Of a stretch of DNA of 60,581 bases, positions 1 to 60,581 are shown piece after piece; position 1 is the first letter of the stretch; the number at the start of each line of letters is the position of its first letter. The position numbers and the translations under genes were made by a program. Origin of the DNA: an uncultured Candidatus Actinomarina sp. (GTDB lineage Bacteria > Actinomycetota > Acidimicrobiia > Actinomarinales > Actinomarinaceae); contig CACJPC010000004.1 in the NCBI GenBank assembly GCA_902595195.1, positions 1 to 60,581 of the forward strand, given 5' to 3'. Under the pieces are notes generated by a model. The model worked only from the letters and a program-made list of their open reading frames with translations, did no database searches and had not been told where the DNA came from.

Positions 1-1
1 A

Positions 2-232
2 ATGAAATATGTTGTAAACACGGTGTGGAATCATCCAAATGATATAGATTGGGATCGCATGAAAGAAGGATTAGAAAAATTAAGAGATGATGAGGGTGCT
101 GCAGAAGAAGTTACATGGTTCGAGATAGATGCCACTACACATGGTTCTGTTGCAGTTTATAGTTCACAAGAAAAATACGAACAATACAAATCAAAATTAG
201 AAGAATATAGAAAAGATCAACTGGACTTCTGA
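2..232 (+). CDS. Hypothetical protein (76 aa, at window edge)
   Basis: ATG-started ORF with protein-like composition; no family recognised. Confidence 0.6.
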   Translation: MKYVVNTVWNHPNDIDWDRMKEGLEKLRDDEGAAEEVTWFEIDATTHGSVAVYSSQEKYEQYKSKLEEYRKDQLDF

Positions 233-649
233 TAAGAAGATTTCTAGCTGGTTACATTTTTTTAAGTATAGTTGTACAATTTATTGGCGAAATTTCAAAA
301 GGAGAATTCTCTGGCAGATCTTTGGATGATCTTTTTTTTGGTTTATTGATTGTTTTTTTTCTAGCATTCTATTCCCGTAAAAAAAAAGGTAAATCAAGAA
401 CCAGGAGAAGAACTTAAGAAGCCAACAATAAATACAAATTATGAAGAAACAGAAGATATTGATATATTAGATCAAGAAGACACTCAAAGTTACGATGACG
501 ATATTGAAATTGAGAATTTAGAAACTCAAATAGATGAGGTTGAGATAAAATATGAAGATGTTAATCCGCCTTCTGGATATAACCCGGTTAAAGATAATGA
601 AGGAATATTTTCAAAATTATTTAGAGGTAGAAATAACCGATACGGTTAA
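229..649 (+). pseudogene. Frameshifted membrane protein (two N-terminal hydrophobic segments, acidic tail), apparent CTG start
   Basis: CTG at 229-231 overlaps the upstream TGA. Frame reads IRRFLAGYIFLSIVVQF...LFFGLLIVFFLAFYSRKK. Removing one A from the A9 run at 379-387 continues as VNQEPGEELKK...RNNRYG to TAA 647-649. Confidence 0.55.
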
Positions 650-664
650 TTAAGGAAAATAAGT

Positions 665-2014
665 TTGAACTTTTTTGATATTGCAATACTGCTTTTTACT
701 TTGGAATTAATTTTTAATAAATATATTTCAGAAAAAGTATTTTTGTATTCTCTATATCTTGCAGTAGTAACGGCTATTGCACAAATATTTACAGTTGGTT
801 ACAAGTGGCAATACATGCCTATTTATTTTCTTATATGTCTATATGCTGTTAAATACACTTTTAAGTTTTCACTCTCTACAACATTTCTGAAATACACAAG
901 TAGTCTGATTATTGGTATTACTTACATAACGTCATTTTTAATTATTTACTATCTACCAATTCCTGAATTTAATATTGAAGATAAAAAGTATTCAGTGGGT
1001 TATGAGCAGATTCATATAATTTCAAACCAACGTACTCAACCAAAGGCGTTTGTTGAAATTAGTAACTTAAATATAAATAGTAATCGAGAACTATTAGTAG
1101 ATATTTACTACCCAAGTAATGATCCCACAGAACCAATCCAATTATTTAGGAATGCTTCGACAAACTGGGGAGAAACTGTAATACATTATTTAAATAGAAC
1201 TTGGAATATCAATTTGCCAACTTTTCTATTTAGTCATTTAAATTTATCATTTCTAGATGTCAGTATGGGCTTGGAACCTATTAATAAAAACATTCCTGTG
1301 GTCATATATACACACGGTTGGGCAGGTGAAAAAATATTTGCAACAGACCAGCTGATAAACATTGCATCACAGGGTTATTTAGTGGTAGCTCTAGACCACA
1401 CAGGTTTAGCTATGTTTACTGAGCTTCCTAGTGGAACTATCTACAACACCGGTTCAACGGAGGCCTCTACAAAAGTTTTTGATGTTATGAAAGAAATGTC
1501 AATAGACATACAAGATACTGTAAACCATTTAGACAACTTAAATTATCAAATTAATTTAGATGATGTTTCTATTATTGGACATTCAACTGGTGGTGGTTCA
1601 GCATATTTATACTGTCAAACTAATAAATGTTCAACGATTATTCTTCAAGATCCATTCTTTGTGCCAGTAATTGAAGAGCTTGGAAATATTGAACTTAATA
1701 CAAAAAGTTATTTTATTTATAGTCAAGATTGGTATGAAGGCTATGAAGATCAAGAATCAATTAGTGAAATTGAAGTTTATAGAAAATATACAATAAATAA
1801 AGACTACGCAGAAGGATTCTATCTTACTAACTCAGCACACTATGATTTCGTTGCTTTTGGAGCTATTAGTCAATTGACGAGCTACACATTTTTGAAGGGA
1901 ACAATAAATTATGAGGATTCTCTAAAAACCAATAATTATTTTAATTTAACTGCATTAAGAAATAGTGAAATGATTGAAACAGAGTTTCTGAAACTAATAA
2001 AAGACTCAAACTAA
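665..2014 (+). CDS. Membrane-anchored alpha/beta hydrolase (PAF-acetylhydrolase-like)
   Basis: N-terminal TM helices, PVVIYTHG, GYLVVALDH, GHSTGG nucleophile elbow, AHYDF. Confidence 0.8.
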   Translation: MNFFDIAILLFTLELIFNKYISEKVFLYSLYLAVVTAIAQIFTVGYKWQYMPIYFLICLYAVKYTFKFSLSTTFLKYTSSLIIGITYITSFLIIYYLPIPEFNIEDKKYSVGYEQIHIISNQRTQPKAFVEISNLNINSNRELLVDIYYPSNDPTEPIQLFRNASTNWGETVIHYLNRTWNINLPTFLFSHLNLSFLDVSMGLEPINKNIPVVIYTHGWAGEKIFATDQLINIASQGYLVVALDHTGLAMFTELPSGTIYNTGSTEASTKVFDVMKEMSIDIQDTVNHLDNLNYQINLDDVSIIGHSTGGGSAYLYCQTNKCSTIILQDPFFVPVIEELGNIELNTKSYFIYSQDWYEGYEDQESISEIEVYRKYTINKDYAEGFYLTNSAHYDFVAFGAISQLTSYTFLKGTINYEDSLKTNNYFNLTALRNSEMIETEFLKLIKDSN

Positions 2015-2015
2015 T

Positions 2016-2702
2016 TTAAAGAGCTTGATTTAATATCTCTTTACAGTGAAGTTCGACAGTATCAAAAACAGGCAATTCAACGTTCTCATTATTTAATAAC
2101 ATCCCAACCTCTGTGCAACCAAGTATCACTGAATCAGCCCCAATGTTTCTAACTTCTTGTGTAATCTGTAAAAATTTTTCTGTACTCTCCTCTGTTTTAA
2201 TATTTAGACACAGTTCATCATAAATTACTGAATGCAAAATATCTCTTGAAGCTTGTGGAGGAATAATTGGCTCAAGGCCATATTTTGAAAGTTTTAAAAT
2301 ATAAAAATCTTCTTCCATGGTAAATTTTGTTGCAAGAAGCGCAGGTTTTTTATATCTCTGATCAGAGATTATTTTTGCAGTTGCTTCAGCAATGTGTACA
2401 AATGGAATAGATACATTTTCCATCATTTGATCTGCTACTTTGTGCATTGTATTTGTACACAAAGCTAATATCTCTGCTCCGGCTTTTTGCAATTTTATTG
2501 CTTCTTTATTTAATGTCGAACCGAGATTCTCCCAATCATTTTGATGTTGTAATTTTTCTATATCTGAAAAATTTAATGAATTTAATATAATCTTTGGTGT
2601 TGTGAGATCTCCAAAATGCGTATTAGTCAGACTATTAAGCAATTCGTAATAAGTGACAGTAGATGTATATGACATACCACCTATAAGGCCTATTGTTTTC
2701 AT
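2016..2702 (-). CDS. Aspartate/glutamate racemase family protein (YgeA/RacX-like)
   Basis: IGLIGGMS, LCTNTMH, ILGCTE motifs. Confidence 0.9.
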   Translation of the reverse strand: MKTIGLIGGMSYTSTVTYYELLNSLTNTHFGDLTTPKIILNSLNFSDIEKLQHQNDWENLGSTLNKEAIKLQKAGAEILALCTNTMHKVADQMMENVSIPFVHIAEATAKIISDQRYKKPALLATKFTMEEDFYILKLSKYGLEPIIPPQASRDILHSVIYDELCLNIKTEESTEKFLQITQEVRNIGADSVILGCTEVGMLLNNENVELPVFDTVELHCKEILNQAL

Positions 2703-2727
2703 TATTTTTTAATTATATAATTATGTT

Positions 2728-3009
2728 GTGGAAAATTTACGTTTAGAAGGTACTGATTTTCAAATTTTGGTTTGGAAAGAGATTTCAAAAATACCATACG
2801 GTGAAACTAGAACTTATAAAGAATTAGCTATAGCTATCGGTAAACCAAACAGTTCAAGAGCAGTGGCCAATGCTTGTGGAAAAAACCCCCATGTGCCACT
2901 GATACCTTGTCATAGAGTTATCAGATCAGATGGTAAGTTAGGTGGTTATAGTGGAAAAGGTGGAATTAAAAAGAAAGCAGAACTTCTGAAGGCAGAGCAG
3001 GAAGGTTAA
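2728..3009 (+). CDS. ogt: O6-methylguanine-DNA methyltransferase, C-terminal-domain-only form
   Basis: IPYGETRTY, RAVANAC, IPCHRV active site. Confidence 0.88.
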   Translation: MENLRLEGTDFQILVWKEISKIPYGETRTYKELAIAIGKPNSSRAVANACGKNPHVPLIPCHRVIRSDGKLGGYSGKGGIKKKAELLKAEQEG

Positions 3010-3123
3010 CTACTTCCTCTTCCCAGTTCTATTTGTTCTAAAGTCAAGTCTCCCTTTACGTTTTTGCATATGTTTCTTTTTTCTTGCTTGCCTTCTCGCT
3101 TCAGTAACTTCTTTATCAACCAT
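3010..3123 (-). CDS. Small highly basic protein (37 aa, MVDKEVTEARRQARKKKHMQKRKGRLDFRTNRTGKRK)
   Basis: Manual translation; fills the gap between ogt and AKR; TAACAT -10-like box 6 nt before the ATG. Confidence 0.65.
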   Translation of the reverse strand: MVDKEVTEARRQARKKKHMQKRKGRLDFRTNRTGKRK

Positions 3124-3145
3124 GTAAATATGTTAGTGTTAGTAG

Positions 3146-4048
3146 ATGATTAATAGAACTAACCAACACGTACCAAACATTGGTCTTGGCACTTATAATA
3201 TGTCTCCAGAAGAAGCAGAAAAAATGACATACGAATCAATTATGTATGGATATAGACATATTGATACAGCAGCTGTGTATAGAAATGAAGAAGCTGTTGG
3301 AATTGGATTAAAGAAAGCAATGACAGAACTTAATTTAAATAGAGAAAACATTTTTGTTACAACAAAACTATGGCCAGGTGGACTAATGAAAGTTGATAGA
3401 GTTAAAAATTTTGAGGGTGTAATTAAATCATTTGAAAAAAGTTTGTTCAAACTAGGACTTGACTACATTGATTTGTATTTAATTCACTCACCCCATGCAA
3501 GGAAAAAAAGGATTGAACAGTGGCAGGCATTAATTGATATTAAAGAAAGAGGAAAAGTGAAACATATCGGAGTTTCTAATTGGGGTATTAATCACTTAGA
3601 TGAGTTAATCCAAAATAACCTTCCATTACCTGATGCAAATCAAATAGAGCTTCATCCATGGTCACAAAAACCAGAACTTGTTAATTATTTAAGAGAAAAA
3701 CATATTGATATAATTGCTTACAGCAGCTTGGTGCCATTATCAACTTGGAGACACAAAGATGGTGAAAACAGTAAAAAAACAACTGAATTACAATCGATTA
3801 GTGAGAGTCAAGATTCACCATTTAAGCAGTTATCAATTAAATACAATGTAACCGAAGCTCAATTTTTACTTAAATGGGCATTAGAACTTGGGTACTCCAT
3901 ACTCCCAAAAAGTATTGAATTAAATAGGATGGAAGAGAATTACAATTTAGATTTTTCTATATCTGAAATTGATATGGATTACATTGAAACTCTTGATCGT
4001 GGTGGAAGTATAACTTGGGAATATGGAGATCCCTTAGAAGTTATATAG
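3146..4048 (+). CDS. Aldo/keto reductase
   Basis: IGLGT, YRHIDTAAVY, FVTTKLW, DLYLIH, IGVSNW, NQIELHP, LPKS. Confidence 0.93.
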   Translation: MINRTNQHVPNIGLGTYNMSPEEAEKMTYESIMYGYRHIDTAAVYRNEEAVGIGLKKAMTELNLNRENIFVTTKLWPGGLMKVDRVKNFEGVIKSFEKSLFKLGLDYIDLYLIHSPHARKKRIEQWQALIDIKERGKVKHIGVSNWGINHLDELIQNNLPLPDANQIELHPWSQKPELVNYLREKHIDIIAYSSLVPLSTWRHKDGENSKKTTELQSISESQDSPFKQLSIKYNVTEAQFLLKWALELGYSILPKSIELNRMEENYNLDFSISEIDMDYIETLDRGGSITWEYGDPLEVI

Positions 4049-4057
4049 AAGATATAT

Positions 4058-4258
4058 ATGTTCTACATATTATTAACTGCAGCTTTTATTATTATTTTTT
4101 TTACAAATCTCATTAACAATATAAATAAAAAAGAAAATAATAATTGGTTGGATGATCTGCTAGTAAACAACTACAAAATATTTATCGGATTATTGTTTTT
4201 AATTTTCACTTTTATATTTTGGAGAAATAGTTGTTTCTTTATCTCATACAATTGTTGA
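4058..4258 (+). CDS. Small membrane protein
   Basis: Two hydrophobic segments, follows AKR. Confidence 0.5.
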   Translation: MFYILLTAAFIIIFFTNLINNINKKENNNWLDDLLVNNYKIFIGLLFLIFTFIFWRNSCFFISYNC

Positions 4259-4299
4259 TGAGAAGAACAACAAATTAATTCCTTAATAAAGCCAATAAT

Positions 4300-4542
4300 T
4301 TATAAAATCTTGAAATACTTAAGTGCACGTATTACCGAATAAACTGTAAAGAAGAAGACAACTATTGAGATTAAACCTTCAGAAATACTCAAATCTCTAG
4401 GAATATACAAAATTAAACTTATAAAAGCACAAACAGTCCAAAAAATAATATTTATCAACTGTGCTTTTTTTTCTTTACCATCTTGTGCGGCTTTAAATTT
4501 TTTAAATGATCTTGAAAAAAGTTCAGCTAATAGTTCAAACAT
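4300..4542 (-). CDS. Small membrane protein (2 TM)
   Basis: Hydrophobic C-terminal helices. Confidence 0.6.
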   Translation of the reverse strand: MFELLAELFSRSFKKFKAAQDGKEKKAQLINIIFWTVCAFISLILYIPRDLSISEGLISIVVFFFTVYSVIRALKYFKIL

Positions 4543-4604
4543 TAGTATGTACTATATCAAACCCTTTCTTGTTTTTCTATCAACCGGTCTAATATAATCA
4601 TTCT

Positions 4605-5435
4605 ATGAAAAGAATATACACTTTTGGTCACGAGCAGGTGGAGAGAAACATAACAGTAGGTGACATTATTGAAAATAAACAAAAAGGTATAAAAATGACC
4701 CAAGTGACTGCAGCTAATCAAGAAGAAGCTGAAATTATTTCACAGCAAAATATTGATATGATCATAACGGGAAGTGACTGGTACGAAGATGTTAGAAAAG
4801 GTGCACCTAAATCTTTTATTACAGCAGCATTGTTCGCTGGAAGATTTATTACTAATGAAGAAATACTGAGAGGTGCGTTTGAAGTAATGATGGCAGGAGC
4901 TGACTCAGTATTAACACCAAGGAGTTTTGATGTTGTTGAAATGTTAGCTAAGGAAGGCATGCAAGTACAAGGTCATGTTGGAATGGTTCCATCAATGGCA
5001 ACTAAGTATGGTGGAATAAGAACTGTAGGAAAAACTGCTGATGAAGCAATAACAATACTCAAAGATATGAAAAGACTTGAAGATGCAGGTGCTTTCGGTG
5101 CTGAGGTTGAGTGCGTAGCTGAAGATGCATTAATAGAAATTAAAAAACATACATCATTAGTAATAAATTCCCTTGGCTCAGGTTCTGGTGGAGATGTTAT
5201 GTTCTTATTTTTTGAAGACATTTGTGGTGAAACTTCTGGTATAAAAATGCCAAGACATGCAAAGTCATGGGGAAATGGTAACAAAATAAAAATAGAGTTA
5301 AACAATGAAAGATCTAATGCGATAAAAGGATTTAAAGACGATGTGGAGTCAGGAGAATATCCAAACAGTGACCATACTGTAGATATGTTACCTGGAGAAA
5401 AAGAAGCTTTGTTAGAAAAGCTAGATAATTTTTAA
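4605..5435 (+). CDS. panB: Divergent PanB-like (ketopantoate hydroxymethyltransferase family) protein
   Basis: GHVGMVPS, YGGIRTVGKTADEA, LEDAGAFGAEVECV, SLGSG, FEDICG, PRHAK. Confidence 0.75.
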   Translation: MKRIYTFGHEQVERNITVGDIIENKQKGIKMTQVTAANQEEAEIISQQNIDMIITGSDWYEDVRKGAPKSFITAALFAGRFITNEEILRGAFEVMMAGADSVLTPRSFDVVEMLAKEGMQVQGHVGMVPSMATKYGGIRTVGKTADEAITILKDMKRLEDAGAFGAEVECVAEDALIEIKKHTSLVINSLGSGSGGDVMFLFFEDICGETSGIKMPRHAKSWGNGNKIKIELNNERSNAIKGFKDDVESGEYPNSDHTVDMLPGEKEALLEKLDNF

Positions 5436-5582
5436 ATGAAAAACTGGCAAAAAATTGCAATTGCTGTTGGAATACTGGGTATAGGATATAATTTTTTTTT
5501 ACGATTTGATTCGCTACCCTACTATCAATTAATTGCGATAGTTGTTGGATTATTGTTTATTTTTCGTCAATTTAAGAAATAA
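5436..5582 (+). CDS. Small 2-TM protein (48 aa, MKNWQKIAIAVGILGIGYNF...)
   Basis: Manual translation; ATG directly after the panB stop. Confidence 0.55.
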   Translation: MKNWQKIAIAVGILGIGYNFFLRFDSLPYYQLIAIVVGLLFIFRQFKK

Positions 5583-6434
5583 TACAGGAGTGTCTTCTTT
5601 GTATTTTTTATATTCTTCTAAATGACCGTATCTCTCATCGGCAATTCGTTCCAGCATATTAACGCCACTCATACGTGTTAACAATATATATACAAATATT
5701 GGTGAGATAAGAGTTATGTACTCAATGCCAGTTAATGTATTTAAAGCTATAACAGCAATACCAGTCCAGAGTGTTATCTCGCCAAAATAATTGGGATGTC
5801 TTGATCTTGCCCACAAGCCTGTATGAATAAAGGATACGCTAGAATTATTTTCTTTTCTAAATATTCGTTTTTGATAATCAGCAATAGATTCAATAGTGAA
5901 TCCAGAGAGCCACAATGCCATACCAACCATTGCTAGAACAGGTAAAGTATCATCTTCAGGTGATAAGATTGCGATAATTGCTGCGCATGCGGTTAGTGCT
6001 ACCCACAGTGCTTGTCCAACCCAATATTGAAGAAACCAAAAAAAATGTGTTTTGGCTTTTTCGAACCTTACGTCTTTCCCGTCTTTTCTGACTCGTCTAA
6101 ATAAATATATCCCAAGTCTTGAAGCCCAAGCAATGACGTAAAAATAGATTATTGAATCAATTATTGTTTTATTTTCGACAGCAAAATATGCAACAGATAC
6201 CGTTGTAACATATGTCAAACTTCCAACTAGGTCATAATATTTTTCTGTTTTTAAAATAAAAGAAGGTATAAAAAAAATTATCTGTATCAATACAGCAATA
6301 ACCAAAATAAATGTAAATGCATTCATCCCTCTTATCTCAATATCAATATTTTGACCTGCAATATTTATTAAGCCTATGCAAATGAGGAAAGCAGTAATTG
6401 TAATAATGTTTTTAATCTGTCTAGTCATATCCAA
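5550..6434 (-). CDS. DUF1295 / steroid 5-alpha-reductase-like membrane protein
   Basis: WASRLG, GKDVRF, ESIADYQK, GLWARSRHPNYFGE. Confidence 0.88.
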   Translation of the reverse strand: MDMTRQIKNIITITAFLICIGLINIAGQNIDIEIRGMNAFTFILVIAVLIQIIFFIPSFILKTEKYYDLVGSLTYVTTVSVAYFAVENKTIIDSIIYFYVIAWASRLGIYLFRRVRKDGKDVRFEKAKTHFFWFLQYWVGQALWVALTACAAIIAILSPEDDTLPVLAMVGMALWLSGFTIESIADYQKRIFRKENNSSVSFIHTGLWARSRHPNYFGEITLWTGIAVIALNTLTGIEYITLISPIFVYILLTRMSGVNMLERIADERYGHLEEYKKYKEDTPVLFLKLTKNKQ

Positions 6435-6501
6435 ATTATATACGTATATTTGAGCTTACTTCTTAAACTAGTTACGACTTAACAATATTAATCTATATGT
6501 T

Positions 6502-6999
6502 ATGGAAGATAATTACTATGCATCAAACAATAACCATAAATTGTATATTAACTATTTTGATGCTCTTTATTTATTAAACATCGTATTTAAAGAGAACAAG
6601 AAGTTCGAATTTATAGACGCTTCTCACGTTGAGTCAATTTGGAATTCTATCGAATACAAATATCATAAATTTTGTGTCATAAAAGCATTCGAATATGAAT
6701 TGGGTGGATATGAAGTACAAATAGGTGATGAATACAAAGGTGTTTGCGATAATTTAGTTCCAAAAGAAAGTTCAAATATAACATATAACCCTCTTTCATA
6801 TGGTGGTAATCCCGACTTTAAAAAATCATATTGGAAGAGACGAGACAATGCATTGAACTCTTTTACAGAAGGTGACGAGAATTTAAATGAACATTATTAC
6901 ATTGCAGGGTTTGCTGAGAAATTTGATTATGAAAATAAAAAAATTCTTGGATTAAATACACCTTACGTTAATTTTGTAATTAATAAGAAAAATGAATAA
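6502..6999 (+). CDS. Hypothetical protein
   Basis: 165-aa ORF, no family recognised. Confidence 0.6.
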   Translation: MEDNYYASNNNHKLYINYFDALYLLNIVFKENKKFEFIDASHVESIWNSIEYKYHKFCVIKAFEYELGGYEVQIGDEYKGVCDNLVPKESSNITYNPLSYGGNPDFKKSYWKRRDNALNSFTEGDENLNEHYYIAGFAEKFDYENKKILGLNTPYVNFVINKKNE

Positions 7000-7003
7000 T
7001 TTG

Positions 7004-7077
7004 TGGGAGATACAAGATTTGAACTTGTGACCCCTTGCGTGTCGAGCAAGTGCTCTGCCAGACTGAGCTAATCTCCC
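7004..7077 (-). tRNA. tRNA-Val(GAC)
   Basis: GGGAGAT/ATCTCCC acceptor stem, anticodon arm CTTGC-TCGACAC-GCAAG, T-loop TTCAAAT; CCA not encoded. Confidence 0.93.
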
Positions 7078-7119
7078 GTATTTAGAAATATAGCATCATT
7101 TAGAAACTTTATAAATTGA

Positions 7120-7323
7120 TTATTTCTCTACAGTAATAATTCTTTTACCAAATCTCAGAAAAAGTCTTTCAACAATTTCGATCAGCAGGTTAAGAATCCA
7201 AAGGCCCAAATATATAGCTAAGAAAATTTGTATAAACTGCCACAAAATAAACACAATAATTCCGTAAACAAATATCCAGGTGATTGTGAATTTTAGTGAA
7301 TATATAGGTGACTGATTATTCAT
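7120..7323 (-). CDS. Small membrane protein
   Basis: Hydrophobic; start overlaps the SRAP stop. Confidence 0.65.
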   Translation of the reverse strand: MNNQSPIYSLKFTITWIFVYGIIVFILWQFIQIFLAIYLGLWILNLLIEIVERLFLRFGKRIITVEK

Positions 7324-7967
7324 TAAAACGGTACTTCTTCATATTTTCTTATTAGAGAATCATTATTGTTCTTTGGATTGTTCACTGCTCTATCTACTTT
7401 ATAAAATTCTATAGTATCGTATTCATACCCTAAAACCTCTGGGTAAATTTCTTCACTAGATAAATCAGACGTCCATATTTCTCTTTGTTCTTTTGTAAGC
7501 AGTAACGGAGATCTGTTATGTATAGTCTGTAATGAACTTACAGCTTCTCTTGTAATGATAGAAGTTTCGATATCACCACTACTTCTATTCCAATAAAGAC
7601 CGGCAGCAAACAATACATCTTCAGAGTTATCAAAAAAATAATATGGTTGCTTATTACCATCTTCATCTTTCCATTCGTACCATCCAGAGATTGGAATTAA
7701 ACATCTTGAGTTTTTAAATGCTGAAGTAAAAGTTTTTTTCTCAAGTAACGACTCATATCGTGTGTTAAACAAAGGCCTAGGATTAGATTGACTCTTTAAC
7801 CAGTCTGGAAAATATCCCCAGTTAGCAATTACTAAATTGTTATCAATTATGCATGGAGCTTGATTCTGTGGTGCTACGTTGAAATTCTGTTCGTATTCGA
7901 TTTCAGAAAAGTTATTTACAAACGACAGTTCGTCTTTTGCAATATCAATATAGTACCTTCCACACAT
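7323..7967 (-). CDS. SOS response-associated peptidase (SRAP/YedK/HMCES family)
   Basis: MCGRY N-terminus, NFNVAP, FNTRYE, RCLIPISGWYEW, IHNRSP. Confidence 0.92.
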   Translation of the reverse strand: MCGRYYIDIAKDELSFVNNFSEIEYEQNFNVAPQNQAPCIIDNNLVIANWGYFPDWLKSQSNPRPLFNTRYESLLEKKTFTSAFKNSRCLIPISGWYEWKDEDGNKQPYYFFDNSEDVLFAAGLYWNRSSGDIETSIITREAVSSLQTIHNRSPLLLTKEQREIWTSDLSSEEIYPEVLGYEYDTIEFYKVDRAVNNPKNNNDSLIRKYEEVPF

Positions 7968-7971
7968 GTAT

Positions 7972-8643
7972 TTATTGTAATAATGATGCGTCTATTGTGT
8001 CACCATCAGCGAATGTATGGTGTTCTTTATTGTATATAATGTGAACATTTTGTTTACCCAGTACGCTCAAATGTTCACCGTCTTTTATAAAATAAGTGTC
8101 TTTTTCTAAGCACAGCAATTTGTACCTTCCTCTGTTTAACATCTTTACTGTGTTTGAAATCCATGAATAGAAACTTTCACCATAATGAGGTATTACGATT
8201 GTTTTTGGTAAATAGTTTAAACCAACTCCTTTGATCATTTTCTCACCCATTATCATTGCTCCAGCACTGCAGCCAGCAATAATACCTCTACTTTCTAAGT
8301 TTTGAAGTTCATTAGAAAATTCAGAATCGTAGATAGAATCATATAAGTGATTAGGTGACCCACCAGAAAAGAAAACAAAATTTGCTTTTTTCATTTCTTG
8401 GATTACTGATTCTTTGTTCAAATCTTTATGATTTCTCGCATCTATATGCTGATGTTTGACATTTAAATTACCGAAATGTGCATTCGCTAAATTCTCCCAA
8501 TACAAAAGTCTTTCATCGGACTCTTTACCAGCAGCTGTTGAAAAAGTAAGTACATATGGAACTTCATCAAGATAATTTAAAAGTTTTTTATCTACATCAA
8601 GAATTGATGGTAGAAACTCTCCAGATCCTGTAATAGCAATCAT
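7972..8643 (-). CDS. Peptidase S51 / cyanophycinase-like protein
   Basis: ITGSGE, FFSGGSP, AGCSAGAM nucleophile, VIPHY. Real start is ATG at 8643; the track's N-terminal extension is tRNA sequence. Confidence 0.82.
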   Translation of the reverse strand: MIAITGSGEFLPSILDVDKKLLNYLDEVPYVLTFSTAAGKESDERLLYWENLANAHFGNLNVKHQHIDARNHKDLNKESVIQEMKKANFVFFSGGSPNHLYDSIYDSEFSNELQNLESRGIIAGCSAGAMIMGEKMIKGVGLNYLPKTIVIPHYGESFYSWISNTVKMLNRGRYKLLCLEKDTYFIKDGEHLSVLGKQNVHIIYNKEHHTFADGDTIDASLLQ

Positions 8644-8649
8644 AATTAT

Positions 8650-8723
8650 TGGAGGCGACGACCGGAATCGAACCGGTGTACAAGGTTTTGCAGACCTCTG
8701 CGTAGCCACTCCGCCACGTCGCC
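8650..8723 (-). tRNA. tRNA-Cys(GCA)
   Basis: GGCGACG acceptor, GAGGT-CTGCAAA-ACCTT anticodon arm, GGTTCGATTCC, U discriminator, encoded CCA. Confidence 0.95.
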
Positions 8724-8729
8724 GTGAAG

Positions 8730-8803
8730 AGCGGTAGAAGGGATTCGAACCCTCGACCTTCTCGTTGGCAACGAGACGCTCTAGCCAGCTGAGCTACTAC
8801 CGC
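8730..8803 (-). tRNA. tRNA-Gly(GCC)
   Basis: GCGGTAG/CTACCGC acceptor, TCTCG-TTGCCAA-CGAGA anticodon arm, GGTTCGAATCC. Confidence 0.95.
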
Positions 8804-8840
8804 ATTAGTAATATCTTAATTAATAATTAAAATAATAAAA

Positions 8841-9284
8841 TTAATTTTTTCCAGTCGAACCAAAACCACCATCTGATCTATCTGATGTATCTAAGCTATC
8901 AACTTGATCAAAAATTAAATCACTCGTAGTAATGGCTACTAACTGTGCAATTCTTTCATGTCTTTTTACTATGTAGGTAACGTCTGAGTAGTTCATTAAA
9001 GGCACCATAAGCTCCCCCGTATATCCTGGATCAATAAGTCCTGGGGAGTTTATGGGCGATATTAAATGTTTAGTTGCTAATCCAGATCTTGGTAGTACAA
9101 AACCTCCTACATTTTTTGGTAACTGTATCGAGATCCCAAGATTGACTAAAACTACTTTTCCAGGAGCTATTGTGTAATCATTATCTGCGTATAAATCATA
9201 CCCGATATCATCCTTGTGACTTTTTTCAGGTATTTTCCCAAACTCATTAAGAATCTTTATTTTTATATTAAAATTATCTTTCAG
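8841..9284 (-). CDS. dut: dUTP diphosphatase (trimeric), missed by ORF track; probable CTG start
   Basis: Manual translation shows all five motifs: IGYDL, PRSGLA, PGLIDPGYTGE, ERIAQL, DRSDGGFGSTG. No in-frame ATG/GTG/TTG before motif 1; GAAAGG lies 6 nt before the CTG. Confidence 0.92.
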   Translation of the reverse strand: MKDNFNIKIKILNEFGKIPEKSHKDDIGYDLYADNDYTIAPGKVVLVNLGISIQLPKNVGGFVLPRSGLATKHLISPINSPGLIDPGYTGELMVPLMNYSDVTYIVKRHERIAQLVAITTSDLIFDQVDSLDTSDRSDGGFGSTGKN

Positions 9285-9297
9285 TGGTAGCCTTTCA

Positions 9298-10365
9298 ATG
9301 ATGAATATTAGAGATTATTTTTCAATAAATAAAACTAAAACATCTAATAAAATCAAAATTCTTGATTTATTAGGTTTCGAACCTGATATTGAAATAGATT
9401 CCTCACAGTATCAAGTAGATATCGTAGATGAATCTATAAGTGCTGAACAACAAACTTTTGAAGAATTAATTTCCTCAACAGAAGATCTCATTGTTGAAGT
9501 TAAAAAGCCTAGTATTGAGACATACTTAGATACTGCAGAATCAGATTCTTTAGAAGCACCAACTGATACATTCAATCCACTTAAAATCACTGAACAGATT
9601 CAAAGAGTATGGTCTGATCTAGAAAGTCGTAGACAATGGGTCTTACCAACTTTCATAGGTTTATCGACTGTTTTAGTAATATTTATCGCTGTAAATAGTT
9701 ACTTAGATTATAGAAACACCCAAACAGAAATAATTGAAGACGCAATAGTAGTAACTTCTAATTCAAATGAGCTTATAGATTTGCTACCTACTTTGATTGA
9801 AATATCTACTAATACTTTTTACTCAAAGTACGATGTATCAAATGCAAGTGCTAATTTACAACAGATTGAATCATCTTTAATTGAATATAGAGCAAATCTA
9901 GAATCAAGAAATGATTTAGATAATAAATCGACTGTTATAGATAATCTAAATAATGTGTTTTTACTAGTTAATGAGCTTGATCTAGTTATAACTTACAGGA
10001 TTTTAATTTCTGAGGTGCTTATATATGGAGAGTTACCAGTTGATGAAGATCAAATTAATATAGATGAGTTAACAATAGAGTTGTCTGGAATTATTGCACA
10101 AAGTAAGGTTAATTTTTCAAATTTACCTGAAATAGAGGAATTTAACAATCACAAAAACTTAGTTGAAGTAGCACTAGTAACAGCTGAAGATTTACATGGA
10201 AGATATCTTGCCGCGTTAAGAAATAATGAATATGATGTTGCTAAATCTATAGTTTCAGCAATTAATTTGAATAAATCAACAGAAATTAAAGCTTTTGAAA
10301 ATGCATTGGAAGATTTTAATAATAAAAGTTTGAATGCTTATAATAATTTCGAAGACTTGCCTTAA
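9298..10365 (+). CDS. Hypothetical single-pass membrane protein with acidic N-terminus and helical C-terminal domain
   Basis: TM segment WVLPTFIGLSTVLVIFIAV; 355-aa ORF. Confidence 0.7.
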   Translation: MMNIRDYFSINKTKTSNKIKILDLLGFEPDIEIDSSQYQVDIVDESISAEQQTFEELISSTEDLIVEVKKPSIETYLDTAESDSLEAPTDTFNPLKITEQIQRVWSDLESRRQWVLPTFIGLSTVLVIFIAVNSYLDYRNTQTEIIEDAIVVTSNSNELIDLLPTLIEISTNTFYSKYDVSNASANLQQIESSLIEYRANLESRNDLDNKSTVIDNLNNVFLLVNELDLVITYRILISEVLIYGELPVDEDQINIDELTIELSGIIAQSKVNFSNLPEIEEFNNHKNLVEVALVTAEDLHGRYLAALRNNEYDVAKSIVSAINLNKSTEIKAFENALEDFNNKSLNAYNNFEDLP

Positions 10366-10366
10366 T

Positions 10367-10804
10367 CTATAACTCTGCAACTTCTTTTTCAAAGTCTGAT
10401 GCGTCTGAAAATTCTTTATAAACTGATGCAAACCTTAAGTATGCTACTTTGTTTGTTTCTTTAAGATGACTTAAAACTGTTTCACCAATAACTTCACTTT
10501 TAATTTTTGCACCTTTTTCCTTAATTTCATTGTAAATATTATCAACAAGGGTTTTTAGTTGCTTTTCATTAAGATCTAAACCACCAAATGCATTTTCTAT
10601 ACCTTTGAATAGTTTCTCATAGTTGAATTCTTGCAATTCACCACTTCTTTTTTGGACAAAGAGACCGATTTCTGCTTTTTCATAAGTAGTAAATCTCAAA
10701 TTACACTTTGGGCACTCTCTTCTTCTTCGAATCGAGTTACCTTCATTGTTTTTTCTAGAGTCTACAACATTTGTTTCTTGCTTATTACAATAAGGACATA
10801 CCAT
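10367..10804 (-). CDS. nrdR: Transcriptional repressor NrdR
   Basis: CPYC, VVDSR, IRRRRECPKC, RFTTYE, ATP cone, YLRFASVY. Confidence 0.97.
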   Translation of the reverse strand: MVCPYCNKQETNVVDSRKNNEGNSIRRRRECPKCNLRFTTYEKAEIGLFVQKRSGELQEFNYEKLFKGIENAFGGLDLNEKQLKTLVDNIYNEIKEKGAKIKSEVIGETVLSHLKETNKVAYLRFASVYKEFSDASDFEKEVAEL

Positions 10805-10840
10805 ATATAGTATTTATTATAATTAGATCTAAATGTTGTA

Positions 10841-11113
10841 TCAAATATTTATCGGAATAACTAAAATTTTGTTAACTTCTAAAAGATATGAATCTAAATT
10901 ATTAATAATCATGAGTTCATTTATAAAATTTTCCTTATTTGATGGATTATAATTATCAGCAATGTCCCATAATGTATCCCCTGACCTAATTTTGTACTGA
11001 ATTGTTGTAATTTCTTGATCAGAATTATTTGAATTTAATGGTTGTTTTACAAAATTAATGACAAATCCACTCAAAAAGTACATAATTACAAAAAGTTTTA
11101 TAAAATTTTTCAT
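10841..11113 (-). CDS. Membrane-anchored LysM protein (YneA/ChiZ-like SOS division inhibitor)
   Basis: N-terminal TM plus YKIRSGDTLWDIA LysM; divergent from lexA. Confidence 0.82.
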   Translation of the reverse strand: MKNFIKLFVIMYFLSGFVINFVKQPLNSNNSDQEITTIQYKIRSGDTLWDIADNYNPSNKENFINELMIINNLDSYLLEVNKILVIPINI

Positions 11114-11119
11114 ATTTTA

Positions 11120-11141
11120 AATATAAAAAAGAAGTAAGACA
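11120..11141 (-). promoter_or_regulatory. TGTC-N12-TATATT promoter (RecA-NDp/PafBC-like) of the LysM gene
   Basis: Minus strand TGTCttacttctttttTATATTtaaaatATG. Confidence 0.5.
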
Positions 11142-11148
11142 TTTTTTT

Positions 11149-11164
11149 TCGAACATTTGTTCTA
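11149..11164. promoter_or_regulatory. LexA (SOS) box
   Basis: TCGAACATTTGTTCTA, one mismatch to TCGAAC-N4-GTTCGA, between divergent LysM and lexA. Confidence 0.85.
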
Positions 11165-11183
11165 ATTTATGGTATAATTTATT

Positions 11184-11774
11184 ATGAAATTAAATAAGCA
11201 ACAAGAAATATTGCAATTTATCCAAAATAAACTTGAAAATGAGGGCTACTCTCCTTCAATCAGAGAAATAGCAGAAGAGGTAAATCTAAAATCTACAAGT
11301 TCTGTCCAATATCATTTAAATAATTTAATTGAAAAAGGTTTATTAAATAAAAAAGCAAATCAATCTAGGACACTTACTAGCAATAGATTAATGACTAGTT
11401 TTAAATCAGTACCTGTAGTTGGTGAAATTGCAGCTGGAGCGCCACTGTTGGCTGAAGAAAACAAAATTGGTGAAATATCTGTCCCACAAGAAAAGTTTAA
11501 TAATAACTTGTTTGCTTTAAAAATTAATGGTGATTCTATGGTAGATGCAGGAATTTATCATGAAGATATTGTTGTTATTGATAAAGGAATAGAACCAAAA
11601 AATGGTGATATAGGTGCATTTATGATAAATGAAACAGAAGCTACAGTAAAATTTCTAGATACCATTTCAGGTAAAAGGTATCTAATACCAGCTAATAAAA
11701 GCTACGAAAATCAGGAAGTAAATTCAAATATTCAACCTATTGGTAAAGTTGTTAGTTTATTTAGAGATATATAA
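11184..11774 (+). CDS. lexA: LexA repressor
   Basis: PSIREIA wHTH, IAAG cleavage site, GDSM Ser, ATVK Lys. Confidence 0.96.
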   Translation: MKLNKQQEILQFIQNKLENEGYSPSIREIAEEVNLKSTSSVQYHLNNLIEKGLLNKKANQSRTLTSNRLMTSFKSVPVVGEIAAGAPLLAEENKIGEISVPQEKFNNNLFALKINGDSMVDAGIYHEDIVVIDKGIEPKNGDIGAFMINETEATVKFLDTISGKRYLIPANKSYENQEVNSNIQPIGKVVSLFRDI

Positions 11775-12495
11775 CTTCTCCGGATAAATATAAATCTTCG
11801 TTCTCAAATCTTAAATTAAGTTCTCCGCCAGGATAAAGAATATATCCGTTTGTTCCAATTCTGTTGGTTTTTGAGAGGTAGTTAAACATGCATAATGCAC
11901 CAGATCCACATGCATCTGTCTCCCCAACTCCCCTTTCATATACTCGAGCTTTTACATATTCTTTATTTATAATTTCGTAAATTTCTAAATTAACTCCAGA
12001 TGCAAAATTTTCATTATTATTTACTAACTGATATAAGTCTTCGAGCTCAAAGCTTTCAACATTATTCACTTCAACCATGAAATGTGGGTTACCTACAGTA
12101 GATACAATTCCTTTATGATTGTTTATTTCAATATGTTTTTCGTTGTATTCAGGAATAGGTGCCAACAACTCAACGGTATTATCATTTACTCTAACTTTTA
12201 TATCAGATACCGGAGCAATAACCACAAACTCATTATTTGTAACAAATTGATTATCAAGAGAGTATTTAGCTACGCATCTTACACCGTTAACACATAATTC
12301 AGCTTTAGAGCCATCATTATTGAAGTAATGCATTTTCACTGTTAATTTATCGATTTGTTCAACAAATATAACTCCATCTACATCAAACTCTGAATCACTT
12401 ACTAAAGCAATAATTTGAATATCAGATACAGGTCCGTCATATTCACCAACAAGAAAGTCATTACCGGTTCCAGACATATAAGCAAAGTTACTCAT
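11761..12495 (-). CDS. dapF: Diaminopimelate epimerase
   Basis: GTGNDF, AELCVNG, GNPH, VYERGVGETDACGSG. Confidence 0.95.
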   Translation of the reverse strand: MSNFAYMSGTGNDFLVGEYDGPVSDIQIIALVSDSEFDVDGVIFVEQIDKLTVKMHYFNNDGSKAELCVNGVRCVAKYSLDNQFVTNNEFVVIAPVSDIKVRVNDNTVELLAPIPEYNEKHIEINNHKGIVSTVGNPHFMVEVNNVESFELEDLYQLVNNNENFASGVNLEIYEIINKEYVKARVYERGVGETDACGSGALCMFNYLSKTNRIGTNGYILYPGGELNLRFENEDLYLSGEVIYL

Positions 12496-13312
12496 TTATG
12501 ATTTCCATTATATCTTTGTAAACATCATCTGGGTTTTCACTATTAATCATTTTTAATCGGTCTTCTTTTTTAAACCATGTAATTTGTTTTTTACCAAGTC
12601 TTTTTGTTTTTATATTAATATTTTCTTCTATATCTTCTGATAAATTTAATCCAATGGCTTGTAAAACAGTCTTTGATGGATAAGAAATTGAATTAATTTC
12701 ATCAAGTAAGCCGTCAGCAATCATTTGTTTAGTTCTTTTCTCAATATTTTCTTTATAATTTGGGTGATTCCAAAATACTCCAACTGATCCATTAGGTAAA
12801 TTTAATTGTGGAAATACATACTTTGCTTCATCAAGCATAAAATTTTCAATATTTCTCATTAGCCTTCTTTTGTTTAATTCAATATCCGGAATAGGAATAT
12901 TGTTTAGATTATGAAATTTTATTAATTGATCATAATTCAACTGTTCTAATTCAGATCTTATTGTTGGATCTGTAGGTCTGAACTCGTATCTATCTATAAT
13001 AGCTTTTATGTAAAGACCTGATCCGCCGACAGCTAAAATGTCTTCACTATAAGTTTTTTCAGGAATATCTTGATCTATTAAGTAATTCAAATAATCAATA
13101 ATCGAGAAATTCTGATCAGGATCAGCAATATCAAGACCATAATATTTTACCTGCGCTTGCATAACATCTGTTGGTTTCGCAGTAAGGATGTCTAATCCTT
13201 TATATACTGCCATTGAATCCACAGATAAAATAGACATATTTTTCTCTAATGCAATCTTATGTGCTAAATTGCTTTTACCTGATGCAGTTATTCCAGTTAA
13301 AAAATATAACAA
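12488..13312 (-). CDS. miaA: tRNA dimethylallyltransferase
   Basis: GITASGKS, DSMAVYKGLDILTAKP, VGGSGLY, KKQITWF. Confidence 0.95.
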   Translation of the reverse strand: MLYFLTGITASGKSNLAHKIALEKNMSILSVDSMAVYKGLDILTAKPTDVMQAQVKYYGLDIADPDQNFSIIDYLNYLIDQDIPEKTYSEDILAVGGSGLYIKAIIDRYEFRPTDPTIRSELEQLNYDQLIKFHNLNNIPIPDIELNKRRLMRNIENFMLDEAKYVFPQLNLPNGSVGVFWNHPNYKENIEKRTKQMIADGLLDEINSISYPSKTVLQAIGLNLSEDIEENINIKTKRLGKKQITWFKKEDRLKMINSENPDDVYKDIMEIINE

Positions 13313-14689
13313 TTATAAAAGTTCTGCCTTTAAATAAAATGGAGTTGTATCAACAATCTTTACATTGACAATATCACCAACTGAAATATTGTCTTTTGAT
13401 ATATGGGTTAACTGCCCCCCATCAATTCTTCCAGTGAATATTTCAGAATTTTTTTTAGAAGTTTTTTCAATTAATAGTTTTTGTTCAGTGTTTAGAAATC
13501 TTTTATATCTTTTTTCACTTATATCTGTTTGCAAATCTTTTAATCTTAAAAATCTATCATTTATAACATCATTGCTTATAAATTCATCTTTCATATCATA
13601 AGCTAAAGTTCCAGGTCTGGGTGAGAACTTAAACATATAAACCAAATCAAATTTGGAATATTCAACTACATCTAAAGTGTCTTGAAAATCTTTTTCAGTT
13701 TCTCCGGGAAATCCAACAATAATATCTGAAGTTAAAGATACATCTGGGATAATTTTCCTTATCATATCTACTTTTTCAATGAATCTCTCTTTGTTGTAGC
13801 CTCTATGCATTTTTGAGAGAATATTAGAACTACCACTTTGAAGGGGTACGTGAACTTGGTTGCAAACATTTTTTAATTTTTTAACACTTTCAATAGTTTC
13901 TGCCTTGAAATCTTTAGGATGTGGTGATGTAAATCTAATTCTCTCTAATCCTTTTATATCATTTAGTTGCTCTAACAGTTGTGAAAAGTATGGTCTTGCT
14001 TTTCCTTCAATTTTTAAATCTCTACCATATGAATTTACGTTTTGACCCAGTAACGTAATTTCTTTAACTCCTTCATCAACCAATTTTTTAGCTTCATTTA
14101 CAATATCACTAGGCCTTCTACTTATCTCCTGTCCTCTCACTGATGGAACAATACAAAAAGTACAAGAATTGTTACATCCTATTTGAATTGTTACCCATGC
14201 TGAATACTCTGATTCACGTATTGAGGGTGCTTCTGTAGGAAGAGTTTCAATCTCATCAATTATTTCAGTTAAAGGGCCCCAATCTTCTGATCTATTTAAT
14301 AAATCAACTACATTAGTTAAATTATGAGTACCAATAACTACATCTACCCATGGAGCTTTCTGTCTTACAAGTTCTTTATCTTTTTGTGCTGCACATCCAC
14401 CAACAAGTAGTTTCCTGTTATCTTTTTCTGATTTCCATTGTTTTAGTTGTCCTAATGTACCATAAAGTTTGTCATCAGCGTTTTCTCTAATGGTGCAAGT
14501 ATTTACAAAAAGTACATCGGCATATTCTTCAGATATAGCTTTTGACATACCATCTAACTCAAACATGCCAGAAATTCTTTCTGAATCATGTTCATTCATT
14601 TGACAACCAAAAGTTTTTACAAAATATTTCTTACCAACCCTTGAAGGGTTAATCTGTATTTTTGATTTTATTTCTACTAATTGGTCCAC
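13313..14689 (-). CDS. miaB: tRNA-i6A37 methylthiotransferase
   Basis: TFGCQMNEHDSE, NTCTIRE, CNNSCTFC radical SAM motif, TRAM domain. Confidence 0.97.
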   Translation of the reverse strand: MDQLVEIKSKIQINPSRVGKKYFVKTFGCQMNEHDSERISGMFELDGMSKAISEEYADVLFVNTCTIRENADDKLYGTLGQLKQWKSEKDNRKLLVGGCAAQKDKELVRQKAPWVDVVIGTHNLTNVVDLLNRSEDWGPLTEIIDEIETLPTEAPSIRESEYSAWVTIQIGCNNSCTFCIVPSVRGQEISRRPSDIVNEAKKLVDEGVKEITLLGQNVNSYGRDLKIEGKARPYFSQLLEQLNDIKGLERIRFTSPHPKDFKAETIESVKKLKNVCNQVHVPLQSGSSNILSKMHRGYNKERFIEKVDMIRKIIPDVSLTSDIIVGFPGETEKDFQDTLDVVEYSKFDLVYMFKFSPRPGTLAYDMKDEFISNDVINDRFLRLKDLQTDISEKRYKRFLNTEQKLLIEKTSKKNSEIFTGRIDGGQLTHISKDNISVGDIVNVKIVDTTPFYLKAELL

Positions 14690-14731
14690 ATGTAGAGTAT
14701 AAAATTAAAATTTAATTAATTTTTAAATTTA

Positions 14732-15778
14732 TTACTCGGAAGTAGTATCTTCTGTTTCTTCCTCTGAAATGTCTTCATTGGATTCAGATTCTATTAAACC
14801 TACAGCTTTATAAACATCGGTTTCTAATTGTAATGCAATATCTGCATTCTCTCTAAGAAAACGTTTTGAATTTTCTTTACCTTGTCCAAGTTGAACTTCA
14901 TCATAAGTAAACCATGCTCCTGCTTTTCTTACTATTCCGTGATCTACGCCTACATCTAGTAAAGATCCCTCTCTTGATATTCCTTGACCAAACATAATGT
15001 CAAATTGTGCTTCTTTGAATGGTGGAGCAACTTTGTTTTTTACAATTTTAGCTCTTACTCTATTACCAATCATCTCGGCACCAATTTTGAGAGTTTCAAT
15101 CCTGCGAATATCAATACGAACTGAAGCATAAAACTTTAATGCCCTACCGCCGCTTGTTGTTTCAGGTGAACCCCACATTACTCCAATTTTTTCTCTAATT
15201 TGATTTATAAATATAACTGTTGTCTGTGTTTTATTTATTGATGAAGTTAATTTTCTCAAAGCTTGAGACATTAATCTTGCTTGTAATCCTACGTGTGATT
15301 GACCCATCTCACCATCAATTTCTGCTTGTGGTACAAGTGCTGCTACTGAATCAATAACAACTACATCAACTCCTTCAGAATCAATGAGCATATTTGCAAT
15401 TTCTAAAGCTTGTTCACCAGTATCTGGTTGTGAGACTAATAATTCATCAACATCTACACCTAATGCACTTGCGTAAATAGGATCCAATGCATGCTCGGCA
15501 TCAATAAAAGCTGCTACTCCACCAGCTTTTTGCGCTTCAGCTGCAATATGTAATGAAAGTGTTGTTTTTCCTGAACTCTCTGGTCCATAAATCTCTATTA
15601 CTCGACCTTTTGGAACACCACCTATTCCCAATGCTAAATCAATTGATAATGCTCCCGTTGAAATTGCTGGTATTTTTTTTACTTGTTCGGCACCAAGTTT
15701 CATAAGTGAGCCTTCGCCGAATTGTTTTTCAATTTGAGAAAAAACTGTATCTAGTTTTTTTGCCCTGTCTTTATCCAT
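14732..15778 (-). CDS. recA: Recombinase A
   Basis: [26 protein letters not shown]. Start placed at MDKD after AAGGAG RBS. Confidence 0.98.
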
Positions 15779-15841
15779 TTTTAACTCCTTTAATAACAAT
15801 AATTAAAATATATTAAAACATCTTACTATGACATATTTTAA

Positions 15842-15857
15842 TCGAACATATGTTCGA
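15842..15857. promoter_or_regulatory. LexA (SOS) box upstream of recA
   Basis: Perfect palindrome TCGAACATATGTTCGA. Confidence 0.93.
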
Positions 15858-15863
15858 ATACAA

Positions 15864-17087
15864 CTATTTAATAAAATTAATTAGGTCCCAAATTGCATTA
15901 TTTACTGCTCTATTAATAATATCTTCTCTGCTACCCCTTAATTTATGGTAGAAATTTACTGTTTCCTTATTGTTAGAAATTGCAATAAATATTTCTCCAA
16001 TTTTGTAATTACTTGAAGGAATAGGCCCTGCTTCCCCGAGTATGGCTAAAGAAATCGAAGATTTATACTTTTTAATTGATTTTTCTGAAAGTTCTTTAGA
16101 CAATGTCTCCCAATCATCTGAAATATCATCGGAAAGATATTCTTTCTTAGCTTCATTAGAATATAGAGTATTCGCAGCTAATAATATTGAACTGGATCCA
16201 GGGTAATTAATTATTTCAGAGGATAAGTTACCTCCCGTTATGCTTTCGACTAAAGATAAAGATAAATTCTTTTCTTTCAATAAATTAAATAAAGCTTTAG
16301 AAGCAGGAATATTTTGATAACCAATTATTGAATCTTTAAAGGAATCTTCTAAATGTGTTAAAAATTCTTTTAGATTAACTTTATCAATTGAATTTTTATC
16401 ATATCTGAGTTTAATGATTCCTTTACTTGCTAAGTAAGCTAAATCTAAGCCTTCAGGTTTAAATTTATTAATTTCTTCAGCTAATGATGATTCTGCTTGA
16501 TTAAAAAATAAAACAAACTCATATTCTTTATTAGTAGTGGAAAAATTATCTTTTAATAAAGGTACAACTTCATCAATCACTAAAGGATTAAATTCTCTGG
16601 GAGGACCAGGAAGAATAAAAATATATTTTCCACTATGTTTTATTAGTATCCCTGGAGCTGTTCCTTGAGAGTTGATCAATTTTGTTGATCCCACAGGGAT
16701 TTGAGCTTGTTTTATGTTTGTTTCTGGCATAGTGAAACCTCTTGCTTCCCATCTAGATTTCATCCAAGATAAGTGCTCTTCGTCGACTTCTAAATCTATC
16801 TCTAAAGCACTGCAAATAACTTCTTTTGTAAAATCATCTTCTGTTGGGCCAATTCCCCCACATGAAATAATTACATCATTTTTATCGAATAATTTTAAGA
16901 ATTCGTCTTTTATGATTTCTTTTTTATCAGGTACAGTAACTTCAGAAGATAATATAAAACCATTGTTGTAAAGTGTTTGGCCTAGAGACGATAGATTTGT
17001 GTTAACAGTATCACCTAACAATAATTCTGTACCAACGCTTAATAGTGCTATATTCACAGTATTCACAATAGCAAAGTTATTATTCAA
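15864..17087 (-). CDS. cinA: CinA (MocF-like domain plus NMN deamidase PncC domain)
   Basis: VGTELLLG, GGIGPTEDDFT, GTAPG, LPGPPRE, ESITGG, YSNEAK; start may be GTG near 17057. Confidence 0.9.
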   Translation of the reverse strand: MNNNFAIVNTVNIALLSVGTELLLGDTVNTNLSSLGQTLYNNGFILSSEVTVPDKKEIIKDEFLKLFDKNDVIISCGGIGPTEDDFTKEVICSALEIDLEVDEEHLSWMKSRWEARGFTMPETNIKQAQIPVGSTKLINSQGTAPGILIKHSGKYIFILPGPPREFNPLVIDEVVPLLKDNFSTTNKEYEFVLFFNQAESSLAEEINKFKPEGLDLAYLASKGIIKLRYDKNSIDKVNLKEFLTHLEDSFKDSIIGYQNIPASKALFNLLKEKNLSLSLVESITGGNLSSEIINYPGSSSILLAANTLYSNEAKKEYLSDDISDDWETLSKELSEKSIKKYKSSISLAILGEAGPIPSSNYKIGEIFIAISNNKETVNFYHKLRGSREDIINRAVNNAIWDLINFIK

Positions 17088-17105
17088 TCATATTATGATT
17101 ATTTC

Positions 17106-17561
17106 ATGAAAAGATTTATATTAATTTTCCTCGTTTTTATAGCCTGTTCACAGGGTGCTGAAGTTGAAAGTGCAGAACCCATTAATGTAGTTTCGGATAG
17201 CTCTTTTTCATTTATAAATTCAGATCTTGTTGAAGATTCTGAAGACTTCACAAACAAAAAAACAATAATTGTCTTCTGGGCAGATTACTGAAGTGTTTGT
17301 AGACAGGAGTTGCCTGTCCTAGAAGCTGAATTAGAAAATCTACAAGAAGAATATGATATTATTGCTCTTGCTCACAGTGAGTATGGTCCAACTTTAGAGT
17401 GGGTAGATGAAAACTTAGAAGGTAAATTAAAAATTGGTTTTTCCACTCCTCAATTAAGAGATTATTTTAAAGTAGTTGGACAGCCTATAACTTTAATTCT
17501 AGATACAAATGGTGAAGTAATTTTTAGAGATTTTGGCGAAATAAAGTTTACAAATTTTTAA
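17106..17561 (+). CDS. Thioredoxin-like (TlpA/ResA-type) lipoprotein with selenocysteine, UxxC motif
   Basis: ORFs 17106-17291 and 17310-17561 are in frame. Read-through gives VFWADY-U-SVCRQELPVLE, plus GQP cis-Pro motif and lipobox-like FIAC. Confidence 0.85.
17300..17321 (+). promoter_or_regulatory. Bacterial SECIS-like hairpin
   Basis: GACAGG-AGTTG-CCTGTC stem-loop starting about 10 nt after the in-frame UGA (17289-17291). Confidence 0.7.
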
Positions 17562-17622
17562 CTTAACTTAAGATCCTTAAATCCTAAATATGTAATATGG
17601 GATTATAAGCTAGCGGAGGATA

Positions 17623-18744
17623 ATGATGAAAAAATCATTACTACTTCTACTCTGTCTTGCATTAGTTGCTACTGCTTGTGGTGGCTCTGCTGAAGAGACT
17701 GTAGAAGAACCCGTTGCTACGGAAGAAGTCGAAACTTTAGAGGCTCCAGCAACCACTGCTGCGCCAACTTTAGATAAAATTGTTTTTGGCTTTGTACCTA
17801 GCGCGGAACAAGCCGAATTATTAGACAACATTCAACCAATGATGAAAGTTTTGACTGATGGTTTGGGTATTGAAGTTGAAGGATTTGTAACAAGTGACTA
17901 TTCAGGTCTACTAGTTGCAATGGGATCTGGTCAAGCTGACGTAGGTGCTTTTGCAACCTTGGGTTATGTAACAGCAATGGAAGCATTTCCAAGAAGATTT
18001 GAAGCAATTGCTAAATCAGTAAGGTATGGCTCTGGATCGTATCACGGAACATTCTGGACAACAGACGCAAGTATTTGTGATTCTCCACCAGTTATAGGTG
18101 CTTTTGAAAATATCAATGGTGTACCAACTCTAGTAACTGGTTCAGAAACAACTCCACCTGATGTAAAAGCTCTACAGGTAGGTTGGGGATTTGGTGATTC
18201 TGGGTTAATCCCAGAAGTTCGAGACGGTGTTACAACTAGTCCTGGACTTGCTTGCGAAGCAGATCTATCTGTTATGTTGGGAGAGGAAGTACTTTTTGTT
18301 GAAGAAGGTTCAACATCAGGTTACTTATATCCATCTCTACAACTTAAAAAAGCAGGAATTGATTATACAAGTGATATAACTCAAAGATTTGCTGGTTCAC
18401 ATGATGGTGTTATTGCTGGTCTTTATAATGGTGATGCAAAGTTTGGTGTTACATATGATGACGCAAGAAGAACATTAAGAAAAACAAATGCTGATGTAGG
18501 CGAAAAAGTCATAGCATTTGCAATTACAGAAGAAATACCAAATGATGTGATTGCAGTTAGAACAGATTTGCCTGAAGATATTAAACAGCAAATTTATGAT
18601 ATTTTAGCTGAATATATTGCTACTGAAGAAGGTAGAGCCATAATGGATGAAATTTATGGATGGACTGATTTAGTGCCTGCAGAAAACTCAGAGTTTGATG
18701 TGGTTAGAGAAGCAGCAGAAGAATTTGGTCTTTACGACGACTAA
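17623..18744 (+). CDS. phnD: Phosphate/phosphite/phosphonate ABC transporter substrate-binding lipoprotein
   Basis: Lipobox ATAC, FGFVPS, GSTSGYLYP, AGSHD, IPND. Confidence 0.88.
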   Translation: MMKKSLLLLLCLALVATACGGSAEETVEEPVATEEVETLEAPATTAAPTLDKIVFGFVPSAEQAELLDNIQPMMKVLTDGLGIEVEGFVTSDYSGLLVAMGSGQADVGAFATLGYVTAMEAFPRRFEAIAKSVRYGSGSYHGTFWTTDASICDSPPVIGAFENINGVPTLVTGSETTPPDVKALQVGWGFGDSGLIPEVRDGVTTSPGLACEADLSVMLGEEVLFVEEGSTSGYLYPSLQLKKAGIDYTSDITQRFAGSHDGVIAGLYNGDAKFGVTYDDARRTLRKTNADVGEKVIAFAITEEIPNDVIAVRTDLPEDIKQQIYDILAEYIATEEGRAIMDEIYGWTDLVPAENSEFDVVREAAEEFGLYDD

Positions 18745-18751
18745 TTAATAT

Positions 18752-18788
18752 AAAACTAGGGCAGTTATTACTGCCCTAGTTTTTTTTT
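18752..18788 (+). terminator. Intrinsic terminator or stabilising hairpin between phnD and phnC
   Basis: AAAACTAGGGCAGT-TATT-ACTGCCCTAGTTTT followed by T-run. Confidence 0.85.
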
Positions 18789-18795
18789 GAAAATT

Positions 18796-19566
18796 ATGAT
18801 TGAATTTAAAAACGTAAGTGTTACATATCCGGGTGGAGTAAAAGCATTAAATAATGTTTCTTTGGATATAGATGAGGGTGACTTTGTCATCATTGTAGGT
18901 ATGTCTGGAGCGGGTAAATCAACTTTGTTAAGAACTGTTAATAACTTAGTGAAGCCCACTGAAGGAGATGTAATTGTTGATTCTCGAAATGTTACCAATG
19001 CCTCAAAAAAAGAACTAAAAATTATTAGATCAGATATTGGAATGATTTTTCAAACTTTCAATTTAGTGAATAGATCATCTGTATTAAAAAATGTTTTAAC
19101 CGGAAGATTAAGCCAAGTTTCTTCACTTCGTTCTATATTTGGATTATGGCCGAAAGATGATAAAGAAATTGCATTTGAATCATTAAACAAAGTAGAAATA
19201 TTAGAAAAAGCATACGTTAGAGGATCGAATTTGTCAGGTGGTCAGCAACAAAGAGTAGGAATTGCTAGAGCTCTTGCACAAAAACCCAAAGTGATGTTAG
19301 CAGATGAACCGGTAGCATCATTGGATCCTATAACCTCAAGGGTTGTAATGAAGTACTTAAAAGAAATAAACCAGGAACTAGGCATTACGACAATTGTTAA
19401 TTTACATTTCTTAGACCTCGCAAAAGAGTTTGGTGAAAGATTAATCGGTCTCAAAGATGGAGAACTTGTGTATGACGGTAAAGTTAACGATGTTAGCGAT
19501 AAAGATTTTGAAAATATTTATGGTAGAGCAATAAAATCTTCGGATTTATTAGGAGAAGATGATTAA
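18796..19566 (+). CDS. phnC: Phosphonate ABC transporter ATP-binding protein
   Basis: GMSGAGKST, LSGGQQQRV, ADEPVASLDP, VNLH. Confidence 0.93.
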   Translation: MIEFKNVSVTYPGGVKALNNVSLDIDEGDFVIIVGMSGAGKSTLLRTVNNLVKPTEGDVIVDSRNVTNASKKELKIIRSDIGMIFQTFNLVNRSSVLKNVLTGRLSQVSSLRSIFGLWPKDDKEIAFESLNKVEILEKAYVRGSNLSGGQQQRVGIARALAQKPKVMLADEPVASLDPITSRVVMKYLKEINQELGITTIVNLHFLDLAKEFGERLIGLKDGELVYDGKVNDVSDKDFENIYGRAIKSSDLLGEDD

Positions 19567-20341
19567 AGTACCTAAGAAGCCTTTACCTTCTTTACTAACA
19601 GTAATTGGATATCCATTCGCTATTGCCCTGACTATTTTTTCTTTTTTTCAAGTTGGATTTAATATAGAAGACTTCAAAAGAAATTGGGAAAATAGAAAAC
19701 TTGTTACAGATACATTATTTGACCCTAAGTGGGAATGGGCAATCGAAAATGCGTCTCAAGCTTTACTAGAAACTATACAGATTGCAATTCTCGCAAGTAT
19801 TCTTGGTTGTTTTATTGCTTTACCTCTATCTTTCTATGCATCAAGGGCAACTAATCAAACAACAGTTACTTATTTAATTTATAAATCTTTTCTTAATTTC
19901 ATTAGAACTATTCCAGACTTATTTTGGGCAATGCTTTTTACAGTTGCTGTTGGGTTAGGGCCATTTGCAGGAGTGCTTGCCTTAGTAATGTTTTCTATGG
20001 CAATCATGGGGAAATTATTATCAGAGACAATTGATAGTATTGATCTAGGACCTTTGGAAGCAGCTAAAGCAAGTGGTGCTAAACACAATCAAGCTGTATT
20101 TACTTCTGCACTTCCGCAAATTCTTCCAAACTTTACAGCTTATTTTTTATATATTTTTGAACTTTGTATTAGAGCATCCGTTATTTTAGGACTAGTTGGT
20201 GCCGGTGGTGTAGGTAGGATAATTGAGACCCAAAGAATCTTCTTAAGGTTTGATAGAATATCGCCAATAATTGTTTTAATTCTTGTAGCAGTAATTGCTA
20301 TCGAACAATTTAGCGTTTGGTTAAGAAGAAAAATTTTATGA
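19559..20341 (+). CDS. phnE: Phosphonate ABC transporter permease
   Basis: RTIPDL, GKLLSETID, GPLEA, IRASVILGLVGAGG. Confidence 0.92.
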   Translation: MIKVPKKPLPSLLTVIGYPFAIALTIFSFFQVGFNIEDFKRNWENRKLVTDTLFDPKWEWAIENASQALLETIQIAILASILGCFIALPLSFYASRATNQTTVTYLIYKSFLNFIRTIPDLFWAMLFTVAVGLGPFAGVLALVMFSMAIMGKLLSETIDSIDLGPLEAAKASGAKHNQAVFTSALPQILPNFTAYFLYIFELCIRASVILGLVGAGGVGRIIETQRIFLRFDRISPIIVLILVAVIAIEQFSVWLRRKIL

Positions 20342-21141
20342 AAATACCTAAACAACCGGTTAATCAAAGAGTATTAAAGTACCTAATAACAGTTCTAATT
20401 GTTGCAGGATCAATTTGGTCCGCTTCAGGTCTGGAGATTACACCTGAGAGATTTTTATCAGCTCCTAGTAAGGTTTGGATACTTGTAACTGCAATGTTCC
20501 CTCTAGATTTATCACAAGAGGCTATTGACAGAATAGTTCCAAAAGTCGGTGAATCCCTTTTCATTGCTTGGGCTGGAACTGTTATTGGTGCAATATTTAG
20601 TTTTCCAATATCTTTTTTAGCAGCTAATAATGTTTCTTTAAATTCTTTCAGCAGAGCAACTAAACAGGTACTTAATGTAATTAGAGCATTTCCTGAATTG
20701 ATTTTGGCTTTTGTGCTCTTACCGATAACAGGACTTGGTCCTTTAACTGGAACATTAGCTGTTGGAATACATTCAATTGGTACATTAGGAAAATTGTCTT
20801 CAGAAGTGATTGAAGGAATTGATGAAGGTCCTCTTGAATCGATCAAGTCTTCTGGCGGTAGCAAGTTAAATGAACTTTTTTTTGGAGTAATACCACAAGT
20901 TATGCCGACAATAACATCTTATTGGTTATATAGATTTGAAATTAATTTAAGAGCATCAGCAGTATTAGGCGTTGTTGGTGCAGGTGGTGTTGGAGCAGAA
21001 TTAATTAATCAATTACGTTTTAGAGATTTTCCTCGAGCAGGCACAGTATTAGTAGTAACAATACTTATGGTTTTAATCGTAGATACAATTTCTGCGGCTA
21101 TAAGAAAAAGGATAATTAAGGGTAGAGAAATAAAAGTTTAG
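20338..21141 (+). CDS. phnE: Phosphonate ABC transporter permease (second copy)
   Basis: RAFPEL, GKLSSEVIE, YRFEINLRASAVLGVVGAGG; ATGA overlap with the upstream permease. Confidence 0.92.
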   Translation: MKIPKQPVNQRVLKYLITVLIVAGSIWSASGLEITPERFLSAPSKVWILVTAMFPLDLSQEAIDRIVPKVGESLFIAWAGTVIGAIFSFPISFLAANNVSLNSFSRATKQVLNVIRAFPELILAFVLLPITGLGPLTGTLAVGIHSIGTLGKLSSEVIEGIDEGPLESIKSSGGSKLNELFFGVIPQVMPTITSYWLYRFEINLRASAVLGVVGAGGVGAELINQLRFRDFPRAGTVLVVTILMVLIVDTISAAIRKRIIKGREIKV

Positions 21142-23505
21142 CTATTCGTACCAAGAATCATCATCTTCAGAATCAGAACTTTCAATAGTTACATCTTGAT
21201 TAACATCTTGTTCCTCGATTGATGATAAATTACCTGTTTCAAATTCTTCAACAGTAATCAAAACTTCTCTTGCTTTTGATCCTTCTGAAGGACCAACAAT
21301 ACCCTGAGCTTCAAGAATATCCATTAATCTTCCTGCTCTTGCAAATCCTACTCTAAGTTTTCTTTGAAGCATTGATGTAGAGCCTAATTGTGATCTTATA
21401 ACAAGTTCTTTAGCTGTAGCAATTAATTCTTCATCTTCGCCAAAATCTTCTTCAGAGGAAGTGATAGATTTCTTCTGTTCCTCTGTAACTGCAGGATTGT
21501 ATTGTGCTTCTTTTTGATCTTTAACCCATGAAACAACATCTTTAATTTCACCTTCAGTTACCCAAGCACCTTGAATACGTTCAAGTCTTGGGTTTGAGGC
21601 GGTCACAACTAACATATCCCCTAAACCTATAAGTTTCTCTGCTCCAGATTGATCAAGTATGACCCTTGAGTCTGTAGTAGAAGCAACTGAAAAAGCTAGC
21701 CTTGATGGAATATTTGCTTTCATAACTCCAGTAATAACATCTACAGATGGTCTTTGTGTAGCTACTACTAGGTGAATTCCAATTGCTCTAGCCATTTGTG
21801 CTAAACGTACAATTGCTGATTCGACTTCTCTTCCTGCCACCATCATTAGATCATTTAATTCGTCAATGAATAGAACTATATAAGGAAATCGATCGAATTT
21901 ATCTTCATCGAGCAAACCAGCATCAAATTTTTCATGATAACCATTGATATCTCTGACTTGTCCGTCGGCAAGCAAATCATACCTTCTATCCATTTCTGCT
22001 ACTGCCCAACTCAGAGCATCGACAGCTTTTTTAGGATTAGTAATAACTTTTGTAAGTAGATGAGGTACATCATTGTATTGACCTAATTCAACCCTCTTAG
22101 GATCAACCATAACCATTTTGACATCATCAGGGTTAGTGCGAATCAATAATGAAGTAACAATAGAGTTAATACAGGAGGATTTACCAGCACCAGTTTGACC
22201 TGCAATTAAAACATGTGGTAGTTCTGAAAGATTCAAAAGTCTAGGTTTACCAGCAATATCTAAGCCTAATCCAACATTAAGAGGATGAGTTAATTTAGCA
22301 GCTTCACTAGAAGATAACACATCTCCTAGCGATACAAGTTTCCTTTGTCTATTCGGTATCTCTATTCCAATTGCACTTCTACCAGGAATAGGAGCAAGCA
22401 ATCTGACATCTGGAGTTGCTAGTGCATATGCAATATCATGAGATAAAGATGTAACTTTTGAAACTTTTACACCTGGTGCTAGTTCAATTTCATACCTAGT
22501 GACAGTAGGTCCAGGAACAACATTTGTTAGCTCTGCTTCTACTCCGTGTTCCTTTAATAATTGAGTTAAATCTTTAGCCGTCTCTTGTAACAATTTTTTA
22601 GATGTAGACAGAGATGAACCCTGTTTCAACAAACTTACTGGAGGTAATTTATAATCTTTAGAGGATTTAGTCTTATTGTTAACTTTTGAGGTTGATTTAA
22701 CTTTTTTTTGTTTGAAATCTGTAAAATTTGAAACATTTTCAACTTTTTCTTTTAGTTTATTTTTTCCATTTTCAATATTATTAATTTTTTCATTATTAGT
22801 TGAATCATCCTCAGTTTCTAAAATGTTTTCAAATTGTAAACTATTAGCTTCTTTTCTTGCCAAAAAGAATGCATAAATAAATTTATAAATATATTTAAAA
22901 ACAGCCTGAACTCCACCAATAAGATCTTTTAATTCAATATCAGTCATATATAAAACTGAAATAACTAGTCCAATTAAGAGTAGAGTATGCGTCATTTCCA
23001 AACCAAAAAAGTTAGTTAATGGATGAACGATAAATGCTGATATGTGACCACCAGATTTAGTTATTAATTCAGAACCAGCGCTAATTGGTACTGGCTCAGA
23101 ATGAATAAGGGAATGAAAAGCTGCTGAAGATACAATTTGTACCCAGAAAGTTCCAATTAAAACTTTTTGTGATTTTACTGTTTCTTTATCACGAATCAAT
23201 ATTGCTGAACCATATAAGAAAAGTACAGGCATTGCATAAATTCCATAACCAAAACACCATTCAAGAGTTCTGTAAACGATTTCTCCAACAGGACCACCTT
23301 TTTGAAATATAGATAACGTAATTAACGCAGCAAATGTAAACATAAATATCGCTACTGCTTGATAAGATTGGACGAATTTAGATAGAGTACTAGATGTTGT
23401 AGATTTAAGTGTAGTTACTGCCCTGTCTACATTTATTAACTTGTTTTGTTTAGACACCCGCTTACGCCCATTCACCCTTTTGCGAGTGGATGTCTTTACA
23501 GCCAC
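21142..23505 (-). CDS. ftsK: DNA translocase FtsK
   Basis: N-terminal TMs, AGQTGAGKS, DPKRVEL, ATQRPSVDV, gamma domain LQRKLRVGFARAGR. Confidence 0.97.
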   Translation of the reverse strand: MAVKTSTRKRVNGRKRVSKQNKLINVDRAVTTLKSTTSSTLSKFVQSYQAVAIFMFTFAALITLSIFQKGGPVGEIVYRTLEWCFGYGIYAMPVLFLYGSAILIRDKETVKSQKVLIGTFWVQIVSSAAFHSLIHSEPVPISAGSELITKSGGHISAFIVHPLTNFFGLEMTHTLLLIGLVISVLYMTDIELKDLIGGVQAVFKYIYKFIYAFFLARKEANSLQFENILETEDDSTNNEKINNIENGKNKLKEKVENVSNFTDFKQKKVKSTSKVNNKTKSSKDYKLPPVSLLKQGSSLSTSKKLLQETAKDLTQLLKEHGVEAELTNVVPGPTVTRYEIELAPGVKVSKVTSLSHDIAYALATPDVRLLAPIPGRSAIGIEIPNRQRKLVSLGDVLSSSEAAKLTHPLNVGLGLDIAGKPRLLNLSELPHVLIAGQTGAGKSSCINSIVTSLLIRTNPDDVKMVMVDPKRVELGQYNDVPHLLTKVITNPKKAVDALSWAVAEMDRRYDLLADGQVRDINGYHEKFDAGLLDEDKFDRFPYIVLFIDELNDLMMVAGREVESAIVRLAQMARAIGIHLVVATQRPSVDVITGVMKANIPSRLAFSVASTTDSRVILDQSGAEKLIGLGDMLVVTASNPRLERIQGAWVTEGEIKDVVSWVKDQKEAQYNPAVTEEQKKSITSSEEDFGEDEELIATAKELVIRSQLGSTSMLQRKLRVGFARAGRLMDILEAQGIVGPSEGSKAREVLITVEEFETGNLSSIEEQDVNQDVTIESSDSEDDDSWYE

Positions 23506-23539
23506 GAAGTATTATACCATAAAAAAAGGTAGAAAAAGT

Positions 23540-24421
23540 TTAATTATTCGTAATTTTTTGGAAATTTTCCAATAACTTACTAGCTAAATCATCTGAAACG
23601 TTAGTGATAGGCATTAGAGGTGATCCAACATCTTCCCAAGTTTCTGTAAGTAAGTATTTGACTGGACCTGGACTAGGTTCTTCAAATAATAAATCAAAAA
23701 AAGGTAAAAGTTGAGTTTGCAATTGTTCAGCTAATTTAATCTCATCGTTAAGAACATGATTTATTAAATTGAAAATTTCATTACCAACAACATGTGAAGC
23801 AACAGAGACTACACCTTTTCCACCCATCTTCATGAACTCTATAGTCTCACCATCATTACCCGAATAGATATCAACTTTGTCCTTAAGTACTTCTAGTTCA
23901 GTTTTAGAAAAATTTAAATCCCCTACTGCGTCTTTGATCGAATGTATTCCGATATCATCAACAAGTTTTTCTAAAGTATCTATTTCTATTAGTGTTGCTG
24001 TTCTTCCAGGAATATTGTAAGCCATAATCGGCAAATCAGTATTTTTTGAAATCTGTTCAAAATGTTGCAAAATTCCAAATTGTGATGGTTTTGAATAATA
24101 CGGTGTAACAATCATAATTCCATCTACACCTAGATCATTTGCCATTTTTGTATACTCTATAGATTCTCTAGTTGAGTATGTACCAGTGCCAGCAATTATC
24201 TTTGCTTTATCTCCAACTGAATCTTTGGCAGTTGAATAAATGATTTTTCTATCTTCTTTTGTTAAATTTGGAGACTCTCCAGTAGTTCCTGACAAAACTA
24301 ATCCATCAGATTTTTCATGAACTAATTTTCTGCATAGTCTCCACAAAGTATCAGTGCTGAGCACACCATTGGAATCAAATGGGGTTATTACTGCTGTTAA
24401 AAGCTTTCCGAAATCGCTCAT
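23540..24421 (-). CDS. dapA: 4-hydroxy-tetrahydrodipicolinate synthase
   Basis: GTTGESPNL, VTPYYSKP, YNIPGRT, IKDA. Confidence 0.95.
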   Translation of the reverse strand: MSDFGKLLTAVITPFDSNGVLSTDTLWRLCRKLVHEKSDGLVLSGTTGESPNLTKEDRKIIYSTAKDSVGDKAKIIAGTGTYSTRESIEYTKMANDLGVDGIMIVTPYYSKPSQFGILQHFEQISKNTDLPIMAYNIPGRTATLIEIDTLEKLVDDIGIHSIKDAVGDLNFSKTELEVLKDKVDIYSGNDGETIEFMKMGGKGVVSVASHVVGNEIFNLINHVLNDEIKLAEQLQTQLLPFFDLLFEEPSPGPVKYLLTETWEDVGSPLMPITNVSDDLASKLLENFQKITNN

Positions 24422-24423
24422 AA

Positions 24424-25173
24424 TTAGATATTAATCTTTTTAGCTATTAAATTTTCTAAACCTAGACTAAAACCTTCCAAATCATTATAAAGATCAAGAA
24501 CAACTTTTACTCCATATAGATATGCTCTTCTATCATTTACTTTGTGATCTAAATTAAAAGATTCATATTCATTTTCGAAATCTACTTCTTGTTCAGCTAG
24601 AAATATATCGCCCCTCAAAGAATAAATATTTTTGTTGTTGACTTTGTTAGTTTTATAAAAATCTCCATTTTTTTCGTGAGAAGTTAATTCTGATGGTAAA
24701 TAGTTTGCTAAATCGATAGCAGTTCCAGATGGTGCATCTTGTTTTTTACCATGATGTTTTTCAGTTATATTTACTGAATCAAAATTTTCAGATAGTGATG
24801 CTGCGAAAAGCTTTTGATAAGCAGCCCCTACTGAAAAGTTTGGAATAACAATTATTTTTCTATCTGTTGTTTTTTTTAATTTTGACAACATTTCTGCACT
24901 TACTCCGGATGATCCAATTATTAAATCTGCATTTGAATCTAATAATTTTTCTAAATTTTTATTTATTACTGAAGCAGGCGAAAACTCTAAGACTATATCT
25001 TCTTCTATATTTGTTAAATCTTTATAGATTTTATATTCTTGTCCATCATAATTAGGATCATGAATTGCTGTCATGATAAAATCGTTTCTAGAGCTTATGT
25101 AATCTGTAACAAGTTGTCCCATTGAGCCTGCTCCACCAGATATCAAAACAGTCTTTTGCGCGATTTCATTCAT
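24424..25173 (-). CDS. dapB: 4-hydroxy-tetrahydrodipicolinate reductase
   Basis: GGAGSMG, PNFSVG, EKHHGKKQDAPSGTA. Confidence 0.93.
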   Translation of the reverse strand: MNEIAQKTVLISGGAGSMGQLVTDYISSRNDFIMTAIHDPNYDGQEYKIYKDLTNIEEDIVLEFSPASVINKNLEKLLDSNADLIIGSSGVSAEMLSKLKKTTDRKIIVIPNFSVGAAYQKLFAASLSENFDSVNITEKHHGKKQDAPSGTAIDLANYLPSELTSHEKNGDFYKTNKVNNKNIYSLRGDIFLAEQEVDFENEYESFNLDHKVNDRRAYLYGVKVVLDLYNDLEGFSLGLENLIAKKINI

Positions 25174-25221
25174 CTTTGATAATTCCTTATACTTATAGTT
25201 GTTAATGATAATGATAATTAG

Positions 25222-27174
25222 ATGAATTCAAAGAAAAAAAACATCGAAGCTCAAATAGTTGAAGATTTTGAAAAGATCAGACCTGCTATTACGAGATTAC
25301 TGCAAACTCAAATGAAAAATGATGATTTATCACTTCGATACGGAAGATCAAAATCTAACAGCAAGAATGATATAGTAATTAATCCATCAATACTTGTTAA
25401 TACAATCTCAAAAACAAATCTTGATAGAGATGAGGTTATGATTGGTACTGTTGTTCACGAAGCTATACATGCAACAAATAATTACACTCTAGACTCTGAA
25501 TCTATAAACAAGTTATTTCCAGAAGAACTGGATGATGTAGAAGATATTGATGACATTCTGGAAATTCTCACAGGGCCCTTTGGAAAATATGTTTTTGATA
25601 TTCTAATTCATTCAATCGAAGAAAAAATCTTTGTTAAACAATATGAAGGTTTAAATTCTATTCTTGAAGATATTTATACTGAGTCGTTTTCTGAGATAAA
25701 AAAGCTTGGTAATTTTAGTCAGTACCTATCATTACTTTTTCACTCAATTACTTCGTATATAGATCCTGAGTTTGAAAACTATAAAAAGCCTGTAGTAAGT
25801 TCGTTAAACGAATCTTTGCATATTTTAAAAACTTTAAATTATGAAGATGTGAATGTATCTGAATTAATTGAAGCAACAGTTCAGATGGTTGATATATGTA
25901 AACGGTACAATATTCTTCCAGACTTAGACAATTACACACTTGGAGAACAAAAAGAAATTGAAGAGTCACTTGATGAAAGTGTAGTGAATGACTTAAGCAA
26001 GGTTCTTATCCCCTCCTCTAACAATGTAACAACAGGTAATACTCTGCAGAAGTTTCTTGGTCAGACTGAGTCTAAAACAACTGATGACAAATTAAATCTT
26101 ATGGATGATCATATTTCTAAAGTAGGGGCATCGACTACTATCTATTTTCCATCAGGAAATACTGCGAAAGTTGTGGAAAATAGAATACCTGATAATTTTA
26201 AAAATTTATTCAAGAATGGTATAGAAACATACGAGTCGTTATTACAACAGTGGAATTTACCTATTTATAAAGTTACAAACAAGATAAAACCCTACTTTAT
26301 ACACAACCAAAAAAGACAAAGAATTAGTGGGTTTGATCAAGGAGACTTATCTCCACATGTTCCAATCATGCTTGCCTCTGGAAGATACGAGAGAATGTTT
26401 GAGCAGAAACAGCGACTATCCAATAAGTCATATGCAATATCTCTTTTAATTGATGGAAGTGGTTCGATGATTGAAAAAAACAAAGAAGAACTTCATCCTT
26501 GGTCTCTAGCCTCAGCATTAATTGGTGCTAGTTACTTATCGCAAATATGTTTTGAACTTGATATTGATTTTGAAGTTTCTATTTTTAACAGAGCTTTTGC
26601 TTCAGAACATACTGAAAATGAAGATACTTATAATAAAAGAAAATTTGCAGTTTCTTCAATGTTAAATAGAACTTACGGTTCTTCAGCTCAGGAACTTTAC
26701 AATACCGCAAATCACTATTTTATTAAAGAATTTAAGGATTCATGGAGAGAGAACTATCAACAATTTATTGGTCTGATAGAATTTTCAAGAAATTTAAGAG
26801 ATTCAATAGATATTGGTATAAGTGAAGATTCAATTCCTCCTGTAAGCATGTTTGAAAAAGGGACTAACATCGATGAAATAAATATCATGCATGCAACAAA
26901 AAGATTGTTAAATCATCCATCGAATACAAAGATGTTAGTTGTACTTTCAGACGGTATGACTAGAGGATCATTGAATGAACTTCAAAATAGTATAAACTTT
27001 GCAACTAAAAATGGAGTCGATGTAATCGGAATAGGAATTGGCAGTAGAGGTTCGTGGAGAGAATATATTAATAATGTACAAATTGAAAAACCTGAACAAT
27101 TAATTCATTCCATAGTAAACATCACAAAGGATATACTTATAAAAAACATTAAATTAACATCTGGAGTTGCCTAA
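25222..27174 (+). CDS. CobT-like protein: N-terminal HEXXH (zincin-like) region plus C-terminal vWA domain
   Basis: VVHEAIH; SLLIDGSGSM MIDAS; KMLVVLSDG; VDVIGIGIG. Confidence 0.8.
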   Translation: MNSKKKNIEAQIVEDFEKIRPAITRLLQTQMKNDDLSLRYGRSKSNSKNDIVINPSILVNTISKTNLDRDEVMIGTVVHEAIHATNNYTLDSESINKLFPEELDDVEDIDDILEILTGPFGKYVFDILIHSIEEKIFVKQYEGLNSILEDIYTESFSEIKKLGNFSQYLSLLFHSITSYIDPEFENYKKPVVSSLNESLHILKTLNYEDVNVSELIEATVQMVDICKRYNILPDLDNYTLGEQKEIEESLDESVVNDLSKVLIPSSNNVTTGNTLQKFLGQTESKTTDDKLNLMDDHISKVGASTTIYFPSGNTAKVVENRIPDNFKNLFKNGIETYESLLQQWNLPIYKVTNKIKPYFIHNQKRQRISGFDQGDLSPHVPIMLASGRYERMFEQKQRLSNKSYAISLLIDGSGSMIEKNKEELHPWSLASALIGASYLSQICFELDIDFEVSIFNRAFASEHTENEDTYNKRKFAVSSMLNRTYGSSAQELYNTANHYFIKEFKDSWRENYQQFIGLIEFSRNLRDSIDIGISEDSIPPVSMFEKGTNIDEINIMHATKRLLNHPSNTKMLVVLSDGMTRGSLNELQNSINFATKNGVDVIGIGIGSRGSWREYINNVQIEKPEQLIHSIVNITKDILIKNIKLTSGVA

Positions 27175-28163
27175 TGGGTAAGAAAAAATTTGTAAATCCT
27201 GATAATGAGAAACAATCTGTTGAAATAGAAGAATGCATATTAGATAAAAAACTAGATGATTTTGACTCAAGAAGTAACAGAATTCCAGAAGTAGATGAAT
27301 TCTATGTAGACCTAGGAATGCAATATAGACTAGCTCAGGTTGTGAATTCAAAAAGTAAATCATTTAACAATGAAATACCTATACACATTGCACTGATGGG
27401 TCATATGGGTACAGGAAAGGATCATGATATAGAACAATTCGCAGCAAAACTTAAGTTTCCGTATTACAGAATTCCTTTATCTGGAGAGGTTAGAGACGTA
27501 ACACTTTTAGGATCTGTTCAGTTGTATGGAGATGGTAAGGGTGGGACCGAAAGTAGATGGCAAGATGGTGAATTAACAAGAGCATTGAGAGGACCAGCAA
27601 TTGTAAATTTATCAGAGCTCAATGCGGCGGGCCCTGAAGTTTTATTTGCTCTACATTCATTACTTGATAGACACAGAAAGTTAGAGCTCCCAAACGGAGA
27701 AGTGCTTTCGCTAAGAGAAGATACTTATATTTTTGGAACAATGAACCCAACTAGTTTAAGAGATTACGCAGGTACCCAGTCATTAAATAAAGCTTTTGCG
27801 GATAGGTGGGTTATATGGGATAAGCCTTTCCCAAATAAAAAACAGCTAAATACTATTTTTGAAAAAAGATATCCGAGACTTCAAAAAGAATACAGAGATT
27901 TAATAATTAAACTAGCTACAGAAATTAATAACTCATTTATGTCAGATGATATAAGTATCAATATAGAAACACCTATGAGTTTAAGAACAATTGTAGAGAG
28001 AATCCCTATAGGCTTAGATGTATATGCAGAATCATCGGACCCTCTAAAAGACACTTGGGAAAACTTTGTACTACCTCATGTTAATAAAGAAGACTTAGAT
28101 CATTACAAAACTTTATGGAACACAATAGTTAGAAAAGGGCCGTCTATAAAGCCTCAACTTTAG
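27174..28163 (+). CDS. MoxR/CobS/CbbQ-type AAA+ ATPase with atypical Walker motifs
   Basis: GHMGTGKD, WQDGELTRA, NLSELNAA, GTMNP, YAGTQSLNKAFADRW, MSLR; start overlaps the vWA gene stop. Confidence 0.85.
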   Translation: MGKKKFVNPDNEKQSVEIEECILDKKLDDFDSRSNRIPEVDEFYVDLGMQYRLAQVVNSKSKSFNNEIPIHIALMGHMGTGKDHDIEQFAAKLKFPYYRIPLSGEVRDVTLLGSVQLYGDGKGGTESRWQDGELTRALRGPAIVNLSELNAAGPEVLFALHSLLDRHRKLELPNGEVLSLREDTYIFGTMNPTSLRDYAGTQSLNKAFADRWVIWDKPFPNKKQLNTIFEKRYPRLQKEYRDLIIKLATEINNSFMSDDISINIETPMSLRTIVERIPIGLDVYAESSDPLKDTWENFVLPHVNKEDLDHYKTLWNTIVRKGPSIKPQL

Positions 28164-28602
28164 AAAATTTAATTAGAGGTATGTCTCTATCAGTTCTTTT
28201 TCTATACATTTGAAAAGTTGGATAGACTTCATCCAATAAACTCCAGTAATATTCTTTATCAGAGGATTCTATTAATTCATAAGTAGCTTCAAATCTTTCA
28301 TTATTAATTGTTATAAATGGATTTGAGGAAGATAGATTATAAAACCAGTCTGGTGTTTTATCATTACCGCTGTAAGAAGCTGCAACTATATAATCATTTT
28401 CACAATTAGCGTAAGTTAAAGGTGTCTTTCTGAGTTGATTTGTTTTACTGCCTATAGTTTCAAGTAAAAGAATGTGATCACCTATTATTTTTTCACCTAA
28501 AAAGGAATGATTAAATTTTATAATTTTAGTGTGGATTTTTGAAACTATCTTATAAAGCCATTCTGGCCACAGATGTGCTGACTTCCCTAGTAATCTCCAC
28601 AT
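28144..28602 (-). CDS. F420H2-dependent nitroreductase family (Ddn/FDOR-A)
   Basis: LLLETIGSKTNQLRKTPL, AASYSG, PDWFYNL, YRKRTDRDIP. Confidence 0.88.
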   Translation of the reverse strand: MWRLLGKSAHLWPEWLYKIVSKIHTKIIKFNHSFLGEKIIGDHILLLETIGSKTNQLRKTPLTYANCENDYIVAASYSGNDKTPDWFYNLSSSNPFITINNERFEATYELIESSDKEYYWSLLDEVYPTFQMYRKRTDRDIPLIKFSKVEAL

Positions 28603-28614
28603 TGATTATTTACT

Positions 28615-28830
28615 TTAAAAATCTTCTTGATTTTCTTCTTGATCTTTAAATTTTGGATCGTACTTTTTAAAAAAATCTTTAATTTTGTTTTCTAAATCTT
28701 CAGTTTCCAAATTAGCTAATTCATTTCTAAGTTTCTTAATTTGAATCTTGATATCAACATTTTCATCCATAAGTCTTAAAACATACCTGAACCCAAGTAT
28801 CACTACAACAAATTTTAAGATTTTCTTCAT
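28615..28830 (-). CDS. Small membrane-anchored coiled-coil protein
   Basis: N-terminal hydrophobic segment and heptad-like tail. Confidence 0.6.
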   Translation of the reverse strand: MKKILKFVVVILGFRYVLRLMDENVDIKIQIKKLRNELANLETEDLENKIKDFFKKYDPKFKDQEENQEDF

Positions 28831-28921
28831 AAATGCATCATAAATACAAACTTAATTTAAAAAAAGGGTTTTTTGCTCAAATTGACACTGGAGTTAATTG
28901 TTTACCTCAAGTAAACTTATT

Positions 28922-29662
28922 ATGATGCAAGAAATACTAAGTAACCTCGTCGCTGAACAGCAATTATTAGATCAATATCTTCAGAGTATTCCTGTTAGAA
29001 ATTGGAATACAAAAACTACATACAAAAATTGGGACATTACAGCACATGTTAGTTATCTTGCAGCTCTTGAAGATCTTGCTAACAATGCTCTAAAGAAAAA
29101 AGGTACTGATTTTAACAAATATAGAGGACCTAAGGGTTTAGAGAAATTTGAAAAAGAAGCAATCAAAAAAGGCAGTGATATGAGACCACAAGATGTTATT
29201 GAATGGTGGAGAATGTCTAGAGCTTCTGTTATTGAAATATTAGCTAAGTCTTCTCCTGGTAAGAAATTAACTTGGTGGAAAAATGAAATCGATTGTAGAA
29301 CGTTCGCAGTTACAAAATTAGCTGAAACATGGGCGCACAGTTTAGATGTTTATGATGCAATGAAAAAAGACTATGAAGACACTGTACGAGTTGAACATGT
29401 AGCTCTTTTTGGATGGTTAAATGCAGAACAAGCAAGTAAAGTTAATAAAGCTAAATATCAAGATCTAAGAATAGAACTAATCGGACCTGAATACAAAGCT
29501 TGGCAATTTGGAGACGAGCAAAGTGAAAACAGTATAAAAGGAAATGCAAGTGACTGGTGCAGGGTTGTCACTGGTAGGGTTCCTAAAGGTCATAAACTTA
29601 CACTTTCAACTGAAGGTGATTTTGCTAAAAAATTCCTTAAATTTGATCACGTAAAAATATAA
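28922..29662 (+). CDS. Maleylpyruvate isomerase-family (MDMPI, TIGR03084-like) protein
   Basis: LVAEQ..LD, WDITAHV, AETWAHSLDV, RIELIGP..W.FG. Confidence 0.75.
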   Translation: MMQEILSNLVAEQQLLDQYLQSIPVRNWNTKTTYKNWDITAHVSYLAALEDLANNALKKKGTDFNKYRGPKGLEKFEKEAIKKGSDMRPQDVIEWWRMSRASVIEILAKSSPGKKLTWWKNEIDCRTFAVTKLAETWAHSLDVYDAMKKDYEDTVRVEHVALFGWLNAEQASKVNKAKYQDLRIELIGPEYKAWQFGDEQSENSIKGNASDWCRVVTGRVPKGHKLTLSTEGDFAKKFLKFDHVKI

Positions 29663-30423
29663 TGAAAGTTTATGGGGTAGTTCACTTAAAAAGCCTTCCT
29701 GGCTCCCCTTCTAATAGATTGTCTATTGATGAAATTATTGACGCTGCTCAAGAGGATGTAAATAGCTTGGTTTATGGTGGTGTTGATGGAATCATAATTG
29801 AAAATTTTGGAGATACACCATTTGTAAAAAATGATATTTCTAAACGTACACTTGCAAGCTTCACTACAGTTGTAGAAAATCTATCAATAGAACGAGATAT
29901 CAAAGTTGGAATAAATGTTTTAAGAAATGACGGTTTAGCAGCTCTTGCAATTGCCGAAGCGACTAAATCTCAGTTTGTAAGAATTAATGTTTTAAATAAT
30001 ACTATGTATACCGATCAAGGCGTTATAGAAGGCGATGCTCACGAAGTTAATCAGTTTAAATCAAGCCTTAATAGCTATGTAGAAATATATGCTGATGTAT
30101 TTGTAAAACATGCTGTACCTCCTCCCGGTTCAAAAATTGAAAACCATGCAGATGAGTTGATTCATAGAGCTGGTGCAGATGTAGTGATTGTTACTGGAGA
30201 TGGGACTGGACATGAAATAAATCTTGAAGATTTACAAAAAGTAAGAAACATAGTCCCAACTGGAAAACTAGCTATTGGATCTGGGGTGACTTCAACAAAT
30301 GTTGACGCTTATCAAGATTTGGCAGACATACTGATTGTAGGTACAAGTTTTAAATTTGATAATGATGTTGCTAAAAAAGTTGACATCAACAGAGTTGAAG
30401 AGTTAGTAAGAAAAATAAAATAA
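29662..30423 (+). CDS. BtpA/SgcQ family protein
   Basis: GVVHLKSLPGSP, IENFGDTPF, GINVLRND, ADVFVKHA, IVTGDGTG. Confidence 0.92.
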   Translation: MKVYGVVHLKSLPGSPSNRLSIDEIIDAAQEDVNSLVYGGVDGIIIENFGDTPFVKNDISKRTLASFTTVVENLSIERDIKVGINVLRNDGLAALAIAEATKSQFVRINVLNNTMYTDQGVIEGDAHEVNQFKSSLNSYVEIYADVFVKHAVPPPGSKIENHADELIHRAGADVVIVTGDGTGHEINLEDLQKVRNIVPTGKLAIGSGVTSTNVDAYQDLADILIVGTSFKFDNDVAKKVDINRVEELVRKIK

Positions 30424-30473
30424 TTTTTATTACTACAATACAAATCTATTACCTAACTATCATTTTTATTTGA

Positions 30474-31412
30474 ATGGAAGCAATACTTAATCCAGCACTA
30501 CTATTATTCCTTTCAGGAATTCTGATTGGAATTTTATTTAAATTAATCCTTCCAAACTCTATTTCTAAATACTTGGGTTACTATTTACTTCTTTCGTTAG
30601 GGCTTAAAGGTGGTTCAAGCCTTCAAGAAAATGGCTTTATAAATGAAGTTATCAGTGCATTAACACTGGGTGTAGTATTTGCTCTTTTAATTCCATTTAT
30701 TGCTTATTTTTATCTTAAAAATTTACTTAATAGCGATGATGCTGCCGCACTCTCTGGCACTTATGGATCAGTAAGTGCTGTTACTTTTGTGACAGCAATT
30801 GCATATCTATCAACTACTAATCAAGAGTTTGATAACTACATGTCTGCTGTTTTGGTTGTAATGGAGTTTCCGGCAATATTTATGGCACTTTATTTAGTAA
30901 CCCATAATAAGCAAAATAAAGGGAATAATTTAGAAACTATAAAAACAGCATTTTTAGAAATACCAAATATTATTTTGATCTCATCATTGTTTATTGGATA
31001 TTTTCTAAATAAAACACTTTTATCTAATTTAGATTTCATAATTGTTGAAATATTTGATTATGTTTTGTACGTATTTTTATTTGTTATGGGAACAAGAGTT
31101 GCTAAAAGAATTGGAGAACTTAAAGGTAAAGGAGCTAGCCTTATTGCTTTTGCTTTACTCACACCATTAATGGGTTCACTCATCGCTTTACTGGCATCCC
31201 TAAACTTTAATTTTTCTGTGGGCAATGCAACATTACTTATGGTGTTAACTGCAAGTGCTAGCTATATTGCAGTACCAGCGGTTGTAAAAGATGCCATACC
31301 CAACGCAAATCCAGCTATATACCTTGGACTCAGTTTAGGTATCACATTTCCATTTAATATCATTGTTGGAATACCTTTGTATAACGAATTAGCCAAATAC
31401 TTTATTGGCTGA
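30474..31412 (+). CDS. sbtA: Sodium-dependent bicarbonate transporter, SbtA family
   Basis: LGLKGG, YGSVSAVTF, VMEFPAI, SASYIAVPA, SLGITFPFNI. Confidence 0.88.
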   Translation: MEAILNPALLLFLSGILIGILFKLILPNSISKYLGYYLLLSLGLKGGSSLQENGFINEVISALTLGVVFALLIPFIAYFYLKNLLNSDDAAALSGTYGSVSAVTFVTAIAYLSTTNQEFDNYMSAVLVVMEFPAIFMALYLVTHNKQNKGNNLETIKTAFLEIPNIILISSLFIGYFLNKTLLSNLDFIIVEIFDYVLYVFLFVMGTRVAKRIGELKGKGASLIAFALLTPLMGSLIALLASLNFNFSVGNATLLMVLTASASYIAVPAVVKDAIPNANPAIYLGLSLGITFPFNIIVGIPLYNELAKYFIG

Positions 31413-32120
31413 TTAGAGAAGGAACCCTCCGTCGATGGTTACAACCTCACCCGTAATCCAAGATGCATCATCACTTGAAAGAAAGTAAATCAAACTAGCT
31501 ATATCTTCCGGTTCTCCTAGTTTTTTAAGAGCATGAAGGTCAGCACTTCCCTGCTCATCCCCTGCCCAGAGCATTTCTGAAAGCTTAGTTTTAACCACAG
31601 CTGGAGCAATGCCATTAACTCTGATGTCAGGAGCAAGTTCCATTGCTAATTGTTTTGTCATATAAATTAATCCTGCTTTTGAAATATTGTAAGCTCCCAT
31701 ATAGTGTGCTGGTTTTATTCCACCAACAGAACAAACATTCAGAACCGATTCTTTTAATCCGGCTTTTACAGCTTCTCTTGTCCACATTAAAGGACCCATT
31801 AAATTTACATCCCATGTTTTCTGCACTGCAGATAAATCAACATCAAGCAAGCTACCGCCGGAAGGATTTGTACCAGCATTGTTAATTAAAACATCTAAAG
31901 AACCTGTTTCATCAAGGATTTTTTCACAAGTTTCAGTTGCAGCAGCAAGATCATCTGCTCTTGCAACAAAACCCTTTAACTGTGAATTTTTAGAAAGTAC
32001 TGCTTCTAGATTTTCTTCTTTTCTAGATGTGATGTAAACATTCCATCCTTGATCAATAAATTTTTGAGCAGTGGAAAGACCTATACCTCTCGTTCCCCCG
32101 GTTACAAGTGCCGTTTTCAT
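31413..32120 (-). CDS. Short-chain dehydrogenase/reductase
   Basis: VTGGTRGIG, INNAG, YNISK; start at MKTA. Confidence 0.93.
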   Translation of the reverse strand: MKTALVTGGTRGIGLSTAQKFIDQGWNVYITSRKEENLEAVLSKNSQLKGFVARADDLAAATETCEKILDETGSLDVLINNAGTNPSGGSLLDVDLSAVQKTWDVNLMGPLMWTREAVKAGLKESVLNVCSVGGIKPAHYMGAYNISKAGLIYMTKQLAMELAPDIRVNGIAPAVVKTKLSEMLWAGDEQGSADLHALKKLGEPEDIASLIYFLSSDDASWITGEVVTIDGGFLL

Positions 32121-32172
32121 TATTGTTAAAGTATAGTAGTTATTTCTCAATTCAGTTACAGTTGAACTGCAA

Positions 32173-33393
32173 ATGGAAAATTTTCAAAAATATAGAGTAC
32201 TTCTCACGCAAAACCAAAACTTCCGTAAACTTTTTGCTGCCCGTTTAATAACATTAGGTGGAGACTGGTTATTAACCGTGCCTCTATTAGGTATAATTTA
32301 CGAGTTAACTGAAAATCCATTTATCACCTCTCTTGTGTTAGTGGTTCAGAGTGCGCCACTATTTATGCTTGGAAGCTTTGGTGGTTACTTAGCAGATAGA
32401 TTTGATAGAAAAAAAATAATCGCAATTTCAGAGTTCTTATCAGGAATGACAGTGTTGTTAATTCTTTACGCAGTAACAACTGAAAATGTCGCATTTATTT
32501 TGTTTTCATTTGGATTGCTATCCGTTGTTGGTTCTCCATACATGCCAACTTCTGATGCAGCTTTGCCAAACGTTGTCAAAAAGGAAAATTTAGCTGAGGC
32601 AAATGTTATATTTTTTTCAAGTTGGGGTGTGATGGCCGGTCTAGGTGCTGGTCTTGGAGGATACTTAACAACAGTAATCAGCAGAAATTTGTTATTTGCA
32701 ATCGATAGTTTAACCTTTGTTCTTTCAGCTTTAATTGTCTTCTCAATAAATAAAAATTTGAGCGAAAAATCTCAAGATAAAGATGAAGAAGAAGATATTA
32801 GTTATAAAGAAGGTCTTAAATACGCTGCATCTAAGAGAGAAATTTTTTCCTTAATTATTACAAAAGCAACATTTAGTATCTCAGCTAGCGGTTTACTTTC
32901 TTTGTTTACTGTTCTGTCATATGATATTTATAAAACTGGAGACTTTGGAACGGGCCTTATGTTCGGTGCAAGAGGCGTTGGTGCACTTATTGGACCAATT
33001 GCGATTAGATATTTTTTTGGAAGCACAGATGGAAAACTGCTGAATACAATCGGCATAACTATCATGGCTTGGGGTTTGTTTTATTTCTTTATACCGTTCT
33101 CAATATCTCTATATCTAACAGTGTTGTTATTAATCCTTGGACACTCTGGTGGTGGATCTCAGTGGGCATTTTCTACATATGGACTACAAGTACTCACGCC
33201 AGATAGGCTCAGGGGAAGAATTGCTGGGATTGATTACTCACTTTATTTTCTAATGAATACAATTTCTACTCTTATGATTGGATACCTTGCAACTGTATAT
33301 GGTGTACTTTTTGTCTTTAAACTGTTTCCAGTAATAGGATTTTTATTCGGATTTGTCTGGTATTTATCCACAAGAAACATATGGAAGAATTAA
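32173..33393 (+). CDS. MFS transporter
   Basis: GYLADRFDRKK motif A, multiple TM helices, LRGRI. Confidence 0.9.
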   Translation: MENFQKYRVLLTQNQNFRKLFAARLITLGGDWLLTVPLLGIIYELTENPFITSLVLVVQSAPLFMLGSFGGYLADRFDRKKIIAISEFLSGMTVLLILYAVTTENVAFILFSFGLLSVVGSPYMPTSDAALPNVVKKENLAEANVIFFSSWGVMAGLGAGLGGYLTTVISRNLLFAIDSLTFVLSALIVFSINKNLSEKSQDKDEEEDISYKEGLKYAASKREIFSLIITKATFSISASGLLSLFTVLSYDIYKTGDFGTGLMFGARGVGALIGPIAIRYFFGSTDGKLLNTIGITIMAWGLFYFFIPFSISLYLTVLLLILGHSGGGSQWAFSTYGLQVLTPDRLRGRIAGIDYSLYFLMNTISTLMIGYLATVYGVLFVFKLFPVIGFLFGFVWYLSTRNIWKN

Positions 33394-33414
33394 GATAAAT
33401 CCTAAAAAAGTTCA

Positions 33415-34278
33415 TCACATGGAAAAAAGATTTTTTCCTTCAAATTTTTTTGTACCATTCACATAGCTAAAGTACTTTCTGCATTCACAAGATTGATACT
33501 CTATGTCAATAGGATAAAACTCTCTTTTAGCTTCAGGCCAATACTCTCTTTGAAGTTCTATCATTTTAAGGCCTACATCTTGGTGGCTATTTAAATTAAG
33601 AAAATTTTGGAGCCTATCTAAATATGGTTCTGCACCAATGCCAGTTGGAACATCAGTGGTAATTGGTATAACATCTTCTCTAAACCAGGCAATATCTATC
33701 AAAGCCATAAATATTGGGAAGTCATTATTCATCCTAAATTGCTTATTTACATTGTTTGTAGCAGTAATAGCATCTCTATTAGAATTTAAAACTATTTCAG
33801 CTAACTCTTCTTTTTTTTCGTAAAATTTGTATGTGGCTGCATCTATACGGCTATACAAATTATCATTCCAATAGGAATCTTCTACTGGGTATGCTGTGAA
33901 ATTCTCCCACTGCTCTAATCCAAGAAGTCTCTCTTTTAAAGCTTCTGGATTATCTAAATCATTTATCGTTAACTGATCAATAGTTAAATCTCTGTTGCAC
34001 CACCTACTAAAAAATAAAGCTTGGATTAATGAAGGTAAGTCATCTTTTGCTGGTTCAGCAAATTTAATAATGGATTTACTTACTTTGTCATCTTCTCTAA
34101 AAACATTTAGAAAACGACCTTTTTGTAAAATTGGATCATCGCTCCAAGGATATGCTTCTCCTGACTCTCTTTTTACACGTACAGCTTCACGTCTCTTACA
34201 GTAATCAAAAAAGCTTTGTACTGGGTCCTCTATTTCAAGACCATCTAATGAGTGTGCATATGGATTCTCTAAAACCAT
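33415..34278 (-). CDS. alpha-glutamyl/putrescinyl thymine pyrophosphorylase clade 1 (aGPT-Pplase1)-like protein
   Basis: FFDYCKRRE...G...PWSDDPILQKGRFLNVFREDDKVS and DIEYQSCECRKY match this family's signature as I recall it. Confidence 0.75.
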   Translation of the reverse strand: MVLENPYAHSLDGLEIEDPVQSFFDYCKRREAVRVKRESGEAYPWSDDPILQKGRFLNVFREDDKVSKSIIKFAEPAKDDLPSLIQALFFSRWCNRDLTIDQLTINDLDNPEALKERLLGLEQWENFTAYPVEDSYWNDNLYSRIDAATYKFYEKKEELAEIVLNSNRDAITATNNVNKQFRMNNDFPIFMALIDIAWFREDVIPITTDVPTGIGAEPYLDRLQNFLNLNSHQDVGLKMIELQREYWPEAKREFYPIDIEYQSCECRKYFSYVNGTKKFEGKNLFSM

Positions 34279-34312
34279 AACTTTAATTTAAACAGATTAC
34301 TTCATACTTTTC

Positions 34313-35578
34313 TTACTTCACAACTGGTATTTGAAGCATATTTGTTGTGTAAGCAGCAGACTTTCTTTCCGACTTCATTCTCCAGTCTTTTTTTATACCC
34401 TGTGCTCCCAGTGTCAATGTGCTTGATCCATACCTGCTGTTAACGCCATCCAGTACCTCCATTACACGGTCTGATTGATCGTAGTTCTCATATTCATAAA
34501 AACTATACTGTTCGTTCTCTGCGTCGGTGATGTCTAGCAGCATTACACCAATTTTCTGGTATTCATATCCGTACACAAAGAGTTTTCGTGTTAGATGTTT
34601 TGCTTCTTTGACTATCTTTGACGTATTGCTTGTTGGTATTGAAAAAAATGTGCTCATACCGTTGCTGTATCTTTTCTCTGGATCGACAAATGGACTAGTT
34701 CTTAAAAATACATACAAGCCTTGTGCTCTAGAACCCTGTACTCTTAACTTCTCACATGCTCTAGCAACATAGTTAGAAACAGCTTCCTCTAACTCACTTA
34801 CTAGCATTACTTTTCTACCAAATGACTTAGAGGATATGATGTTTTTCTTATTCTTCACCTCTTCTATGCCAATACAGGAAATCCCATTCAGCTCATGATG
34901 TATCCTCTCCCCTACAATGCTTATCGTTTTTCTGACATGACGAGCATTTGCCTGTGTTAAATCGTAAGCAGTATCTACTCCAATTTTTCGAAGCCTTCTT
35001 CCCCATCTTGTCGAGATTCCCCATATCTCTTCAAGTGGTAGATCTTTTAAAATCTCGTCTCTTACGCTCTGATCTCGTATATCGAAGATATTAGATGTTG
35101 TGTATTTTTTAGCTTGTCTGTTTGCTACTTTTGCCAATGTCTTTGTTGGGCCTATACCTATAGAAACTGGAATCCCTGTCCACTGTTTGATTAATCTTCG
35201 TATTTCTTGAGCCGTCTCTTCTAAATCACAGTAGTAAAAGCTACTGATATCGAGAAACGCTTCATCAATAGAGTAAATCTCTATATCGCTGGCAAGAGAT
35301 TTCAGTGAAGTCATCACTCTGGCCGACATATCACCATAAAAAGTGTAGTTTGATGAAAATACATGAACTTTGTTTCTATTGATAAGTTGTTTGTATTTAA
35401 AGTACGGGGCTCCCATCGGTATGCCTAAAGCTTTTGCTTCGTTTGATCTAGCAACAACACATCCATCATTGTTAGACAAAACAACAATGGGCTTTCCTTC
35501 TAGCTTTGGGTTGAATACTCTCTCACAAGACGCATAAAAGTTATTACAGTCCACTAGGGCAAAAATTTTATTATTCAC
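34313..35578 (-). CDS. umuC: Y-family DNA polymerase V catalytic subunit
   Basis: [28 protein letters not shown]-terminal WRMK..RKS..YTT. Confidence 0.95.
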
Positions 35579-35592
35579 TTACTTACTCCTTT

Positions 35593-35610
35593 GAATACTG
35601 TACACTATTC
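35593..35610. promoter_or_regulatory. Palindromic operator candidate between divergent umuC and umuD
   Basis: GAATAcTGTACAcTATTC, 16 of 18 positions symmetric. Confidence 0.45.
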
Positions 35611-35628
35611 TAAGAAAAAAGAAAGACA
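35607..35628 (-). promoter_or_regulatory. TGTC-N12-TAGAAT promoter (RecA-NDp/PafBC-like) of umuC
   Basis: Minus strand TGTCtttcttttttctTAGAAT. Confidence 0.5.
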
Positions 35629-35633
35629 TTTTT

Positions 35634-36149
35634 ATGCCACGAGGTGGAGCAAGAAAAGGAGCCGGTAGACCAAAAGGTCAAGGCAAGTATGGAGAGCAGA
35701 CAAAAGCTGTCCGTATTCCTGTAAGTAAGGTTAAGTATATCTCTGAGGTCATCAACAAAGGGCTGTATGAAGTACCAATGTATAGTAATAAAGTTGCAGC
35801 TGGATTCCCATCCCCTGCAGACGACTATTTAGAAGACAAAATAGATTTAAACCAATATTTAGTCAAGCATCCTGCATCAACATTTTTAGTAAGAGCTTCT
35901 GGAGAATCAATGATCAATGCTGGAATATTTCCTGACGATATCTTAGTTGTAGATAGAAGCTTAAAAGCTGAAGATGGAAAAGTAGTTATTGCTGTTGTAG
36001 ATAATGAACTTACAGTGAAAAGATATCGTAAAAAAGGTAAAAGAATCATTTTAGAACCAGAAAATGAAGCGTTTGATCCAATTATCATTGCAGATGAAAG
36101 TGAAGCATTTGTTTGGGGTGTTGTAACAAACGTCATTCATAATCTGTAA
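35634..36149 (+). CDS. umuD: UmuD-like S24 peptidase with basic N-terminal extension
   Basis: VAAGFPSPADDY, GESM, TVKR; N-terminal MPRGGARKGAGRPKG. Confidence 0.92.
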   Translation: MPRGGARKGAGRPKGQGKYGEQTKAVRIPVSKVKYISEVINKGLYEVPMYSNKVAAGFPSPADDYLEDKIDLNQYLVKHPASTFLVRASGESMINAGIFPDDILVVDRSLKAEDGKVVIAVVDNELTVKRYRKKGKRIILEPENEAFDPIIIADESEAFVWGVVTNVIHNL

Positions 36150-36158
36150 AATAAAAGT

Positions 36159-37058
36159 ATGGTAAATATACTACAAAACAGTCCTTCAGATTTTGAAGAC
36201 ATTAAAGAATGGGATTATAAAGAATATTTCTACACATTAAATACTGAGTACGGAGATTTAAGAATTCATTATATAGATGAGGGATCAGAAAATGATAAAA
36301 CAGTACTATTACTTCATGGAGAACCTGACTGGGGTTATATCTATAGAAAATTTATTGATCCTTTAGTTGAGAATAATTTAAGGGTTATTGTTCCAGATCT
36401 TCCTGGTTTTGGTAAGTCAGACAAACTATCTGAAAGAACGGCTTACACATATGAAAAATATGTAGCGTGGATGAATGCTTGGCTACGGGATTTAAATCTA
36501 AACAACATAACTCTGTTTGGACAAGACTGGGGTGGATTAATCGGCTTAAGACTTGTTGTAGAAAACCAAGATAAATTTGATAGTGTAGTTTTAAGTAATA
36601 CTGGACTACCAACAGGTGATGTACCACCGGGTGAAGCATTTGAAAGCTGGAAAAGTTACTCCCAGACAGTAGAAAATTTCCATGCTGGAGGAATTGTAAA
36701 AGGTGGTACCGTCAACGGTCTAGAGCAATATGTAATCGATGCTTATAACGCACCGTTTCCAGATGAGTCATATAAAGAAGCTGCAAGACAGTTTCCAATG
36801 TTAGTACCTGTTACACCAGATGATCCAAGTTCAGAAATTAACAGAAACGCATGGAAAGAATTAAAAAAATGGGACAAACCTTTTTTATGTGTTTTTAGTG
36901 AACAAGATCATGTATTCAAAGGTGTTGATAAAGCATTTACTAAAAATGTTCCCGGTTGTGAAAATCAACCGCACAAGACTATTCAAGGTGGACATTTTGT
37001 CCAAGAAGATAACCCAGAAGACTGTATTGAAGCAATATTAACTGTTGCTAAGAACTAA
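36159..37058 (+). CDS. Haloalkane dehalogenase (HLD-I type)
   Basis: LHGEPDWGY, PDLPGFGKSDK, GQDWGG, GHFVQED. Confidence 0.9.
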   Translation: MVNILQNSPSDFEDIKEWDYKEYFYTLNTEYGDLRIHYIDEGSENDKTVLLLHGEPDWGYIYRKFIDPLVENNLRVIVPDLPGFGKSDKLSERTAYTYEKYVAWMNAWLRDLNLNNITLFGQDWGGLIGLRLVVENQDKFDSVVLSNTGLPTGDVPPGEAFESWKSYSQTVENFHAGGIVKGGTVNGLEQYVIDAYNAPFPDESYKEAARQFPMLVPVTPDDPSSEINRNAWKELKKWDKPFLCVFSEQDHVFKGVDKAFTKNVPGCENQPHKTIQGGHFVQEDNPEDCIEAILTVAKN

Positions 37059-37746
37059 TCTTTGCCTTGCCCCAGTAGTTGTAACCAAGAAATTTTTGAG
37101 TTCCAGGAAGATATATATTATTTAAATCAAGAAATTGAAAACCACTATCTGAAATTAATTGTTCAATATTTCTGTTAGTGTGGCAACCGCCAGCTATTTT
37201 AGGATAAAAGAAGTCAGTTATATTTTGTATAAATGAAACTCTTTTGTTGGGCGATAATCCATGTTCACTAAATATAAATACACCGTCATCCTTTAAAACT
37301 CTTTTAATTTCATGCAGAGTTTTTTGCGGTTCTGGAATAGAACATAATGCATAAGTACTTACTACAGTATCAATAGAATCACTTTCTACTGATAAACTAC
37401 TTGCAGATTCAATTAAGAATTCAACATTTAAGTTATTCTTCTTTGCTCGTTTTTGAGCAATTTGATTTAGTTCTTCTGACGGATCAATGCCTAAAATACT
37501 TGTTACTTTTTGATTATCATAATGTTTTAGATTTGATCCAGGTCCTATTCCTATCTCTAAGACTTTACCGCTTGCTTCAGGAATAACCTTTTTTCTTTGG
37601 TAGTCTATCGGCCTTGAATTGCATGTTAAGTTGAGAACATAAGGCAGTATCTTTTTCTCATAGAATGATTTACTTATTAATCGAATAAGAGGAAATACAA
37701 TAAATAAAGAAATATTTGAAATCAATAAGTAGATATATTTCTTCAC
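37048..37746 (-). CDS. Class I SAM-dependent methyltransferase
   Basis: VLEIGIGPGSN, DTVVSTYALCSI, EHG, GGCH. Confidence 0.88.
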   Translation of the reverse strand: MKKYIYLLISNISLFIVFPLIRLISKSFYEKKILPYVLNLTCNSRPIDYQRKKVIPEASGKVLEIGIGPGSNLKHYDNQKVTSILGIDPSEELNQIAQKRAKKNNLNVEFLIESASSLSVESDSIDTVVSTYALCSIPEPQKTLHEIKRVLKDDGVFIFSEHGLSPNKRVSFIQNITDFFYPKIAGGCHTNRNIEQLISDSGFQFLDLNNIYLPGTQKFLGYNYWGKAKISS

Positions 37747-37750
37747 CTAC

Positions 37751-38260
37751 TTATTCGTGCCCTCCTCGGGGAACTCCCCCGTACTTCATGCGTGTATCCC
37801 CCATGTACGCTACTCTTTCTTCAGGTGTTAATGTTTTACAATTAATGATTTCACCAACAAACAAAGTATGGGTGCCAAAATCTATTTTTTGTTCGGTTTT
37901 AAGTTCTAACCAAACAGTTGCATTATCAAATATTGGAACTGAATTTTCAGTTAAAGTGACTGGCTCTTTATTTAAATAGCCTTCTGAATATTCTGCAGGC
38001 TTAGAAAATTTAACAAAAACTTTTGTGTACTCAGGTGAAAACATGTTGATAGTAAAAAAATCACTTTGATTCATTAAATTAAAAGTAACACTTTTATTAT
38101 CTATACCTACACCGATCAATGGTGGGTCCATACTAACTTGGGTTATCCAACTTGCAGTCATACCATTGAACTCTCCATTAGCGTGACTTCCAATTATGCC
38201 TAGTGGACTAGGAATCTTCCAAGTTGCTACATTAATACTTTCTGGTGTCAGATCATCCAT
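37751..38260 (-). CDS. Flavin reductase family protein
   Basis: NGMTASWITQVSMDPP, GTHTLFVGE. Confidence 0.88.
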   Translation of the reverse strand: MDDLTPESINVATWKIPSPLGIIGSHANGEFNGMTASWITQVSMDPPLIGVGIDNKSVTFNLMNQSDFFTINMFSPEYTKVFVKFSKPAEYSEGYLNKEPVTLTENSVPIFDNATVWLELKTEQKIDFGTHTLFVGEIINCKTLTPEERVAYMGDTRMKYGGVPRGGHE

Positions 38261-39301
38261 TTAAAAACAACTTTTAATAAATTTTATAGTTTCTATATCT
38301 AACGGGATTGCTATAGACAGTTCAGTAACGTTACAGTTCTTCCAGTCTTCAAGCTTTTCTTTTATTCGTTCTTTAGAACCAACAAGGGTTAAGTCATCAA
38401 GCAATTCATCAGGAAAAATTGATTCTGCTTCTGCTTTTTCACCTTTTAGATACAATTCCTGAATCTGTGTAGCGATTTCCTCATAGCCATATTCACACAT
38501 CAAATTAAAATAAAAGTTTTTATCTTTTGCTCCCATACCACCAACATACAGTGTGTAATTATTTCTAGCAGGTGCGAGATATGCATCCCTTTCTGATTCA
38601 TCACAAACTTTTGCAAATACTGGAGCTGATATTTGAAATTTTTCTTTTTTGTTTGCATCACCTGATTTTTCAAAACCTTTTTCTAAAAATTGATTAAAAA
38701 ATTTATCCCCAAGGGTTGGTGAATACATGAAAGGAAGCCACCCATCTGCAATCTCAGCTGTTAGTTCAATATTTTTTGGGCCAATAGCTGCAAGATATAT
38801 TGGAATGACGCTTCTTAAAGGTTGCTCAATCAGCTTTAATGGCTTTCCTAAACCAGAAGCATCATCTCCATTGTATGGTAAGTTGTAATACTCTCCTTCA
38901 AAAGATGTTTTACCTTCTCTTCGTAATATATCTCTAACTATTTGAACATATTCTCTTGTCTTCTTTAATGGTTTACCATAAGCGACACCATGCCAACCTT
39001 CAACAACTTGAGGACCTGAGACCCCAATCCCTAGTCTAAACCTGCCACCTGAGAGTTTATCTAAAGTAGCTGCTGTCATTGCAGTCATTGCAGGAGACCT
39101 ACCAGGAATTTGCATGATGCCAGAACCTAGGTTTATATTTTCTGTTAATGCAGCAAAATATGAAAGTGGGGTGACTGCATCATAACCATAAGCTTCAGCT
39201 GTCCAGATGCAAGATATCCCTATTTCATCTAATTCTTTAATTAAGGATTTTTCACTCGATATATGAGGTCCAAAATACCCAACATTTACACTTACTTCCA
39301 T
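38261..39301 (-). CDS. LLM-class F420-dependent oxidoreductase
   Basis: WTAEAYGYD, GIGVSGPQVVEGWHG, LAAIGPKN, ADGW. Confidence 0.92.
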   Translation of the reverse strand: MEVSVNVGYFGPHISSEKSLIKELDEIGISCIWTAEAYGYDAVTPLSYFAALTENINLGSGIMQIPGRSPAMTAMTAATLDKLSGGRFRLGIGVSGPQVVEGWHGVAYGKPLKKTREYVQIVRDILRREGKTSFEGEYYNLPYNGDDASGLGKPLKLIEQPLRSVIPIYLAAIGPKNIELTAEIADGWLPFMYSPTLGDKFFNQFLEKGFEKSGDANKKEKFQISAPVFAKVCDESERDAYLAPARNNYTLYVGGMGAKDKNFYFNLMCEYGYEEIATQIQELYLKGEKAEAESIFPDELLDDLTLVGSKERIKEKLEDWKNCNVTELSIAIPLDIETIKFIKSCF

Positions 39302-39313
39302 ATTTATAGGATA

Positions 39314-39826
39314 CTATAAATCTACTTCAATAAATTCATCATGAGTTATCAAAATGTGCATTTTGATATCATGACTTTCAGATGGAATTTCATTTACTAA
39401 ATGATCTTTATCTGTAATACCAATAAATGTTGCATTTAAATGTCGAGATAAAAGCTGATCATATATACCCCTACCCCTGCCAAGCCTAGTACCTTTTTTA
39501 TCAAAACCTATTCCAGGAACTAGAAAAATATCTACTTTATCAATTATTTTTAAATTAATAGGCTGAAAAACATTAAAGATGTTTTTCTCGAGTGGGCCCT
39601 CATAAATGCATATTTGCATTTCCCCTTCTTGATGGCATGTAGTTGCTAAAACTGACTGACCCTTCAGATGCATATTTATGTTGAGCTCATTTTCAAGAGG
39701 AATATAAGTACAGACAAACTTATCTTTGATTACATTTTGTAGGTTATCAATAACCATCTGAGAATAATCAGCATTGACCATTGAAATTTTTTTTAGTTTC
39801 GTTCTTAATTCAATTTTTTCTAACAT
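39314..39826 (-). CDS. 5-formyltetrahydrofolate cyclo-ligase
   Basis: LVPGIGFDKKGTRLGRGRGIYD, SHDIKM. Confidence 0.9.
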   Translation of the reverse strand: MLEKIELRTKLKKISMVNADYSQMVIDNLQNVIKDKFVCTYIPLENELNINMHLKGQSVLATTCHQEGEMQICIYEGPLEKNIFNVFQPINLKIIDKVDIFLVPGIGFDKKGTRLGRGRGIYDQLLSRHLNATFIGITDKDHLVNEIPSESHDIKMHILITHDEFIEVDL

Positions 39827-39864
39827 AATTTATTATCTAGATAGTTCTACATTACACTTACAAC

Positions 39865-40596
39865 ATGTTGAAGAACAAATTACTTACATGGTTCAATTTA
39901 TTAATCATGGGTATTTACACAATTCCGGTTGCCTACTCAATTTGGTTTGTAGGTCTTTTTAATAAATTTACAAAAGCTAAATACTATATAGCTCAAAGCT
40001 GGACGATTCCTTGGATGTGGGCTGCAAGATCGAAAGTAACATTGATTAAAAATTACGACTATAAAAAAAATCAACCATATGTCGTGATATCAAATCACTT
40101 ATCTAATTTAGATCCAATGATGCAATTTAGATATCTTAAAATAAAGTGGGTGTTTATGGCTAAAAAAGAAGTGTACAAACTCCCCTTCTTTAGGACAGCA
40201 GCAAAATCATTTAATTTTATTAAGGTTGACAGATCAGACAAAAATGATCGTAAAAGCATAAATGAACAAGCAAAAGTGCTATTTAAAAATGGTTGGTCTC
40301 TGATGGTTTATCCGCAAGGCACTAGAGCTAAAGCAGATAATTTTTTACCATTTAAAAGTGGTGCATTCCATATAGCTCTAGATAACAATATACCAATACT
40401 CCCAGTTGTAATTGCAGGAACAGGCGACATATGGCCAAGAGGTAGTAAGTTCATGAAAAGCGGTAAAGCTATCATCAATACTTTAGAACCAATTGATGTT
40501 TCACAATATTCAAAAGAATCAATTGATCAACTAGTATTAGATACTCAAGAGAGAATGTCAAAAGTATATAAAGAATTAACTGCTTCGATAAAATAA
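39865..40596 (+). CDS. plsC: 1-acyl-sn-glycerol-3-phosphate acyltransferase
   Basis: NHLSNLD, FMAKKE, YPQGTR, FKSGAF. Confidence 0.9.
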   Translation: MLKNKLLTWFNLLIMGIYTIPVAYSIWFVGLFNKFTKAKYYIAQSWTIPWMWAARSKVTLIKNYDYKKNQPYVVISNHLSNLDPMMQFRYLKIKWVFMAKKEVYKLPFFRTAAKSFNFIKVDRSDKNDRKSINEQAKVLFKNGWSLMVYPQGTRAKADNFLPFKSGAFHIALDNNIPILPVVIAGTGDIWPRGSKFMKSGKAIINTLEPIDVSQYSKESIDQLVLDTQERMSKVYKELTASIK

Positions 40597-40617
40597 TTAA
40601 AAACTTACAATAAAATT

Positions 40618-41133
40618 ATGAACATTATCATTGCTGCATTATCAATATTTTTACTTAGATTATTAGATCAAACACTGGGAACTCTTAGGTTGCTGTATGT
40701 CAATAAAGGTAAGCCAGGTTTAGGTGCAATTCTAGGGTTTGTTGAATCAGCAATTTGGGTTGTTGCAATTTCAAGAGTTATTCAAGATCTAAATGATCCA
40801 CTTTTAATTTTTGGTTATGCACTAGGGTTTGCTGCAGGAACTATTGTTGGATCTTATATAGAATCATCAATAGCTATTGGTGATGTAGTCGTAAGAATAT
40901 TCACTTCCGAAACAGATGAAAGTGTGAAATTATCTAATGAATTAAGAGATGCTGGTTTTGGCGTAACAGTAATTAATGGAGAAGGAATGCAAGGTGAAGT
41001 TGCTATATTGTGGTGCGTTACACCTAGAAAAAAACTTAAAAAAGTTATTAATTTAGTTGAAAAAGTTTGCCCAGAAGCATACCTAACAACAGAACCTACA
41101 AGTCCGACAAAATTAACTGGAAATAGAAAGTAG
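40618..41133 (+). CDS. DUF2179/DUF5698 membrane protein
   Basis: LGTLR, GFVE, YALGFAAG, LRDAGFGVT..GEG. Confidence 0.82.
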   Translation: MNIIIAALSIFLLRLLDQTLGTLRLLYVNKGKPGLGAILGFVESAIWVVAISRVIQDLNDPLLIFGYALGFAAGTIVGSYIESSIAIGDVVVRIFTSETDESVKLSNELRDAGFGVTVINGEGMQGEVAILWCVTPRKKLKKVINLVEKVCPEAYLTTEPTSPTKLTGNRK

Positions 41134-41134
41134 C

Positions 41135-43441
41135 TTAAAGCCCTTTTTCAAATTCATCCTCAAATGAAACTCTTTTTCGATTTGAAGACTTACCACCATT
41201 TTTAGGCTTTCTCTCACCTCTGTTATTTCTATTATTTGATTTGTTTCTTGGAGGCCTTCGATCATTAGATTTATTATTCCCATCACCTACAGCATCATCA
41301 GGAACTTCAAGATCTTCAACTGGTGAAAGACTTACTTTACCATTTTCAATGGAATCTACTTTGACTTTTACCTTATCTCCTACTGAAACAACAGCTTCTG
41401 TATTATTAACACGTTTTGATGAATGAAATTTTGACACATGTAATAGTCCATCTCTACCTGGCAATATATTTACAAAAGCACCATAAGTAGCAACGCTAAC
41501 AATTTCACCATCGTATTCAGCACCAACTTCAGCTTCTGGAGGATCAATAATCATCATTACCATTTCTTTACCAGCAGCTATAGCTTCTTCTTCTGTTGAA
41601 CCTAAAGTTAAAATACCATCATCATCAATTTCTACAGAACATCCTGTTTCTTCTTCAATTTTCTTGATATTCTTTCCCTTTGGACCGATAACTTCACCAA
41701 TTTTATCTTTTGGTAATTCAATAGTTTCAAGTCTTGGTGCATTACCAGAAAGACTTTCTGCAGGTTCAGCAATTGTATCCTCCATAATGTCAAGTATATG
41801 ATGTCTCGCATCCATAGCTTGATTTAATGCTTTTCTTAATACATCTGCAGGGAGACCTTCAATTTTCATATCTAATTGCAATGCAGTTATCACATTTCTT
41901 GTTCCTGCAACCTTAAAATCCATATCTCCAAGAGCATCTTCCGCACCCAATATATCCGTAAGTGTAACGTAGGTGTCATCTTTAGAAATTAATCCCATAG
42001 CAATACCTGCAACATGTTCTCTGATAGGAACACCTGCAGCCATTAGCGACAAGCTAGATGCACATACAGAAGCTTGAGAAGTAGATCCATTGGATGAAAT
42101 TGCTTCACTTACAACTCTTATGGTGTATGGAAAGTCAACTTTTGGTGGAACAACAGGTACTAATGCTTTCTCGGCTAATGCACCGTGTCCAATCTCTCTC
42201 CTCTTTGGACCTCTCATTGGATAAGCTTCTCCAGTTGAATATGGAGGGAAATTATAATGATGCATATATCTTTTTGATGTGACTGTATCAATAGTATCTA
42301 GCATTTGTTCAAGCCTTGACATACCTAAAGTTGTAACATTCAAAACCTGTGTTTCTCCTCTTAAAAATAATGAAGAACCATGAACAGTTGGAAGTAAGTT
42401 TATCTCAGCAGATATATTTCTAATATCAGTTGGGGTTCTTCCGTCTAATCTAGCACCACCACTTAAAACTCTATCCCTAACTGTGTTTTTAACGATCGAC
42501 TTAAAAGCTAATTTAATTGCTTTAGTATTGTCATCTTCTTCATCTAAGAACTTCTCTACAGCTTGCTCTTGAAGCTCACTTTGTTTTTCACTTCTTTCAG
42601 CTCTATCTGTTATAGCCATTGCTGTTTCAATATCTGAGCCAAAAGCTTCACTAATTTGTGACTTTAGTTCTTCAGAGTAATCTTCAATAATAGGCCAGTC
42701 GATCACAGGTACATCTCTCTTAGCAACTAATTCTTTTTGAGCTTCTATTAATTTCGAAATAAATTCCTTAGACATATCAATACCATCTGCAACAATATTT
42801 TCTGAAGGTGCAGCACTGCCTTCATCAATTTTGGCAAAGGCATTGTCTGTTGCACCTGCTTCAACCATTACGATGTCTATTTCACCTTTAGGATTTAAAC
42901 TTCCTGCGACAACCATATCGAATACTGAATCTTCCAATTCAGAATTTGTAGCCTGAACTACCCAGTTGTCATTGATTAAAGACATTCTTACTGCTCCAAC
43001 TGCTGACTCAAGTGGAACTCCTGCAAGTTGTAGACCTAATGATGCAGCATTAAGCGCTAAAATATCGTATTCATTTTCATTATCAACACTCAAAACTGTT
43101 GCGATAATTTGGGTTTCACATCTAAATCCATCTTTAAAGGAAGGTCGAAGTGGTCTGTCTATTAGACGACATGCTAATATAGCTTTCTCTGTTTGCCTTC
43201 CCTCTCTTCTGAAAAATCCTCCAGGAATTTTTCCAGCGGAATACATTCTCTCTTCTACATCTACTGTCAAAGGAAAAAAATCAATTCCATCTCTAACACT
43301 TTTATTAGCAACTGTTGTGACTAAAACTGTTGTGTCACCTGAAGTAACTACTACTGAACCAGGTGCTTGCAGAGCTAATTTACCTGTTTCAAATCCAATC
43401 TCTGCTTTACCAATATCAACTTTTACATTATCAATCGACAT
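41135..43441 (-). CDS. pnp: Polyribonucleotide nucleotidyltransferase
   Basis: FFPLTVD, RLIDRPLRP, RREIGHG, GDMDFKVAG, KH and S1 domains. Confidence 0.98.
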   Translation of the reverse strand: MSIDNVKVDIGKAEIGFETGKLALQAPGSVVVTSGDTTVLVTTVANKSVRDGIDFFPLTVDVEERMYSAGKIPGGFFRREGRQTEKAILACRLIDRPLRPSFKDGFRCETQIIATVLSVDNENEYDILALNAASLGLQLAGVPLESAVGAVRMSLINDNWVVQATNSELEDSVFDMVVAGSLNPKGEIDIVMVEAGATDNAFAKIDEGSAAPSENIVADGIDMSKEFISKLIEAQKELVAKRDVPVIDWPIIEDYSEELKSQISEAFGSDIETAMAITDRAERSEKQSELQEQAVEKFLDEEDDNTKAIKLAFKSIVKNTVRDRVLSGGARLDGRTPTDIRNISAEINLLPTVHGSSLFLRGETQVLNVTTLGMSRLEQMLDTIDTVTSKRYMHHYNFPPYSTGEAYPMRGPKRREIGHGALAEKALVPVVPPKVDFPYTIRVVSEAISSNGSTSQASVCASSLSLMAAGVPIREHVAGIAMGLISKDDTYVTLTDILGAEDALGDMDFKVAGTRNVITALQLDMKIEGLPADVLRKALNQAMDARHHILDIMEDTIAEPAESLSGNAPRLETIELPKDKIGEVIGPKGKNIKKIEEETGCSVEIDDDGILTLGSTEEEAIAAGKEMVMMIIDPPEAEVGAEYDGEIVSVATYGAFVNILPGRDGLLHVSKFHSSKRVNNTEAVVSVGDKVKVKVDSIENGKVSLSPVEDLEVPDDAVGDGNNKSNDRRPPRNKSNNRNNRGERKPKNGGKSSNRKRVSFEDEFEKGL

Positions 43442-43454
43442 ATAACCTCTTTCT

Positions 43455-43514
43455 TGACCAAGGTTATTAATTGTCAGCTTTCAATAAAAGCTCTCAATTA
43501 ACAACGCAAGGTCT
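43455..43514 (-). promoter_or_regulatory. pnp 5'-leader long stem-loop
   Basis: Minus strand GACC..TTGTTAATTG..AGCTTT-loop-AAAGCT..CAATTAATAA..GGTC. Confidence 0.65.
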
Positions 43515-43519
43515 ATTTT

Positions 43520-43777
43520 TTATCTTCTTAAGCCAAGTTTTTCTATAATATCACGATATCTTTGAACATCCTGGTTTTGTAAATATTGAAGAAGTCTTTT
43601 TCTTTTACCAACAAGCATTAATAATCCTCTTCTTGTGTGGTGGTCTTTTTTATGTGTTTTCAAATGATCTGTTAAATGATCGATTCTATTACTCAATAAA
43701 GCAACCTGAACTTCAGCAGAACCAGTATCTGTATCGGATTTACCGTATTCTTTTATAATTTCTTGCTTTGTTTTCAT
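43520..43777 (-). CDS. rpsO: 30S ribosomal protein S15
   Basis: [26 protein letters not shown]. Confidence 0.98.
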
Positions 43778-43819
43778 TCGAGATAATAATAGTAGCTGCT
43801 ATATCTAATGTGAGATTAT

Positions 43820-44713
43820 TTAATTTTTATTAATATCTTCAATATCTTTTGATATTTGTTGAGTTAATTCATCAATACTTGAGAATTTTATTTCATCTCT
43901 TATAAATTTTTTAAAATGTACAGTTAAATCAGCACCGTAAATATCGTCATTAAAATCAAAAATATGTACTTCTAAACTTTTCTTGGCACCTTCAGATACA
44001 GTAGGTTTATATCCAATATTCATAATTCCTTGATAAAGATTGCCATTTAAGAGCACTTCTACTTTGTATACGCCATTTTTAGGTATTTGAATATTCTTAT
44101 CAATGTTCAAATTTGCAGTAGGAAATCCAATCTGAGAACCTCTTTGATCACCTTTGATAACGGTACCGCTTAATGAATATTCATAACCCAAAGCTTCATT
44201 AGCCTGTTCAACAAAACCTTCACTCAAAAATGACTTAATTAAGGTTGAAGATATTTTTTCATTGTTGTGCTCATAATCTTCAATAGTATGTACAGAATCT
44301 TCCCCAAAGTATTTGACTAAGTAATCTACATCACCCTCACGGTTTGCACCAAATTTAAAATCATTACCTACATAAATATTTTTAGCTTTCATATTGTTTT
44401 GTAACATCTCGCAAAAAGTTTTAGGTGAAAACTTCATTACATGTTCAAAATTAATAAAAAGTAAATTACTAGGTTCAAATTTCTTGAATAATTCAATCTT
44501 CTCATTATTGGTTGTAAGTAACATATGTTCATTATTGAAGTATTTTTTTGGAAGTGTATCAAAAGTAACTATTTGAAATAAATTACTTGATTCTTTTGTA
44601 TATTTTAATAGTTCCTGATGACCTAAATGTACCCCATCAAATCCACCGATACACACAGCTGGAATATCATCATCAATATAATTGTCGGAAGTAAAATTTT
44701 CATATATTCTCAT
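43820..44713 (-). CDS. ribF: Riboflavin kinase/FAD synthetase
   Basis: FDGVHLGH, ISST, GFPTAN, EVHIFDF. Confidence 0.96.
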   Translation of the reverse strand: MRIYENFTSDNYIDDDIPAVCIGGFDGVHLGHQELLKYTKESSNLFQIVTFDTLPKKYFNNEHMLLTTNNEKIELFKKFEPSNLLFINFEHVMKFSPKTFCEMLQNNMKAKNIYVGNDFKFGANREGDVDYLVKYFGEDSVHTIEDYEHNNEKISSTLIKSFLSEGFVEQANEALGYEYSLSGTVIKGDQRGSQIGFPTANLNIDKNIQIPKNGVYKVEVLLNGNLYQGIMNIGYKPTVSEGAKKSLEVHIFDFNDDIYGADLTVHFKKFIRDEIKFSSIDELTQQISKDIEDINKN

Positions 44714-45591
44714 ACGAGTACTTTATCTGGTTTGTAATATTTCTCATTAAAAGGTTTATAAATTGCCACAATATTGTTCTCGATAGATATTATATAATTT
44801 TCTTCATTTGAAAACATATTTCTAGGTAGAAGTTGACCATTCCTTATTGTTTCAATCATTTCAACATCTAGATCAATTTTGGGTAAATTTATAACCTCTG
44901 CCCAATCTAATGACATTATTGTTGAATTATGATTTAATGATTCAACATTTGTATTTAGACTTTTATGATTAATATTTAAACTACCAATAGCTGTTCTTGT
45001 GAGAGTTTCTACTATTGCATGAGTATTTACGTATTCACCTAATTGTTGAACAATACTTCTGATATATGTTCCCTTACTTACTGTTATCTCAAAAATAACT
45101 TTATTTTCATTTACTTCTAACAATTCAGTACTTTCAACAAATATTGTTCTATCAGGGATTTCTACATCTTGATTTTGGCGTGCATATTTGTATAATCGTT
45201 TCCCTTTTACTTTTATTGCTGAATAAATTGGTGGAGTCTGGGTAGACTCACCAACCAAATTAGTAAGAAATTCTTGTATTTGAGTCTGTAGCTGGTGTGC
45301 ATTTATATCATCATGTTTTGTAATTTCTGAGTCTACGTCAAGAGTTGGAGAAGAGTAGCCCAGCATTGCAATTACTTTATATGTTTTATTTGTGTTGCTT
45401 ATGTAATCAAATAATTTTGTATAACCATTGGTAGCAAGAAGCATTAAACCGTCAGCGTTTGGATCTAAGGTGCCTGAATGGCCTACTTTTTTAAATTTAA
45501 AATTTTTTTTTAATTTGGTACACAGATCCTGAGAGGTCCATGTTTTTGGTTTGACTAGTAAATAAAAGTTAGATTTGTGAATTAATTGCAT
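44710..45591 (-). CDS. truB: tRNA pseudouridine(55) synthase
   Basis: KVGHSGTLDP, PPIYSAIKVKG, SKGTYIRS. Confidence 0.96.
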   Translation of the reverse strand: MQLIHKSNFYLLVKPKTWTSQDLCTKLKKNFKFKKVGHSGTLDPNADGLMLLATNGYTKLFDYISNTNKTYKVIAMLGYSSPTLDVDSEITKHDDINAHQLQTQIQEFLTNLVGESTQTPPIYSAIKVKGKRLYKYARQNQDVEIPDRTIFVESTELLEVNENKVIFEITVSKGTYIRSIVQQLGEYVNTHAIVETLTRTAIGSLNINHKSLNTNVESLNHNSTIMSLDWAEVINLPKIDLDVEMIETIRNGQLLPRNMFSNEENYIISIENNIVAIYKPFNEKYYKPDKVLV

Positions 45592-46510
45592 TCTTTACTT
45601 TATTTTTTATTTCTTCCATACTTAAATTTGTAGAAAATCCAGAAGCTGCTTTGTGTCCTCCACCACCAAATAAAGAAGCGATCTGTTGAACATCTAATTC
45701 ATTGCGAGACCTTAAACTCCCTTTAAATGATTTATCTTGCTGTTCTTTTAGTAATAAAGCTATATTTGATTCTTTTACCAATCTAATAGAGTCAATTAAA
45801 AAGTCTGTTTCAGAGGAATCAATATTGTAATTTTGATAATCTTCTTGTAAAACATACGATACAACCAATTCTTCATCTTCATATAATTCAATCCTGTTTA
45901 ACACTTCACTTTGTAGCTTTATTGCATTCAATGGAATAGACCCGTAAATATTATCACTAATACTGGTAAGTTCAGCACCACTTAACATTAGTTTTGAGGC
46001 AATTTCAAATACTTCATTGTCTGTATTTGAATATTGAAATCTACCTGTATCTGTAATTAATCCTGTCATAAGACAGTTAGCTATATTCTTATCAATAGCT
46101 ATCTTTGCAGACAGAATTTCTCTGAACAGTACTTGTGTAGTGCTAGCAGCATTAGAGTCAATAACTTGAATATCACCAAAAGATGGATTGATGTGATGAT
46201 CTACTACAATGACTCTCGCAGAATTTAATGCTATCTCTTCTAAATCCCCAAGCCTTTCTGAGTTTCCACAATCAAAAACATAAACGTTGTCATAATTTTT
46301 TTTTGGACTATCAAGAATCAAATCAATAGGTAAATGATTTAAATTAGAAGGCACATTACCTTTCATATCAAAAGAAACGTCTGATTCTACTCCCTTACTA
46401 TCAAGTATCAATTTGAATGCTAAAGCAGAACCTAAAGCATCACCATCAGGATTGATATGACCTGTAATTAAATTAGAAGAATTTTTTAAATCTTTAAAAA
46501 GATCACTCAT
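45569..46510 (-). CDS. nrnA: DHH family phosphoesterase (NrnA)
   Basis: HINPDGDA, VDHH, TDTGRF, GGGHKAASG. Confidence 0.9.
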   Translation of the reverse strand: MSDLFKDLKNSSNLITGHINPDGDALGSALAFKLILDSKGVESDVSFDMKGNVPSNLNHLPIDLILDSPKKNYDNVYVFDCGNSERLGDLEEIALNSARVIVVDHHINPSFGDIQVIDSNAASTTQVLFREILSAKIAIDKNIANCLMTGLITDTGRFQYSNTDNEVFEIASKLMLSGAELTSISDNIYGSIPLNAIKLQSEVLNRIELYEDEELVVSYVLQEDYQNYNIDSSETDFLIDSIRLVKESNIALLLKEQQDKSFKGSLRSRNELDVQQIASLFGGGGHKAASGFSTNLSMEEIKNKVKNAINSQI

Positions 46511-46853
46511 TGTCTTTAGTCCTATCAATTAGTTCGTTTATTCTTTGTACATTATTAAATGTATTATCTACTTCAAAAATAATTTTAGGAACATTTCTTG
46601 TTGTCATTTCTCTTCCCAATACTTTCTGAATCTTTATTCTATTTTTTTCGAGTGAATTTTTTAATGATCCTTCATTTCCATCTAATGTAGAAACAAAAAC
46701 CATTGATTTCTTAAGATCTGGAGATGTTGAAACATGTGTGATTGTTGCTTTATTAAGTATTGGATCAGAACTTCTTAAGAGTGCACTTGAAATGATTTTT
46801 TGAATGAGAGGATTGATTCTGTTTATTCTTCCACCACGTGTTTGATTACTCAT
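46503..46853 (-). CDS. rbfA: Ribosome-binding factor A
   Basis: ITHVSTSPDL, RNVPKIIF; located after infB. Confidence 0.9.
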   Translation of the reverse strand: MSNQTRGGRINRINPLIQKIISSALLRSSDPILNKATITHVSTSPDLKKSMVFVSTLDGNEGSLKNSLEKNRIKIQKVLGREMTTRNVPKIIFEVDNTFNNVQRINELIDRTKDNE

Positions 46854-46862
46854 TGTTAGCTT

Positions 46863-48872
46863 CTAGACTTCTACTTCTCCAAGTATCTCAATTGTATCGC
46901 CTTCTTTTATATCTTTATAATCAGATAAACCAATACCACATTCAAGACCTTCGTTGACAACTTCAACATTGTCTTTAAACCTTCTAAGTGAGACTATGGT
47001 TCCTTCATATATAACAACACCATCTCTAAGCAAGCGTGCTTTTGCATCAAGTTCTACTTTACCTTCAGAAACTATTGAACCAGCAACCACGCCAACTTTC
47101 GGAGCACGGAAAGTAGTTTTAACATCAACCATTCCGATAATTGCTTCTTCAGTTTTAATAGTCATTTGGCCAAGTACTGCTTCAGCGATATCATCTAACA
47201 ATTCATAAATGATATTATACGTTCTTACGTCTATTCCCTTACTTTGAGCCATATTCCTGGCCTGACTATCAGGTCTTACATTAAAACCAATAATTAAAGA
47301 CTCTGTAGCACTAGCTAAATCTACGTCGGATAAAACAATTCCCCCTACAGCTGAATGAACAACTTGGATGTTTACATCATCAGTTGCTAACTTGTTTATA
47401 CCATCTTTAATAGCTTCAACTGAACCATTAGTGTCAGCTTTTAATATTACATTTACTGTATTTAACTCGCCTTCCTGTAAGAGCTTCATCATATCGCTAA
47501 CTCGAGTCTCAACTGAAAATGATGAGTTGTCATGTTCTTTTAATTTAGTTTTGTTTTCTTCAGCTTTTGCCTTGGCATCTTTTTGATTTTTAACAGCAAC
47601 AAATTGGTCACCAGCAGTTGGTGATTCATCCCATCCTATAATATCTATTGGAGATCCCGGCTCTATAGACTTTACTGTTTTATTATTGTGATCAAACATT
47701 GATTTCACTCTGCAGAATGCTTGTCCAGCATAAAGAAAATCACCCTGTTTTAGAGTGCCTCTTGTGACTATGACTGTAGCTACATTTCCTCTACCAACTT
47801 CCATTCGTGATTCAACAATATACCCAGAAGCATTTGTATTAAAATTTGCTTTTAGTTCTTCTATTTCTGCTACAAGTGCAAGTGTTTCAAGCAGATCATC
47901 AACTCCATCACCTTTAAGTGCAGATACTTCAACTACAGGAGTGTCTCCACCTAAATCTTCAGAAATTACTTCATATTTTGTAAGCTCAGCTTTAATCATT
48001 GACGGATTGGCCTCAGGTAGGTCACACTTATTTATGGCAACAACTATTGGTACGTTTGCAGCTTTTGAGTGGTTAATTGCTTCAATTGTTTGTGGCATTA
48101 CTCCATCATCTGCAGCAACAACCAAGACAACTATATCCGTAACGTTTGCTCCTCTAGCTCTCATTTGTGTAAATGCTTCGTGACCAGGTGTATCAATAAA
48201 AGTTATTCCTGATTCTCCTACGTCTACTTTGTAAGCACCTACGTGCTGTGTAATACCTCCTGCTTCACCGTCTGCAACTTTTTCATTTCTTATATAATCC
48301 AATAAGCTAGTTTTTCCATGGTCAACATGACCCATAACAGTAATTATTGGCGCTCTTAAATTTAATTTATCTGGATCGTCTTCAAATTCTTGAAATTCAA
48401 TAATATCTTCTCTTGAAATTGTTATTTCATCTATTAAATCAGGAATAAGATTGTATTTTTCAAAAAGCTTTTCTATATCGCTATCTTCTAATGGTGTATC
48501 AATAGCTTTCATAATTCCCAATCCCATCAAATCACCGACAATTTGCGTAGCATCAACATCTATAAGAGAACTAATTTTTTCTGGAGATGAATTCCTAGAA
48601 ATCTCTATAATTTGAACATCATCTTCAGGAACTTCTTCAACTTCTGTTATTGACGCATCCTGAATTGTCTCTTCTTGTTCTTGGACAACTTCAGACTCAG
48701 ACTCAGGTTCATCTTCTGGTAATAAAGCTAACTTAAGTAGTTCCTCTTCTTCCTCAGTTAAACCAGATGATGCTGTTTTAACCTCAAAACCTAACTCTTT
48801 TGCATGAAAAAGTACATCTGCTGAAGCAATATCCAACTCCTTGGCGATTTGATGAATTCGCTTTTTTGCCAT
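46863..48872 (-). CDS. infB: Translation initiation factor IF-2
   Basis: GHVDHGKT, DTPGHEAF, NKCD, ECGI. Confidence 0.98.
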   Translation of the reverse strand: MAKKRIHQIAKELDIASADVLFHAKELGFEVKTASSGLTEEEEELLKLALLPEDEPESESEVVQEQEETIQDASITEVEEVPEDDVQIIEISRNSSPEKISSLIDVDATQIVGDLMGLGIMKAIDTPLEDSDIEKLFEKYNLIPDLIDEITISREDIIEFQEFEDDPDKLNLRAPIITVMGHVDHGKTSLLDYIRNEKVADGEAGGITQHVGAYKVDVGESGITFIDTPGHEAFTQMRARGANVTDIVVLVVAADDGVMPQTIEAINHSKAANVPIVVAINKCDLPEANPSMIKAELTKYEVISEDLGGDTPVVEVSALKGDGVDDLLETLALVAEIEELKANFNTNASGYIVESRMEVGRGNVATVIVTRGTLKQGDFLYAGQAFCRVKSMFDHNNKTVKSIEPGSPIDIIGWDESPTAGDQFVAVKNQKDAKAKAEENKTKLKEHDNSSFSVETRVSDMMKLLQEGELNTVNVILKADTNGSVEAIKDGINKLATDDVNIQVVHSAVGGIVLSDVDLASATESLIIGFNVRPDSQARNMAQSKGIDVRTYNIIYELLDDIAEAVLGQMTIKTEEAIIGMVDVKTTFRAPKVGVVAGSIVSEGKVELDAKARLLRDGVVIYEGTIVSLRRFKDNVEVVNEGLECGIGLSDYKDIKEGDTIEILGEVEV

Positions 48873-49904
48873 TTACTCTTCCTCGTTTTTAGCTTCTTCT
48901 GTTTCCTCTATGTCTTCTTGGGGTGAATCTCCTAAGCCTTCTATGTCAATTTTATAACCCGTTAATTTTGCAGCTAATCTTGCATTCTGGCCTTCTTTAC
49001 CAATAGCAAGTGAAAGTTGGCTGTCTTTGACAACAACTCTCGCTGACTTTAAATCTTCATCAATTTCAACTTCATCAATATCTGCTGGACCTAATGCTTC
49101 CTTTATAAATCGAACTTTATCTTCTCTCCATTCAACAACATCAAGTTTCTCTCCTCTTAACTCGTTTACAATTTGTCTAACTCTATTACCTCTTGATCCC
49201 ACACAAGCTCCTTTAGGATCAACATTTGGATCATTAGAAAATACAGCAATTTTTGTTCGACTACCTGGTTCTCTAGCAATTGCTCTTAATTCAACTGTTC
49301 CATCTGTCAATTCAGGAACTTCCAGTTCAAGCATTCTTTGTACAAATTCTGCTCTACTCCTACTAACAATGATAGGTACTCCTTTAGCATCTTCTCTTAC
49401 CTCTGTGATCAGTGCTTTGACCCTATTGCCTCTCTCAAGTCTCTCGAAGGGCACCCTTTCACCAGCAGGTATTACTGCTTCAGCATCTTGAAGATCGAGT
49501 ATTGTCTGATTAAATCTTGGATCAAATTGAGTTACTATACCAGTGACAAGCTCTCCTTCTCTTCCAATATAAGCATCAAGGACTGTAGCTCGTTTTGCAT
49601 CTCTAATTTTTGTTGTCATCATTTGCTTAAAGGATTGTGCGGCAATTCTCCCAAACTCGTCTTCATCTAACTCAACTTTCCACTCTTCAATGACATTTCC
49701 TTCATTGTCTAATTCTTGTGCATAAATAAGAACTTCTCCTGAATCTGGATTTAATGTAACTCGAGCTTCTTCAGCAGCTCCAGGTATTCTCATATAAGCT
49801 GACCTAAATGCTGAAACTAATGCTTCATACATGCTTTCAACAGCTACACCTTTTTCTAGTGCTAATGCCTCTATTGCTTGTTTGCTCTCATTACCTAATT
49901 TCAT
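48873..49904 (-). CDS. nusA: Transcription termination factor NusA
   Basis: FGRIAAQ, AREPGSRTK, GACVG, AIGKEGQNARLA. Confidence 0.97.
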   Translation of the reverse strand: MKLGNESKQAIEALALEKGVAVESMYEALVSAFRSAYMRIPGAAEEARVTLNPDSGEVLIYAQELDNEGNVIEEWKVELDEDEFGRIAAQSFKQMMTTKIRDAKRATVLDAYIGREGELVTGIVTQFDPRFNQTILDLQDAEAVIPAGERVPFERLERGNRVKALITEVREDAKGVPIIVSRSRAEFVQRMLELEVPELTDGTVELRAIAREPGSRTKIAVFSNDPNVDPKGACVGSRGNRVRQIVNELRGEKLDVVEWREDKVRFIKEALGPADIDEVEIDEDLKSARVVVKDSQLSLAIGKEGQNARLAAKLTGYKIDIEGLGDSPQEDIEETEEAKNEEE

Positions 49905-49906
49905 TT

Positions 49907-50380
49907 TTATCCTTTTACTTTTTCTTTAAATTGCTTAAATTCAATTTTTGCACTTTTAATATTAGAAAAATTGATTACTACCTCTACTGAGTTAACAATT
50001 AATTTGATGTCTTGTTCGTTAGACGATTCAATATAACCTTCTAATACATATTCATCTTCTATAGGTTCAAATAATTTAATTTTTACTAATTCACCCAAAG
50101 CTAATTCAAAATGCCTGTTTGTTTTTAGTTTTCTTTCAATCCCTGGACTTGAAACAATCATTTCATATGAACCTTTTTCAATACCCATATTTTCGAGTAG
50201 TCTTTGAAATTGTTTATTTAATCTTGAAGTTAAATCAATGTCAATTTCATTATCACTAACTATATAAACTTCAACTCTTGAAATAGAAGGATAATCTACA
50301 ATATTTAGGTCATAAAGTTCAAGATTTTCTTCACTTAGATATAGATCGAAAGCCTCTAAGATTTCTTTTTCAGAAACCAT
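49907..50380 (-). CDS. rimP: Ribosome maturation factor RimP
   Basis: VSSPGIERKL; start MVSE follows GGAGG RBS. Confidence 0.9.
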   Translation of the reverse strand: MVSEKEILEAFDLYLSEENLELYDLNIVDYPSISRVEVYIVSDNEIDIDLTSRLNKQFQRLLENMGIEKGSYEMIVSSPGIERKLKTNRHFELALGELVKIKLFEPIEDEYVLEGYIESSNEQDIKLIVNSVEVVINFSNIKSAKIEFKQFKEKVKG

Positions 50381-50396
50381 ATAAACCTCCATTCAT

Positions 50397-50422
50397 AAAA
50401 AAAGCGGGCTTGAAACCCACTA
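50397..50422 (-). terminator. rimP leader attenuator hairpin
   Basis: Minus strand AGTGGG-TTTCAAG-CCCGCT followed by T-run, just upstream of rimP. Confidence 0.7.
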
Positions 50423-50483
50423 TACATAGTTAAATTGTCTCTGATTAATTGTAACAAACATTGGAGTTTATTTAAAGCCTTTT

Positions 50484-51914
50484 TTAATATGCTTTAGAAA
50501 AAATTGCCTTTTTACCCTCAACAGACTCATTGTTTACAGCTTTGGCAGAACCTTCATTTTCCAAGAGATAGCATCTGAGTGTAGCTTTCGTTAAATCTTT
50601 AATTTCAATCTCATCAGAAGTATTTTCATCCCAATAACATGTAACAAAACCTGGAGTTGAATTCAAAGTATCAATTAGTTCTGCTTTACTGTCTACATGG
50701 ATTGTATTGTCTTTTCTAAAATTCTTTGAGGTCTCTAATAAGTTAGATTGAATGTCGTCTAAATTATCTTTTAATTTCTGAGATACTTCATTTATTGATA
50801 TGGAGTTCTTGCCATCAACACCGTCTCTTCTCGAGAAAACTACAGAATTTTTTTCTATATCTTTAGGCCCTATTTCAATTCTTAATGGTACTCCTTTTAA
50901 TTCCCATTCATTGAATTTGAAACCTGGTGAAATATTATCCCTATCATCAATTTTCATTCGATAACTTTCACACAATTCTTCGTGTAATTTATTAACAGTT
51001 TCTAATACAACTGATTTACTATCCTCATTAGGAATTATTGGAATAAGTACTGATTGAGTAGGTGCTAATTTTGGTGGGAGTTGTAATCCTTTATCATCAC
51101 CATGAGCCATAATAATCATACCTATTAAACGAGTACTAACACCCCAGCTAGTTTGAAATGGATGTTGTAACTCATTATTTTCATCAGAATATTGAATTTC
51201 AAAAGCCTTTGAAAAATTCTGTCCTAACTCATGTGATGTACCTGCTTGCAATGCTTTCTTATCTTTCATCATTGCTTCGATCGAATAAGTAGTAATAGCA
51301 CCAGCAAATCTTTCATTAGCAGACTTGATACCTTTAACAACAGAAACGCCGGCTGCATTTTCAGCAAATTCAGCATATATGTCTAACATTTGCAAAGCTT
51401 CATTTGTTGCTTCTTCTTGAGTTTTGTGTGCGGTATGACCTTCTTGCCAGAGAAACTCTGAAGTTCTTAGGAATAATCGCGTTCTCATTTCCCATCTAAC
51501 AACATTTGCCCACTGGTTAACTAACATTGGTAAATCTCTATGGCTTTTAATCCATTTTGCAAACATATGATTAATAATTGTCTCGGATGTTGGTCTTACG
51601 ACTAAAGGTTCTTCAAGCTCTTTTCCGCCAGCATGTGTGACCGTAGCTAATTCAGGAGAAAAACCTTCAACATGCTCCGCTTCTTTTTGAATAAAAGAAT
51701 TGGGAATAAAAAGTGGGAAATATGCATTCTCATGACCTGTTTCTTTAAATTTTTTATCTAAGTAGGCTTGAACTCCTTCCCAAAGAGAGTAGCCATATGG
51801 TCTTATTACCATCGTTCCTTTTACAGGAGAATAGTCTGCCAATTGTGCTTGTTGAATTATGTCAGTGTACCACTCGTTGAAGTCTTCTGACATAGGTGTA
51901 ATTTTTTCAACCAT
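50484..51914 (-). CDS. proS: Proline--tRNA ligase (archaeal/eukaryote-like type, no insertion editing domain)
   Basis: RPTSET, NQWANVVRWE, EFLWQEGH, QAGTSH, SWGVSTR, C-terminal KAY. Confidence 0.96.
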   Translation of the reverse strand: MVEKITPMSEDFNEWYTDIIQQAQLADYSPVKGTMVIRPYGYSLWEGVQAYLDKKFKETGHENAYFPLFIPNSFIQKEAEHVEGFSPELATVTHAGGKELEEPLVVRPTSETIINHMFAKWIKSHRDLPMLVNQWANVVRWEMRTRLFLRTSEFLWQEGHTAHKTQEEATNEALQMLDIYAEFAENAAGVSVVKGIKSANERFAGAITTYSIEAMMKDKKALQAGTSHELGQNFSKAFEIQYSDENNELQHPFQTSWGVSTRLIGMIIMAHGDDKGLQLPPKLAPTQSVLIPIIPNEDSKSVVLETVNKLHEELCESYRMKIDDRDNISPGFKFNEWELKGVPLRIEIGPKDIEKNSVVFSRRDGVDGKNSISINEVSQKLKDNLDDIQSNLLETSKNFRKDNTIHVDSKAELIDTLNSTPGFVTCYWDENTSDEIEIKDLTKATLRCYLLENEGSAKAVNNESVEGKKAIFSKAY

Positions 51915-51932
51915 GACTATATATTAAAGGTT

Positions 51933-53156
51933 TTAATTTTCAATATCAGTATTTGAAGATATCTCCACAACTGATTTTTTTCTTTCCAAGAAATTGTTAA
52001 TATCTCCCTGAGAATTTATGAGGTCGTTTGCATCTTTACGTGCGATTTCTGCAGCATTTTTATCTGCAGCAGCTAGCCTTGCATCTATCCCTTGTTCAAT
52101 AATTAATTTTGCCTCTGATAGTAAAGCATCGACCATTTCTTTTTCATTAACAACTCTTACCACTTCACCTTTTATAAATAAGTGCCCTTTATTTTTGCCA
52201 GCTGCAATACCTAAATCTGCAGATCTAGCTTCACCAGGACCATTCACAACGCAACCCATAACAGCAACTTGTAATGGAATGTTTTCATTATTTAATGCAT
52301 CTTGTGCTTCTTCTGCAACTTTAATAACATCAACCTCTGCTCTACCACAACTTGGACAAGCAATTAAATCTAAAGAGTTCCTTTCTCTTAGACCTAAATA
52401 CTCCAATAAAGCTCTTCCACTTTTAGCTTCTTCAACTGGATCAGTTGTTAAAGAGTAACGAATTGTGTCACCAATGCCTTCACTTAATAAGGTTCCAATT
52501 CCTGCAGTTGACTTAATTAACCCACCAGGTAGTGGTCCTGCTTCTGTTACGCCAAGATGCAGAGGGTAATCTACTTTTTCAGCTAAAAGCCTATATGATT
52601 CAATCATTAATGGTACGTTCGAATGTTTAACGGAAATTTTTATATCGAAAAAACCAACATCTTCTAGATACTTTAATTCTTTTAGAGCAGATTCAACTAG
52701 AGCTTCAGGTGTAGCATCACCATATTTCTCGAGTAAATCTTTATCAAGAGACCCGCCATTAACACCAATTCTAATTGGTATGTTTGCTGACAAAGCTTCT
52801 TTGGCCACTTCCTTGATCTGTTGTTCTTTTCTAATGTTTCCAGGGTTAAGTCTTAAGCCATTAACGCCAGCATCAATAGCTGCAAGTGCTAGTTTGTATT
52901 GAAAGTGTACATCAGCAACTATTGGAACCGGGCTTCTTTGTGTGATTTCAACCAACCCTGTAGCAGCATCTACTTCATTACAAGTTACTCTTACGATATC
53001 AGCACCATTAGAAGCAAGTTCATAAATCTGCGAGAGCGTAGATTCAACATCTTTAGTTTTTGTTGTAGTCATAGATTGAACAGATATAGGAAAATCTGAC
53101 CCAATTCCAACTTTACCTATTTGAATTTGCCGTGTTTTTCTTCTATTAAATTTCAT
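51933..53156 (-). CDS. ispG: HMBPP synthase
   Basis: SVQSM, RLNPGN, HLGVTEAG, ACPSCGR, MGCVVNGPGE. Confidence 0.97.
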   Translation of the reverse strand: MKFNRRKTRQIQIGKVGIGSDFPISVQSMTTTKTKDVESTLSQIYELASNGADIVRVTCNEVDAATGLVEITQRSPVPIVADVHFQYKLALAAIDAGVNGLRLNPGNIRKEQQIKEVAKEALSANIPIRIGVNGGSLDKDLLEKYGDATPEALVESALKELKYLEDVGFFDIKISVKHSNVPLMIESYRLLAEKVDYPLHLGVTEAGPLPGGLIKSTAGIGTLLSEGIGDTIRYSLTTDPVEEAKSGRALLEYLGLRERNSLDLIACPSCGRAEVDVIKVAEEAQDALNNENIPLQVAVMGCVVNGPGEARSADLGIAAGKNKGHLFIKGEVVRVVNEKEMVDALLSEAKLIIEQGIDARLAAADKNAAEIARKDANDLINSQGDINNFLERKKSVVEISSNTDIEN

Positions 53157-54256
53157 AATCTTATTGGCTGCGTAATATCAAGATAAAATGCTGTTATTCC
53201 TAAGAATACAAAAATAAAAATTACAAGAGCAGCTATTGGATATAATTTTTTATCTTCTATTTTTTTACCTGTAATGCCTTCGTACAACGCTAAAACAATT
53301 CTTCCACCATCTAATGGAACTAGCGGTATCGAATTAAAAACAGCTAAGAAAATATTAACAAAAGCAAGCAAACTAAATAAATTTACATAACCTCCCTCAG
53401 CTATTTGGTTTCCAGCTTGTGCTAAACCAATTGGACTCAACGGTCTTACTTCATCAGGAACATCTTCGCCTGTATAAGTACCAAGTAAAGCTTCAAGAGT
53501 AGATGGGTTAAATAATGTAAAAATCCCTTCAATAGCTGCCTTAGTCATATCAATTTCTATAAGAGTTGTTGCAGGTATGGCTTGTAGCAAACCAAGAGTT
53601 TGTCTTTCTAAAACAGGTGAGACCCCTAAGTAACCTGAGAGTTCATTGTTTAAGAGTCTTGACTCTAATGTAGTTGTAGTTAAGTACATTTGAGAATTTC
53701 GAATATATCCTATCGATACATTATTATCTGGATTAACTTCGATAATTGAAACTAACTCTTCCCAACTCTGTACCTCTGAACCGTTAAATGAATAAATTAT
53801 ATCTCCTGGAATCAAACCTGCTTTTTTTGATGGAGCATCATCATTTGGATTGCTTATTGATTCTCCAATTGTAGCTACCTCCAGCGTTGGTTGGTCTATC
53901 CCATAAAAAGCAAATATAGAAAATAAAATTATCCATGCTACAAAAAAATTGACCAATATTCCTGAAGAGGCAATATAAAGCTTTTTAGTCCAAGATGCAG
54001 TATGAAACAATTCTTCATGTTTATAGTCTGATACAGGTTCGTTTTCATCCATTCCTGGTATCTTTACGTATCCACCCAGCAAAATAGCTTTTAAGCCATA
54101 TTCAGTATTGTTTCTTTTGAAAGAAAATAGTTTTGGGCCAAAACCAACAAAAAATTCAGATACTGCAATTTTTGATCTTCTTGCAGAAATGTAATGACCA
54201 AGCTCATGAAGTACCACAAACAATGTAAGCAATAAAATAGTTAAAATAGCATTCAT
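53153..54256 (-). CDS. rseP: Site-2 protease M50 with PDZ domain (RseP/Rip1)
   Basis: HELGH, GFGP, GGYV, NSIPLVPLDGG. Confidence 0.93.
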   Translation of the reverse strand: MNAILTILLLTLFVVLHELGHYISARRSKIAVSEFFVGFGPKLFSFKRNNTEYGLKAILLGGYVKIPGMDENEPVSDYKHEELFHTASWTKKLYIASSGILVNFFVAWIILFSIFAFYGIDQPTLEVATIGESISNPNDDAPSKKAGLIPGDIIYSFNGSEVQSWEELVSIIEVNPDNNVSIGYIRNSQMYLTTTTLESRLLNNELSGYLGVSPVLERQTLGLLQAIPATTLIEIDMTKAAIEGIFTLFNPSTLEALLGTYTGEDVPDEVRPLSPIGLAQAGNQIAEGGYVNLFSLLAFVNIFLAVFNSIPLVPLDGGRIVLALYEGITGKKIEDKKLYPIAALVIFIFVFLGITAFYLDITQPIRL

Positions 54257-54272
54257 ATATTAATTATTACAC

Positions 54273-55190
54273 TTATTGGATTAAATCTAAAAAATGAACG
54301 AATAGAACAAGAATTGGAAAACTTAATAATTGTGAATCAATTCTATCTAATACACCACCATGACCTGGCAACAAAGTGCTTGTGTCTTTAAGTTCAATAG
54401 ATCGTTTAATTTTTGATTCAAACAAATCCCCCAAAGTTCCAAATAACACGAACAAAATAGAAATTAATATTTTTTGCGTTAAGGTAACAGTTAAAAAATA
54501 ATTTAAAACAAAGAAAACAAAAATAGATCCAACAAATAATCCGGCTGCAAAGCCTTCTACTGTTTTGTTAGGTGATATGTTTTCTGAAAGCTTCTTTTTG
54601 CCATATCGCCTACCAAACTCATAGGCAGCAACATCATTAATTGATATTGAAATTAATAAAAGAAAAGTAAATAATGGCCCAAAATTATTTAAAAAATAGC
54701 CAATTGAAGCTAAACCTGTTCCAAACCAAATAAGAAACAAAAATGAGCTTCCGAATTTATCATAGACTCCATAATTTATAAAAGTTCCTGTGTAAACAAT
54801 TACACCTATAGGAAAAATTAAATATGGAATGTGAAAATTGTTTAAACCAAAAAAATATGCCACAAACAATGGAGCAAGAGCTGCATATAGTAGTAACGGA
54901 TAAGGAAGTATTGTTTCATATTCGAACATATCAAACCATTCTTTAGTAGCAAGAAGACCAACGATAACCAACAAAATTAGTGCTGAAGTTTTATTAATAA
55001 ACATTGCAGCAACAATAATTATCAATGCTAAACCAGTCACAACTCTTGGATTCGATGAGAAAAATGAAGGATTTTCTTGGTCTTTACTTATCTGAGATGA
55101 ATCATTTTCATCAGGAAGCTCAATGTATCCAGGCCAAAACGTACCATCATTATCTGATTGAAATAGTTTTTTAAACCTCAAGTAATTCAT
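54273..55190 (-). CDS. cdsA: Phosphatidate cytidylyltransferase
   Basis: ISPNKTVEG, GDLFESKIKR, LPGHGGVLDRID. Confidence 0.94.
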   Translation of the reverse strand: MNYLRFKKLFQSDNDGTFWPGYIELPDENDSSQISKDQENPSFFSSNPRVVTGLALIIIVAAMFINKTSALILLVIVGLLATKEWFDMFEYETILPYPLLLYAALAPLFVAYFFGLNNFHIPYLIFPIGVIVYTGTFINYGVYDKFGSSFLFLIWFGTGLASIGYFLNNFGPLFTFLLLISISINDVAAYEFGRRYGKKKLSENISPNKTVEGFAAGLFVGSIFVFFVLNYFLTVTLTQKILISILFVLFGTLGDLFESKIKRSIELKDTSTLLPGHGGVLDRIDSQLLSFPILVLFVHFLDLIQ

Positions 55191-55722
55191 TTTGCTTTAT
55201 CAAAAGTAATTCATCAATTTTATTTACATACTTATCAGTTAACTCTTGTACTTTTGATTCCAATCTTTTTATCTCATCAGCAGAATTTTCATCTTTTAAT
55301 TTGGAAATTTCATCTATGCCAAATCTTCTGTGTGATCGTATTGAAACTTTTGCATCTTCTGATGATTTAGAAGCTACTTTACCAAGTTCTTTTCTTCTTT
55401 CTTCTGATAAAGGTGGTATTGGTATACGAATTACTTCTCCATCATTTGTTGGATTTAATCCAATATCTGCATTTAAAACTGATTTTTCAATTTCTTCTAG
55501 AGCTGTTTTGTCAAAAGGTTGTATGACTAATAGCTTTGGATCTGGTACTGATATAGTTGCTAATTGCTGAAGTGGTGTCTTAGTTCCGTAGTATTCTACA
55601 TTTAATTTATCGACTAGTGATGGATTTGCTCTGCCGGTTCTGATCGTTGAAAATTCATCTACCAAGTGATTTATTGAATTAATCATCTTTTGCTCAATAT
55701 CTTTTATAAGTATTTCGCTCAT
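55171..55722 (-). CDS. frr: Ribosome recycling factor
   Basis: IRTGRANP, YYG, PPLSEERRK. Confidence 0.97.
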   Translation of the reverse strand: MSEILIKDIEQKMINSINHLVDEFSTIRTGRANPSLVDKLNVEYYGTKTPLQQLATISVPDPKLLVIQPFDKTALEEIEKSVLNADIGLNPTNDGEVIRIPIPPLSEERRKELGKVASKSSEDAKVSIRSHRRFGIDEISKLKDENSADEIKRLESKVQELTDKYVNKIDELLLIKQNELLEV

Positions 55723-56423
55723 TATTGTATTAAAGTTCCTAGTTTCTCACCTGTAATGGCTTTGTAAATATTTTGTTCTTTAGTACCATCAAATACTCTT
55801 ATGGGCATTTCGTTTTCTTCACATAGTGTTATTGCAGTTAAATCCATAACTTTTAATTTGCTTGAGACCACATCTTTATATGAAATTTCATTATAAAGCT
55901 CAGCTTGCTCTTCAACTTCTGGATCTTTATCGAAAACACCTTCAACTCTGGTTGATTTCAACATTAAATCCGCATCTATTTCTGCTGCTCGAAGTGAGGC
56001 CGCTGTGTCAGTTGTAAAATATGGATTACCTGTACCTGCTGCAAAAATAACAACTCTACCTTTTTCAAGATGCCTTATTGCTCGAAGTCTAATATAAGGT
56101 TCTGCAACAGCTGTCATGGTTATAGCGGATTGGACTCGCGTTTGTGTACCGTTCTTGTCTAAAGCATCTTTTAAAGCAACAGCATTTATAACTGTTGCTA
56201 ACATTCCCATGTAATCTGCATTTGCTTGTGCCATGTTTTTTGCAGATTCTTGTACGCCTCTAAAAAAGTTACCACCGCCTACAACAACACCTATTTGAAT
56301 ATTCTCATTATTAGCTGCTGTTATCTCAGAAGCGATTCTTTCAATTACCTTTGGTTCAATTCCAAAATTAGTTTCAGGATTAGAAAAGGATTCTCCAGAA
56401 AGTTTTAGTAGAACCCTACTCAT
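55722..56423 (-). CDS. pyrH: UMP kinase
   Basis: LLKLSGE, GGGNFFRG, GNPYFTTD. Confidence 0.97.
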   Translation of the reverse strand: MSRVLLKLSGESFSNPETNFGIEPKVIERIASEITAANNENIQIGVVVGGGNFFRGVQESAKNMAQANADYMGMLATVINAVALKDALDKNGTQTRVQSAITMTAVAEPYIRLRAIRHLEKGRVVIFAAGTGNPYFTTDTAASLRAAEIDADLMLKSTRVEGVFDKDPEVEEQAELYNEISYKDVVSSKLKVMDLTAITLCEENEMPIRVFDGTKEQNIYKAITGEKLGTLIQ

Positions 56424-56425
56424 TA

Positions 56426-57034
56426 TTAAGTACCAACCTCAATTCTCGAAAATTTCTTAATATAAATTTTTTCACCTAATTTTCCAGATAGCTCTTCAAT
56501 CATTGTACCAACTTGACCCTCATAAAATTCTGGATTGCAAAATGTTTGTTCATTCAAAACATAATCTTTGTAAAAAGATGAAATTTTTCCATCAACTATC
56601 TTTGTTATAACATCTGCTGGCTTTCCTTCATTTTCGGATTGCTTTTTAATAATTTCTTTTTCTTCCTCAATTCTTTCTGAAGGAACATCTTCAACATCTA
56701 AGAATTCAGGTTTTAGAGCTGCTATGTGCATAGCTACTTGCTTAGCAACATTTTTAAATTCATCTGATTTAGCAACAAAATCTGTTTCACATGCAAGTTC
56801 GACTAGTACACCAGCAACAGCTCTATCCTGTTGAAAATGTATATAGTCACCAATAGTTCCTTGGTTGGCTTCTTTATCAGCTCTTTTTTTCGAGTCTGCT
56901 AAGCCTTTTTCTCTAAGATACTTAACAGCATTATCAAAATCTCCATTGCTTTCAGATAGAGCTTTTTTGGCATCCATCATTCCAGCACCAGTCATATCAC
57001 GTAGTTTTTTTACATCAGCTGCTGAAATTGACAT
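56426..57034 (-). CDS. tsf: Elongation factor Ts (short form)
   Basis: LRDMTGAGMMDAKKAL, ETDFV. Confidence 0.97.
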   Translation of the reverse strand: MSISAADVKKLRDMTGAGMMDAKKALSESNGDFDNAVKYLREKGLADSKKRADKEANQGTIGDYIHFQQDRAVAGVLVELACETDFVAKSDEFKNVAKQVAMHIAALKPEFLDVEDVPSERIEEEKEIIKKQSENEGKPADVITKIVDGKISSFYKDYVLNEQTFCNPEFYEGQVGTMIEELSGKLGEKIYIKKFSRIEVGT

Positions 57035-57744
57035 TATTCTTTCTCCTTATTCTCAACTTCACTTCTTTTTCCTGAACCTTTAAGACAAGCGTCGGCAATT
57101 GCTGAAGCAATTAACTCAATTGATCTAATTGCGTCGTCATTACCAGGTATAACAATTTCAACTCCTTCAGGATTTACATTTGAGTCTGCTAAACCAATAA
57201 CTGGAATGCCTAATTTTTGAGCTTCAGTAATGGCTGTAGATTCATTGGAAAGATCTACGACAAAAATTGCATCCGGAAGTTTGTTTAAATTTACAATTCC
57301 GCCAATTGATTTAGTAAGTTTTTCAATTTCTCTTTTAATCCTTAATCTTTCAGATTTTGTATATGCGTTTATTTCACCTGAAGACTCTAAAGATTTTAAT
57401 TCCTTTAGATAAACTACCCGTTTTATAATTGTTTTAAAATTTGTGAGCATACCACCCAACCATCTAAAATTCACATAAGGCATGCCAGCTCGAATTGCTT
57501 GATCTTCAATTACTTGTTGAGCCTGTGGTTTAGTTCCTACAAATAAAACTTTTCCACTATTAGCAACTAACTTTTGTACATATTCCTGAGCTTGCTCAAT
57601 AGCGTCATAAGTGATTCTGAGATCTAAAATGTGAATACCACTTTTAGCTCCGTAGATAAATTTATCCATTTTGGGATTCCATCTTTGTGTTTGATGACCA
57701 AAATGTACGCCCGCTTCAAGCAGGTCTTTCATTGTTGTACTCAA
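57034..57744 (-). CDS. rpsB: 30S ribosomal protein S2
   Basis: LLEAGVHFGH, RWLGGMLTN, PGNDDA; TTG start after AAGGAG. Confidence 0.98.
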   Translation of the reverse strand: MSTTMKDLLEAGVHFGHQTQRWNPKMDKFIYGAKSGIHILDLRITYDAIEQAQEYVQKLVANSGKVLFVGTKPQAQQVIEDQAIRAGMPYVNFRWLGGMLTNFKTIIKRVVYLKELKSLESSGEINAYTKSERLRIKREIEKLTKSIGGIVNLNKLPDAIFVVDLSNESTAITEAQKLGIPVIGLADSNVNPEGVEIVIPGNDDAIRSIELIASAIADACLKGSGKRSEVENKEKE

Positions 57745-57759
57745 TATTTCTCCTTTGGT

Positions 57760-57835
57760 TAATACATCCCATATTCCTTGCCTAAGCGGTTTCCAAACTT
57801 TCGTTCACCAAGGAAACTTGCAAATATGGTGTCTA
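57760..57835 (-). promoter_or_regulatory. Structured rpsB 5' leader (putative S2 autoregulatory element)
   Basis: CCATATT..TTCCTTG pairs with CAAGGAATATGG, enclosing an AAC-GAAA-GTT hairpin; TAGAAT -10 upstream. Confidence 0.55.
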
Positions 57836-57870
57836 TTTTCATTTGAATTCTAATATCAAAAAGATATTAT

Positions 57871-58740
57871 TCAACCCCTCGGATGAGATTGTTTATATTT
57901 TTTTTGGAGTTGCTTTTTAGATACATGAGTATAAATTTGTGTTGTACTAGGGTCGTTGTGACCAAGTAGTTCTTGAACTATTCTCAAATCAGCACCGCCC
58001 TCTAATAAATGTGTTGCAAAAGTATGCCTAATGCTATGTGGAAATGTTCCAGTTCTAAATTTAACGATCCTTCTAATTTCTCTGTCGCTTAATTGACCTC
58101 CTCTTACACCAAGAAAAAGATAATTTTTTGACTTATCATTCTCAAATTTTGGTCTTGAAGTCTCAATATATTTTTTTGTACTAACATATGCTCTTTTGGT
58201 CATAGGTAAAACTCTTTCTTTACTCCCCTTACCTAAAACTCTTATAGAATTATTTTTGTTAATACTGTTTGAAGTTAAATTTGAAACTTCACTGACTCTC
58301 AGACCAGATGAATACATTAATTCTAAAATTGCTTTATCTCTTATATCTTTTTCAGAAGATTCAGGAAGATTGTCTAGGAGTCTATTTATATATGATGAAG
58401 TTAAAACATTTGGCAGTTTTTTCTCTACTTTTAAATTGTTTACAATTTTTATTTGGTTTTGATTAAAGTAATTATTGTCAACAGCCCAAGATAAGAAAGT
58501 CCTGATTGAAGTGATTTTACGATTAATAGAAGTCTTTGAATATTTATTCTTGTTTAAATGTTTTAGATAACTCGAGAATTCTCCAACACTTTCTGTATTT
58601 TCAAAATAATGTTTTATGTCAGAGTTGTATGATTTGATTGTATTTTGTGAATAATTCTTCACATTATTGATATAGATTAAATATTCTTCAAGTACTTTGT
58701 TTCTATCTGATTGATTATTTAGATTCAAGTCTTTTCTCAA
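57871..58740 (-). CDS. xerC: Tyrosine recombinase XerC
   Basis: [29 protein letters not shown]; located upstream of rpsB. Confidence 0.88.
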
Positions 58741-59470
58741 GCCTTCTCTGTAGTCCTGATAGTATCAAAGTTATTATCAAATATAAAACAGTAAGTACAA
58801 GATATGTCTCTGCAAATCTAAATGTACTTCCTGAATACAATCTTCCTCTGTAAGTTAAATCTTCAACAGCTAGAACTGATAACAAAGAAGAGTCTTTCAT
58901 CATTGATATGAAATCATTTCCTAAAGCTGGAAGCATATTTCTAAAAGCTTGAGGTAAGACTATAAATCTCATAACTTGCCTGTCTGTTAAACCTAGAGAT
59001 GCTCCACCCTCTCTCTGACCTACAGGTACAGATTCTATACCAGCTCTAAAGACTTCAGCAATATATGCACCGTAAAATACTGATAAGGCAATTATTGCTC
59101 TTACAAGCATAGGAACATTCCCATTATTAATGTTGAAGAATTCAGCACCTCTTACAACTACAACAAATGCAATAGTAAAAATTAAAATCAGAACAGGTAC
59201 GCCTCTTATAAATTCTATATAAGTTCTGGAAATCGTACTTGCAATTTTATTATTAGAAATACGCCCAATTCCTGATATCAAGCCCAAAAATAATGCAATT
59301 ACAAATGAAATAATTGTTGATAAAAAAGTTATGGAAAGACCAGGAAGAATAAAATTGAAGGCTTTGTTATATTCTGGATTAGAAAAGATGACATAAATCA
59401 TCCAAGAAATGATTCCAATCAATATCAGTAACCACCAATTATCAGGTTTGAATAAATTTTTAATTTTCAT
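58715..59470 (-). CDS. Polar amino acid ABC transporter permease
   Basis: [25 protein letters not shown]; likely start MKIK. Confidence 0.92.
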
Positions 59471-59491
59471 ATATTTTTCTAATAATAAAGC

Positions 59492-59517
59492 AATAGGCAC
59501 GGTTTTCCGTGCCTATT
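59492..59517 (-). terminator. Perfect hairpin between the amino acid binding protein and permease genes
   Basis: AATAGGCACGG-TTTT-CCGTGCCTATT (11-bp stem). Confidence 0.7.
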
Positions 59518-59546
59518 ACAAATTTATATATAAATAAATTATTTAT

Positions 59547-60431
59547 TTATACGTCACAATCCTCAGGAAGATATTCAGCTGGAATGTCTTCATCACACTC
59601 TGCTATATCATCATAAGTAACTGTAAAATCTGGTGAAAAGAACTTTGCATTTATTTCTGCAAGTTTTCCACTTTTTTCCATAGCCGCAAGGCCTTGATTA
59701 ACAACATCTACTAACGGGCTTCCATTAGGAAATGCGAAACCTAATTGTTCAGATGTTAAATCTCCACCAACCAATTTAACTTGATCTTTATTTGCACCCA
59801 TATATCCTAAACCAGCAGTTTCGTCAATAATAGACGCATCTGCATCGCCAGAGATAACAGCTTGGATAGCAAAGTTAAAATCATCAAATGCTTTAACTTT
59901 GTCTTCACCTAATTCAGCAACAGCAAACTCATAGTTTGTAGTTCCTTTTTGAGTTGCAACTGTATAGTCTCCATTTTTAAGATCATCAATACTTGTAATT
60001 TCGTCGTTACCGACTGCTACAAGTACTCTTTGGGCAAGATTGATGTAACCATTAGAAAAGTCAATAATTTCATCTCTCTCTGCTGTAATTGTGATACCGT
60101 CACCAGCAATCATAAATTGTCCATCAGCTACAGCTTGTATCATTCCATCCCAAGCTGCTGGTACATAAACAGGAACGAAATTCATAAGTTCGCCCATATG
60201 ATTAAATACATCATAGTCCCAGCCTTTAGCTTCTCCATCAGCTGCATCAATATAGTTGAATGGTAAATATGCATTCTCTACAGCAAATGTAAATTCACAA
60301 CCACCTAAATCAGGTAATCCGTTTTCTCCTGTTGTAATTTCTACTTCATCACATGGAGTTGCAGCGGTTGAACAAGCAGCAGCTACCAATGCTAGAACAA
60401 AAATTAAAAGGAGTGATTTTCTAGTTTTCAC
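59547..60431 (-). CDS. Amino acid ABC transporter substrate-binding lipoprotein (family 3)
   Basis: Lipobox AAAC, ENAYLPF, GWDYD, ITITAER, QKGTT. Confidence 0.92.
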   Translation of the reverse strand: MKTRKSLLLIFVLALVAAACSTAATPCDEVEITTGENGLPDLGGCEFTFAVENAYLPFNYIDAADGEAKGWDYDVFNHMGELMNFVPVYVPAAWDGMIQAVADGQFMIAGDGITITAERDEIIDFSNGYINLAQRVLVAVGNDEITSIDDLKNGDYTVATQKGTTNYEFAVAELGEDKVKAFDDFNFAIQAVISGDADASIIDETAGLGYMGANKDQVKLVGGDLTSEQLGFAFPNGSPLVDVVNQGLAAMEKSGKLAEINAKFFSPDFTVTYDDIAECDEDIPAEYLPEDCDV

Positions 60432-60546
60432 TTAGTAAACCTCCAATTTCTTAAGTACAAATTATTGCATAAAAATACACTTAAATGAATATTTATACAA
60501 TTATTTTATTCATCCAATGTATTTTTATAATCTGGTTGTCTTTTTT

Positions 60547-60579
60547 CAAAAAAGGCAGACATACCCTCAGCTACGTCTG
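60547..60579 (-). terminator. Probable intrinsic terminator of a gene beyond the window edge
   Basis: Minus strand CAGACGTA..TATGTCTG stem followed by CCTTTTTT. Confidence 0.45.
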
Positions 60580-60581
60580 AA

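Follow-up and report, generated by a model that had tools for sequence, protein, structure and literature searches.

Selenoproteins of the kind described here are already known: UxxC, TlpA-like proteins with selenocysteine (Sec, U) have appeared in lists drawn from marine metagenomes since 2005, and a 2026 preprint describes the use of Sec by Actinomarina. The Sargasso Sea selenoproteome (PMC1088965) lists UxxC families that include a 'Prx-like' family and a 'thiol-disulfide isomerase-like protein' family (cd02966, TlpA-like). The latter is retained in Table 1 of a 2026 review (PMC13188914), the GOS paper (PMC2398784) lists further UxxC families of the Trx-like and Prx-like types, and a separate 'UGC-containing TlpA' selenoprotein family is also listed in the literature. 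According to the preprint 'Actinomarina, resolved' (bioRxiv 10.64898/2026.04.03.716425), selC, selA, selD and a divergent selB occur in each of 84 complete genomes (84/84), selD has a Sec form, and the number of selenoproteins predicted per genome is about 5. The preprint locates selA at the edge of a hypervariable region and states that Rfam SECIS models gave nothing significant. The terms 'thioredoxin', 'TlpA' and 'UxxC' are absent from its main text; its supplementary tables may list the gene analysed here.

This gene lies in a 60,581-nucleotide stretch of DNA from an uncultured Candidatus Actinomarina sp., which was analysed as a whole and is called the window below. With a probability that we put at about 0.93, positions 17106-17561 of the window are a real, intact and strongly constrained selenoprotein gene whose UGA is read as Sec. 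It has in common with the Sargasso 'thiol-disulfide isomerase-like' family the marine origin, a TlpA-like thioredoxin domain, a UxxC motif in which Sec stands for the first Cys, and a SECIS element just downstream. In contrast, the relevant passages of the papers on that family contain no assignment to Actinomarinales or Acidimicrobiia, no description of a lipoprotein and no SECIS defined by covariation. Because the description fits and the lineage is abundant in such samples, the Actinomarina gene probably belongs to this family, to which it is likened by family description alone. What is added here is the lineage assignment, the putative lipoprotein nature, a covariation-defined SECIS with natural Cys controls, and an artefact in the databases.

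Among solved proteins, the closest relatives are ResA (B. subtilis), TlpA (Bradyrhizobium), CcmG (E. coli), DsbF (M. tuberculosis) and pneumococcal Etrx1/2. They share with the Actinomarina protein the fold and a WCxxC-type motif with conserved Glu and Pro behind it; a cis-Pro loop and anchoring in the membrane or through a lipid are probably common to them as well. The Actinomarina protein differs from them in having Sec for the nucleophilic Cys, in its low sequence identity (16-22%) and in being encoded outside a ccm/res operon. The NCBIfam model NF041054 ('ResA-like WAxxUGC motif-containing protein') describes proteins that are likewise ResA/TlpA-like and carry Sec after a W-A-x-x stretch. 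Membership in this family was rejected, since the protein scores 18.5 bits where the model demands 300, the motif is U-x-x-C and not U-G-C, and the protein has 151 residues as compared with the 354 positions of the model.

Reading frame and in-frame UGA

The gene is located on the forward strand at 17106..17561 and is complete, with 151 codons followed by TAA. Reading of the frame, Pfam, AlphaFold2 and Foldseek together identify its product as a UxxC ResA/TlpA-like protein of the thioredoxin fold, with the features of a lipoprotein. The frame opens with ATG at 17106 and closes with TAA at 17559-17561, and its sole in-frame TGA, at 17289..17291, specifies residue 62. The original prediction had placed this TGA at the first Cys of the ResA/TlpA motif, in a frame continuing to 17561, and both points stood when the sequence was re-read. 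Under table 11 the interval is split into an ORF of 61 aa and one of 83 aa.

The read-through product of 151 residues starts MKRFILIFLVFIAC and later contains TIIVFWADY-U-SVC-RQELPV. Sec62 is followed by Cys65 (TGT, 17298..17300), the putative resolving Cys; in this protein the motif reads U-S-V-C, and its form among relatives is U-[GSTPH]-x-C. In the alignment of 25 sequences, W58, U62, C65, E68, P70, Q126 and P127 are invariant (25/25), and the position of the Pro127 codon (17484..17486) suggests that the Q126-P127 pair forms the cis-Pro loop of the thioredoxin fold. By sequence, the position of Sec62 is that of the first Cys of WCxxC in the nearest solved chains, which are ResA-like, thioredoxin-like thiol:disulfide proteins. 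Its codon also aligns to the first Cys in class-level Cys paralogues and to TGC in the Cys forms of the same orthologous group.

Conservation of the UGA

Of 24 genomes from the genus, 22 yielded an orthologue with 45-68% identity and a single in-frame TGA; the two genomes in which none was detected are 78% and 69% complete. The TGA occupies the same codon, after FWADY, in 22/22 of these orthologues. It is also found at this codon, together with a hairpin paired at 6/6 positions, in 55/55 loci named Ca. Actinomarina, Actinomarinales or OCS155, a set that stems from a scan of one genome per species and partly overlaps the 24 genus genomes.

Two high-GC Acidimicrobiia that appeared in the first search carry FWAEW-TGA-S[VI]C, and for this reason a draw of 251 genomes of the class was searched with one high-GC protein. 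At E <= 1.7e-30, a cut that was chosen by eye, this yielded 51 places in 49 genomes; 48 of the 51 places have one TGA and 3 have none. All of the 20 high-GC loci that were fetched read FWAEW-TGA-xxC, with the TGA at the same codon. As the UGA is kept across these class-level loci, we regard the family as a class-wide selenoprotein that Actinomarina has kept through genome reduction. The alignment of homologues for Cys/TGA correspondence that had been suggested with the original prediction thus gave the expected picture, with TGA kept in the orthologues and Cys (TGC) at the site in the Cys forms.

A nonsense mutation, a pseudogene or a sequencing error in an ordinary Cys-type TlpA gene would likewise leave a gene that table 11 breaks into ORFs of 61 and 83 aa. 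This explanation is refuted by the conservation: TGA is present in every examined orthologue, at identities of 42-96% and across the families of the class. Moreover, the part of the protein encoded downstream of the TGA shows conservation, among others at the invariant Q126-P127 and at G144, and contigs from the RNA libraries of four studies have the same sequence at the TGA. We therefore give damage or error next to no chance.

The SECIS hairpin

Bacterial SECIS elements have a usual window of distances between the UGA and the stem, and a GU is required in the apical loop. The core hairpin at this locus spans 17302..17318 on the forward strand, with the 5' arm GACAGG at 17302-17307, the loop AGUUG at 17308-17312 and the 3' arm CCTGTC at 17313-17318, and it lies inside codons R66-V71. 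The stem begins 10 nt after the UGA; the loop conforms to AGUUR, with G as its second base here. When the 45 nt from the TGA onwards are folded alone, they reach -13.2 kcal/mol (z = -3.1), and 2 of 200 shuffled sequences fold as well. RNAalifold, applied to 16 sequences, predicts the 6-bp helix as the only consensus helix.

Pairing is present in all 144 cells of an alignment of 25 sequences (24 distinct) and in 98.9% of the 270 cells of a set of 45 sequences, whose GC content ranges from about 33% to 70%. Pairs 1, 3 and 4 of the six have changed on both sides (G-C/A-U, C-G/G-C and A-U/G-C, the last through G-U). In 500 shuffles of the 45 sequences, neither the pairing nor the covariation score came up to the observed value, and no more than 44-63% of the cells pair once the 3' arm is shifted by 1-3 columns. 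The GACAGG/CCTGTC hairpin with a G near the start of its loop, which the original prediction had described in the window, is thus present and covaries across 45 sequences. The compensatory C-G to G-C swap alters two residues at once, Q to E and V to L, and since two amino acids change together, the constraint must act on the RNA.

Homologues that have a Cys codon provide natural controls. The three TGC forms within the same orthologous group pair at 3/6, 3/6 and 2/6 positions, and a TGC homologue from Bryobacterales pairs at 4/6 even with an identical peptide, CRRELPV. The helix goes with the UGA and not with the peptide, and it is lost in 4/4 examined Cys homologues. One homologue with the peptide CEREMPR seems, by eye, to keep the hairpin shifted by one base. 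A search of the window with Rfam at gathering thresholds returned three tRNAs and no SECIS family. The covariation analysis supplies a SECIS for a lineage in which the Rfam models of the 2026 preprint, as reported there, gave none.

Selenocysteine machinery and the genetic code

The assembly to which the window belongs comprises 932 kb in 29 contigs, has a GC content of about 33% and is 79% complete. It contains a tRNA-Sec on contig C5 (3964-4054), which scores 75.4 bits against a gathering score of 47 and is classified by ARAGORN as SeC with the anticodon UCA. A selD gene on contig C1 (216480-217406; 371 bits) has a TGA of its own at the active site (GAG-U-ACK). In this 79%-complete assembly selA was not found, and the selB model matched just two other GTPase-type ORFs (669 and 598 aa) and no selB. 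EF-Tu-sized matches to this model (about 400 aa) occur in relatives and are missing here, which indicates that the assembly is gappy. The genes adjoining selB in four relatives (L046-L049) match positions 1-1436 of contig C1. Since contig C1 begins at these flanking genes, selA and selB are most probably absent from the assembly because the pair would lie just past the contig end. This reading agrees with the location of selA at the edge of the hypervariable region in the preprint.

Among 41 genus genomes, 39 have selD with a single TGA, 36 have tRNA-Sec and 35 have selA above the cut-off. In 33 of the 41, a SelB-like ORF of 557-571 aa is separated from selA by about 50 nt. These ORFs align along nearly the whole model and score 164-223 bits against a cut-off of 242, so that selB stays below the NCBIfam cut-off in 41/41 genomes. 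Two near relatives, G009 (a single contig with a length of about 1.0 Mb) and G010, retain the gene together with selD(U) and tRNA-Sec and gave no selA or SelB-like match; we would attribute this to a gap in assembly at the hypervariable region to which selA is assigned in the preprint. The machinery that the original prediction had implied is therefore present, as tRNA-Sec and selD(U) in the genome itself and as selA and a selB-like gene across the genus. The proposed search of the genome for the four sel genes succeeded for selC and selD and failed for selA and selB in the incomplete assembly. The prediction had also named an outcome that would speak against it, a genome with no sel genes and close relatives all having TGT or TGC; what was found is selC and selD, and orthologues that carry TGA.

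Insertion of Cys at recoded UGA codons is on record in other cases, and mischarging or scarcity of Se could make SECIS- and SelB-dependent recoding insert Cys instead of Sec at this codon too. However, the genus as a whole retains selA and a Sec-type selD, and the three lineages that did go over to Cys acquired TGC as the codon, after which the hairpin disappeared. Cys as the residue inserted here is thus a very improbable outcome, and Sec remains the residue that we would expect at position 62.

TGA is a normal stop codon in this genome. Of the 660 ORFs with at least 200 codons, 146 end in TGA; the next in-frame stop follows at a median distance of 6 codons, and no more than 2 of these 146 ORFs have 40 or more codons beyond the TGA. 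In the window, TGA ends 6 of the 49 ORFs with 200 or more codons. A reassignment of TGA in the whole genome is excluded by this use as a stop elsewhere. As had been claimed from the window, TGA is a genuine stop in other genes, and a conserved TGA with a covarying hairpin amounts to site-specific recoding.

The genome also contains two further putative Sec genes, family matches with one TGA each: an AhpD-like gene (contig C2, 78765-79262) and an Rdx/SelW-like gene (contig C1, 186960-187175). In single-sequence folds, the hairpins 3' of the TGA have the loops GGUC in the AhpD-like gene and AGUUA in the SelW-like gene, as compared with AGUUG in the gene for the Sec lipoprotein. A scan of the genome by hairpin energy, aimed at additional ORFs interrupted by TGA, proved to be insensitive, since it ranked the Rdx-like gene low and left the AhpD-like gene outside the 16 best candidates. 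Its top match (contig C6, 13227-13556) was a false positive, apparently SecG with a normal TGA end followed by a tRNA-like structure. Candidates on contigs C9, C23 and C29 were rejected as low-complexity frames with several TGAs.

Representation in public databases

The Sec position is occupied by W in 119 of the 120 public homologues listed and by C in none; in the last one it is covered by a deletion. In five clusters, no contig with a full-length W form exceeds 5.3 kb, and fragments of 65-88 aa are found on contigs of up to 325 kb. We infer that gene callers choose the code in which TGA is Trp (table 4) on short contigs of low GC content and split the gene elsewhere. The original prediction that annotation pipelines would split the gene thus describes the long contigs, which carry the fragments; the short ones carry full-length W forms. 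Through this systematic error, homology-based annotation and metaproteomic searches can be expected to miss or misread the gene.

Taken at face value, the 119 W entries would mean that a changed code or near-cognate read-through places Trp, or another standard residue, at the TGA to give a WxxC protein. However, the W forms are confined to short contigs, the longest of which has 5.3 kb, whereas the fragments occur on long ones. The frequent use of TGA as a stop, mostly with another stop close behind, contradicts a Trp reading. In addition, the site is that of the catalytic Cys of CxxC, the genome has tRNA-Sec and selD(U), and the hairpin is lost in all examined TGC forms. It is extremely improbable that Trp is the residue encoded, and reading of the UGA as Sec is to be preferred.

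Protein fold, predicted export and proposed mechanism

Pfam assigns the protein to AhpC-TSA with 27.7 bits (cut-off 26); Redoxin, Thioredoxin_8 and Thioredoxin remain slightly below their cut-offs. The equivalog cut-offs of NCBIfam are not reached for ResA (34.7 versus 170 bits), StoA (29.7 versus 210), TlpA (29.3 versus 230) or DsbE (24 versus 123). With scores as marginal as these, the protein does not count as an equivalog of a characterised ResA, TlpA or StoA. An AlphaFold2 model built with 25 aligned homologues has a mean pLDDT of 83, with values above 90 over most of residues 31-140 and low values for residues 1-25. In this model, the strand formed by residues 52-58 runs up to the Sec, and a helix (63-74) begins directly after it. 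Foldseek against the PDB returned B. subtilis ResA as the top match, followed by Etrx1/2, an anthrax-group ResA-like protein, DsbF, TlpA, CcmG and StoA. The matches have E values of 6e-10 to 1e-7, TM scores of about 0.65-0.73 and 16-22% identity, with a probability of 1.00 for the top ones.

If translation stopped at the TGA, a lipopeptide of 61 residues and a separate protein of 83 residues, starting from TTG 17310, would be made. Both ORFs do exist under table 11, and public pipelines call such fragments. Neither half, however, is a domain by itself, as the predicted thioredoxin fold extends over both: strand E52-58 precedes the TGA and helix H63-74 follows it. All orthologues keep the frame open beyond the TGA, and the hairpin covaries with the TGA. 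Production of two separate polypeptides is therefore highly improbable, and we continue with the single Sec-containing product.

The N-terminus (17106..17147, forward strand) resembles a lipoprotein-type signal peptide, MKRFILIFLVFIA-C, with the codon of the lipobox Cys14 at 17145-17147. It has a basic n-region and a hydrophobic core, and Cys14 is invariant in 25/25 aligned sequences; genes for Lgt and LspA were found in the genome. These features and the fold lead us to read the product as a lipid-anchored extracytoplasmic thioredoxin, whose lipidation we infer from the sequence. The claim of an exported lipoprotein, made at the outset, is thus supported by the invariant lipobox Cys and the Lgt and LspA genes.

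The following mechanism can be proposed, with the chemistry taken by analogy from the ResA/TlpA family. During translation, tRNA-Sec would read the UGA at 17289-17291 as selenocysteine. For its delivery, an elongation factor of the SelB type would bind the 6-bp hairpin with its AGUUR loop, within the sequence that encodes R-x-E-L-P-V. The product would be exported through its lipoprotein signal peptide and anchored by a lipid at Cys14 to the outer face of the cytoplasmic membrane, where the mature domain would fold as a ResA/TlpA/Etrx-like thioredoxin. Sec62, at the N-terminus of helix alpha-1, would act as the attacking nucleophile, and Cys65 would resolve the intermediate to give a selenenylsulfide. 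Re-reduction would probably proceed through a CcdA-type membrane electron conduit, as found in the genus. In this genome CcdA (PF02683) was not found; 21 of 25 genus genomes have it, at a site remote from the Sec gene.

Genomic context and possible function

Divergently upstream of the gene, on the reverse strand at 15864..17087, lies a CinA-type gene with MoCF_biosynth and CinA domains (Pfam), which is adjacent in 54/55 Actinomarinales loci. Downstream on the same strand follow a gene for a PhnD-like phosphonate-binding lipoprotein (17623-18744; Pfam; adjacent in 49/55 loci) and one for an ABC ATPase, phnC (18787-19566; Pfam; adjacent in 48/55 loci). A scan of 16700-17800 for promoters and terminators found no more sites than in shuffled sequences, and in this interval no terminator-like site of the forward strand lies between the Sec gene and phnD. 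Contigs from the metatranscriptome libraries of four studies span 17210-17900, from inside the Sec gene into phnD, with the TGA unchanged; such contigs are proof of neither transcription, translation nor a single transcript. None of them covers 17036-17103, and their starts are scattered over 17122-17210. In nine high-GC relatives, where 89 ORFs were compared with Pfam, the neighbours are not conserved and no partner emerged. Each family has neighbours of its own: TrpD, Lgt and a further thioredoxin in one case, MIP and a hydrolase in another, and an acyl-CoA dehydrogenase in a third.

The genome has two Cys-type paralogues. One of them, a thioredoxin-like protein, is encoded at the end of a ccmC-ccmE-ccmF-ccmH cluster on contig C3. 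Since a Cys paralogue occupies the ccm operon, the Sec protein does not serve cytochrome c maturation. An assignment as CcmG or ResA, the thioredoxins of that pathway, was also rejected because the Sec gene sits between cinA and phnD and not with ccm or res genes. Our best guess is a general extracytoplasmic reductase of disulfides, sulfenates or peroxides that protects or repairs envelope proteins.

A more specific role may be considered, although we think it unlikely. The Sec lipoprotein would then be an ancient, class-wide surface selenoenzyme of the Acidimicrobiia that in Actinomarinales has become part of an operon for phosphonate or phosphite uptake. Cotranscribed with phnDCEE, it would keep the two-Cys PhnD, or the chemistry of its ligand, in the right redox state at a cell surface exposed to sunlight and oxidation. 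If this were true, selenium would be a hidden requirement for phosphorus scavenging in a very abundant ocean bacterium.

Conclusions

The gene does not alter the understanding of how selenoproteins work. Through it, the small selenoproteome of Ca. Actinomarina, which is among the smallest and most abundant free-living marine bacteria, gains a well-supported and, by its signal peptide, presumably exported member. As the gene and the whole Sec pathway are kept in a genome of about 1 Mb, selenium should be of real benefit at the cell surface of this organism.

Selenoprotein genes elsewhere in the genome

The selD gene of the same genome (G000:C1:216480-217406, that is, contig C1 of assembly GCA_902595195.1, outside the window) carries Sec at MRLTEYSHGAG-U-ACKL, and selD is thus itself a selenoprotein. 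The same single TGA was present in selD in 39 of the 41 genomes of the genus; the preprint "Actinomarina, resolved" (bioRxiv 10.64898/2026.04.03.716425) gives the Sec form for only about half of the genomes. One in-frame TGA each was also found in an Rdx/SelW-like gene of the CxxU type (G000:C1:186960-187175) and in an AhpD-like gene (TIGR01926; G000:C2:78765-79262). When folded as single sequences, the regions 3' of the TGA form hairpins with the loops AGUUA (Rdx/SelW-like) and GGUC (AhpD-like), which have GU in common with each other and with the AGUUG loop of the Sec lipoprotein gene in the window.

Since contig C1 opens with the genes that adjoin selB in four relatives (G000:C1:1-1436), the selA-selB pair has probably been lost at an assembly break. 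According to the preprint, selA sits at the border of a hypervariable region (bioRxiv 10.64898/2026.04.03.716425). Two relatives of the same genus, G009 (one contig of approximately 1.0 Mb) and G010, have both kept the Sec lipoprotein gene, selD(U) and tRNA-Sec, and no selA or SelB-like match was found in either of them, probably because the hypervariable region was not assembled.

Public records and neighbouring genes

In the clusters of three homologues from a large public protein collection (P0020, P0024 and P0106), the full-length forms have Trp in place of Sec, and none of their contigs is longer than 5.3 kb; fragments of 65-88 aa are found on contigs of up to 325 kb. Two public records (L079 and L095) hold the Actinomarina-type Sec gene together with its neighbours under the titles "Proteobacteria bacterium" and "Methanobacteriota archaeon"; these are probably MAG contigs that were mis-binned or mislabelled.

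When window 17623-19566 was compared with the public loci L062-L116, the PhnD and PhnC identities were out of step with those of the neighbouring genes. PhnD is 94% identical in L116, as against 54% for CinA and 42% for the Sec protein; in L074, PhnD (97%) and PhnC (99%) contrast with CinA (64%) and the Sec protein (57%). This suggests that the phn cassette has been swapped between Actinomarina species, or else is under very strong constraint. Rfam identified three tRNA genes on the minus strand of the window, at 7004-7077, 8653-8723 and 8730-8803.

A System I cytochrome-c maturation cluster (G000:C3:14553-18861) has ORFs matching Cytochrom_C_asm, CcmE, CcmF-type and CcmH. Its last two ORFs are an unassigned one of 178 aa and a thioredoxin-like one of the Cys type, and a TauE/SafE-family gene follows two genes beyond.

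A false signal

At G000:C6:13227-13556, a SecG-like ORF of 78 codons ends in TGA; the tRNA-like stretch behind it folds strongly and gives a weak match to the tRNA-Sec model. The arrangement resembles a UGA with its SECIS, and selenoprotein predictors could be misled by it.

Follow-up and report, generated by a model that had tools for sequence, protein, structure and literature searches.

[quoted passage not shown]

A two-gene locus in Candidatus Actinomarina

The window, a stretch of 60,581 nucleotides from an uncultured Candidatus Actinomarina sp., contains a gene for an AAA+ ATPase preceded by a gene for a larger protein, hereafter the adaptor (Table 1). The neighbors of the locus are dapB, dapA, ftsK and a gene resembling F420H2-quinone reductases, and the ATPase/adaptor pair is chromosomal and inherited within the Acidimicrobiia. 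In 75 of 80 loci and in 4/4 class-level loci, a similar open reading frame precedes the ATPase gene, and the nucleotide sequence predicts that the ATPase is translationally coupled to the adaptor.

Table 1. Genes and sequence features of the ATPase/adaptor locus, in window coordinates
Feature	Position	Strand	Evidence
Adaptor gene, 650 aa: N-terminal helical HExxH domain, disordered linker, C-terminal VWA	25222..27174	+	ORF, Pfam, AF2
Adaptor HExxH motif (H79 E80 A I H83)	25456..25470	+	alignment of 22 adaptors
Adaptor VWA MIDAS DxSxS (D411 G S413 G S415)	26452..26466	+	alignment of 22 adaptors
ggag before ATPase start	27163-27166	+	sequence
TAATG, adaptor stop/ATPase start overlap, one base	27172..27176	+	sequence
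MoxR/CobS-type AAA+ ATPase gene, 329 aa	27174..28163	+	Pfam, PDB, AF2, Foldseek, PHROG
Span of the first-pass annotation, G76 through L149	27399-27620	+	
Walker A GHMGTGKD (G76-D83), K82 kept	27399..27422	+	sequence and alignments
D83 codon, gat, in the canonical Ser/Thr place of Walker A	27420-27422	+	
Walker B IVNLSE (I143-E148); N145 in place of a hydrophobic residue	27600..27617	+	sequence and alignments
S147 codon, tca, in the canonical Asp place of Walker B	27612-27614	+	
E148 codon, gag, catalytic Walker B Glu retained	27615-27617	+	
Sensor-1 Asn N191	27744..27746	+	invariant in 40 aligned; = CobS N186
Arginine finger R211	27804..27806	+	invariant in 40 aligned; = CobS R210
Sensor-2 Arg R271	27984..27986	+	>=90% of 40 aligned; = CobS R271

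The adaptor matched the Pfam families VWA (3.3e-5) and CobT_C (1e-4). Its AF2 model has a pLDDT of 76.5, with values below 50 in the linker (around residues 351-400), and the best structural match is the VWA domain of NorD (9qh6_G, E 6e-7). Residues H79, E80, H83 and E134 are invariant among 22 aligned adaptors, as are D411, S413 and S415 of the MIDAS, a motif defined as DxSxS-T-D (PMC13036017). The HExxH motif is located on helix 69-84 of the model; a SprT-like Pfam match was weak (E 0.055).

When gene context was inspected in the window and in four distant genomes, no consistent client gene emerged. A LOG-family gene lies 3' of the pair in three of the four distant genomes, not in the window. 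The possibility that the locus is a defense system was considered and rejected: PADLOC gave no match for either protein. Contigs from four RNA-labelled runs of marine or salt-marsh origin span both genes, including the motif region, and hint that ATPase and adaptor may be transcribed, although DNA carry-over might account for such contig-level support.

The ATPase has the sequence and fold of the MoxR/AAA_5 group

The ATPase scored 59.1 bits against Pfam AAA_5 (cut-off 22; E 6.3e-16), and its sequence matches in the PDB include CobS, NorQ and CbbQ. The AF2 model (pLDDT 90.8) has both P-loop and Walker B strand in place, along with the helix-2 insert (strands 113-119/125-131) and the pre-sensor-1 hairpin (169-171/177-179). 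The Walker B motif forms the end of strand 142-147, and N191 comes after strand 184-190. NorQ (E 3.7e-16) and CbbQ (E 5e-16) were the best structures retrieved by Foldseek. Score, catalytic residues, fold and VWA neighbor thus fit membership of the MoxR/AAA_5 group; the Walker motifs deviate.

Asp and Ser exchange places in the Walker motifs

Instead of the canonical GK[ST] Walker A and hhhhD Walker B, the ATPase reads GKD and NLSE. The first-pass annotation, made from the sequence alone, had proposed that Asp stands for Ser/Thr in Walker A and Ser for Asp in Walker B, and alignment confirmed both substitutions. HMMER alignment to midasin AAA domains pairs D83 with the T of GKT and S147 with the D of LDELN. 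A MAFFT alignment with 16 canonical single-domain relatives places T in the D83 column in all 16, while the S147 column holds D in 13 and E in three. The five other AAA+ P-loops detected in the same genome read GKT with DE.

The rest of the site is retained. K82, the catalytic E148, the sensor-1 residue N191 (TMNP, residues 189-192) and the arginine finger R211 (ADRW, 209-212) are invariant in 40 aligned sequences, in agreement with the earlier statement that catalytic Glu, sensor 1 and Arg finger are intact. The sensor-2 residue R271 (SLRT, 269-272) is present in at least 90% of the same sequences.

The exchanged pair is maintained by purifying selection

D83 and S147 are both present in 94/94 genome loci, all of which carry GKDHD and NLSELN. 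Synonymous codons vary at both positions: over 93 loci, Asp83 is encoded by GAT in 61 and GAC in 32, and Ser147 by TCA (36), TCG (23), TCT (19), TCC (13), AGT (1) and AGC (1). Among 120 metagenome clusters, S147-E148 is found in every one and D83 in 119; the sole exception, P0113, reads GKH. With the other P-loops of the genome reading GKT and DE, counts of this kind exceed what chance or composition would give.

The dN/dS ratio of the whole gene is about 0.03 (0.024-0.144 against 19 Actinomarina loci). The lowest values are those of the ATPase core (residues 66-216), 0-0.016 in the 16 of those 19 pairs that were informative (finite dS of at least 0.6). Identity among 18 distant orthologues is likewise 76% in the core, compared with 38% in the N-terminus and 50% in the C-terminus. 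Carriers are marine Actinomarina and other Acidimicrobiia, and orthologues were detected in 4 of 16 genomes of other genera.

Invariance of both residues, synonymous codon variation at both sites and a core dN/dS far below 0.1 indicate that the motif change is not decay, as had been argued from the window alone. Rather, strong purifying selection has preserved the state in at least several hundred species, abundant ocean bacteria among them.

The pair arose once, together with other changes

In a phylogenetic tree, GKD/SE carriers are monophyletic (SH-aLRT 100) and branch from within a set of canonical GKT/DE relatives, a good number of them on viral contigs. The carrier clade sits on a very long stem branch (1.76 changes per column), after which there is near-stasis. 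From this topology, we conclude that the D83/S147 pair arose once. A consequence of this single origin is that the co-variation of D83 with S147 carries no statistical weight for the compensatory exchange proposed in the first-pass annotation. Monophyly also upholds the proposal that the motifs mark a distinct subfamily; no published description of a GKD/SE subfamily or of the motif pair was found in the literature searched.

The view that the two motifs underwent a reciprocal swap holds only in part. Both identities are exchanged, but this was not a clean two-residue event, as other sites changed on the same branch: M78, D85, E87, T110, N145, N252 and a short insertion (G123-T125). The six residues are invariant in the subfamily, and each is absent from the 16 canonical relatives, where the respective sites hold T (M78), L/A/I (D85), R (E87), D/E (T110), V/L/I (N145) and, in 15 of 16, R (N252).

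Intermediates, which would read either GKD with DE, or GK[ST] with SE next to a retained catalytic Glu, were sought in three samples. None was found in the best 150 of 4015 representative matches, a sample made mostly of multi-domain midasins and reaching single-domain relatives down to about 105 bits; nor in 1242 domain matches, many of them partial; nor in 80 viral loci, scanned with two patterns one of which demanded [DE]E. The K+1 residue (the one after the P-loop lysine) and the Walker B pair of those 80 viral relatives are T/DE in 76, N/DE in two, S/DE in one and S/EE in one. In the survey of related domains, a Walker B Ser occurs outside the subfamily in three domains alone, each of them also devoid of the catalytic Glu.

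Possible chemistry of the altered site

According to PMC9599734, the Ser/Thr of Walker A and the Asp of Walker B are hydrogen-bonded partners at the Mg site of P-loop NTPases, in line with the premise on which a swap was first suspected. The same source, in which no other residues of these enzymes count as both strictly conserved and proton-capable, sets out a current model with a direct part in catalysis for the pair, and assigns the Ser/Thr alkoxide, as Mg ligand, a specific role in a proton relay. No other K+1 exception was found in the supplement text searched; an Asp exception may be listed in its Figure S7.

The reading that we favor, and hold to be somewhat probable, takes the protein for a functional MoxR/CobS-type AAA+ motor with a rewired Mg-ATP site. 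The carboxylate normally found where the Walker B strand ends would now follow the P-loop lysine, as D83, and a hydroxyl would have gone the opposite way, to S147. Judged by homology, a carboxylate-hydroxyl pair would still flank the metal: D83 would bind Mg2+ directly, and S147 would be hydrogen-bonded either to D83 or to a metal-bound water. The protein would be an active ATPase that uses E148 to activate water, N191 and R271 to sense the gamma-phosphate, and R211 in trans within a hexamer. As for the order of events, Thr may have changed to Asp first, giving a state that is viable in PspF, before Ser replaced the Walker B Asp. By analogy with NorQ/NorD and CobS/CobT, the motor may team with the upstream adaptor (HExxH domain, flexible linker and VWA/MIDAS), and both together would remodel a client, possibly for metal insertion.

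The rewired motor faces difficulties of its own. Loss of the Walker B Asp inactivates PspF (D107A; PMC3419264), a defect that Ser and the K+1 Asp would have to offset in the Actinomarina protein. The reversed pair may also fail to fulfil the proton-relay role given to the alkoxide, and the six further subfamily-specific changes in the same region leave room for a site that does something different.

This latter thought leads to a second explanation, tenable but rather doubtful: that the site was altered on purpose and more than compensated, the swap acting with D85, E87, N145 and N252 to change metal preference, nucleotide affinity or hydrolysis rate and yielding a slow or metal-gated switch in place of an ordinary Mg-ATPase. 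Such an explanation would account for the subfamily-specific residues (M78 and T110 included) and the inserted G123-T125. It also suits the more acidic surroundings of helix 1, with a D-H-D run after the lysine, and a very long stem followed by near-stasis, a pattern that fits a change of function. In addition, related MoxR/VWA systems deliver metals (PMC13036017). However, H84 of that run is shared with two canonical relatives, P0278 and P0279, and an acidic exchange at K+1 in PspF has a mild effect: E43D runs at 22.3 min-1 compared with 39.5 min-1, about 56% of Vmax, with Km unchanged (PMC3419264 Table 1). A shift of only about two-fold suggests that Asp is compatible with ordinary Mg-ATP chemistry. 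A more specific form, which we regard as an unlikely speculation, is that the swap and the D85, E87, N145 and N252 changes make a metal-selective or metal-gated center, so that hydrolysis depends on, or reports, a divalent ion other than Mg2+. If so, the motor cycle would be coupled to a metal delivered by the adaptor.

That the protein is a pseudo-ATPase, a catalytically dead subunit that binds nucleotide or is purely structural and scaffolds the VWA adaptor, seems quite improbable. One might expect it from the replacement of both residues called indispensable in P-loop NTPases (PMC9599734) and from the inactivity of PspF D107A. Yet E148, N191, R211 and R271, which serve hydrolysis rather than binding, are kept family-wide, and dN/dS within the gene is lowest in the ATPase core. 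The three other domains with a Walker B Ser have lost their catalytic Glu as well, unlike the ATPase, which keeps E148.

Least credible of all, and very improbable, is that D83 and S147 are unrelated, physically uncoupled events on one long branch: the single origin deprives their joint occurrence of statistical weight, an acidic K+1 residue is found without Walker B change in sigma-54 activators and K+1 Asn with a normal DE in 2/80 viral relatives, but the two positions are hydrogen-bonded neighbors at the metal in solved P-loop sites (PMC9599734), no other surveyed domain lost the Walker B Asp while keeping the catalytic Glu, and the net charge of the D83/S147 pair is preserved.

The family is a natural test of the roles of two near-universal residues, which have traded identities in a site that retains all its other catalytic elements. 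Should catalysis persist, the family would supply the first natural case of a P-loop ATPase with reversed Mg-ligating hydroxyl and Walker B carboxylate. An active enzyme would also be a direct test of the Ser/Thr-Asp proton-relay model, and would tell whether the pair works either way round and whether the hydroxyl must ligate the metal. The locus also flags an orphan CobS/CobT-like motor in the genome-streamlined marine Actinomarina.

Comparison with known systems

An acidic residue at K+1 has a published precedent. In sigma-54 activators (bEBPs of AAA+ clade 6, such as PspF and CbrB), a natural Glu right after the Walker A lysine (GKE) is required for ATPase activity. In these proteins, however, the residue is Glu rather than Asp and the Walker B is a normal DE, not SE. 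Clade, function and partners differ as well, and the ATPase has no match to Sigma54_activat (PF00158) at E <=0.01.

CobS and CobT are the motor and adaptor of the aerobic cobaltochelatase CobNST. Like the ATPase, CobS is an AAA_5 motor with a length of about 330 aa, and it is the best single-domain PDB sequence match of the ATPase (3e-16), while the adaptor has a CobT_C-like VWA domain. The site of CobS has been defined experimentally (Walker A G71-S78, D141-E142, N186, R210 and R271; PDB 9ujv series; bioRxiv 10.64898/2026.07.21.739949), and its layout is the same: S78, D141-E142, N186, R210 and R271 correspond to D83, S147-E148, N191, R211 and R271. The differences are that the Actinomarina protein has its K+1 and Walker B residues swapped relative to CobS, and that its adaptor gene precedes the motor gene. 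A cobaltochelatase was nevertheless rejected because CobN was not found and the score against the CobS equivalog TIGR01650 (61.9 bits) is far under the cut-off of 558.55. The CobN search (PF02514) covered the genome of the window (79% complete) and five carrier genomes (87-100% complete); in a control search, PF02514 was detected in 5 of 14 reference genomes. We infer that the pair is not part of cobalamin synthesis.

NorQ/NorD (PDB 9qh4-9qhg; PMC13036017) and CbbQ/CbbO provide the nearest solved folds: NorQ and CbbQ for the ATPase, with TM values normalized by target of 0.81-0.84 and 0.85, respectively, and the NorD VWA domain for the adaptor, which shares with NorD an N-domain, a flexible linker and a VWA with MIDAS. 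Sequence identity of NorQ and CbbQ with the ATPase is, however, merely 20-23%, and the Walker B of NorQ is canonical (E109Q mutant, PMC13036017). No norB or norC was found among the annotated flanking genes in the window.

At the family level, the best match of the motor is phrog_249 (1.9e-27), from phage-type CobS/CobT-like modules, and the adaptor matches phrog_17276 and phrog_5298 (2.4e-9 and 8.4e-7). The likeness extends to the Atlas clusters nearest to the adaptor N-domain, which are viral, to the position of the GKD/SE subfamily among viral sequences in the tree, and to the 61 of 80 viral loci that have an ORF with HExxH before a MIDAS motif. Viral relatives differ in having canonical sites instead of D83/S147; in the viral loci listed with an adaptor, its gene follows the motor gene instead of preceding it; and the phage-type module belongs to a viral genome, whereas the Actinomarina pair lies on the chromosome, in the dapB/dapA/ftsK neighborhood. 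Altogether, the pair is probably an Acidimicrobiia offshoot, inherited vertically, of a phage-type CobS/CobT-like two-gene module.

Walker motifs of the ATPase

The first-pass annotation had described an AAA+ ATPase with GKD in Walker A, SE in Walker B and an intact catalytic Glu, TMNP and ADRW. Translation confirms these motifs, E148 included, and their alignment bears out the swap. HMMER alignments with midasin AAA domains pair D83 with the T of GKT and S147 with the D of LDELN. Of 16 canonical single-domain relatives aligned with MAFFT, all 16 have T at the position of D83; at that of S147, 13 have D and 3 have E. The site residues given for CobS in the available part of bioRxiv 10.64898/2026.07.21.739949 (Walker A G71-S78, Walker B D141-E142, sensor 1 N186, arginine finger R210, sensor 2 R271) map one to one onto G76-D83, S147-E148, N191, R211 and R271. 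These alignment columns and the CobS mapping therefore establish that the motifs had been read and placed correctly.

Features of the ATPase gene and the upstream adaptor gene
Feature	Position in the window	Strand	Basis or remark
ATPase ORF, 329 aa	27174..28163	+	ORF call in window
Walker A GHMGTGKD, residues 76-83	27399-27422	+	translation
D83 codon, gat	27420-27422	+	translation
Walker B IVNLSE, residues 143-148	27600-27617	+	translation
S147 codon, tca	27612-27614	+	translation; E148 codon is gag
TMNP, residues 189-192; ADRW, 209-212; SLRT, 269-272		+	ATPase translation
Adaptor ORF, 650 aa	25222..27174	+	ends in TAA
TAATG overlap (last base of adaptor stop is first base of ATPase ATG)	27172-27176	+	sequence read

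The swapped pair is not a peculiarity of the whole genome. The other AAA+ proteins that an AAA_5 search detected in this assembly have five P-loops; each reads GKT, and the hydrophobic strand that follows it ends in DE.

Conservation and distribution

Ninety-four loci were compared (L001-L094: the window copy, nine same-genus loci, four at class level and 80 from a scan, some species possibly being represented twice). GKDHD and NLSELN are present in all 94, in 93 by regular expression and in L083 by tblastn. In 93 loci, D83 is encoded by GAT (61) or GAC (32), and S147 by TCA (36), TCG (23), TCT (19), TCC (13), AGT (1) or AGC (1). Among the best 120 metagenome clusters, S-E is found in 120 and D in 119. 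A metagenome singleton, P0113, 82% identical to the window ATPase, carries GKH in place of GKD and keeps NLSE; either a sequencing error or rare variation could account for it.

Whole-gene dN/dS between the window ATPase and 19 close Actinomarina loci is 0.024-0.144 (Nei-Gojobori). The core (residues 66-216) has values of 0-0.016 wherever dS is finite and no lower than 0.6 (16 pairs); of the other three pairs, two are saturated and one, nearly identical, stands at 0.07. Identity among 18 orthologues of ~60% identity reaches 76% in the core, 38% in the N-terminus and 50% in the C-terminus. This pattern is one of purifying selection and the opposite of decay, and the earlier proposal that the substitutions do not reflect decay holds: they are invariant in 94/94 loci, their codons vary synonymously, dN/dS is low and the core is the most conserved part.

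Orthologues were found in 23 of the 24 same-genus genomes sampled and, at 57-60% identity, in 4 of 16 same-class genomes of other genera; the source assembly measures 0.93 Mb, with ~32% G+C. A one-genome-per-species scan yielded 500 stretches encoding a relative, of which 80 were kept. It used two patterns, one starting with D83 and hence biased to Asp carriers, the other (GHMGTGK) free of that bias. The titles of the 80 are Candidatus Actinomarina, OCS155 cluster and Acidimicrobiia MAGs, plus one Kiloniellales MAG and one "bacterium". The contig in the Kiloniellales (Alphaproteobacteria) MAG, L082, encodes an ATPase 60% identical to that of the window, typical of Acidimicrobiia, and its label is probably a binning error.

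Relatives and origin of the swap

A search of 1.84 billion cluster representatives was made, and the best 150 matches were inspected. These comprised one full-length subfamily representative (P0121, 57%), fragments and chimeras, followed by multi-domain midasins; the nearest single-domain outsider among them, P0239 (107.9 bits), has canonical GTGKT and ILDELN. When P0239 was the query, 21 proteins were retrieved, all with T after the lysine and with Walker B EE in 4 and DE in the rest. A small sister group of the subfamily, P0273-P0276 from metagenomes, combines GKT with LLLEEMN, Glu replacing the Walker B Asp.

Relatives of the P0239 group are common on viral contigs (161 found, 80 kept). The residue after the lysine (K+1) and Walker B are T/DE in 76 of the 80, N/DE in 2, S/DE in 1 and S/EE in 1, one scan pattern having required [DE]E. 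The two CobS-like ATPases with Asn and a normal DE are another natural departure from GK[ST]. In 61 of the 80 viral loci, HExxH precedes MIDAS in one ORF. A VWA ORF starts after the motor, on its strand, in 24 of the 30 viral loci listed; in these, the motor gene comes first and the adaptor gene second, opposite to the order in the window.

An HMM search of the whole stored protein collection yielded 1242 domain matches, many of them partial. Outside the subfamily, none had Asp after the Walker A lysine, and Ser at the Walker B position occurred in only three domains, all devoid of the catalytic Glu. A maximum-likelihood tree was computed quickly for 121 core domains (support by SH-aLRT alone, outgroup on a long branch). 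Its 24 subfamily rows form one clade (SH-aLRT 100), whose stem measures 1.76 changes per column and whose internal branches are short. The clade is nested in a larger one of 55 rows (support 95), which also takes in 19 viral rows and 12 other canonical ones. The swap thus originated a single time, from a GKT/DE ancestor in the phage-type CobS/CobT-like group. With one origin, the joint occurrence of D83 and S147 counts as one event and not as a test of co-variation. The clade, together with literature searches that returned no description of the motif pair or of this lineage's ATPase, upholds the suggestion of a distinct, undescribed AAA+ subfamily.

The first-pass annotation had also proposed a compensatory exchange of two partners. 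Both residues are indeed swapped; however, the same stem branch fixed M78, D85, E87, T110, N145, N252 and an insertion, G123-T125. All of these are absent from 16/16 canonical relatives, and hence the site was remodelled beyond a two-residue exchange.

Fold of the ATPase and its adaptor

Pfam AAA_5 matches the ATPase with 59.1 bits (cut-off 22). Its score with the CobS equivalog TIGR01650, 61.9 bits, lies far below the cut-off of 558.55. The top single-domain PDB sequence matches are CobS (3e-16), CbbQ and NorQ, and the best phage protein family is phrog_249 (annotated "porphyrin biosynthesis", 1.9e-27). An AlphaFold2 model from a 40-row alignment (mean pLDDT 90.8, pTM 0.88) contains beta1 (71-75), a helix at 82-93, the Walker B strand (142-147) and the sensor-1 strand (184-190), along with two hairpins, the helix-2 insert (113-119/125-131) and one ahead of sensor 1 (169-171/177-179). 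In Foldseek, the top matches are NorQ (9qh6_B, E 3.7e-16) and CbbQ (6l1q_A, 5c3c_A). The ATPase is a motor of the MoxR/CobS type whose Mg-site pair is reversed, and it is presumably hydrolytic.

The adaptor gene overlaps the ATPase gene and is coupled to it, with ggag eight bases upstream. Its C-terminus gives VWA and CobT_C matches barely over the Pfam threshold, and it is related to viral CobT-like proteins (PHROGs, ESM Atlas). H79, E80, H83 and E134 (an HExxH...E pattern) and the MIDAS DxSxS (D411, S413, S415) are invariant in 22 aligned orthologues; a SprT-like match over the HExxH region is below significance (E 0.055). In the model (pLDDT 76.5), a helical N-domain, whose helix 69-84 carries HExxH, is followed by a linker of low confidence (351-400) and by the VWA domain (404-646). 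Structurally, this VWA domain comes closest to that of NorD in complex with NorQ (9qh6_G, E 6e-7).

Genomic context and transcription

A role in cobalamin synthesis was rejected: CobN (PF02514) was not found in the window genome (79% complete) or in five carrier genomes (87, 87, 90, 99 and 100% complete), while the control search detected it in 5 of 14 reference genomes. PADLOC gave no match for the ATPase or the adaptor. The flanking genes are housekeeping (dapB, dapA, ftsK, an ABC transporter and an F420H2-quinone-reductase-like gene). In three of four distant genomes (L012, L013, L014), a LOG/lysine-decarboxylase-family gene (PF03641 and SLOG cluster 4) directly follows the ATPase, and in two of these three an M16 peptidase gene lies upstream; neither gene is beside the pair in the window.

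Elsewhere in the window, a BtpA-family gene is followed by an Sbt_1 Na+-dependent bicarbonate transporter superfamily gene (29662-31412, + strand). A 287-aa ORF (33415-34278, - strand) has, at residues 20-72, a match to the 5-hmdU DNA kinase helical domain (PF18723, E 7.1e-18), a family linked to phage DNA hypermodification and unexpected in a streamlined chromosome.

Four RNA-labelled runs, from as many studies, gave contigs covering both genes. Their pieces include 27270-27741, 27159-27876 and one that crosses the gene junction (26797-27546); among the differences listed (173 more exist), codons 83 and 147 are untouched. These contigs hint at transcription of both genes, DNA carry-over being another possible source.

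Proposed mechanism and comparison with known systems

We lean towards a working motor with a rewired Mg-ATP site and a VWA adaptor as partner. The D83 carboxylate would bind the divalent ion directly, and S147 would donate a hydrogen bond to D83 or to a metal-bound water, so that the site would keep one carboxylate and one hydroxyl. E148, N191, R271 and the trans-acting R211 may work as in CobS and NorQ, and the hexamer would engage the VWA domain of the adaptor and act on a client. Thr to Asp may have come first and Asp to Ser second, the first state being viable in PspF.

A deliberately altered metal or kinetic behaviour of the remodelled site is a possible alternative. A pseudo-ATPase is unlikely, and uncoupled substitutions at D83 and S147 are more improbable still. 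A motor working with the reversed pair would be of real interest for P-loop catalysis. [quoted passage not shown] In the domain surveys and the literature searched, no precedent was found for a Walker B in which Ser replaces Asp while the catalytic Glu stays.

The adaptor shares its domain layout with NorD, described in the accessible part of PMC13036017 as an N-domain, a flexible linker and a VWA domain with MIDAS; there, the NorQ pore receives a VWA finger, and the motor twists and stretches the linker, remodelling the client. An acidic residue at K+1 has precedent in sigma-54 activators: PspF has GxxxxGKE, with E43 conserved in these activators (PMC3419264), and CbrB has GESGTGKE with LFLDE (PMC8871633). 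Turnover of PspF is 39.51 min-1, against 1.37 min-1 for E43A, 22.26 min-1 for E43D (same Km) and 0.23 min-1 for the nearly dead Walker B mutant D107A (PMC3419264). The activity of E43D indicates that Asp at K+1 can support hydrolysis in the AAA+ fold; the sigma-54 activators resemble the window ATPase in having an acidic residue at this position, although theirs is Glu.
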